A model generated the notes under the pieces. That model saw only the letters and a program-made list of their open reading frames with translations. It was not told the origin of the DNA and ran no database searches. From Acaryochloris marina S15 (GTDB lineage: Bacteria > Cyanobacteriota > Cyanobacteriia > Thermosynechococcales > Thermosynechococcaceae), in assembly GCF_018336915.1 (NCBI RefSeq), contig NZ_CP064923.1, positions 3,900,001-3,932,000 of the forward strand: a stretch of 32,000 nt of DNA, in the 5' to 3' direction. Positions 1 through 32,000 of this stretch are shown here, one piece after another. The translations under genes were made by a program, and so were the position numbers. Position 1 is the stretch's first letter. Every line of letters starts with the position of its first letter.

Positions 1-17
1 CAGCATGGCTTAGAGAT

Positions 18-53
18 AAAAAAAGACACCCCCTTCTGCCTCAAGAGAGTGTC
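18..53 (-). terminator. Rho-independent terminator after the psbF-like gene
   Basis: Minus-strand RNA forms an 11-bp stem (GACACUCUCUU / AAGGGGGUGUC, two G-U pairs) with a 7-nt loop, followed by U7 (A-run 18-24 on the + strand). It starts 24 nt after the stop at 77. Confidence 0.75.
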
Positions 54-76
54 AAGCTAGCGTCGTTTTGCCAATC

Positions 77-376
77 TTATTCGCGTTGTAAGACTTCTTG
101 GAGTTCTTGCAACGTCGGACCACCAAACAGTATTACGTTCCATACAACTGAAAACAAGATTGGCGCCAGCACCAAGGCGAGCCGCAGATCAAGTCCAGCA
201 ATGACCGTTGGAGCAACTGCCTCATAGACATTCATTCGGTCAATAAACTGCATGGATGCAATTGCGCCGAGGAACCACACCAAGGGAACACCCAACGTGT
301 GTACCGCTAACCATCGCACCGTATAGATGGGATATGTCCTTTCAGGAGGGCGCTGGAGTCGAGTTCTAGATGTCAT
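77..376 (-). CDS. Cytochrome b559 beta (PsbF)-like protein with a ~53-aa C-terminal extension containing a second hydrophobic segment
   Basis: Residues 14-46 ([34 protein letters not shown]) match the canonical PsbF core, including the heme-ligand His. Canonical PsbF ends just after QFIQR, but this ORF continues with MNVYEAV...[21 protein letters not shown]...LQRE. AGGAG lies 9 nt upstream of the ATG. Confidence 0.8.
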
Positions 377-392
377 ATCTAATGTCTCCTAA

Positions 393-662
393 TTAGTTGG
401 TGTCAAGGCTTGGACTAAGATTGCGGAATTCATCGATTTGCTGTTTGCCGGCATATCGATCCGTCACGATCTGAACCTGAGACTCAGACTGAGAAAAATA
501 TTCATTAGGATGGGGCGTCCCAAAGACGTCATATGCTAGCCCAGTGCTGACAAAAAACCAGCCCGATATAAAAATAGCTGGAATATTGATGACATGGAGC
601 TTCCAGAACGAAAAATCGGTAATTATCTCGCCAAATGGGCGCTCACCTGTTACACCGGCCAT
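393..662 (-). CDS. Cytochrome b559 alpha (PsbE)-like protein, divergent copy
   Basis: [56 protein letters not shown] aligns along its length with canonical PsbE (GERPF, heme His, [12 protein letters not shown]). The ORF track starts at 668, but the second ATG at 662 has AGGAG 6 nt upstream and gives the canonical MAG N-terminus. Confidence 0.85.
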
Positions 663-679
663 AAGCATCTCCTAACTTA

Positions 680-740
680 ATTGAGAATAATTCTTATTCA
701 CAGCATCATTATTGCAAGTGATTATCAATAATGCAAGAGA
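680..740. promoter_or_regulatory. Fur-box-like AT-rich operators upstream of the psbE-like gene
   Basis: GAATAA-TTC-TTATTC (6-3-6 inverted repeat, 685-699) and GTGATTATCAATAATGCA (718-735) resemble the GATAAT-hexamer Fur box. An ATTGAGAAT core sits at 680-688. The site lies 18-78 nt upstream of the psbE-like start and in the divergent region with fur. Confidence 0.5.
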
Positions 741-856
741 TAATTTCTGTTCTCATTAAGATATTCGATAAGTAAAAGCTATAACTGCCCAAGATCAAGC
801 CATAGAAAGAGATGAGCAAGTCATCACTACCTGCCTATTTGCTGCCCTCTAATCGG

Positions 857-893
857 CAATGATTTTTATTTTTATTGAGAATTGTTGTAAATT
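857..893. promoter_or_regulatory. Second Fur-box-like AT-rich site in the psbE-like/fur divergent region
   Basis: CAATGATTTTTATTTTTATTGAGAATTGTTGTAAAT contains a second copy of ATTGAGAAT (874-882; reverse complement AATTCTCAATAAA). Confidence 0.4.
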
Positions 894-1079
894 TGGAGAC
901 AGACTGAACTCCCATAAGCTCAGATGCGTTGTCCTTTTTCTACTGTTATGACTGGATATAGCGTTGACGTTCACTTGCAATGATTTTGTGGAAACATCAC
1001 AGCCATAACTAACAGCTGCCTTTATATACAGCCATCGATCTACCCAAGTCCAGAGGAAATTATCTAGTTAGGACGGTAC

Positions 1080-1526
1080 ATGTATACTTCCAGTTCGCTC
1101 AAAGCAGAATTAAATGAGAAAGGGTGGCGACTAACTCCTCAACGGGAAATCATCTTGACCGCCTTTCAAGAGTTACAGAAAGGGCAACATCTTAGCGCCG
1201 AAGATCTCTACGAGCTGTTATTACAACAAGGCAGCCCCATCAGCCTCTCAACCATTTATAGAAATACCAAACTCATGTCTCATATGGGGATTCTCCGAGA
1301 ACTAGAATTCGCTGAAGGGCATAAACATTATGAGCTGAACCAACCCTACCCGAATCATCATCATCATCTGATCTGTGTCAAATGTAATCAAACGATTGAG
1401 TTCAAAAGTGATTCAATCCTCAAAGTGGGGAAAACCAAAGCCAAGCAATCTGGTTTTCATCTCCTAGACTGTCAATTGACGATTCACGCCATTTGCCCAA
1501 CTTGCAAAAATGCAAAGGGACAGTGA
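1080..1526 (+). CDS. fur: Ferric uptake regulator, FurA-type
   Basis: SLKAELNEKGWRLTPQREIIL...LSAEDLY...ISLSTIYRNTKLM..GILRELEFAEGHKHYELNQPYPNHHHHLICVKCNQTIEF...LLDCQLTIHAICPTCK. This shows a Fur-family winged helix, the HHHH metal site, two CxxC pairs and a C-terminal Cys-Pro motif. By my recollection it is close to Anabaena FurA. Confidence 0.9.
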   Translation: MYTSSSLKAELNEKGWRLTPQREIILTAFQELQKGQHLSAEDLYELLLQQGSPISLSTIYRNTKLMSHMGILRELEFAEGHKHYELNQPYPNHHHHLICVKCNQTIEFKSDSILKVGKTKAKQSGFHLLDCQLTIHAICPTCKNAKGQ

Positions 1527-1550
1527 TCCACCCATCATGGTTGGGTCAGA

Positions 1551-1922
1551 TTATTTAATTTCTAGGGCTTCAGACCCACCTTCCTCTAGAGTTCTCAGGA
1601 GTATTCCCAGCTGATACCACACCAGCAGCCCACTGGATAGAATCACAAAGGAAGACATGGCAAACCCAACAGCCCAGGTCACCGCAAAAGTCGTTAAGGC
1701 TGAGCCCACAAAAATCCAGCTACAAAGACAGATACCTAGATAAGGCACAAATAGCCTGGGTTCATAAATATTCCGGAGTGGTTTATCGGATAGCCCCTCA
1801 GACCATTCTTGCGTCTTGCGTCTGATAGAAACTTCAAACGCTTTGCCACAAGCAAATCCGCCGAGAGCCGCAATGCCAACCAAAAAATATGGCGGAGCAG
1901 GAATTTCGAAAAGAAAGTGCAT
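1551..1922 (-). CDS. Hypothetical integral membrane protein (about 3 TM segments)
   Basis: 123-aa ORF with hydrophobic stretches (FLVGIAALGGFACG, LGICLCSWIFVGSALTTFAVTWAVGFAMSSFVILSSGLLVW). Convergent with fur across a 24-bp gap. No recognisable family. Confidence 0.55.
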   Translation of the reverse strand: MHFLFEIPAPPYFLVGIAALGGFACGKAFEVSIRRKTQEWSEGLSDKPLRNIYEPRLFVPYLGICLCSWIFVGSALTTFAVTWAVGFAMSSFVILSSGLLVWYQLGILLRTLEEGGSEALEIK

Positions 1923-2237
1923 GCATTACACCCTATAGAGCAAACTGAGAAAATTCAGTAGTAAATATATCTATTCTGATTGAAACTCAATTTGTCGATA
2001 AAAGCACATTTAAATCTGGGGTAAGCAATCCTTCCCTTTAGAGGAGTATCAATGGCTGAAGTCTTGGAGACCTAACTAAAGGGCAGTTAGACTAACAAGC
2101 CAATCTAATCCGCCATGGGTAAATAAAGCTAACTGAATAATTTTGGCAACGAGTGCACTATCGAAACCATGTCTTAACTCATGCAATTTCGTTTTCGAGA
2201 CCAAGAGGTAAGTGCTGGGCTTAGAAAAGAAAACGAC

Positions 2238-2852
2238 TTAAGCAATGTCTCTATCGAACTTAATTTTTATATTTTTCTGGATAAATCTGGGAGGCTTATT
2301 GCCGATATAGTCAAATTCAGCCAACTTGTATTGACTAAACTGAACATCCAGTTCACTGTAAGCAATTTTGGGATCTCTCTTAGAAATTGAGCTGGCTAGT
2401 CCGCCCTCTTCGCCGACGCAGGACTTGAAGTCTACTAAGTAGAGGTTACCGCCACTGTCAAAACTAAAGAAGGGACCATCCTGACCACCAATCGAATAAT
2501 TTCCATCTTGCCCATTATCTAGATCATAAATATTCCGGTTACAGATGGTCTCTTCTGTATGTTTTACTCCGGTATGTGGAGAAATATATTCAAAAGAGAA
2601 TCTTGCATCCTTACCCAAGTCATTGATAGTTAGGCTGCCCATCAATCCCTCTAGATCTTTGCCGGTATTCAAGGCATCAACCACAACATCTTTTTCATAG
2701 GTAACCTTGCCAGAGATCACTCCCTCATTGCCAATATTGCCAGCACTCTTAAACGAGTAAGTGGTAGCCCAAGCAGCATTGGTCATCATCAACAGACCTA
2801 AAAACACACCTACAGTGCTGATCAGCAAACGTTTGAGACTATTGCGAATCAT
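2238..2852 (-). CDS. Hypothetical secreted protein
   Basis: 204-aa ORF with an N-terminal signal peptide (MIRNSLKRLLISTVGVFLGLLMMTNAAWA). The mature part is Gly/Asp/Ser-rich and probably beta-rich. No family recognised. Confidence 0.6.
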   Translation of the reverse strand: MIRNSLKRLLISTVGVFLGLLMMTNAAWATTYSFKSAGNIGNEGVISGKVTYEKDVVVDALNTGKDLEGLMGSLTINDLGKDARFSFEYISPHTGVKHTEETICNRNIYDLDNGQDGNYSIGGQDGPFFSFDSGGNLYLVDFKSCVGEEGGLASSISKRDPKIAYSELDVQFSQYKLAEFDYIGNKPPRFIQKNIKIKFDRDIA

Positions 2853-3019
2853 CAGTGATATTCCTTTGCACGATTAATTTATTGATAGTTAATCTCAATA
2901 GTTACACAAGGTTGCTAACAGATCAAAATCGTTGCCTTCAAGAAAATGAGTGATAAACCTCATGAATAGTTAGTTCTATGGAGTACAGCTTCGATCTGCT
3001 TACCAGAATAGTCCTAGTA

Positions 3020-3098
3020 TTATTGAGTTTTATTACAAATACACAATTATATTATTGACATTGAATATCAATAAATCTATTCTGACAATCATTGATCG
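3020..3098. promoter_or_regulatory. AT-rich Fur-box-like region between the divergent secreted-protein and TPR-protein genes
   Basis: ATTATTGAGTTTTATTAC (ATTGAG core at 3022-3027), TTGAATATCAATAAATC, and TGACAATCATTGATC, which resembles the ATAATCATTATC half of the Fur-box consensus. Confidence 0.35.
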
Positions 3099-3313
3099 CT
3101 CTTAAAAATGTTCTCCTCTCAGAGACATGGCAAGGGGAGCTGTAAGTATTCAGTTCCCTATTTTTTTTCAGGGCCAGGCCGTTGTCGGTTTGTGATCGCG
3201 CCGCCCCAGCATCAGAATATTGCTGCAAAACTGAATCCTGCCCTTGACCTCCTAGATCAAGGATTTAACACAGTTAAAATCTGTCGGATCCAGTGCCGAT
3301 GAAAGGTGGAGAT

Positions 3314-4009
3314 ATGAAACGCATTGCTCTCAGTCTAATCATCCTTTTACTATCAGGGCTCATTCTCTTGAATGGTTCATCGACAGCGATGGCCCTTTCT
3401 AGTAGCAATGGTGTCTCATCTCAACGCCAACAAGGTGGGCAAACACAATCATCAACCTTTGACAAAACAGAATTTCTGTATTGGTTTAAGCAATGCGAAC
3501 ATCTACAGGGCCAACATGCCCTAGCGGCTTGTGAACAAGCCTTAAAGCTCAATCCCCATGTAGCCGCAACTTGGATCAACCATGGCCAAAAGTTATTCGA
3601 TTTTCGCCAATATGCGAAAGCACTGACTTCTTTTGATAATGCCTTGTTGATAAAGCCCGATTATTCCTTGGGTTTAGCCAACCGATGCGGCATTCTCAGC
3701 GTCTTAGGTCGATATCCCGAAGCCTTAGATTCCTGTGACATGGCCCTATTAGGTGATCAGCAATGGGGATTTAGTGGGCAGGTTCTCGCCTGGAATAACC
3801 GAGGCGAAACCTTGGTCAAGCTGAAACGGTATGAAGAGGCGTTAGCCTCTTTCCAAAAATCTTTAGCGATCGACCCCCATGATGTTGCGGCCCAGCAATA
3901 TCGTCACGTCGTCCTCAAGAAACTCAACCGTCACGATTCGTCACCACCGAAAGTTCCAGGGTTTATCCCCTCACCACAAGAGCAACAAATCGCTCTTGTT
4001 CTGAACTGA
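3314..4009 (+). CDS. Exported TPR-repeat protein
   Basis: Start chosen at the ATG preceded by GGTGGAG, giving signal peptide MKRIALSLIILLLSGLILLNGSSTAMA. Several TPR-like units follow (AACEQALKLNP, ALTSFDNALLIKPDY, ALASFQKSLAIDPHD). The ORF track starts at 3293. Confidence 0.7.
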   Translation: MKRIALSLIILLLSGLILLNGSSTAMALSSSNGVSSQRQQGGQTQSSTFDKTEFLYWFKQCEHLQGQHALAACEQALKLNPHVAATWINHGQKLFDFRQYAKALTSFDNALLIKPDYSLGLANRCGILSVLGRYPEALDSCDMALLGDQQWGFSGQVLAWNNRGETLVKLKRYEEALASFQKSLAIDPHDVAAQQYRHVVLKKLNRHDSSPPKVPGFIPSPQEQQIALVLN

Positions 4010-4085
4010 TATAAAGCAGCAATATTCAAAACCCGCGTTTTGTTCGATATCCCTTTTTTCTTTTATTTATATTTGGAAGATCCCT

Positions 4086-5189
4086 ATGGAATCCTCAGTT
4101 GGAAAACAAGACTATCCCTGGTACGCAGGGAATAGTCGCTTAATTGCACCCTCTGCTTCAGGAAGATGGTTAGCAGCCCATATTCTCCAAGCTGCCATTA
4201 TTATGTTTTGGGTAGGGCTCAACACCCTATCTGAATTACAGGTGTTTGACCCCAGTATTGCCATGTACGATCAGGGATTAGTGTTGATTCCTCATATGGC
4301 AGCAGAAGGGATTGGTGTAGGTCCAGGAGGAGTCGTTACCGATACATACCCCTATTTGGCCATTGCCTTAGTGCATTGGGTCGCGAGTATCGTTCTACTA
4401 TTTGGTGGCTATTATCACCTCGCCGTGGGTCCGTCTGACCTGTCCAAAGGAGGCCGAGGCAATACGAAACAGTTTGCGTTTGACTGGGATGATCCAAAGC
4501 AGTTGGGTTATATCTTGGGCAATCACCTCCTGTTTATCGGATTTGCTTCACTCATGTTTGCAGGCTGGATGATCAATCACGGTATTTATGACCCCACCAT
4601 AGGGGACGTTCAAGCTATCACCCCCACTGTTGAGAATTTCACCCACATCTACAAATATGGTTGGTCTACGCCTGGATTTAATCCATTTTTTATCGATAAT
4701 TTAGGTGATTTAGCCGCAGGGCATATCTTAATCGGTTTATTCGATATTATCGGTGGAATTTGGCACATTAATGTCACCCCCTTCAGTTGGGAACAACAGC
4801 TGGGAGCCCGGCGAGATAACTATAGTGCAGATGGATTGATCGGCTTATCCCTAGGAGCCGTTGCCATCATGGGATTCATTTCCGCCTATTTCTGCGCGGT
4901 TAATACGTTTGTCTATCCCGTTGAATTCTACGGTGCGGCCCTGGAAGTGAAATTTAATATTGCCCCTTACTTCAAGGACTCTGTTGAATTAGGAGATGGT
5001 GTATACAGCTCCCGAGCTTGGTTATCCAATGTGACTTACTATGTCGGCTTCTACTGCTTGCAGGGCCATCTATTCCATAGCCTAAGGGCCATGGGCGTCA
5101 AGTTTGAGAATCTTCCCCAAGCACTTAGCGCAGCCTTCAAAGTTGAGTCTTCACAACCGGTGGAAACTCCGCAACCCACTGAAGAATAA
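4086..5189 (+). CDS. CP43/IsiA/Pcb-family chlorophyll-binding antenna protein, divergent, with an acidic C-terminal tail
   Basis: YPWYAGNSRL, PHMAAEGIGVG, ALVHWVASIVLLFGGYYHL, ILGNHLLFIG, AAGHILIGLFDIIGGIWHI, VYPVEFYG, SSRAWLSNVTYYVGFYCLQGHLFHSLRAMG parallel the six-helix IsiA/Pcb pattern. There is no large CP43-type lumenal loop E. The tail is KVESSQPVETPQPTEE. Confidence 0.85.
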   Translation: MESSVGKQDYPWYAGNSRLIAPSASGRWLAAHILQAAIIMFWVGLNTLSELQVFDPSIAMYDQGLVLIPHMAAEGIGVGPGGVVTDTYPYLAIALVHWVASIVLLFGGYYHLAVGPSDLSKGGRGNTKQFAFDWDDPKQLGYILGNHLLFIGFASLMFAGWMINHGIYDPTIGDVQAITPTVENFTHIYKYGWSTPGFNPFFIDNLGDLAAGHILIGLFDIIGGIWHINVTPFSWEQQLGARRDNYSADGLIGLSLGAVAIMGFISAYFCAVNTFVYPVEFYGAALEVKFNIAPYFKDSVELGDGVYSSRAWLSNVTYYVGFYCLQGHLFHSLRAMGVKFENLPQALSAAFKVESSQPVETPQPTEE

Positions 5190-5239
5190 CGCCGACTTCA
5201 GGGATTGATGGATCAATTCTCCTCTCCATTAAAGTCAAG

Positions 5240-5276
5240 GGCATGATGGTTCCCTAGCTGGAATAGCCATCATGCC
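5240..5276 (+). other. Perfect 10-bp stem-loop downstream of the IsiA/Pcb-like gene
   Basis: GGCATGATGG, 17 nt, CCATCATGCC. No U-tract follows, so it is a possible mRNA-stability or processing element rather than a classical terminator. Confidence 0.3.
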
Positions 5277-5380
5277 TACAAAAATCAATGGCTGCTTGCC
5301 TTACCTTCAAAAAGTTACAAGCAGCTCAATGCCATGCTTTTCTCATAAAAAATTTTGCCCATCCACTCACAGGTAATGTC

Positions 5381-5674
5381 ATGACAGAAGAACAGGCAGC
5401 CACTGCCAATACTCAAGTTGTCACTGAGCCCAATTCTGCCCCCCCTAAACCAGAGGAACAAGCTGTAGCAACGGCTCCTGAAGAGAAGGCTGAATCCACT
5501 CCACCCACCACAGCAGAACCCCAATCCCCCTCTGTAAAATCCGAGGCAGGGGAACCTCCAACCCAGTCATCTCCTGAACAACCCCGCTTTTCTTCGGGGG
5601 TGCTGTTTTTTCTATGGGTATTCTGTACCCTCGTTTTCCTCTCAATTACTGCAGGCTATATTGCTACTCATTAG
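5381..5674 (+). CDS. Pro/Glu/Ala-rich, probably disordered protein with a single C-terminal TM anchor
   Basis: MTEEQAATANTQVV...PPKPEEQAVATAPEEKAESTPPTTAEPQSP... ends in GVLFFLWVFCTLVFLSITAGYIATH. I prefer the internal ATG at 5381 because the 31 residues upstream in the tracked ORF (5288) look non-coding. Confidence 0.5.
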   Translation: MTEEQAATANTQVVTEPNSAPPKPEEQAVATAPEEKAESTPPTTAEPQSPSVKSEAGEPPTQSSPEQPRFSSGVLFFLWVFCTLVFLSITAGYIATH

Positions 5675-6360
5675 TCCCAAATCCCCATCTCATCGCCTAA
5701 ATCTTGCTCTTCTGGTAAGTGAGGACATTCATTAAATCGATGAATGCGGCATAGCTGGGGATTTTGTCTAGATTGGGAAGATGAAGATAAAGTGACCTCA
5801 AATTCAAACAGGGCTGTATTGCCGATCCTCATGCCCCAAACTATGGGCGTGTCGAGAATCGCTGCAATGAGATATTGCAAGATACCCCCATGAGTCATCG
5901 CCCAAATTTGATCTGAAGGATGGTGGGTTTGATAGAGGGTGTGGATGAAACGGCGAGTGCGATCGCAACAGGCAGACAAAGTCTCACTCCCCGGTATTGG
6001 AATCACATCCTGACTATTCATCAACTGTTCACAGAGTTGAGGATGCTGCTCTTGGGCCTCTTGCCAAGTCAGCCCCTGAAAAATGCCATTGTCAATTTCC
6101 AGCAGTGACTCATCTGTTTGAATCGAGGGAAAATCATCTCCCTTTAGGTGGCAAGCCACCAGCATCTCCAAAGTAATCACTGCTCGCTTCAGTGGGCTAC
6201 TGTAAAGATGCGTTGGAGCCCAGCTTTGCCGGGACAAGAACTGCCCTAAAAGCTGAGCCTGCAGAACTCCATGGGACGACAGACGCTCATCCAACCGCCC
6301 TAACATCTTCTGTTGGACATTTCCCCGAGCCTCGGCATGGCGAATTAGCAGCAATCGCAT
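5671..6360 (-). CDS. Histidine phosphatase family protein (phosphoglycerate mutase-like)
   Basis: N-terminal MRLLLIRHAEARGN (RHG-type catalytic motif), SSPLKRA, and a downstream His in MTHGG. Confidence 0.75.
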   Translation of the reverse strand: MRLLLIRHAEARGNVQQKMLGRLDERLSSHGVLQAQLLGQFLSRQSWAPTHLYSSPLKRAVITLEMLVACHLKGDDFPSIQTDESLLEIDNGIFQGLTWQEAQEQHPQLCEQLMNSQDVIPIPGSETLSACCDRTRRFIHTLYQTHHPSDQIWAMTHGGILQYLIAAILDTPIVWGMRIGNTALFEFEVTLSSSSQSRQNPQLCRIHRFNECPHLPEEQDLGDEMGIWD

Positions 6361-6383
6361 AGGTCACATTGAGTTCCCAGAGA

Positions 6384-7478
6384 TTACTCTGTCAGCAATT
6401 CACATTGGGCATGATGACGGAGGAGATGATCACACAACACCAAAGCAACCATTGCTTCCACCATGGGGACAGCCCTCGGCAACACGCAAGGATCATGACG
6501 ACCTTTCGCTGCTAGAGTTGTAGCTTCACCAGCCTGATTGACGGTCTTTTGAGGTTTGCCAATCGTCGCAGTTGGCTTAAATGCGGCCCGCAACACGATG
6601 TTCTCTCCATTAGAAATGCCACCTTGAATCCCACCAGACCGATTGGTGACCGTCCGGATCCGTCCGTCCTCATCCGTATAAAACTCATCATTATGTTCGA
6701 GTCCCGTTAACTGAGTACCCGCAAACCCCGAGCCAATTTCAAACCCCTTACAAGCCGGCAAAGACATCACAGCTTTAGCTAATTCGGCTTCCAACTTGTC
6801 AAAGACAGGTACCCCCAGTCCCTTAGGCACCTGGCGAGCCACACATTCCACCACACCTCCGATGGAATTGGCATCCCGTCGGGTTTGATCAATCAGGTCA
6901 ATCATTTTCTCAGCGGCTTCAGTATTAGGACAGCGCACCATATTCGATTCAACCTGAGCTAAGGTCACTTGATCTGGATCAACATCCGCTTCCAAGGTTT
7001 TAATCCGCTTGACATAGCCAATCACTTCAACCCCAGCAGCTTGCTGGAGAATCTTTTTAGCAATCGCACCTGCTGCCACCCGGCCAATGGTTTCCCGAGC
7101 AGATGAGCGGCCACCCCCTTGCCAGTTCCGAATTCCATATTTGGCATCATAGGTAGCATCCGCATGAGACGGACGATAGACCTGGGCCATCTCACTGTAG
7201 TCTTGGGGGCGAGTATCCTTATTCCGCACCAAAATCGTAATCGGTGTCCCTAACGTTTTCCCCTGAAATATGCCTGAAACGATTTCACAGGTATCCGTTT
7301 CTTTGCGTGGTGTGGTGATTCGACTTTGACCCGGACGCCGCCGGTCTAGCTCAAACTGAATGTCTTCTTCTGTAATTTCAATTTGGGGCGGGCAACCATC
7401 AATGACCACCCCAACACCACCACCATGGGATTCACCAAAGGTTGTAATCCGAAATAAATGTCCAAAGGTATTTCCCAT
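6384..7478 (-). CDS. aroC: Chorismate synthase
   Basis: [56 protein letters not shown]..., [18 protein letters not shown]: full-length AroC signature. Confidence 0.95.
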
Positions 7479-7557
7479 TCTCTTGATCTGACCGTGCTAA
7501 GTACATACCGGGCAAGCTGCCTGTCTTCACTATCTCATTCGGTCTTGGTAAATAGCC

Positions 7558-7588
7558 AAAAAAAAAGAGAGGGAAATATTTCCCTCTC
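7558..7588 (-). terminator. Rho-independent terminator after the 52-aa ORF
   Basis: Minus strand reads GAGAGGGA-AAUAUU-UCCCUCUC (8-bp perfect stem) followed by U9 (A-run 7558-7566 on the + strand). It starts 34 nt after the stop at 7622. Confidence 0.75.
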
Positions 7589-7621
7589 CTCAAGAGCGTT
7601 GGTTATGGCTGGAATAAAAGG

Positions 7622-7780
7622 TTAGTTATGTCGAGCAGTCTGTGTACGTTGTTGTTCCATTTGGGCAATCGCTGTATCAACCTGTTGGGGGGTGTAACTG
7701 GTCAATTCAGTGAGCCAATGTTTAATCATTTCTTGCGAAAGATCGTTTGGACTTGTCAACATTTCAGTAGTACTAGGCAT
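7622..7780 (-). CDS. Small hypothetical protein (52 aa), not in the supplied ORF track
   Basis: My translation: MPSTTEMLTSPNDLSQEMIKHWLTELTSYTPQQVDTAIAQMEQQRTQTARHN. Followed by a strong terminator on the same strand. It overlaps, in antisense, the tracked + strand ORF 7628-7861, which looks like junk. Confidence 0.45.
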   Translation of the reverse strand: MPSTTEMLTSPNDLSQEMIKHWLTELTSYTPQQVDTAIAQMEQQRTQTARHN

Positions 7781-7983
7781 AGACTTTTCTCAACTTTTGA
7801 TCCAACTAACTTTAGAAATAACCGTCTCTTGAATCCAAATACTAATCCCAATGCACACTAATATAGCCAAAGCATTGTAAGAATAAACAGGCAGAAAAGG
7901 TCAGAAATCTTCAAAGAATAGTCAGCGATGCGACCTGACTTTTCCTCAGAAGGTCATATTTATTCGATGAAATAAAATAATCT

Positions 7984-9087
7984 TTAAGCGATCTGGGTTA
8001 GACAAGTCGATAGATAATCTGCTGTCACTGTCACCAGCGCGATGACTTTCTCATAGGCCATTCGTGTGGGCCCAAGTACTCCCACACTTCCGATAGGCGT
8101 TTCGCCCTTCTGATAGGTTGAAGATACTAGGGAATAGGCTTGAATAGACTCAAGGCTATTTTCTGAGCCAATTCGAACTTGGACTTTCTTACTCCGGGGC
8201 ACCACATCAGCCCCTTGCTTTATCATATCAGTCGTCAACTCATGAAAGAGGGGGCGAAGAAGATCTTGGCCATTCTCTAATAAGTGAATTAAGGTCTGGG
8301 CTTGCTGTAATTCAGAGAATTCAGGCTGTCGCAAAACCTCAGCCAAACCGCCCACTAAGATGTTTTTAGGACTAAGGGATTCACACTGTTGCGTCAAATC
8401 GGTCAACAATATTTTCAAGAAATCAGTGTATTTTTGAAATTCCCGATCCAGCTCATACTGGTCTAGCACCACCAAGTCTTGCAATGAACTCCCCACAAAA
8501 TGGTGGTTCAAAAAGTTGGATAGAATGTGCAATTCTTGTTCAAAGCGTTCTGGATCCGCTTCATCCCATGCCCCATGAGGTAGCTCCATCATCACTGACT
8601 GAGTTTCATAGGCATCGGTCACCAGAATCAACATGACCCGCTGGGGTTCAACTTGCACGAGATGCAGATGACGAATGGTGGAGGTAGCCGCTTGGGGCAG
8701 AGTAATCAAGGCCACACAACCACTCAGCGTTGCTAGGATTTGAGCAGCATCTCGGAGTAGGACTTCAAAAATCCAGCTGTCAGTTCGTAGCTTTTTATCA
8801 AGGGCTTGCTTAATCTGTGACCTCAACGTGGTCGAGGGCATCACCAGTTCATCTACATAATGCCGATAGCCAAAGTCTGAGGGCACCCGACCAGCGGAAG
8901 TATGGGGCTGAAATAACAAGCCCTCTTCCTCCAACACCCCCATCACATTGCGGATGGTCGCTGGACTAATACTCAAAGAATATTCTCGCGCCAACGCTTT
9001 GGACCCGACCGGTTCAGCCGTAGCAATGTAGTGATCAACGGTTGCCCGGAGAACTCGTTGTTGGCGGTTAGTAAGGCTAAGGTCCAT
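7984..9087 (-). CDS. hrcA: Heat-inducible transcription repressor HrcA
   Basis: LTNRQQRVLRATVDHYIATAEPVGSKALAREYSLSISPATIRNVMGVLEEEGLLFQPHTSAGRVPSDFGYRHYVDEL is the typical HrcA N-terminal winged helix, and the length (367 aa) fits. Confidence 0.92.
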   Translation of the reverse strand: MDLSLTNRQQRVLRATVDHYIATAEPVGSKALAREYSLSISPATIRNVMGVLEEEGLLFQPHTSAGRVPSDFGYRHYVDELVMPSTTLRSQIKQALDKKLRTDSWIFEVLLRDAAQILATLSGCVALITLPQAATSTIRHLHLVQVEPQRVMLILVTDAYETQSVMMELPHGAWDEADPERFEQELHILSNFLNHHFVGSSLQDLVVLDQYELDREFQKYTDFLKILLTDLTQQCESLSPKNILVGGLAEVLRQPEFSELQQAQTLIHLLENGQDLLRPLFHELTTDMIKQGADVVPRSKKVQVRIGSENSLESIQAYSLVSSTYQKGETPIGSVGVLGPTRMAYEKVIALVTVTADYLSTCLTQIA

Positions 9088-9116
9088 AGGACTCTGACAA
9101 AAATTACGTTCAGACT

Positions 9117-9473
9117 TTAGTAGCGCGGGATATTGGCATCTATCTTCATCGAATAGGCGTCAATACCACCACTGACATTCTTGACGTTAGTAAACCCATT
9201 TTGACTTAACCACACACAAACCTGGGCGGATCTCATGCCATGATGACACATCACCCAGGTTTCCTGATGTTGATCGAGCTGTTCGCCAATGGTTGCCGAC
9301 CACTCCGCAAACTCGCTGAGGGGGATGTTTTGGAATGAATTCAGACTTGCGATCGCAACTTCCCCTGGTTCCCTAACATCTAGGAGTTGGATGCTTGTTG
9401 CATCATTATGTAGTTGAGCAGCAAGTGCCTCTACATCAATTTCGGGAATACTAGAAAAGTCTTGTGAATACAT
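9117..9473 (-). CDS. Rhodanese-domain sulfurtransferase
   Basis: Single rhodanese domain of 118 aa. Active-site loop CHHGMRS, LLDVREPGE, FTNVKNVSGGIDAY. Confidence 0.8.
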   Translation of the reverse strand: MYSQDFSSIPEIDVEALAAQLHNDATSIQLLDVREPGEVAIASLNSFQNIPLSEFAEWSATIGEQLDQHQETWVMCHHGMRSAQVCVWLSQNGFTNVKNVSGGIDAYSMKIDANIPRY

Positions 9474-9573
9474 CGTTTAAAACGCAATTGCTAAAGAGTA
9501 GTGACTTGCTAAAAGTGATTGTCACAATTTATTCATTTATGTATGACCTATTCTGTCATACGCTTAGCAGAAC

Positions 9574-9822
9574 GTGGAATCCATATTGTCTAACTATATT
9601 CGAGCAGTCATGTCCCGAGCGACATACACTGCTGCCACCGACGGCTCAACCTATGGGGAAATTCCTGGGTTCGAGAATGTCTCTGCACAAGCAGATACCC
9701 TAGAGCAATGCCGGCATGATTTAGTAGAATCCCTGGAAGAATGGATTTTCTCCAGAGTAACCCGACAATTACCCGTCCCTGTCATCGACGGTATTCAACT
9801 ACCCACAAAAGAAATGATGTAA
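9574..9822 (+). CDS. HicB-family antitoxin-like protein (orphan)
   Basis: GTG start. YIRAVMSRATYTAATDGSTYGEIPGFENVSAQADTLEQCRHDLVESLEEWIFSRV...LPVPVIDGIQL matches the cyanobacterial HicB/UPF0150 pattern (...DGSFYGEIP...G.....TLE.CR.EL.E.LEEWI......PLP.IDG). No HicA-like ORF is adjacent. Confidence 0.65.
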   Translation: MESILSNYIRAVMSRATYTAATDGSTYGEIPGFENVSAQADTLEQCRHDLVESLEEWIFSRVTRQLPVPVIDGIQLPTKEMM

Positions 9823-9840
9823 TCTCTTGAAGCGAGATAC

Positions 9841-9846
9841 TATAAT
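9841..9846 (+). promoter_or_regulatory. Candidate -10 box for ssrA
   Basis: Perfect TATAAT 16 nt upstream of the mature tmRNA 5' end. No convincing -35 element at 17-bp spacing. Confidence 0.35.
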
Positions 9847-9861
9847 GGAATTTCGTAACCT

Positions 9862-10252
9862 GGGGCTGTAACGGTTTCGACGTTTTAGCAAACGTAGCCT
9901 CATGATTCAGGCCGAGAGTGAGTCGTCTCTCGCAAATAAAAGGCTCAAAACATCGTACATGCGAACAACATCGTATCTTTCGCTCGTCAGCGCACGGCTA
10001 CTGCTGTTGCCTAAAAAAACCTAACTTGGTTTGAGCATCTGTAGATTGACTCCGTTAATTTCTATAGATAACCCCCAACGGATGCACCATTAGGGTTTCT
10101 CAGTTGTCTCTACTGGTAAAGACTTTCAACTAAGCATCCCATCGTCCGGGATAAGTGGCGATTCCCGCTTTGAGGATTAGAAAAGCTAAGCCTGTGAATG
10201 AATGGGGAGCTAATAGCTAGGGCGGACACGGGTTCGACTCCCGTCAGCTCCA
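9862..10252 (+). ncRNA. ssrA: tmRNA (SsrA), standard one-piece form
   Basis: The 5' end GGGGCUGUAACGGUUUCGACG pairs with the 3' end CAGCUCC-A (G3:U pair present). T-arm is GGGUUCGACUCCCG. Tag reading frame 9961-10014 is GCG AAC AAC AUC GUA..., giving ANNIVSFARQRTATAVA then UAA. CCA is not encoded. Confidence 0.95.
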
Positions 10253-10894
10253 TTAATCAGTAATTTAATAGCGTTGTGTAGCTTACCTTAACCCCACTGA
10301 GGTGGAGGGCCTTGTGTATTTTTAAGCCCTGCTTTAACCCAGTTTGTCTATTGAGTAGGGTTGAACTTCAAATAGCATTAGTAAATCAGGAGAGTTTCAC
10401 TTTTTGGGTAGGAAAATAAATTCTCTAGTTTTACGTGCTTCAGCCACTATAAAATCAATGGGTTTGAGCGCAATCTGAATATTCCCTCAAAAAGGTAACA
10501 CACTCCAAATCCTATTCATAACGACAGACATCAGCTTGCTTGTCACATTCCTTAATCTGGGTAGTCTAGCTGTTTTATCTAAGATTTATAACTATGATTA
10601 GCTTAACCACAAAATTTTTAGTGTTGATTTCCATGTCAGCATCCAAATAGCATTCGGAGAAGATTTGTAGCGGTTACCTAACCAACATCCAGGCATAAGG
10701 CTAAGGTTGCTATCTGCTACTATCTAACCCTTTCCCCCTTTTTTGTTTAATTTTCTACACAAAGTGTAAGCATTTTTCTGATATAGCCATCTTTTGCCGA
10801 TCTATGGGCATAATTTAAGCAAGCTATGGTTTATCCCATAGCTTCTGGTTCGATTTTGGAATTAGACCGAACCTGATTTCGTTAATAAGGGAAC

Positions 10895-10930
10895 TATCCC
10901 CTGTCTCTGAGTGCGGCAGGGGATATTTTT
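10895..10930 (+). terminator. Intrinsic terminator in the ORF-free tract (candidate sRNA 3' end)
   Basis: UAUCCCCUG, 13-nt loop, CAGGGGAUA (9-bp perfect stem) followed by UUUUU. Preceded by two further hairpins (10821-10844 and 10847-10873). Confidence 0.6.
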
Positions 10931-11081
10931 ATGTCAAAAACCCCGTAAAGGTCCTATCGAAAAAGATCTTAGCAATATGTTCTTCCAGGCTAAAGTTACA
11001 CATCTAAAGAAAAAGTTTTCTTTTTCCTAGGAATGGGAATACTGAAATTAGCTTATCTAAATTGGTTAGAACGTTGATTAT

Positions 11082-11123
11082 CACTCGCGCACTTCGGTTG
11101 GTTTGCGCGAGTGTTTTTATTTT
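11082..11123 (+). terminator. Intrinsic terminator in the ORF-free tract (second candidate sRNA 3' end)
   Basis: CACUCGCGCA, 12-nt loop, UGCGCGAGUG (10-bp GC-rich perfect stem) followed by UUUUUAUUUU. Confidence 0.7.
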
Positions 11124-11560
11124 AAAATTAGGGTAAATGCAGGCTCAACCTCAATCTAGTAGCTCATGTCATAACATCATGAATAATGCCTGAAGCTTTG
11201 CTTGAGAAGCGCAAATTGTGGCGAAGGCTAATGAATCCTAGCGATTTAACCCATCCTTTCCAAAACACTTGACTTCTAATCAGTGAGTTGCAGTGAAACT
11301 CCAGCTGTCTCCCGAGTCATACAACAGCTTGAACAGCCTATGCAGTCGTCAATATTTTAGGTCTCTTCGATGTCTTGGCTGGCACAACTTTGATCTGCAT
11401 TAGCATCAAGACATCTTGGGCTAGCAGTTGAGATTATGTACGCTCTCAATAGTTCACCCACAACAGTCCTATAGCAGTGCTACAAAGGAATCCTAATAAG
11501 GTTATTATTCTCTCAGATGCAAAACGATAACGCTCGACCTAAGAGGCTGTTTGAGAAGTT

Positions 11561-11692
11561 TTAGCATTTTTCAGCGAGCCTTCGAATCATCACCACATAA
11601 ACAAGAGCTTCAGCCGTTCTAGTCAAGACTTCATAATCTTTATTGAGATATCGGGACCACAACCCCCATCCAAACGTCCGCTCTACAATCCA
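11561..11692 (-). pseudogene. IS5-family (ISL2/IS1031-like) transposase C-terminal remnant
   Basis: My minus-strand translation is WIVERTFGWGLWSRYLNKDYEVLTRTAEALVYVVMIRRLAEKC*, the conserved DDE transposase C-terminus (W.VERTF.WL...RRL.KDYE). A TGA lies immediately upstream (..LVPK*WIVERTF), and the frame further upstream is broken by several stops. Confidence 0.7.
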
Positions 11693-11858
11693 TCATTTTG
11701 GAACAAGCTTTGAACCCCGCTAGATTGTCTGAACGCTTGATCAATCTGAATTTGGACTAGGTGGAGATGTCTCCCGGCAAAAGCGTCTCAGTCCCACTCA
11801 ACGGCTGAGCATAAGTTTTTCTGGTGTTAAGTGAGGATCTATAGCAGTCGCCACTCTA

Positions 11859-12778
11859 ATTAGGACGCTAGGTACAACACATGTTCCATTGCTTCTCTAA
11901 GTGAACCGAAGTGCTCTAATTGGTGTCTAATTCGACTTTTAATCCAAGCCCACGACCGTTCAATCTTATTCAAATCAGGAGAATAGGGTGGCAAGTACCA
12001 CACTTCACATCCTGCGGCTTCTACCAGTTGCTCAATTCGCCCTCCCTTATGGAAGGTGGCATTATCAATGACTAACTTCTGCCCCGGTTTGAGCATCGGT
12101 ATCAAACAAGTCTCAAGCCAAATTTCAAATACGGTGCGATTGCAAGCCCCTTCAATCGTGAACGGGGCCATGAGCTGCTTTCCTCTCAAAGCTGCAATCA
12201 TATTGACTCGTCCACTTCTGCTACCAGACTTTAAAGCATAGACCCGCTCACCTTTGGGACCATAGCCATAGTCATACTCATCTCGATTGTCCATCCCTGA
12301 CTCGTCAGCATAGACGATATCGTCTGGGTCTACTGTTGTTAACTTTTGGACGAACTCAGCCCGTTTGTGCTCATCACGTTGGCGGTAGCCATAGGTCTTT
12401 TTTTTCGAGTAAATCCAATATTCTTCAGCGCTCTTGAAATAGTACGCTCACTGATTTGCCCCTCCCACAACTCGGCCATCTGAGCTTGGGTTTTATAGCG
12501 ATGTTCTTGAGCAAAAGCTCGAAACTTGTCCCAGTCTGTGATTTTGTGGCTATGGCCAAGGTGTTGTCTAGGGATGGGATGAAGATCACCTGTTTCTGCT
12601 TTGAGACGTTGCCATAGATTAATGGTGTTACGACTGATATGAAAGGTGTCACTCGCTTCTGAGGGAGGCATGCCATCAAGTTCAATAGCATCGATCACTT
12701 TGCAACGTAAATCGTAGCTGTAGATTTTAGGCATCCATTGAAAGACATAACAGTATCTCTAGTTTATTATGTCCTGAA
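11859..12778 (-). mobile_element. IS630-family insertion sequence (boundaries approximate)
   Basis: Encloses the two-frame IS630 transposase. The ends carry an imperfect inverted repeat (ATTAGGAC... at 11859 versus the reverse complement TTCAGGAC... at 12778), each abutting a TA dinucleotide as expected for IS630 TA duplication. Confidence 0.6.
11860..12734 (-). CDS. IS630-family transposase OrfAB, made by -1 programmed frameshift
   Basis: OrfA (12339-12734) has an HTH: MPKIYSYDLRCKVIDAIE...NTINLWQRLKAETGDL. OrfB (to 11860) reads ...VYADESGMDNRDEYDYGYGPKGERV...VIDNATFHKGG...YLPPYSPDLNKIERSW, a DD(35)E motif. The frames join at A_AAA_AAG (T-run 12398-12405 on the + strand), giving ...FTRKKKTYGYRQRDEHKRAEF... 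Confidence 0.85.
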
Positions 12779-12864
12779 TAAAATGGCGCTTGCTATAAGT
12801 AGCGGCTTTTTGAGGCATTTGGGCTTTCCTTCGTTTTGAAACTCGTTTTTTAGCCATTGGGTAT

Positions 12865-12934
12865 CGAGTTTTGGATGCTTGAGATTCGTCTTGGGCACAT
12901 CCGCGAGATTTACCGCGAGTTTTGGGTACTTGAG
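12865..12934. repeat. Two 19-nt direct repeats spaced 51 bp start to start (17/19 identical)
   Basis: CGAGTTTTGGATGCTTGAG (12865-12883) and CGAGTTTTGGGTACTTGAG (12916-12934), in the fragment between the IS630 element and the MITE. Confidence 0.6.
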
Positions 12935-12974
12935 CAGGTGCTCCAATCGCCACAATAATAATTGGGAATAACCT

Positions 12975-13096
12975 GGGAGCATGTCACCTTTGCAAATGCA
13001 CAAAGTTTGGAATTAAAAATTTGATGCCTGAAAGCAAGGCTAGCAAGGATTTTTGAGATGAGTATAAATACTAGCTTACAAAGGTGACATGCTCCC
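12975..13096. mobile_element. MITE (122 bp, non-autonomous)
   Basis: Perfect 18-bp terminal inverted repeats: GGGAGCATGTCACCTTTG (12975-12992) and CAAAGGTGACATGCTCCC (13079-13096). Flanked by a perfect 9-bp direct repeat GAATAACCT (12966-12974 and 13097-13105). No coding capacity. Confidence 0.8.
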
Positions 13097-13158
13097 GAAT
13101 AACCTTCTCTCGAGAAAGAGGACACTCCAAGACAAGGGCACAGGAGATAGGTAGGAAG

Positions 13159-14644
13159 GGGCGTATTTAGCGGATCGGGGATGCCTTAGTTTTCGGAATG
13201 GTCACCTCTGGGAATAAGGAGTCAAACCGTTCATTGACCCAGGCAATTCTCAAGATCAGTAAATGGTTGAAACCATCCTCACTCCAGCGCATGCCAACTC
13301 CCTTAAAGCGCTGCTGAATCAACCACTTGCATGCACTTTCAACCATTCCTGACCCGAGAGGAATCTGTTGCTGTTCAAAGTGCCGATAACGGATGTGGTT
13401 ATGATGGCGTTGGAAATAAGCCTGCACCTGGAGCAACGTTGAAAAAGACTTTCCCGTTAACAGTTGTGAGTGAATCAATATCGTCAAGGACCGTAATACA
13501 AGTAGGTGTTGCCCGTGTCGCAATTGGTGTCGCCAGTGCCGGAACCAGGCTTGGGCTTGAGCAGAGCGGGCATCTCCAAACATCGCTTTAGTTGCTCGTG
13601 CCAGATGGCCTGCTGAATGAAAAAAGTCGAGGACTGCCACAGCACAATGAGAGAACAAGGTGCGATAGACTCGCCAGAAGCCTCGTCCCCCATCACTGAG
13701 CCAGATGACTTTTGGAGCAGATTCAAAGTCTTGTTTGTGAGCTTCGAGTTGAAGTAAAGGGATGAACTGGTCGATATCGCCCAATACTGCCACCAGTCTT
13801 CGACGCAGTAATTGGGGGACCTCCTTTTTAGCTCGGGTAACCCGTGTTCCCAGGCGAGCTAAGATGGCGACTTTGACTTCTCGCCACTGGATTTTTCCCT
13901 TGGGTGAGTTCGGGGTGGGGCGAAAGGGGACCATCACACCATCGGCGGCAATGGCCAAAGGTAGAGCAGATAACATCTCTGAAATCGCTTCACAAGGGGC
14001 CTGAGTCCCTGATGATTGAGCGTTGAGTTGAGCTTCTAATTCCTGCTGAGCTTTGTTACCCACGGATTGCACCCAGTTCCACAAACTGGATGGACTCACG
14101 GATAGACCACTCCACTGACCCAGCATCCAACTGGCCAGTTCATAGGGCATGAACAGACTCAACAAGCAGCCCAGACGCACCAGTTCTTCGCTGCTGTGCT
14201 GATAGGGGGCAATCCCAATGGCTTGATCCAGGGGAGTCAACAGACTGCCTGGACATCCTTTGGGACAACGGCCCACCCGTCGCTTTCAAGAGATAGTGCC
14301 TACCAGTGTCTGCATCTGACGAGATTCCCATCCCTTCGAATGTAAGCGGGTTCCGCAGGTAGTACATACAGGCCATACAAATACTGCTTTCGCGCGCCTT
14401 GAGAGTTCATCCTCCAGAAGACAGCGAGCTAGAAACAAGCCCATTTGCAGAACGATATAAACCATCTGACTCAGGCTGGTTGATACTTTGAGTGCTTCAG
14501 TTTGTTCTAGAAATTCGTCATGGGCTAGCACGGTTAGCAATTGCGATGGTAGGGTCATGATAGTTTTTTGGTTCGGGTACAGGATCTATTGTCCTTGACC
14601 CGTTTTTCTTTGAGCCATGCATCCCCGATCCTTTGCTTACGCCC
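13159..14644 (-). mobile_element. ISKra4-family-like insertion sequence (1486 bp)
   Basis: 26-bp imperfect TIRs: GGGCGTATTTAGCGGATCGGGGATGC at 13159, and reverse complement GGGCGTAAGCAAAGGATCGGGGATGC ending at 14644 (20/26 identical). Flanked by a perfect 9-bp TSD GGTAGGAAG (13150-13158 and 14645-14653). Confidence 0.85.
13167..14558 (-). pseudogene. ISKra4-family transposase interrupted by one in-frame TGA
   Basis: The 90-aa and 369-aa tracked ORFs are in the same frame, separated only by a TGA at 14286-14288: ...VWPVCTTCGTRLHSKGWESRQMQTLVGTIS*KRRVGRCPKGCPG... (zinc-finger region). The stop sits where I would expect Trp (TGG). The C-terminal part reads DGGRGFW...LDFFH...GSGMVESACKWLIQQRFKGVGMRWS. 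Confidence 0.8.
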
Positions 14645-15069
14645 GGTAGGAAGTAGATTTATGAGGTCTGTTGAACTAACGGATCTTCAGCTATGTTAAT
14701 AGTTGCTTAATTATTCTATTCCTTAAGACTTCTATATCCAACTAAAAAACAGGTAATTTACAGTATTTTTACGGTGAAGGGATTTAATATTTGGCAACTT
14801 GAACTTATGGTATAGCCTTTATTGAATAACGCTTACATCCCTCTTACCCCCTAAAAACTGGCTTATATTCCTGTTTTCTTAAGCTTTCGAAAAATCTATT
14901 TATACCTCCGTATCAATTCGGATCTCATTTCTTCAGATGCCCGGTTAAGGTATAGCTACTGGTACAAGAGCTTTGATATTTCTCAAGTTTAGAAACAGTG
15001 AGAGAAGTAGGCTATACCCTTCTCTCTAGCTACCATTCACTCCCATCCATCACATATCATTTGTCGCAA

Positions 15070-15945
15070 ATGTATCTAGTCCGTATTGGCAAAGTCCTCA
15101 CTCAAAAAGGACTGATTAGTGACTTCCAATTACAACAAGCCCTCCAAATCCAAACACAGACTGGACAAAAGCTAGGGGAAATACTGATTCAGCAAGGTCA
15201 TATTTCTCAATTTCAGTTGAAGCAAGTTCTAGTTGAGCAACGGTGTCGGAATTTACTAGCTTGTTCTCTACTAACCCTCAGTACCCTTGGACCCACTTTC
15301 TCTATCACACCTCCTCAATCTGCCCGTTCCCAATCTGCTGAAAACCGGAAGGTTCTGCGTGTGGAATCTGAATCTTATGTTGGTGGTCCCCTAAGCTCTA
15401 CTTCCCAAGTGTCCCAGTCAGGTCCACAGGCTCTTACTATTGCAGCTAGTCATACCCCAACAATTGCCTCTCCCTTGCAAGGATTTTGCCACCCTCTTGA
15501 TGGAAGAGGATATCTGTCTCAAGGAATTCGTGGCAAAACTCATCAAAATCGAATGGAATATGCCTACGATATTGCCAGTTCAATTGGTACCCCTGTTTAT
15601 GCGATGCGGGCAGGGCGGATAATCAGATTACAAGACAAATATCCAGATACAGGAGGGACTCGAGCGAATGCCTCCAAGTTTAACTATGTTTGGATTGAAC
15701 ATGAACATGGCTATCGCTCGGCATATGCCCACTTACAGCAAGGTTTCCGACAACGGGTTCAACTTAAAGCTGGGGACTGGGTCAAAGCAGGACAGCTTAT
15801 TGGGTACAGCGGAAATTCGGGATGGTCTTCAGGTCCGCATTTACATGTTGAAGTGCAAAGTCAAGGCAATCGAGCAAGATTTTCTCAAACCGTTCCATTT
15901 CAGATTTCAGGTTCTTGCAGCACATTAGCTCGTAAAGCTAGCTAA
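15070..15945 (+). CDS. M23-family peptidase with an N-terminal tandem MshEN/T2SSE_N-type motif and a central hydrophobic segment
   Basis: N-terminus is RIGKVLTQKGLISDFQLQQALQIQ-TQTGQ-KLGEILIQQGHISQFQLKQVLVEQ. Then LLACSLLTLSTLGPTFSI. C-terminus is M23: YDIASSIGTPVYAMRAGRI, IEHEHGYRSAYAHL, GYSGNSGWSSGPHLHVEV. I prefer the ATG at 15070 (MYLVRIGK...) over the tracked GTG at 14998. Confidence 0.8.
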   Translation: MYLVRIGKVLTQKGLISDFQLQQALQIQTQTGQKLGEILIQQGHISQFQLKQVLVEQRCRNLLACSLLTLSTLGPTFSITPPQSARSQSAENRKVLRVESESYVGGPLSSTSQVSQSGPQALTIAASHTPTIASPLQGFCHPLDGRGYLSQGIRGKTHQNRMEYAYDIASSIGTPVYAMRAGRIIRLQDKYPDTGGTRANASKFNYVWIEHEHGYRSAYAHLQQGFRQRVQLKAGDWVKAGQLIGYSGNSGWSSGPHLHVEVQSQGNRARFSQTVPFQISGSCSTLARKAS

Positions 15946-16195
15946 TTTATCACTCTCTACTAAGTTATTTGAATTTAGGCTCATGTATTTTAAATCTCCA
16001 GATTGCAAGAAGTTAGGTATTTTCAATCTTGGTAGAATTTAATAGCAGCAAATTAACGGATTGAAGCAACCTTTCAATATCCTCATTGTTACTTTTTTGA
16101 GTTTTCTTTGTTACTTTTGTGCAATTTCTTTGCTATATCTGTTCACTTTTTAAAAACTTGAGATAGAATGCTCGCAAGGTTTTGAGGATAACTCA

Positions 16196-16471
16196 ATGAA
16201 TAAAGGCGAATTAGTAGATGCTATTGCTGATAAAACAGGAGTAACTAAGAAGCAAGCTGACGTTACGCTGAGTGCTGCAGTTGATGTCATCATCGATGCT
16301 GTTAGCCATGGCGATAAAGTTACTTTAGTCGGATTTGGTAGTTTCGAGCCGCGAGATCGTAAAGCCAGAAATGGTCGTAATCCACAAACTGGCAAGAAGC
16401 TAAAAATCCCTGCGACCAGAGTTCCTGCCTTTAGTGCTGGAAAATTGTTTAAAGATAAAGTTGCCCCCTAA
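16196..16471 (+). CDS. hupB: DNA-binding protein HU
   Basis: MNKGELVDAIADKTGVTKKQADVTLSAAVDVIIDAV..GDKVTLVGFGSFEPRDRKARNGRNPQTGKKLKIPATRVPAFSAGKLFKDKV is the canonical HU sequence. GAGGA Shine-Dalgarno upstream. Confidence 0.95.
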   Translation: MNKGELVDAIADKTGVTKKQADVTLSAAVDVIIDAVSHGDKVTLVGFGSFEPRDRKARNGRNPQTGKKLKIPATRVPAFSAGKLFKDKVAP

Positions 16472-16898
16472 ATTGGTCAGATCCTATAGTTAAAGAGCTG
16501 ACTGATAGCAGTTCCAAAGTATAGTTTGTGTTCTGTTTGGATTGAAGTCTTTAAATTGATTTGCTCACATTTTCTGTTGGGCAAATATGCGATCGGCATT
16601 AAACTTCAAGGTGCTCTCGATCACTCCTTTTACACTCTTTTTGTATAAACTTTCTTCAAGTTTGGCTGAGCATTCTGCTAAATTTTCTAGTGGCTAAAAT
16701 TTAATTATTCTATCTACGACTTGAACTTTCTGATTAGAACTTGCAATCAGTGCTAGCCCCTAACTAGTCAAGCATTAAACCTTATTTAGTGTAATTCTGT
16801 CTTACTGTTTTTCAAAGCTTAATTACAGGACAAGCTCTTTGAAACTCTTACTGAACAAAAGTCTACAAATATAATCTTGAAATACTTGCTGTGCAAAA

Positions 16899-16926
16899 GC
16901 TTCAAGCTAATTCCCTAGCTTGAAGC
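16899..16926 (-). terminator. Candidate terminator for the minus strand (cdsA side)
   Basis: Perfect 10-bp stem GCTTCAAGCT / AGCTTGAAGC with an 8-nt loop. On the minus strand it is followed by UUUUG (A-run 16895-16898). Confidence 0.5.
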
Positions 16927-16941
16927 AGAGTAATTAGCTCC

Positions 16942-16988
16942 AGGACAGACTGGCTTCCCTTAATTAAGGGAAGCCAGTCTGTCCTTTT
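16942..16988 (+). terminator. Candidate terminator for the plus strand (hupB side); 18-bp perfect hairpin
   Basis: AGGACAGACTGGCTTCCC-TTAATTAA-GGGAAGCCAGTCTGTCCT followed by TTT. Confidence 0.6.
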
Positions 16989-17243
16989 GGATTGCCGATG
17001 GAGTTTTATATTGGTCGGAGAAAGCTGTGCACTAGTAGTTTGCCTGACCCAAAATGGTATACCGACCATCCTTCACTTCAAGCGGAACAGCCACGGTTTT
17101 CTATACGATTCAATGTACGCCCTAAGGTTTGTCAAGAATAGTGCAGACATTATTTGAATAAAACTTAAATCCAGCTGGCCATCAACTAAATTATTTTCGA
17201 TTACGGCTGGCTAGGGTTCTACAAAACACAAAAAGCTCCCGAA

Positions 17244-18116
17244 TTATATGGCTTCTATGAGGGGGAGTAATAGGGTGATGAAATAGTAAACCAATGGAGC
17301 AGTGAATACATAACTGTCAGCGCGATCTAAAATACCCCCGTGGCCAGGGATAAGTTGTCCGGAGTCTTTTACTCCTGCGTCTCGCTTCATCATGGATTCT
17401 GTCAGGTCTCCCAATAAGCTTGCAACACCAATTAACAATCCCAATGCTGCTCCAAGGAAAAGCCAAAATGGCCAAATAAAGGTATTAGCACCAATGATGG
17501 CGACAGTCAGGCTGCCTAAAACTCCAAAGACTGCCCCTTCTACCGTTTTCTTGGGACTAATATCTGATAATCGGGTTTTCCCGAATAGCCGACCAAATGT
17601 ATAGGCACCAATATCTGCAGCCCAAATACAACCAAAGGCAAGCAGGGTAATTGTCAATCCCACAGGAAGTAGATTGATATTTGACCATTGTTCTGGCCAA
17701 TATCCCCATAAGGGTAAGTTACTAGCTTCTGCCGTGCCCAATGATCGTAATCTAATCCAAAAACTGGGTAGGTACCCCCCATAAAAGAGGCCCAGAATTG
17801 AGCTGGAAATATCGGAAATAGTAGCTAACTTCGGCTGGAATAACAGATAAAAACAGATGAAGGTTCCCGCAACAGGTAAGACAGCATCAGCTAGCATCCC
17901 GTTAATGGTGGCGGTGATCAGCAGCAACTGACTGACAATCATTGTGGTTTTGCCTGCTGGCCGATTCCCTTTAGCCCGAACTAAGTCAAAATACTCATCT
18001 TGAGCCAGATATACAAGGATGCAAAATCCCAGGGTAAAGTACCATCCACCCAATAAAATCATGCCCAACGCTAGAACGATGGCAATCAGTCCACTAATGA
18101 TACGAGCCCAAGGCAT
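17244..18116 (-). CDS. cdsA: Phosphatidate cytidylyltransferase (CDP-diglyceride synthase)
   Basis: Polytopic membrane protein ending in SPKKTVEGAVFG...DLTESMMKRDAGVKDSGQLIPGHGGILDRADS, the CdsA signature. Confidence 0.9.
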   Translation of the reverse strand: MPWARIISGLIAIVLALGMILLGGWYFTLGFCILVYLAQDEYFDLVRAKGNRPAGKTTMIVSQLLLITATINGMLADAVLPVAGTFICFYLLFQPKLATISDISSSILGLFYGGYLPSFWIRLRSLGTAEASNLPLWGYWPEQWSNINLLPVGLTITLLAFGCIWAADIGAYTFGRLFGKTRLSDISPKKTVEGAVFGVLGSLTVAIIGANTFIWPFWLFLGAALGLLIGVASLLGDLTESMMKRDAGVKDSGQLIPGHGGILDRADSYVFTAPLVYYFITLLLPLIEAI

Positions 18117-18394
18117 ATATGCAGATTATTACTTCCCTCAGGGGTATTATCCTACGCCGATGTCTTTCTCCGCAGATAGTTAAGCTGAGAGGAGATGCAT
18201 AGAGGATAGCAAAAAGCATTCGATCTGGCGATATCCCAAAAAAAAAGAGTATTCTGAGGAACAGCTCTTTTCCTTATTCCCGCTATGTGAATTGTGGTCA
18301 TCTGATGTTTATCGATGCACTCAATAACAGCTTTGAGATCTGAGTGTGGGGTGATATCTGCGGAACAGTTGAATCGTTATGCTCCAAGTAAACA

Positions 18395-18721
18395 ATGCGT
18401 CCCAACATAACAACCATACAACCGAATAATATTTTGGATGGAGTCACCGGTACGGTCTTTCGTCAAGAAGTGACAGCTGCAATTGAGGCAGGTGCCGATA
18501 TTGTTTTGGTGGATTGTCAAGATATTTCATTTATGGACAGCTCTGGTCTAGGTGCTTTGGTTCTTGCCCTAAAATTTATTCGGGCAGCCGAACGCAAGCT
18601 TGTGCTTTGTTCACTCAATCAGCAGGTTAAGACACTTTTTCAGCTCACTGACATTGCTCAAGTGTTTCAGATCTACGAGAATCGGCAACACTTTGAACAA
18701 AGTGGTCTGCTAGATTCTTGA
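18395..18721 (+). CDS. STAS-domain anti-sigma-factor antagonist (SpoIIAA/RsbV-like)
   Basis: IVLVDCQDISFMDSSGLGALVLALKFIRAAERKLVLCSLNQQVKTLFQLTDIAQVFQIY, with the conserved phosphorylatable Ser in DSSGLG. Confidence 0.85.
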   Translation: MRPNITTIQPNNILDGVTGTVFRQEVTAAIEAGADIVLVDCQDISFMDSSGLGALVLALKFIRAAERKLVLCSLNQQVKTLFQLTDIAQVFQIYENRQHFEQSGLLDS

Positions 18722-18749
18722 AATCCTGTTTTTTCTAGAGTGGTGGTAC

Positions 18750-19877
18750 TCAAGGAAAGACAACTTGCATCAAGGCTAAGTCATCGGTAAAGTGCTGATG
18801 CTCACAGCATTCTTGTACTTGGTCCAAAATGGTTTCGATGGTGGGGGCTCCTGTTTGATGAAGCTGTTGGAGCAACTGGGAAAATCCTTCTAGCCCCAGC
18901 AGTTGATGGTTAGTATTAGGACTTTCGTAAATCCCATCACTAAAGATGTAGAGCGTTTGATGTGGCGTGATGTTACAGCTCTGACTTTGGTAGGTGAATT
19001 CTGCAAACATTCCTAAGGGAAGTCCAGGTGTTTTTAAGGGTTGTACCCCTGGTTCTAGGGCTGACATTAATAGGGCTGGAGGATGACCGGCACTAGCATA
19101 TACCAACTCCTGGCGTGAGTGATGATACACCCCATACCAAATGGTGAGGTATTTGGGGTTTTCGGGACTCATGGTGAATCGTTGATTGAGAGCATGCAAC
19201 ACTTCATGGGGGTGCTGGTAGTTGATGCCTGGGAATGCTTGCGATCGCAACATATTTAAGATCGATACCGAAGGTAAGGCTGCCCCTAAACCATGCCCCG
19301 ATACGTCTAAGAGATACAAAATTAAAATATCTGGGGTTAACCAATAGTAATCAAAGCAATCCCCACCTAATTGACTAGACGGAATAAACCGAGACTGGAT
19401 TTGAATCGGCAATTGTAATGGTGCAGGCAAAATTGAGCGAACATATTGGGCAGCCTCTGCCAACTCTGCTTCCAGCTTTTGTGTTTGCTCTTGTAAGTCC
19501 TGGTTTAAGTGATAGAGCCTTAGTCCTGCTCGCACACGAGCCTGCAGTTCACTCATGTCAATGGGTTTGGTTAAAAATTCGTCGGCACCCGCATTAAGTC
19601 CGGCAATTCGATCCTCTAGGTCAGACCGAGACGTTAGCAAAATAAAAAAGGTGGCGGAAAGTTTAGGATTCGATTTTAACTGCTGACAAACGCCAATCCC
19701 ATCTAATAGAGGCATCATCCAATCGCAAATGATTAAGGCTGGGCAGAGTTGCTGTGCCTTTGAGAGCCCTTCTTGACCATTACTGGCGATGGTAACCTGA
19801 TACCCTTGTTTCTCGAGTGTACGGCGTAAAAGGAGCTGTGTAATGGGATCATCATCGATGATCAGAATTTTCACCAT
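18750..19877 (-). CDS. Response-regulator receiver fused to a PP2C/SpoIIE-type phosphatase (RsbU-like)
   Basis: REC domain: MVKILIIDDDPITQ...LIICDWMMPLLDG...LLTSRSD...FLTKP. A coiled-coil linker follows. PP2C domain: GGDCFDYYWL, LLDVSGHGLGAA, ASAGHPP, IFSDGIYE, DDLALMQV. Confidence 0.88.
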   Translation of the reverse strand: MVKILIIDDDPITQLLLRRTLEKQGYQVTIASNGQEGLSKAQQLCPALIICDWMMPLLDGIGVCQQLKSNPKLSATFFILLTSRSDLEDRIAGLNAGADEFLTKPIDMSELQARVRAGLRLYHLNQDLQEQTQKLEAELAEAAQYVRSILPAPLQLPIQIQSRFIPSSQLGGDCFDYYWLTPDILILYLLDVSGHGLGAALPSVSILNMLRSQAFPGINYQHPHEVLHALNQRFTMSPENPKYLTIWYGVYHHSRQELVYASAGHPPALLMSALEPGVQPLKTPGLPLGMFAEFTYQSQSCNITPHQTLYIFSDGIYESPNTNHQLLGLEGFSQLLQQLHQTGAPTIETILDQVQECCEHQHFTDDLALMQVVFP

Positions 19878-20109
19878 AGATGTTTAACACGGCCATATTC
19901 GAGTATCTATTGTGAATTCATTCGCCAGGGCGAACGCTAATCCACACTGCTCAAGTTTAGCAAGGAGATAATCTCTGCCTAGAAAGCTAATTTTTGGGGA
20001 ATGAGTTCCCTATAATTAATTTAAAGACGCCTGGTTGAATAACAACACCTTTTCTCATGCCAATGGCCTTGGACCCATGCAGTTGGAGGGACTGATCTCC
20101 TCATAGCAG

Positions 20110-20544
20110 ATGCCAAAGCATTATCATCTCAGTGTTAATTCTGACCTCAATAACCTGACTCAAGTTCTTGACTGGTTTCAGCAGCTGCACCCTACTCGAG
20201 TGGCAGAACAGGAGTGGCTGGAATGCCAGATAGCCCTGGCAGAAGGATTTACAAATGCGGTTAGCCATGCCCATCAAGCACTACCACCCAATACCCCCAT
20301 CCAGTTAGAGCTGGGGATTGAGCTAGATCATGTGGAGATTCGTATTTGGGACCAGGGTCCTATCTTCGACCTACGTCAATATTTACAGCATCACCCTACT
20401 TTCCCTAGCCAAGATATGGGCGGTGGTCGCGGGTTGCTGCTGATCAATCGGATTGCTGATAACGTTCAATATCGAAGAATAGACAATTGCCAGAACTGTC
20501 TTTCTATCGTTAAATACCTGTCTTTGAATGAGCCTATCCACTGA
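20110..20544 (+). CDS. Anti-sigma regulatory factor, serine protein kinase (RsbW/SpoIIAB-like HATPase)
   Basis: N-box LAEGFTNAVSHAH, G1 IRIWDQGPIFD, G2 GGGRGLLLINRIADNVQY. 144 aa. Confidence 0.8.
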   Translation: MPKHYHLSVNSDLNNLTQVLDWFQQLHPTRVAEQEWLECQIALAEGFTNAVSHAHQALPPNTPIQLELGIELDHVEIRIWDQGPIFDLRQYLQHHPTFPSQDMGGGRGLLLINRIADNVQYRRIDNCQNCLSIVKYLSLNEPIH

Positions 20545-21340
20545 GGATGTAAAGCCTTGGATCGCTTTGAGCATCGGTAACTCCCGATTGCACTGGTTTT
20601 ATTATGAAGGGTGGCACCTCGCTCAAACCTGGGACACCTGCCATATTGATGTAGCCCAACAAAGATTTCCTGCCACCTGGGAGGAGTGGCAGGCTTATTC
20701 TCCTGCTTTCGCCTACTCCTCTGCTGCAAGTATGCCTGCTCTGTGGATTATCTCTGTTGTTCCGTCTCAAACCCTTTTTTGGCAGACTTATCCTCGCTCC
20801 ACAGCCATTACTGCTGCTGATATTCCGATTCAGCTTCCTTATGCAACCTTTGGACTGGATCGAGCGCTTTCAATCTGGGCTGCTGGCATGTTGTATCAAT
20901 GGCCCATCTTAGTGATTGATGCCGGTACCGCACTCACCTATACGGGTGCTCTTGCCTCTACAGATTGCTTAGGTGGGGCGATTTTGCCAGGCTTGGGATT
21001 GCAACTGCGATCGCTCTCACAATCCACTGCAGAATTACCAACTATTGACTTACCCCAAAACCTTCCCAATCGATGGTCACTGACGACCAACTTAGCGATC
21101 CAGAGCGGTATTTTGCATACTTTAATCTCTGGCATGATCGACTTTATCGCAGCCTGGTTAAAGCAATATCCCACCAGTCAGATTGTGCTAACGGGGGGAG
21201 ATGCCGAGACGTTATATCGCTATCTATCGCAAGCTTCTCAATCTAGAGCAGATCCAAAGCTATTAGACCGAATTATCTTACAGCCACTGCTCCAGGGAAT
21301 AGGGCTCTTACACTTACATCAACAGCAAGACGATCGGTAG
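20528..21340 (+). CDS. coaX: Type III pantothenate kinase
   Basis: WIALSIGNSRLHW, LVIDAGTALTYTG, GGAILPGLGLQLRSLSQSTAELP, LTGGDAE are the CoaX/Baf motifs. The ATG overlaps the preceding kinase gene by 17 nt. Confidence 0.85.
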   Translation: MSLSTEDVKPWIALSIGNSRLHWFYYEGWHLAQTWDTCHIDVAQQRFPATWEEWQAYSPAFAYSSAASMPALWIISVVPSQTLFWQTYPRSTAITAADIPIQLPYATFGLDRALSIWAAGMLYQWPILVIDAGTALTYTGALASTDCLGGAILPGLGLQLRSLSQSTAELPTIDLPQNLPNRWSLTTNLAIQSGILHTLISGMIDFIAAWLKQYPTSQIVLTGGDAETLYRYLSQASQSRADPKLLDRIILQPLLQGIGLLHLHQQQDDR

Positions 21341-21350
21341 TTTCTCCGAG

Positions 21351-21812
21351 CTAGCGAATCACTAGTTCACCTTGGAAGTAGTCTTGCAACTGTTGGTTAT
21401 GGTCATGACTTAGGGACATACTCAGGGCCTCATCTAGGGAAAACGATTTCACCTCAGATATTTCATTGATATCGTTCACTTGCAATTGGCCTTCAACCTT
21501 AATTTCAAAAGCTAAACAAATGGAATGTAATCGTGGATCACGATCGGGTGCTGAGTATACCCCCACAAATCGTCCCATTTTTGTTAGCAATAAACCCGTT
21601 TCTTCATGGAGTTCTCGTTTGATACTTTGCTGAATATTTTCACCCCAATCCACCATGCCGCCCGGTAAACTCCATTGACCATTATCCCGACGTTTAACTA
21701 ATACGATTTGCCCATCCTCAAGGATCGGCATTAAACACACCCCCAGTAAAGGGTGTCGAAAAAGAAGGCCCAGAAACGTCTGAACCATATATGCGAAACG
21801 TTTCATAGTCAA
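21351..21812 (-). CDS. NUDIX hydrolase
   Basis: Nudix box GGMVDWGENIQQSIKRELHEETGL (G x5 E x7 REUXEEXGU). Confidence 0.85.
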   Translation of the reverse strand: MTMKRFAYMVQTFLGLLFRHPLLGVCLMPILEDGQIVLVKRRDNGQWSLPGGMVDWGENIQQSIKRELHEETGLLLTKMGRFVGVYSAPDRDPRLHSICLAFEIKVEGQLQVNDINEISEVKSFSLDEALSMSLSHDHNQQLQDYFQGELVIR

Positions 21813-21992
21813 AAATACAGAGGTAAGCTAGATCACATGGTGAGGTGTATTCGCATCAATCGATAGACTAAGAAGCCTCTTAAGATATCAAAGCAAACCT
21901 AGAAAATTATGCATTAATCTGTTGTGCAAGACCCAAATTTTAGATATTGAAAATTACGCTTTTAATGATTGCGAGCTTAATATCAGCACTCA

Positions 21993-22463
21993 CTATTTCC
22001 TCAATAATTCTAAAGCCTGCAACATATCTGTGGCGTGATCGGCGGCCTTGACCTTTCGATAAATCTTCGCTAGCTTCCCTTCAGAATCAATCAGAAAAGT
22101 ATGTCGATAGAACCCTTCATATTCTTTGCCCATAAACTTTTTAGGGCCATAGGCTTCATAGGATTTTGCCACATTTAGATCGAGATCGGAGAGTAATTGG
22201 AATGGCAAATCTTGCTTATTAATGAATTTCTGGTGAGACTTGGCATCATCTCCGCTTACCCCCAGGATAACAACCTGCTCGGTTTGATAGGTCTCATACT
22301 GGTCACGAAACCCGCAGGCTTCTTTGGTACAGCCAGGAGTATTGTCTCGAGGATAAAAATAAAGAACCACCCATTGTCCTCGAAAACTTTTAAGGACAAT
22401 GGAGTCCCCATCTGCATTGGGTAAAGTGAATTCAGGTGCGTAATCGCCAATTGCCAATGTCAT
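21993..22463 (-). CDS. bcp: Thioredoxin-dependent peroxiredoxin, BCP/PrxQ type
   Basis: MTLAIGDYAPEFTLPNADGDSIVLKSFRGQWVVLYFYPRDNTPGCTKEACGFRD with the peroxidatic Cys in TPGCT. I prefer the start at internal Met 13 (22463) over the tracked 22499. Confidence 0.88.
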   Translation of the reverse strand: MTLAIGDYAPEFTLPNADGDSIVLKSFRGQWVVLYFYPRDNTPGCTKEACGFRDQYETYQTEQVVILGVSGDDAKSHQKFINKQDLPFQLLSDLDLNVAKSYEAYGPKKFMGKEYEGFYRHTFLIDSEGKLAKIYRKVKAADHATDMLQALELLRK

Positions 22464-22707
22464 AATCTTCTGAGAATAATAGAGGACATAGAGAAACATT
22501 CGGTATCAAGGCTGAAACCAGATTGCTGCTGGACTGCAGTTGCGCCTCGTCAATCCCTGTTCTCTCTAGAATTATGCATTAAGACGAATGGGCAATGGGC
22601 TCTTCGAGGATCAGCCCATCATCTTGCTAGGCATCCTAACTTACTGGGACACAGCACGTTCAAGACAGCGGTACGATAAAGGTATAAGTCTCCGGTGATA
22701 CTCAGTC

Positions 22708-22872
22708 ATGACCTTCTTTCGCCAAAATATTGCTCCTTTCTTGATTGTTTTAATTTTTGTCGTCGCTTTGGTGGCTGTCAGCGCCAGAATTTTCTTGCCA
22801 GATGATATGGCACAACCCGCTCCAGTAGAAGAGGGCGTAAGCTGGGCACCCGCAATGATGATTGATGGCTAA
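22708..22872 (+). CDS. Small single-TM hypothetical protein (54 aa), not in the ORF track
   Basis: My translation: MTFFRQNIAPFLIVLIFVVALVAVSARIFLPDDMAQPAPVEEGVSWAPAMMIDG. It has one clear TM helix and lies in an otherwise empty 440-bp gap. Confidence 0.4.
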   Translation: MTFFRQNIAPFLIVLIFVVALVAVSARIFLPDDMAQPAPVEEGVSWAPAMMIDG

Positions 22873-22937
22873 ACAGGCCTTTGAGAGGATTCTAGGTCCG
22901 TTTGCCCTGGCTTTTGTTCTATCGTTCAGGATAAATC

Positions 22938-23411
22938 TTGGATAAAAACTTTGTTCCGGGGTTTAACGCACGCTTAGGGACGAGGGGTGAGCAGTATTTA
23001 TTACTGCAATTCATGCAACGGACCTACAAAGAACTCCACCCTGGGCATGATTATCAACATCTTCGGGCCGTTATTGATCAATATTGGTCTACCGATACCC
23101 CTTACTGGCTGGTCACCCCTGAGAATGAGGCCCATCGATTTGTGGCCTGTTTGTGGCTAGGAACGGCGGTTGATCAAGTCACGGGAGACGCTTATACCCA
23201 TATTTTTATTCTTTTTGTGGATCCAGCACATCGCCAGCAAGGTCTTGGGACCGCCTTATTACAGAGGGCTGAAGCATGGGCTGCTCAGCAAGGGGATCAG
23301 CAAATTGGTTTGCAGGTGTTTACCAATGCCCATCCCGCATTATCGCTGTATGAAAAGCTAGGGTATCAGCCTAAGGCGGTTTTGTTGGTCAAGCCCATTC
23401 AAACGCAATAA
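22938..23411 (+). CDS. GNAT-family N-acetyltransferase
   Basis: Acetyl-CoA-binding motif A: FVDPAHRQQGLGTALLQRAEAWAAQQG, then LYEKLGYQ. TTG start with AGGA 6 nt upstream; the start is uncertain. Confidence 0.75.
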   Translation: MDKNFVPGFNARLGTRGEQYLLLQFMQRTYKELHPGHDYQHLRAVIDQYWSTDTPYWLVTPENEAHRFVACLWLGTAVDQVTGDAYTHIFILFVDPAHRQQGLGTALLQRAEAWAAQQGDQQIGLQVFTNAHPALSLYEKLGYQPKAVLLVKPIQTQ

Positions 23412-23459
23412 AGTAATCGGTAGGTCCTAGCAAAGTTTTCCCTTAACCATGAATTGGCA

Positions 23460-26400
23460 ATGTTCGAATCTAGCAATACGGCACCTCAGCTACAAACACA
23501 ACTAGCAGAACAATATCTAGCGTTGCCCCCCCTGGATCAGCAGATTGTCCAGCTGCTATCAGTGGCCTATGAGCCCATCAATCGCAGTACCATTCTCTCT
23601 TGTTTGAATCATCAAGCAGCTGCCGACTCAGATTATAAAAACTGGGATCCTAAACTGCTGAAGCAGCATCTTGAGGGTTTGCTTGAGCAAGGGGTTTTGC
23701 TGCAAGAACGAGGCCAGGGACCTCAGTGTCATCCCTTACTGGCTGAAATTGCAACCCGTGAAGTTGTCAATATGGGCAAGCTTGAAATTATTGCGCCCAT
23801 TATTCAAGATGTTGTGCCCGTTTATGCACCCTGGGGTTCAGGACCTCGAAGCTTTAGGAGTGAAGCACAGTTTCTACGGGAAGCTCGAATTGGTTTTTAT
23901 GGCCAGGATATTGACTTTTTCACAGAACAACTCAACGACTATGGCAAATTTAAACATCAGGACGCGTTATCTCTGGATGATGTCTTAACGATAATTTGCA
24001 ACAACCCCTTTGATGCAGAATGGATTCGAACCCTCTCCACTGAATGCTATGAACTAGCCCTGACCAGTATTCTGTCTAATAGCATTTTAAATTTATCCTC
24101 TTGTGAGGCGGTTTTTGAGGTACTGCAGGAAGACTGTGCAAACCAAAAGACTCCCTGTTCCGATTATTTGAAATTGGTCCTAGCGGAACAGTTATTATTA
24201 CGTAGCTATGTGGAAGAGGTTCCCTCGGTATTAGAGTCGTTTGATGAAACCAATCAGAATAGCGCTGCTGTCTACTGGGGCTGGTTAGCTTTTCTACAAG
24301 GTGATACGGCCCAGGCCATTGACCATTATTCCAACGCTCTAACTGGGTTACGGAAAACTAAACGTAAACGCAACTACTTCTTTACTGGTATTCCGGGGCT
24401 TTTCTTTATTTTGGCTCTGCTGCAAGAGGACTCACCAGAAAGATTGATACAGGCTCAAGGCTATGTCCAACACATGGTGCGTCAATCTGGCCACTGGTTA
24501 CGCACGACCTATACTTGGCTTGACAGCTTCATCCAAATTCAACAAGGGGATTTATCCACCCAAAAAACATTACTTCAGGCCTCTCTAGATCCCTATGAAG
24601 GGCTTCATAGCTTGGATATCTTGTTTGGGGCACTGTGCCAATATTGGGTTGATGGGGAACAGGCCCAAAAATGGTTGCCCAGTATTTTGCATCCTCTCTG
24701 TCGGCAAGCCACTCAGTCGGGGTACCACTGGTATGCCATGGAAATAGCGGAACTGTTAGCTCGCCTGGAAACCGAAGAGGCCGAAAACCCCTACCTAGAC
24801 CACGCTCAACTCCTGCGACAGGGGAGTGGTATTCAGCCTCTAGTTGATATTGTGAGATCACAAGAGCCTTGGGAGCTGTGTCTTAATGCCCTCGCACAGT
24901 TGCAACAGGAAACGACCGCCACTGTAAAACCAGAGCTTCGCTTGGCTTGGTGTATTACTCTTTATGGTCAAGATTGGTTACTGCAACCCAAAGAACAAAA
25001 AATGACGGCTAAAGGCGGTTGGAGTAAAGGACGTCCCATTGCCTTAAAACGGTTATACGGCAAACCAGGAGAATTCAACTATCTCACTGTTCAGGATTTA
25101 CGGGTTTGTAGCCAGATGGAAACCTACTCATCCTATGGCTCTTACGGCTATTACAACAAAACAGAATACCGATTTAGCGAGCAGGCAATTGTAGAACTAA
25201 TCGGTCACCCACTAATTTTTTGGGAAGACTCCCCCACCACTCGCGTTGAAGTGGTTAAGGGAGAACCTGAGCTACTGATCCAGAAGAAAAAAGGAGATAA
25301 GCTCACCCTCACCTTGTCTCCTGGGTTGAAGGCGAGCCAAACCCTTATTGTTGTCAAAGAAACGCCTACCCGCCTCAAGATTATTGATATTAAGCCGGAG
25401 CATCACCAAATTGCCAATATTCTGGGTGAGAAGAATCGACTCGTAGTTCCTGAGCAAGCCAGGGAACAGGTATTAGCGGCAATTGGTGCCGTTTCAAGCT
25501 TAGTAACGGTTCATTCAGATATTGGTGGCGGAGTCGCCAGTGCCACGGAAGTTCCAGCCCAAGCCCTACCTCATGTGCACTTGCTTCCAGCTGGAGAAGG
25601 GCTGAAGGTTGCAGTGTTGTCTCGTCCCTTCGCTGCAGGTGGCCCCTACTATCCTCCAGGAAGTGGTGGAGAAACGGTCATTGCTGAAATTAAGGGTCAA
25701 CGTTTACAGACAACGCGCAATCTCGTTGAAGAGCGGCAATTGGCCAAAGCAGCGATTGCGGCTTGTCCAACGTTAGCCAGTTTAACGCCGCAGGATCGGG
25801 AGTGGTTGGTGGAAGATCCAGAATCGTGCTTAGAGCTTCTGCTGGAGCTCCAGAATTTAGAGGAATCCATTGTACTGGAATGGCCCGAAGGCGAAAAATT
25901 AAGTATCAAGCATCGAGCTGATTTAGACCAACTACAGTTGCAGATCAAACGTCAGCGGGATTGGTTTGCAGCAACTGGAGAGTTAAAACTCTCCGATGAT
26001 TTAGTTCTGGATATGCAAGCCCTCTTGGCGTTGCTGGACCAAACGCCCAGTCGTTTTATCCCTATTGGTCAAGGGCAGTTTATTGCCTTGACTGAGGAGT
26101 TTCGTAAACGGCTAGACGAACTCCGGGCTTACTCTGAACAACAAGGTAAGGGGTTGCGGTTCCATCCTTTGACCACCATGGCTCTAGAGGAGATGGTGGA
26201 TGATGTGGGCAAGCTCAAGGTGGATAAGCACTGGAAAGCCCATATTCAGAAGCTGAAGGATGTTCAAACTTTACAACCCCAGTTGCCGTCTACCTTACAA
26301 GCAGAGCTGCGGGACTATCAACAAGACGGATTTGAGTGGTTAGCTCGACTGTCCCACTGGGGCGTAGGGGCTTGCCTAGCGGATGATATGGGTTTGGGAA

Positions 26401-27683
26401 AAACTTTGCAGGCCCTGGCTTTAATTTTGACCCGTGCCCCCCATGGACCAACGTTAGTGATTGCGCCGACCTCAGTAGGGATGAACTGGATCAGCGAAGC
26501 CCAGCGATTTGCGCCAACGCTAAGGCCACTACAGTTTGGCACAAGCCAGCGTCAGCAACTGCTTGATCAGCTTCAGCCTTTTGATCTGCTGGTCTGTAGT
26601 TATGGCTTATTGCAGCAGGAAGAAGTGGCACAAATGCTAGCCCAAGTGGAGTGGCAAACTATTGTCTTGGATGAGGCCCAAGCCATTAAAAATATGGCGA
26701 CAAAGCGTTCCCAAGCTGCAATGAACCTCCAAGCTGAGTTCAAACTTTTAACGACAGGAACGCCCATTGAAAATCATTTAGGGGAATTATGGAATTTATT
26801 CCGATTTATCAATCCTGGTCTTTTGGGCTCGTTGGAACGATTTAATCAGCGATTTGCGACGCCGATTGAAAAGTACCAGGATCACCAAGCCCGTCAACAA
26901 CTAAAGAAGCTTATTCAGCCTTTCTTGCTCCGACGCACCAAGAATCAAGTCTTAGAAGAGCTGCCCTCTCGGACTGAAATTACCTTACAAGTTGAGCTGA
27001 GCAAAGAAGAGATGGCCTTGTATGAAGCTCTGAGGCGGCAAGCGATCGCAAATCTGACGGATAGTGATGCCCAGGCTGGAGCAAAACATCTTCAAGTCCT
27101 AGCAGAAATCATGAAATTACGCCGTACCTGTTGTAATGCTCAGCTTGTGATGCCTGAAGCGCCTCCTGCCAGTGCAAAACTGCAGTTGTTTGGTGAAGTC
27201 CTAGCAGAGTTACTGGCGAATCACCATAAAGCCCTTGTGTTTAGCCAATTTGTGGATCACCTCAAGATTTTGCGGGCTTATTTGGACCAACAGCAGATTA
27301 CCTATCAGTACCTGGATGGCAGTACGCTTGCAAAGACTCGCCAGCAGCGAGTCAATGCTTTTCAGGCTGGAGAAGGTGAAGTCTTTCTTATTAGTCTGAA
27401 GGCGGGGGGAACCGGCCTGAACCTGACCGCTGCAGATTATGTCATTCACATGGATCCTTGGTGGAACCCTGCTGTGGAGGATCAAGCTTCAGATCGCGCC
27501 CATCGGATTGGTCAACGACGTCCCGTTACCATTTATCGGCTTGTTGCTAAAAACACGATTGAAGAGAAAATTGTAGACCTGCATCGGCATAAGCGTGACT
27601 TAGCGGATAGTTTGCTAGAGGGGACAGAAATCAGCGGTAAGATATCAACCGATGAACTACTGCGATTAATTCAGGCGGGGTAA
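23460..27683 (+). CDS. SNF2-family helicase/translocase (1407 aa) with a ~940-aa N-terminal region of unrecognised function
   Basis: C-terminal core: LRDYQQDGFEWL, LADDMGLGKTLQ (motif I), VLDEAQAIKN (II), LTTGTPIEN (III), ALVFSQF (IV), LKAGGTGLNLTAADYVIHMDPWWNP (V), QASDRAHRIGQ (VI). The N-terminal part probably corresponds to the bacterial SNF2-helicase-associated region. I prefer the ATG at 23460 over the TTG at 23454. Confidence 0.9.
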   Translation: MFESSNTAPQLQTQLAEQYLALPPLDQQIVQLLSVAYEPINRSTILSCLNHQAAADSDYKNWDPKLLKQHLEGLLEQGVLLQERGQGPQCHPLLAEIATREVVNMGKLEIIAPIIQDVVPVYAPWGSGPRSFRSEAQFLREARIGFYGQDIDFFTEQLNDYGKFKHQDALSLDDVLTIICNNPFDAEWIRTLSTECYELALTSILSNSILNLSSCEAVFEVLQEDCANQKTPCSDYLKLVLAEQLLLRSYVEEVPSVLESFDETNQNSAAVYWGWLAFLQGDTAQAIDHYSNALTGLRKTKRKRNYFFTGIPGLFFILALLQEDSPERLIQAQGYVQHMVRQSGHWLRTTYTWLDSFIQIQQGDLSTQKTLLQASLDPYEGLHSLDILFGALCQYWVDGEQAQKWLPSILHPLCRQATQSGYHWYAMEIAELLARLETEEAENPYLDHAQLLRQGSGIQPLVDIVRSQEPWELCLNALAQLQQETTATVKPELRLAWCITLYGQDWLLQPKEQKMTAKGGWSKGRPIALKRLYGKPGEFNYLTVQDLRVCSQMETYSSYGSYGYYNKTEYRFSEQAIVELIGHPLIFWEDSPTTRVEVVKGEPELLIQKKKGDKLTLTLSPGLKASQTLIVVKETPTRLKIIDIKPEHHQIANILGEKNRLVVPEQAREQVLAAIGAVSSLVTVHSDIGGGVASATEVPAQALPHVHLLPAGEGLKVAVLSRPFAAGGPYYPPGSGGETVIAEIKGQRLQTTRNLVEERQLAKAAIAACPTLASLTPQDREWLVEDPESCLELLLELQNLEESIVLEWPEGEKLSIKHRADLDQLQLQIKRQRDWFAATGELKLSDDLVLDMQALLALLDQTPSRFIPIGQGQFIALTEEFRKRLDELRAYSEQQGKGLRFHPLTTMALEEMVDDVGKLKVDKHWKAHIQKLKDVQTLQPQLPSTLQAELRDYQQDGFEWLARLSHWGVGACLADDMGLGKTLQALALILTRAPHGPTLVIAPTSVGMNWISEAQRFAPTLRPLQFGTSQRQQLLDQLQPFDLLVCSYGLLQQEEVAQMLAQVEWQTIVLDEAQAIKNMATKRSQAAMNLQAEFKLLTTGTPIENHLGELWNLFRFINPGLLGSLERFNQRFATPIEKYQDHQARQQLKKLIQPFLLRRTKNQVLEELPSRTEITLQVELSKEEMALYEALRRQAIANLTDSDAQAGAKHLQVLAEIMKLRRTCCNAQLVMPEAPPASAKLQLFGEVLAELLANHHKALVFSQFVDHLKILRAYLDQQQITYQYLDGSTLAKTRQQRVNAFQAGEGEVFLISLKAGGTGLNLTAADYVIHMDPWWNPAVEDQASDRAHRIGQRRPVTIYRLVAKNTIEEKIVDLHRHKRDLADSLLEGTEISGKISTDELLRLIQAG

Positions 27684-27985
27684 TCATTTACATCTGTGAA
27701 TAATTCAACTTACTGAAAGAATTAGTCTTTAAAATAAATAAACCAATAAAAATATTTCTTGCAATTGTTAATTTTTAGGTGTGATCCCCGTCACTGAACC
27801 GCCTTTATAGGGAAAACTAGGGTGGCTATACAAGCAACATAAGAACGTTTCATCAAAGAAAAATACTGCCTATTGGATCCGTCTGAATAACCATGGCAGA
27901 TACTACGCAAGATTTCCAGCACTGTTTTTGAGGTTGTGTCTATCAAATATTTCCTGTTGAGATCGTTGAACTGTAGGTGCCTTCT

Positions 27986-29401
27986 ATGATTACGGTAGGG
28001 CAGGGAATCGATAAGCCAGGAAATCGCGATTGCACTTCAGCCCCCCCAAAAGACCATAAACTCAGCTTTTGGCAGCTGTGGAATATGAGTTTTGGCTTTT
28101 TTGGTATTCAGTTTGGCTGGGGCCTGCAAATGGCCAACACCAGCAGTATTTTTGAACATTTGGGAGCCCGAGTCCACCAACTCCCCATGCTCTGGTTAGC
28201 CGCTCCCCTCACAGGGTTAATCGTACAGCCCATTATTGGGTATTTGAGTGACCATACCTGGGGACCTTTGGGACGGCGTCGGCCTTATTTTTTGGTGGGT
28301 GCGATCTCAGGTTCGGTAGCACTCATTTTGATGCCCAATGCTTCCAGTCTATGGATGGCGGTGGGATTACTGTGGATTCTGGATACCTCTGCCAATGTCA
28401 GCATGACGCCGTTTCGCTCTTTTGTTGGAGATCTGCTACCCGAAGAGCAACGCACTTTAGGATTTACGATTCAAGGTGTTTTTCACGGCTTAGCGGGGGT
28501 GATTGCGTCGGCTTTGCCATGGTTGCTGCACCATGTGTTTGGTGTGATTGAATCTCAAGAGAATTTTCATACTGTGCCCGTGGCCGTTAAGCTCTCCTTC
28601 TATATTGGGGCTTTTATCTTTCTGGGGGCAGTGGTTTGGACCGTTGTAACTACAACCGAACCTCTACCAGAAGAGTTTGAAGCGGCTCATTTGCAGGCGG
28701 TTCAGACTGATTCAAAAGGTATGGTATCGGATATTGGTATCGCTTTACGAGAGATGCCTGCAACGATGCGCCAACTGGCTTGGGTACAGTTCTGTAGCTG
28801 GTTTGGGATGTTTTGTGTGTTTTTATATTTCCCACCTGCGATCGCACATAATATCTTCGGTGCTACGTCAGAAGGCACCTTACTCTACAGCACAGGTATT
28901 GAATGGGCGGGATTATGCATTGCCATGTATAACGGCGTTTGCTGCCTTTTTTCCTTTATTCTGCCCAAATTAACCAAGCAGATCAGCCTTAAAAGAACCC
29001 ATTCCTTATGTCTCATGTGTGGCGCCTTGGGGCTTTGCTCCTTGTTATGGATTCATAACCAATATGTTCTGCTGCTACCCATGATTGGGGTAGGGATTGC
29101 TTGGGCTAGTATGCTCTCTTTGCCCTACGCAATGTTGGTCAACGCTTTACCGGCCAACAAAAGCGGTTTATACATGGGGATTTTCAACTTCTTCATCGTG
29201 TTACCAGAAATCGTTGCCGCCTTAGGTCTGGGATGGATGATGAGTCATATTTTTGCCGGAAATCGTCTAGCCGCCGTTGTCTTAGGTGGTGGGTTTATGA
29301 TGATTGCGGCCCTGCTGACCCAACGAGTGCAAACCAATCTAGAACCTCAGAACCCAGATTCAAGCCGTGAGACTTTTGAGAGCTTGGTTAGCATGCATTA
29401 A
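27986..29401 (+). CDS. MFS transporter, GPH/SLC45 (sucrose-H+ symporter-like) family
   Basis: FGIQFGWGLQMANTSSIFEHLG, LIVQPIIGYLSDHTWGPLGRRRPYFLVGA (the D..W...GRRRP motif of sucrose/SLC45-type carriers), about 12 TM segments. The ATG at 27986 has AGGTG 6 nt upstream; the track starts at GTG 27977. Confidence 0.8.
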   Translation: MITVGQGIDKPGNRDCTSAPPKDHKLSFWQLWNMSFGFFGIQFGWGLQMANTSSIFEHLGARVHQLPMLWLAAPLTGLIVQPIIGYLSDHTWGPLGRRRPYFLVGAISGSVALILMPNASSLWMAVGLLWILDTSANVSMTPFRSFVGDLLPEEQRTLGFTIQGVFHGLAGVIASALPWLLHHVFGVIESQENFHTVPVAVKLSFYIGAFIFLGAVVWTVVTTTEPLPEEFEAAHLQAVQTDSKGMVSDIGIALREMPATMRQLAWVQFCSWFGMFCVFLYFPPAIAHNIFGATSEGTLLYSTGIEWAGLCIAMYNGVCCLFSFILPKLTKQISLKRTHSLCLMCGALGLCSLLWIHNQYVLLLPMIGVGIAWASMLSLPYAMLVNALPANKSGLYMGIFNFFIVLPEIVAALGLGWMMSHIFAGNRLAAVVLGGGFMMIAALLTQRVQTNLEPQNPDSSRETFESLVSMH

Positions 29402-29584
29402 TGGCTGTTGAGCGGAACAGCGGCTAACAGAGTTGCGGGTTCAGACCCGTTACAATCCAACGGCAATACTGCTGAATCCAATGGACTAATATAGCTAGTT
29501 TGTTGAACTGGATACAGTGTTTGGCTTTGCCGATCTTTATGATGGCAACCATGGGCAATTTCACCTGACGTAGGGCTTTCAACC

Positions 29585-31075
29585 ATGGCTGACACATTGC
29601 TTCCTGGGGGTATCATTGCATTCCTCATAGCAACCCTAGGCATCGGCGTTTATGCTTCAAAACAAATTAAAGGAGACAGTGTCAATTTTTTAGTCGCGGG
29701 CCGAGGGCTGACCCTGCCGTTGGCAGCCGCTACATTAATGGCCCAATCCGTCGACTCAAATGCCACCCTTGGCAATACGGATCTGGCTTCAGAATTCGGA
29801 TTTTGGGCAGGAGCCTCACTACCGCTGGGGTTAGCACTATGTCTGTTCCTGACAGCTCTCTTTTTCGCAAAACCGATGAATCGGATGGGCTTAATCACGT
29901 TACCGGATTTCTATCGGGTGAAATATGGGCGGACCACCGAATGGGTAGCAGCAGTTCTGATGGTCGTTAGCTTCTCTTTTTTGCTAGCAGGCAATCTAGT
30001 TGCCGGGGGATATTTGTTCCAAACCTTTTTAGGCATGTCCTACACCATTGGCGTTATTTTGCTAGCGGTCATTGTTTTGATCTACACCGCGAGTGGCGGA
30101 TTATTTGCGGTTGCCTATACCGATGCCATTCAAGTATTGATTGCTCTAGTGGGTTCGCTATGCCTATTAGGTTATATTGGGCTAAATTTTGGCTTCAGTA
30201 TTCCCGCAGGTACAGGTCCCTTTGCCCTTGAACAGATGACTAGCCCTGCAGCAGGTTCCCTAGTCAATTGGGCAACGCTGCTAGCCCTGGGACTAGGAGA
30301 TATCGTTGCCATTGACTTCATGGCTCGAATCTTTTCTGCAGAAAGTCCTGAAACAGCTCAAAGAGCTTGCTTGATTGGCTCTTTAGGTACCGTAATTATT
30401 GGTGTCCCTTTCTCGATCATCGCTCTGTCTGCACCTGAGATTCTGGCAACGGCGGGGGTTACTGCTGAGGGTCCTATTCTTTATGCGTTGTTGCAGAATG
30501 TAGTGCCTTCATTTTTGGCATTATTAGTAATTGTGGCGATTTTATCGGCCTCTCTTTCAACCGCAGATGGGGCTATTTTAGGAACGTCCTCGGTGATTGC
30601 TCATAATATCCTCGGTATTCGCCATGATCAGCACAATGGTAGTGGTGATCGTCTTCTCGCCTTGACCCGCTCGATGGCGGTGGTCATTACTGCCATGGGG
30701 GTGTTTTTTGCACTGAAAGTTCCCCAAACGGGAGTGTTACTCCTGTTGGCCTTTGATCTGGGGTTTGCAGGGCTGCTGGTCCCTTTGGCAGGGGGTCTAT
30801 TTTATCCAAAAGCGACTAAAGAAGGTGCATTGGCCTGCATTATTGTGGGATCGTTGACTCGGCTTCTTCTATTTGCACTGATGCCTGTGACGTTTGGGAT
30901 TAAAAATACCCTTGTATACATACCCAATAGTATTTTTACTGCCGATTTTGATGGTATTCCCACTTTAATTAGCCCTTTGATTGGATTATGCCTATTTTTA
31001 GTAATTTCTAAGTTAACCTATCAACCCATGCCTATTGCTGAAAAGCCTGTTCGGCGCACTCTCCAGAAAATTTAA
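29585..31075 (+). CDS. Sodium:solute symporter family (SSF) transporter
   Basis: 496-aa polytopic protein with about 13 TM segments and SSF-like segments (FLVAGRGL, GGLFAVAYTDAIQ, SASLSTADGAILG). Substrate unknown. Confidence 0.8.
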   Translation: MADTLLPGGIIAFLIATLGIGVYASKQIKGDSVNFLVAGRGLTLPLAAATLMAQSVDSNATLGNTDLASEFGFWAGASLPLGLALCLFLTALFFAKPMNRMGLITLPDFYRVKYGRTTEWVAAVLMVVSFSFLLAGNLVAGGYLFQTFLGMSYTIGVILLAVIVLIYTASGGLFAVAYTDAIQVLIALVGSLCLLGYIGLNFGFSIPAGTGPFALEQMTSPAAGSLVNWATLLALGLGDIVAIDFMARIFSAESPETAQRACLIGSLGTVIIGVPFSIIALSAPEILATAGVTAEGPILYALLQNVVPSFLALLVIVAILSASLSTADGAILGTSSVIAHNILGIRHDQHNGSGDRLLALTRSMAVVITAMGVFFALKVPQTGVLLLLAFDLGFAGLLVPLAGGLFYPKATKEGALACIIVGSLTRLLLFALMPVTFGIKNTLVYIPNSIFTADFDGIPTLISPLIGLCLFLVISKLTYQPMPIAEKPVRRTLQKI

Positions 31076-31753
31076 CCCTTGTCTCTTCGTTTAGAACCGC
31101 TTGATGGACGATTGTTGGTTTAGTTCTACAGGGTTGTTGGTGCCGCAAAAAATCAATCGGCGCTTGAATGACTCGCCATATAAGAGATTTAGGCAGTCAG
31201 CTTGAGTGTAATAGCAATTGAGCCATACTTTATAAGCTGAAGCGATAATATAATTTGTCACTTCATCTGGAGCATTATTACTTATGAGAACAAGTGCCTA
31301 ATGTCTGCAGATATTATTCAGTAAGTATACGCAAGCTATCCATTAGCAAGAATTCATTATATAGCTTGGAAATAATAATAGAGATACATGAATAATACTA
31401 TTATTCCTTCTTTGCATGATTACTTATAATTAATCAGCGCTTAGATTTTTGAATTTATTGATATCAATACATGAGCTTGGAACCTATAAATAGAAAGCAT
31501 TATTCGGTATTTTATCTAATTTAATGTGATTATTTTTTTAATTATTAAAGTAATTTAATCCATTAAAGATATCAGGATAATTTTAGGGTTTGAGTAGATG
31601 TCTTGACTTCCGTATTTCTCATGATGTTCGTGCCTTGAATGTCAGTCATTATAAGGATATACAAGTTATACAGAAGTTCTACCACAGGCTTTTGTTGAAA
31701 AGACAACGGACTCTTTGATCCTACTCATCGCCCTAATCACAACAGAATTAAAA

Positions 31754-32000
31754 ATGAACACACCTCACATCGGTTTTTTAGCAGCTCTCATCACCTTTTC
31801 TATCGTTCCTGTTACGCCAGCAGAGGCAATACCCAGTCAGGCAAAAGAGATGGACCAGGCCCCTGTGACCACTGATGTATTGCCTACTGTGATCATGGAG
31901 AATACAACGTTCGTTACCACTGCCCCCACTGTAACAATGGCTCGTCAAGCCCCCACACCTGTAGTTGCCGAAGGCCCAAAGGAAGCACTTTCAACAGTGA
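31754..32000 (+). CDS. Secreted hypothetical protein, 5' part (runs off the window)
   Basis: ATG at 31754 opens a frame that stays open to the window end. The N-terminus MNTPHIGFLAALITFSIVPVTPAEA looks like a signal peptide and is followed by a Thr/Pro/Val-rich region. No clear Shine-Dalgarno. Confidence 0.4.
   Translation, partial: MNTPHIGFLAALITFSIVPVTPAEAIPSQAKEMDQAPVTTDVLPTVIMENTTFVTTAPTVTMARQAPTPVVAEGPKEALSTV

What the first reader, a model, noticed from the sequence alone, without database searches (positions are those of the whole stretch)
15070..15945. M23 peptidase fused to a tandem MshEN-type c-di-GMP-binding motif: a possible second-messenger-gated cell-wall hydrolase
The first 57 residues fit the published MshEN consensus almost position for position. 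That consensus is two 24-residue motifs, RLGxx(L/V/I)(L/V/I)xxG(L/V/I)(L/V/I)xxxxLxxxLxxQ, joined by a 5-residue spacer. Here the sequence is RIGKVLTQKGLISDFQLQQALQIQ + TQTGQ + KLGEILIQQGHISQFQLKQVLVEQ.

A moderately hydrophobic segment (LLACSLLTLSTLGPTFSI) and a Ser/Thr/Pro/Gln-rich (low-complexity) linker follow. The C-terminus is an M23 domain with an intact HLH motif. Its first metal motif is atypical: EYAYD where HxxxD is expected, with the nearest His five residues further upstream.

The predicted topology puts a cytoplasmic c-di-GMP sensor on a periplasmic peptidoglycan endopeptidase or amidase activator. I do not know of a characterised example.
Basis: partly seen in the sequence, partly recalled or inferred. 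Interest (0 to 1): 0.72.

Follow-up and report, generated by a model that had tools for sequence, protein, structure and literature searches.

The report
Catalogued c-di-GMP sensor fused to M23 peptidase
This Acaryochloris gene really does join a cyclic-di-GMP-binding module to a cell-wall-cutting M23 peptidase through a weak membrane segment, but the founding MshEN paper of 2016 already listed this fusion, with this gene's ortholog as its example, and nobody has tested its function.

Summary
Window 15070-15945 (+) encodes a 291-aa protein. Residues 5-57 match NCBIfam's MshE-related c-di-GMP motif model (60.2 bits, cutoff 38). A 21-residue uncharged segment and a disordered linker of about 50 residues follow. 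The C-terminus is an M23 domain (Pfam E=3.6e-22) with ExxxD in place of HxxxD.

The architecture is not new. Wang et al. 2016 (Supplementary Table 4) list "MshEN_N - Peptidase_M23" with A. marina AM1_1153 as the example, which by sequence is the ortholog of this gene. It was never tested.

- The fusion is a cyanobacterial family with more than 100 full-length members.
- E163 covaries with R154, while H158 is invariant, so the first zinc ligand has probably moved (Hx8D).
- C140 and C283 form an invariant pair, and relatives carry plain signal peptides. Both argue that the M23 domain lies in the periplasm.
- The linker holds a conserved [VIL]GG motif.
- In 9 of 14 main-clade loci the gene abuts cyanoexosortase A and/or HpsJ-like genes. 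The window copy is a displaced paralog next to the HU gene.

Direct allosteric gating across a disordered linker is unlikely. Control of deployment is more plausible.

The parts
15070..15945 (+). Complete ORF of 291 aa plus stop: MshEN_N, hydrophobic segment, linker, M23. An in-frame GTG at 14998 would add 24 residues.
   Evidence: Homologs P0002-P0005 and P0007-P0009 start at MY[LP]VR. P0001 is annotated 18 residues longer.
15082..15240 (+). MshEN_N c-di-GMP-binding module, residues 5-57. Motif 1 is residues 5-28, the spacer is 29-33 (TQTGQ), and motif 2 is 34-57. Deviations from consensus: I6, T11, K34, H44.
   Evidence: NF053729 scores 60.2 bits against a cutoff of 38. Gapless alignment to MshE 9-61 of 5HTL. 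AF2 predicts four helices at pLDDT 94-97. G7, L10, G14, I16, L21, L25, Q28, L35, G36, L39, G43, L54 and Q57 are conserved in at least 90% of 119 homologs.
15241..15315 (+). RCRN connector (residues 58-61) plus uncharged segment LLACSLLTLSTLGPTFSITPP (residues 62-82). Probably a signal-anchor or signal-peptide-like segment.
   Evidence: KD19 1.43, Hessa sum +3.3, TopPred-like 1.69. In the family the uncharged run is exactly 17 aa in 78/119 members, with K+R of 1.86 on the N flank and 1.07 on the C flank. AF2 helix 47-71 runs continuously from the last MshEN helix.
15316..15459 (+). Disordered Ser/Pro/Ala/Gln/Thr-rich linker, residues 83-130.
   Evidence: pLDDT below 50 for residues 70-122. Linker length varies from 32 to 94 aa across the family.
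15376..15387 (+). Conserved short motif Y-V-G-G (residues 103-106) inside the linker. Family pattern is [VILMAF]GG, typically D-A-V-G-G.
   Evidence: Present in 80/119 linkers against 6.2 +/- 2.1 in shuffled linkers. G105 and G106 are the most conserved linker columns.
15460..15918 (+). M23 (LytM-type) domain, the family-conserved block of residues 131-283 (Pfam match 162-268).
   Evidence: PF01551 E=3.6e-22. Foldseek probability 1.0 to ShyA, DipM, Csd1/2, LytM and lysostaphin.
15541..15570 (+). Atypical first metal motif H158-QNRM-E163-YAY-D167. E163 sits where the canonical zinc-binding His is. H158 is the candidate displaced ligand.
   Evidence: E163 aligns to the His of HxxxD in lysostaphin and TagE. 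Position 163 is E in 104 and A in 15 sequences, and covaries perfectly with R154 (R in 104, N in 15). H158 and D167 are invariant in 119/119.
15730..15732 (+). H221, which by motif position (my inference) corresponds to the catalytic His in the YxHL motif (LytM H260).
   Evidence: Invariant in 119/119. It sits in the conserved block aligned to M23 structures.
15838..15846 (+). H257-L-H259, the HxH motif.
   Evidence: Invariant. Aligned to the GPHLH motif of solved M23 enzymes.
15487..15489 (+). C140, in GFCHPL. Partner of C283 (15916-15918). Putative disulfide.
   Evidence: C140/C283 co-occur in 119/119. Among 50%-identity cluster representatives, 7/7 with GFC have a C-terminal Cys and 0/13 without it do.
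13159..14644 (-). Context only: an IS element with 26-nt terminal inverted repeats, ending 425 nt upstream of the start codon. It is part of a 3.26-kb insertion (11431-14691) that is absent from A. marina AP026075.

Best explanation
The gene encodes a small envelope protein with its N-terminus in the cytoplasm and its C-terminus in the periplasm.

Shown by the tools:
- Residues 5-57 are an MshEN_N module.
- The C-terminal 160 residues are an M23/LytM-fold domain that keeps D167, H221, H257 and H259.
- A weakly hydrophobic segment and a disordered linker lie between the two.

Inferred:
1. The MshEN_N module binds one c-di-GMP in the cytoplasm. It is held directly against the membrane, because its last helix runs into the hydrophobic segment.
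2. The segment acts as a Sec signal-anchor. In some relatives it may be a cleavable signal peptide.
3. The M23 domain sits in the periplasm on a flexible tether of about 50 residues that can reach the peptidoglycan layer. It is stapled by a C140-C283 disulfide.
4. It is a zinc endopeptidase whose first His ligand has moved five residues upstream (H158, giving Hx8D). E163 forms a salt bridge with R154.
5. Because the tether is disordered, c-di-GMP probably does not switch catalysis allosterically. It more likely controls deployment: where the anchor sits, which partner it binds, its oligomeric state or turnover, or its export and release.

The window copy is a paralog so far seen only in Acaryochloris genomes and unlabelled metagenome contigs. 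It is the AM1_1153 type and lies next to the HU gene. It belongs to a cyanobacterial family whose core members are encoded immediately beside cyanoexosortase A and HpsJ-like genes. The ancestral role is therefore probably local wall remodelling, or protein processing, coupled to c-di-GMP-controlled cell-surface or exopolysaccharide export.
For: Domains.

AF2 model: a four-helix N-module at pLDDT 94-97, helix 47-71 continuous into the hydrophobic segment, and pLDDT below 50 for residues 70-122.

Family conservation: the MshEN contact positions and the M23 residues are conserved across 119 full-length homologs.

Topology:
- C140/C283 are invariant and appear only together.
- The same M23 subfamily occurs behind a classical signal peptide (P0136, MFRQGLLLSTAVLSLISTVASA|QP), behind N-terminal TM anchors (P0124, P0125, P0133, P0134), and inside giant secreted multidomain proteins (L005, L006, L009).
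- The uncharged run keeps a length of 17 residues and shows a positive-inside bias.

Metal site:
- R154/E163 covary as 104 R-E and 15 N-A, while H158 is 119/119.
- H158 is kept while position 163 varies (Q, A, E) in relatives L005-L007.

Family function:
- CrtA (TIGR03763, 202-214 bits), the CrtA-associated protein (TIGR04153) and HpsJ-like A (NF050013) lie directly downstream on the same strand in L086, L091, L098, L088 and L093.
- HpsJ-like A alone lies downstream in L085, L092 and L090.
- A distant exosortase lies just upstream in L003.

Precedent: the bitopic M23 protein RgsM works with the c-di-GMP phosphodiesterase RgsP (PMC6107284).
Against: - No binding, topology or activity data exist for any family member.
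- T11 and H44 are polar residues at two hydrophobic consensus positions, so the query fails the paper's own relaxed regex. 73/119 relatives pass it in tandem.
- Wang et al. report a more than 10-fold loss of affinity on mutating conserved hydrophobic residues.
- The hydrophobic segment scores below genuine TM helices from the same window and overlaps the score of a soluble protein. AF2 models only residues 62-71 as helix, with falling confidence.
- The canonical HxxxD His is missing, and I could not check the H158 geometry because no coordinates are returned. hhalign against LasA aligned only the C-terminal half.
- The window copy has no exosortase or HpsJ neighbour. The family-level context may not apply to it.
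Confidence: 0.5

Rival explanations
1. The protein is a non-catalytic LytM factor. The M23 domain has lost its first zinc ligand and works like EnvC, NlpD or DipM, as an activator or scaffold for an amidase or other autolysin. The cytoplasmic MshEN_N module sets when and where this happens.
For: E (or A) replaces the canonical zinc-binding His. Foldseek hits to the degenerate LytM domains of DipM and EnvC are as good as those to active enzymes (TMt 0.66-0.75). NCBIfam lists ActS, NlpD and EnvC among the weak hits.
Against: D167, H221, H257 and H259 are invariant in 119/119, and an extra invariant His (H158) lies next to the site. From my own knowledge, degenerate LytM activators have lost most of these residues. 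Scores against the activator equivalogs are far below their cutoffs (ActS 29.6/375, NlpD 24.8/311, EnvC 19.7/270).
Confidence: 0.2
2. The N-terminal module of this paralog no longer binds c-di-GMP. It is a degenerate MshEN_N-like four-helix module kept as a cytoplasmic anchor or protein-interaction handle.
For: T11 and H44 break one hydrophobic position in each half-motif, and the literal strict and relaxed regexes fail. Wang et al. note that many MshEN domains have lost binding and that single hydrophobic changes cost more than 10-fold in affinity. [quoted passage not shown]
Against: - The HMM score is well above its curated cutoff.
- The Gly residues whose mutation abolished c-di-GMP-induced stabilisation in MshE (G11 and G40) are present as G7 and G36, as are the Arg/Lys, Leu and Gln positions.
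- MshE itself has Phe at the H44 position.
- The T. thermophilus PilF module, deposited as a 'c-di-GMP binding domain', deviates more than this one, including a one-residue deletion.
- Wang et al. list AM1_1153 in the same column as MshE, NfrB and EpsG. I did not see the column header.
- The module is conserved within the paralog clade.
Confidence: 0.25
3. c-di-GMP gates export. The hydrophobic segment is a cleavable Sec signal peptide and MshEN_N is a ligand-binding N-terminal extension of it. c-di-GMP then decides whether the hydrolase is targeted, translocated or cleaved, and the mature enzyme is a soluble periplasmic protein.
For: The uncharged run is 17 aa, shorter than the roughly 20 residues I take from my own knowledge as typical of a TM helix. 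It has a basic n-region (RxRN), a Pro or Gly helix breaker, and in many relatives a -3/-1 small-residue site followed by Gln (P0121 APKVALA|QP, P0122 PQVAVA|QV, P0123 PQLAAA|QA, P0126 PQVANA|QT, and main-clade LPKVMA|Q). Relative P0136 has the same pattern as an ordinary N-terminal signal peptide.
Against: One large subclade has Pro at +1 (KLIAP, KLVAP), which from my own knowledge blocks signal peptidase I. The query's own c-region (PTFSITPPQSARSQSA) has Gln at -3 of both Ala sites. I know of no precedent for a ligand-binding signal-peptide extension. No cleavage predictor was available.
Confidence: 0.15
4. The segment does not span the membrane, so the whole protein is cytoplasmic or peripheral and the M23 domain acts on a cytoplasmic target.
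For: The hydrophobicity is marginal. AF2 confidence in the segment is low.
Against: The invariant covarying Cys pair, the signal-peptide- and anchor-bearing close relatives, the secreted multidomain relatives, and the conserved length and charge asymmetry of the segment all argue against it. I know of no cytoplasmic M23 substrate.
Confidence: 0.07

Closest known systems
A. marina MBIC11017 AM1_1153 (ABW26190, 'NlpD'), the example of 'MshEN_N - Peptidase_M23' in Wang et al. 2016, Nat Commun 7:12481, Supplementary Tables 3-4
   Same: Same gene family and same paralog. The printed N-terminus (MYLVRIGKVLTQKGLISDFQLQQALQIQKQTGQKLGEILIQQGHISQLQLKQVLVEQRCRNFLACSLLTLSTLGP, allowing for OCR noise) matches P0001, which is 92% identical to the window protein. 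The domain call is also the same.
   Different: The paper only catalogues it, with taxa given as 'Acaryochloris, Crinalium'. It reports no binding assay, topology, active-site analysis or gene context for it. The term searches of the supplement found AM1_1153 only in the alignment and in Supplementary Tables 3-4, not in the ITC table.
V. cholerae MshE N-terminal domain (PDB 5HTL), and the MshEN domain of NfrB
   Same: A tandem 24-residue motif with a 5-residue spacer, aligned without gaps. The mode of use is also shared: c-di-GMP binds a small helical module attached to an envelope-biogenesis enzyme.
   Different: MshE and NfrB carry MshEN_N plus MshEN_C on cytoplasmic ATPase or glycosyltransferase domains. 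Here there is only MshEN_N, and the output domain lies on the other side of the membrane. T11 and H44 deviate from consensus.
Active M23B endopeptidases: ShyA and MepM, LytM, lysostaphin, Csd1-3
   Same: The fold matches (Foldseek probability 1.0). The D of HxxxD, the catalytic His and the HxH motif are all kept.
   Different: The first zinc ligand is not at the canonical position: the motif is ExxxD, with an invariant His five residues upstream. There is an extra Cys pair. The domain has a cytoplasmic sensor and membrane tether instead of LysM, SH3b or coiled-coil targeting domains.
LasA and beta-lytic protease (M23A)
   Same: In LasA the first His ligand (H23) also lies far upstream of the Asp (D36), giving Hx12D. 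The ligand numbering is from my memory of Spencer et al. 2010. The sequence I used was verified as identical to 3IT5. This shows that the fold tolerates a displaced first His.
   Different: No alignment of the N-terminal half could be obtained. LasA is a secreted pro-enzyme.
S. meliloti RgsM with RgsP (PMC6107284)
   Same: RgsM is a bitopic protein with a short cytoplasmic tail, one TM segment and a periplasmic M23 domain. It is functionally tied to c-di-GMP signalling.
   Different: The c-di-GMP domains sit on a separate protein (RgsP, a phosphodiesterase), and RgsM has a canonical HxxxD. Here the receptor module is fused to the peptidase itself.
LapD and Alg44, c-di-GMP receptors that signal across the inner membrane (own knowledge)
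   Same: The logic is shared: a cytoplasmic c-di-GMP-binding domain, a membrane span and a periplasmic output.
   Different: The domains are unrelated (degenerate GGDEF-EAL with HAMP in LapD, PilZ in Alg44). Those proteins have structured periplasmic domains that are coupled rigidly to the membrane span. Here a disordered linker intervenes.
EpsG (MshEN_N - AAA_31 tyrosine kinase) of exosortase-type EPS loci
   Same: EpsG is an MshEN_N-bearing component that Wang et al. list. The query's N-terminus weakly matches TIGR03029 EpsG at residues 4-61. From my own knowledge, the founding EpsG lies in the Methylobacillus eps cluster that also holds the founding exosortase EpsH. This parallels the CrtA adjacency found here.
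   Different: The output domain and the phylum differ. I did not test the EpsG-EpsH linkage here.

Membership tests
MshEN_N c-di-GMP-binding domain (Wang et al. 2016) | Match to a curated profile of the 53-residue module | tested here: met
   NF053729 scores 60.2 bits against a cutoff of 38, covering residues 5-57 as profile positions 1-53. phmmer to 5HTL gives E=7e-9. Pfam T2SSE_N gave no hit at E<=1. In my understanding that model mainly covers the MshEN_C part.
MshEN_N c-di-GMP-binding domain (Wang et al. 2016) | Two 24-residue motifs RLGxx(L/V/I)(L/V/I)xxG(L/V/I)(L/V/I)xxxxLxxxLxxQ joined by a 5-residue spacer | tested here: inconclusive
   The spacer is exactly 5 residues and 20/22 specified positions are satisfied (counting I6 and K34 as conservative). 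T11 and H44 break one hydrophobic position in each half, so both the literal strict and relaxed regexes fail. The Gly equivalents of G11 and G40 are present as G7 and G36.
MshEN_N c-di-GMP-binding domain (Wang et al. 2016) | Four-helix fold | tested here: met
   AF2 predicts helices 6-12, 18-31, 35-41 and 47-71 at pLDDT 94-97.
MshEN_N c-di-GMP-binding domain (Wang et al. 2016) | Binds c-di-GMP at low-micromolar or better affinity | not testable with these tools
   This needs ITC, DRaCALA or MST. The ortholog did not turn up in the paper's ITC table in my term searches.
Peptidase M23 (LytM fold) | Profile match and fold | tested here: met
   PF01551 scores 78.8 bits against a cutoff of 28.7. 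Foldseek gives probability 1.0 to ShyA, DipM, Csd, LytM and lysostaphin.
Peptidase M23 (catalytically active M23B) | HxxxD motif (first His and Asp zinc ligands) | tested here: not met
   The sequence is E163-YAY-D167. E163 aligns to the His of lysostaphin and TagE. Across the family the position is E in 104 and A in 15 sequences. D167 is invariant. H158 is invariant and could substitute, but the geometry could not be checked.
Peptidase M23 (catalytically active M23B) | HxH motif and the catalytic His of YxHL | tested here: met
   H257, H259 and H221 are invariant in 119/119.
Peptidase M23 (catalytically active M23B) | Zinc-dependent cleavage of peptidoglycan cross-links | not testable with these tools
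   This needs a zymogram or muropeptide analysis.
Degenerate LytM amidase activators (EnvC, NlpD, ActS, DipM) | Loss of most metal and catalytic residues, and an equivalog-level match | tested here: not met
   Four of the five canonical residues are invariant. Equivalog scores are far below the cutoffs: ActS 29.6/375, NlpD 24.8/311, EnvC 19.7/270, DipM 32/900.
Bitopic N-in/C-out envelope protein | One membrane-spanning or signal segment between the two domains | tested here: inconclusive
   TopPred-like 1.69 (above the classical 1.0 cutoff but within the range of one soluble protein in this window), KD19 1.43, Hessa sum +3.3. The comparative evidence favours export of the M23 domain. No TMHMM or SignalP was available.
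Cyanoexosortase A (CrtA) system neighbourhood | Encoded next to CrtA, the CrtA-associated protein or HpsJ-like A | tested here: not met
   The window copy and its orthologs (L081, L095, L097) lie next to the HU and cdsA genes with no such genes nearby. The feature is met by 9 of 14 main-clade relatives.

The most novel reading that the evidence does not exclude
MshEN_N here is a ligand-binding N-terminal extension of a Sec signal or anchor sequence. Cytoplasmic c-di-GMP would then decide whether an M23 hydrolase is exported, retained or released, possibly through the conserved [VIL]GG site in the tether. In the main clade this would be the missing second-messenger input to the cyanoexosortase A / HpsJ cell-surface sorting pathway. 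That would be the first second-messenger receptor built into a cell-wall hydrolase, and the first regulatory link for cyanobacterial exosortases.
Probability: 0.15. Interest if true: 0.85.

Novelty: already known. Interest (0 to 1): 0.5.

Why it matters
Cyanobacteria encode many c-di-GMP synthases and hydrolases but have very few known effectors. A 2025 PNAS paper states that c-di-GMP binding by the cyanobacterial MshEN domains it discusses has never been tested, and that hardly any other cyanobacterial targets have been characterised.

This family is a compact, testable candidate effector. It would connect the sessile/motile second messenger directly to the cell wall. The gene-neighbourhood evidence found here would also connect it to the cyanoexosortase A / HpsJ surface-export system, whose regulation I found no paper addressing.

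If c-di-GMP binding and periplasmic hydrolase activity are both confirmed, this would be a new way of transmitting a cytoplasmic nucleotide signal to the periplasm. The M23 domain itself is also of interest to enzymologists, because the canonical first zinc ligand has been replaced and a different His is invariant.

Tried and rejected
- Pfam T2SSE_N gave no hit. The sub-threshold DUF4388/PATAN hit (17.1 bits against a cutoff of 25) adds nothing.
- hhalign of the family profile against LasA, intended to test whether H158 corresponds to LasA H23, aligned only the C-terminal half. It was uninformative.
- The structure tool returns no coordinates, so I could not measure the H158-D167-H259 geometry or the C140-C283 distance.
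- The genome-contig scan was saturated by the generic GPHLH pattern and returned only 5 full-length family loci.
- The metagenome scan with specific patterns returned only 7 loci.
- I found no riboswitch or other Rfam family upstream of the gene.
- The promoter and terminator scans were at background level.
- No GGDEF, EAL, amidase, pilus or exosortase gene turned up among the window's ORFs of at least 100 aa. An operon-based function for this copy is therefore rejected.
- A lipobox reading of L-L-A-C65 is rejected. The Cys lies at the start of the hydrophobic run and is not conserved (A in 54, T in 34, C in 12 sequences).
- Literature searches for MshEN with M23, for AM1_1153, and for exosortase with c-di-GMP in cyanobacteria found nothing relevant in main texts.
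Full report
**1. What is there**

Window 15070-15945 (+) is an intact ORF of 291 codons, from an ATG to a TAA. An in-frame GTG at 14998 could add 24 residues. Seven close homologs begin exactly at MY[LP]VR, so the ATG is the likelier start. At DNA level the surrounding window is about 86-87% identical to Acaryochloris marina AP026075. The protein is 92% identical to an A. marina 'M23 family metallopeptidase'.

**2. The N-terminal module**

- Residues 5-57 cover all 53 positions of NCBIfam NF053729, 'cyclic di-GMP-binding domain, MshE-related'. The score is 60.2 bits against a curated cutoff of 38.
- The same residues align without a gap to residues 9-61 of V. cholerae MshE from the c-di-GMP complex 5HTL. 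They also match the PilF modules that were deposited as c-di-GMP-binding domains.
- AF2 models four helices here at pLDDT 94-97.
- Position by position, 20 of the 22 specified consensus residues are satisfied and the spacer is 5 residues.
- The two exceptions are T11 and H44, each at a hydrophobic position. As a result neither half passes the literal strict or relaxed regex of Wang et al., whereas 73 of 119 relatives pass the tandem relaxed pattern.
- MshE itself has Phe at the H44 position.
- The two glycines whose mutation abolished c-di-GMP-induced stabilisation of MshE are present as G7 and G36.
- I rate c-di-GMP binding as likely, at roughly two in three, but not certain for this paralog.

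**3. The middle of the protein**

- Four residues (RCRN) follow the MshEN module, then a 21-residue uncharged stretch.
- Its hydrophobicity is marginal. The Kyte-Doolittle 19-residue mean is 1.43 and the sum on the Hessa scale is +3.3 kcal/mol. My TopPred-style score is 1.69.
- For comparison, real TM helices encoded in this window (CdsA and the transporters) score 1.9-2.5, while soluble CoaX reaches 1.63.
- AF2 extends the last MshEN helix through residue 71 and then loses confidence. Residues 70-122 are predicted disordered.

Comparative data help with the topology:
- In 78 of 119 family members the uncharged run is exactly 17 residues. It is bracketed by R-N on the N side and by K or R on the C side, with more positive charge on the N side.
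- Cluster representatives that carry the same M23 subfamily have other things at the equivalent place. Some have a textbook N-terminal signal peptide (P0136), some have N-terminal TM anchors, and some have other N-terminal domains followed by a TM segment. The same domain also occurs inside giant secreted proteins.
- C140 and C283 are invariant in the fused family. Across representatives they appear only together: 7/7 with the first Cys have the second, against 0/13 without it. This is what a periplasmic disulfide would look like.

I therefore accept the N-in/C-out topology at about 75%.

Whether the segment is an uncleaved anchor or a cleavable signal peptide stays open:
- Several relatives end the segment in AxA|Q-like sites.
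- A large subclade has Pro at +1.
- The query's own c-region is a poor signal-peptidase site.

The linker is variable in length (32-94 residues). It contains one conserved short motif, [VILMAF]GG (YVGG in the query). The motif is present in 80/119 linkers, against about 6 expected by shuffling.

**4. The M23 domain**

- Pfam PF01551 matches at E=3.6e-22.
- Foldseek finds ShyA, DipM, Csd1/2, LytM and lysostaphin at probability 1.0.
- D167, H221, H257 and H259 are invariant.
- E163 occupies the position of the canonical first zinc-binding His, according to alignments to lysostaphin and TagE.
- Position 163 is Glu in 104 sequences and Ala in 15. It covaries perfectly with position 154, which is Arg in the 104 and Asn in the 15. 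This could reflect a single evolutionary event. It suggests that E163 forms a salt bridge rather than binding metal.
- H158 is invariant. It is also retained in the secreted relatives, where position 163 is Q, A or E.
- I infer a displaced first ligand (Hx8D). LasA is analogous with Hx12D. The LasA ligand numbering comes from my memory, and the LasA sequence I used was verified as identical to 3IT5. I could not confirm the geometry.
- The strong conservation of the remaining catalytic residues argues against an EnvC- or NlpD-type degenerate activator. Scores against those equivalogs are far below their cutoffs.

**5. Prior knowledge**

- Wang et al. 2016 (PMC5013675) list 'MshEN_N - Peptidase_M23' in Supplementary Table 4. 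The example is A. marina NlpD AM1_1153 (ABW26190), and the taxa given are 'Acaryochloris, Crinalium'.
- The AM1_1153 N-terminus printed in their alignment matches P0001, the 92%-identical homolog.
- In Supplementary Table 3, AM1_1153 stands in the same column as MshE, NfrB and EpsG. I did not see the column header.
- My term searches of the supplement did not find it in the ITC table.
- A 2025 PNAS paper states that c-di-GMP binding by the cyanobacterial MshEN domains it discusses has not been tested.
- Full-text searches found nothing on AM1_1153, or on MshEN together with M23.
- The fusion is therefore catalogued but uncharacterised.

- The fusion is a sizeable cyanobacterial family, with more than 100 full-length members at E<1e-87. 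Named sources include Acaryochloris, Altericista, Stenomitos, Thermosynechococcaceae, Leptolyngbyaceae and Synechococcales.
- It is narrow in sequence space. Only about five 50%-identity clusters carry the full architecture, one of them with two MshEN_N modules.
- The window protein belongs to a small paralog clade of 73-92% identity. These genes sit next to the HU and cdsA genes.
- The larger clade, at about 55% identity, has a different and recurrent context. On the same strand, immediately downstream, lie cyanoexosortase A (TIGR03763, 202-214 bits), the CrtA-associated protein (TIGR04153) and the HpsJ-like CrtA-associated protein (NF050013).
  - All three occur in five distinct loci.
  - HpsJ-like A alone occurs in three more.
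  - A more distant exosortase pair lies just upstream in one.
  - Five loci lack any of them.
- A divergently transcribed ORF of about 180 aa, with no family assignment, is also conserved upstream.
- I found no paper linking exosortases to c-di-GMP in cyanobacteria.

**7. Mechanism**

*Shown:* the domain identities, the conservation pattern, the predicted disorder of the tether, and the gene neighbourhoods.

*Inferred:*
- The protein sits with MshEN_N pressed against the inner face of the membrane and the M23 domain in the periplasm on a flexible tether.
- c-di-GMP binding cannot plausibly be transmitted mechanically through 50 disordered residues.
- The messenger more likely controls deployment. 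That could mean partner binding or clustering through the Ser/Thr-rich membrane segment, stability, or export and release, rather than catalysis itself.
- In the main clade the likely purpose is local wall opening, or protein processing, for CrtA/HpsJ-dependent surface export.
- The window paralog may have been recruited to another task.

*Rivals:* a non-catalytic amidase activator (0.2), a degenerate non-binding module (0.25), a cleavable ligand-gated signal peptide (0.15), and a wholly cytoplasmic protein (0.07).

**8. Verdict**

The feature is real and correctly read, and it was already catalogued in 2016 with this very ortholog as the example. It has no known function. Interest is moderate (0.5). 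It is a ready-made candidate for the acknowledged gap in cyanobacterial c-di-GMP effectors, and the exosortase linkage and the atypical metal site are new, testable leads.

Noticed in passing
L086:9013-11298, L088:8959-11297, L093:7015-9354, L091:7021-9311, L098:7596-9855: In the main clade of the family, the MshEN-M23 gene is followed on the same strand by cyanoexosortase A, the CrtA-associated protein and HpsJ-like A. In L086 and L091 the first two are fused into one protein of about 510 aa. I found no paper that mentions this linkage.
   Followed up: yes
L086:7098-7652 (-); also L091, L090, L093, L084, L098: A conserved ORF of about 180 aa is transcribed divergently from main-clade MshEN-M23 genes. 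Its copies are 39-70% identical to one another, and it has no Pfam or NCBIfam match.
   Followed up: partly
window 15376-15387 (residues 103-106): A conserved [VIL]GG motif lies inside the otherwise variable disordered linker, in 80/119 sequences against about 6 by chance. It could be a pseudo-substrate, an autoprocessing site or a docking site.
   Followed up: partly
window 10255-11860: A 1.6-kb stretch directly 3' of the tmRNA gene has no ORF of 40 aa or more on either strand. Even so, 933 nt of it are 80% identical to the equally gene-free DNA upstream of the orthologous gene in A. marina AP026075. It has no Rfam hit and no repeats.
   Followed up: partly
window 9862-10255 (+): A tmRNA (ssrA) gene with tag peptide ANNIVSFARQRTATAVA. 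In A. marina AP026075 a stretch of about 6 kb that includes an integrase fragment follows its 3' end, and that stretch is absent here.
   Followed up: partly
window 11431-14691: A 3.26-kb insertion relative to A. marina AP026075. It is made of an IS630-family element with its transposase split into two ORFs (12734-12339 HTH, 12294-11860 DDE_3) and a second IS (13159-14644, 26-nt inverted repeats) whose transposase-like ORFs have no Pfam match. It ends about 380-425 nt upstream of the M23 start codon.
   Followed up: partly
L005:71-3295, L006:521-4195, L009:2806-8055: The same M23 subfamily (GFxHPL...H..R..YA.D...YPDTGG) is embedded in giant secreted cyanobacterial proteins, some of which show subtilase-like or lipase-like sequence features by eye. 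These lack both Cys residues.
   Followed up: partly
P0016 (A. thomasi RCC1774, 397 aa): A variant carries two tandem MshEN_N modules before the hydrophobic segment and the M23 domain.
   Followed up: no
P0138, P0139, P0140: Relatives of the same M23 subfamily, including the Cys pair, carry an unrelated N-terminal region of about 90-100 aa plus a TM segment instead of MshEN_N. This suggests that the cytoplasmic sensor can be swapped.
   Followed up: no
window 18395-20544: A partner-switching module: a STAS antagonist (18395-18721), a response-regulator-PP2C (SpoIIE) phosphatase (18750-19877, minus strand) and an HATPase_c_2 anti-sigma-type kinase (20110-20544). It is syntenic in all Acaryochloris loci examined.
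   Followed up: no
window 4086-5189 (+): A 367-aa protein matches only the first 271 of 500 positions of Pfam PSII (CP43/CP47 family). I take it to be a Pcb/IsiA-type chlorophyll-binding antenna protein.
   Followed up: no
L008:24-880: The copy in a Leptolyngbyaceae MAG has an in-frame stop and a frameshift. The contig has only 1.6x coverage, so this is probably assembly error rather than a pseudogene.
   Followed up: no
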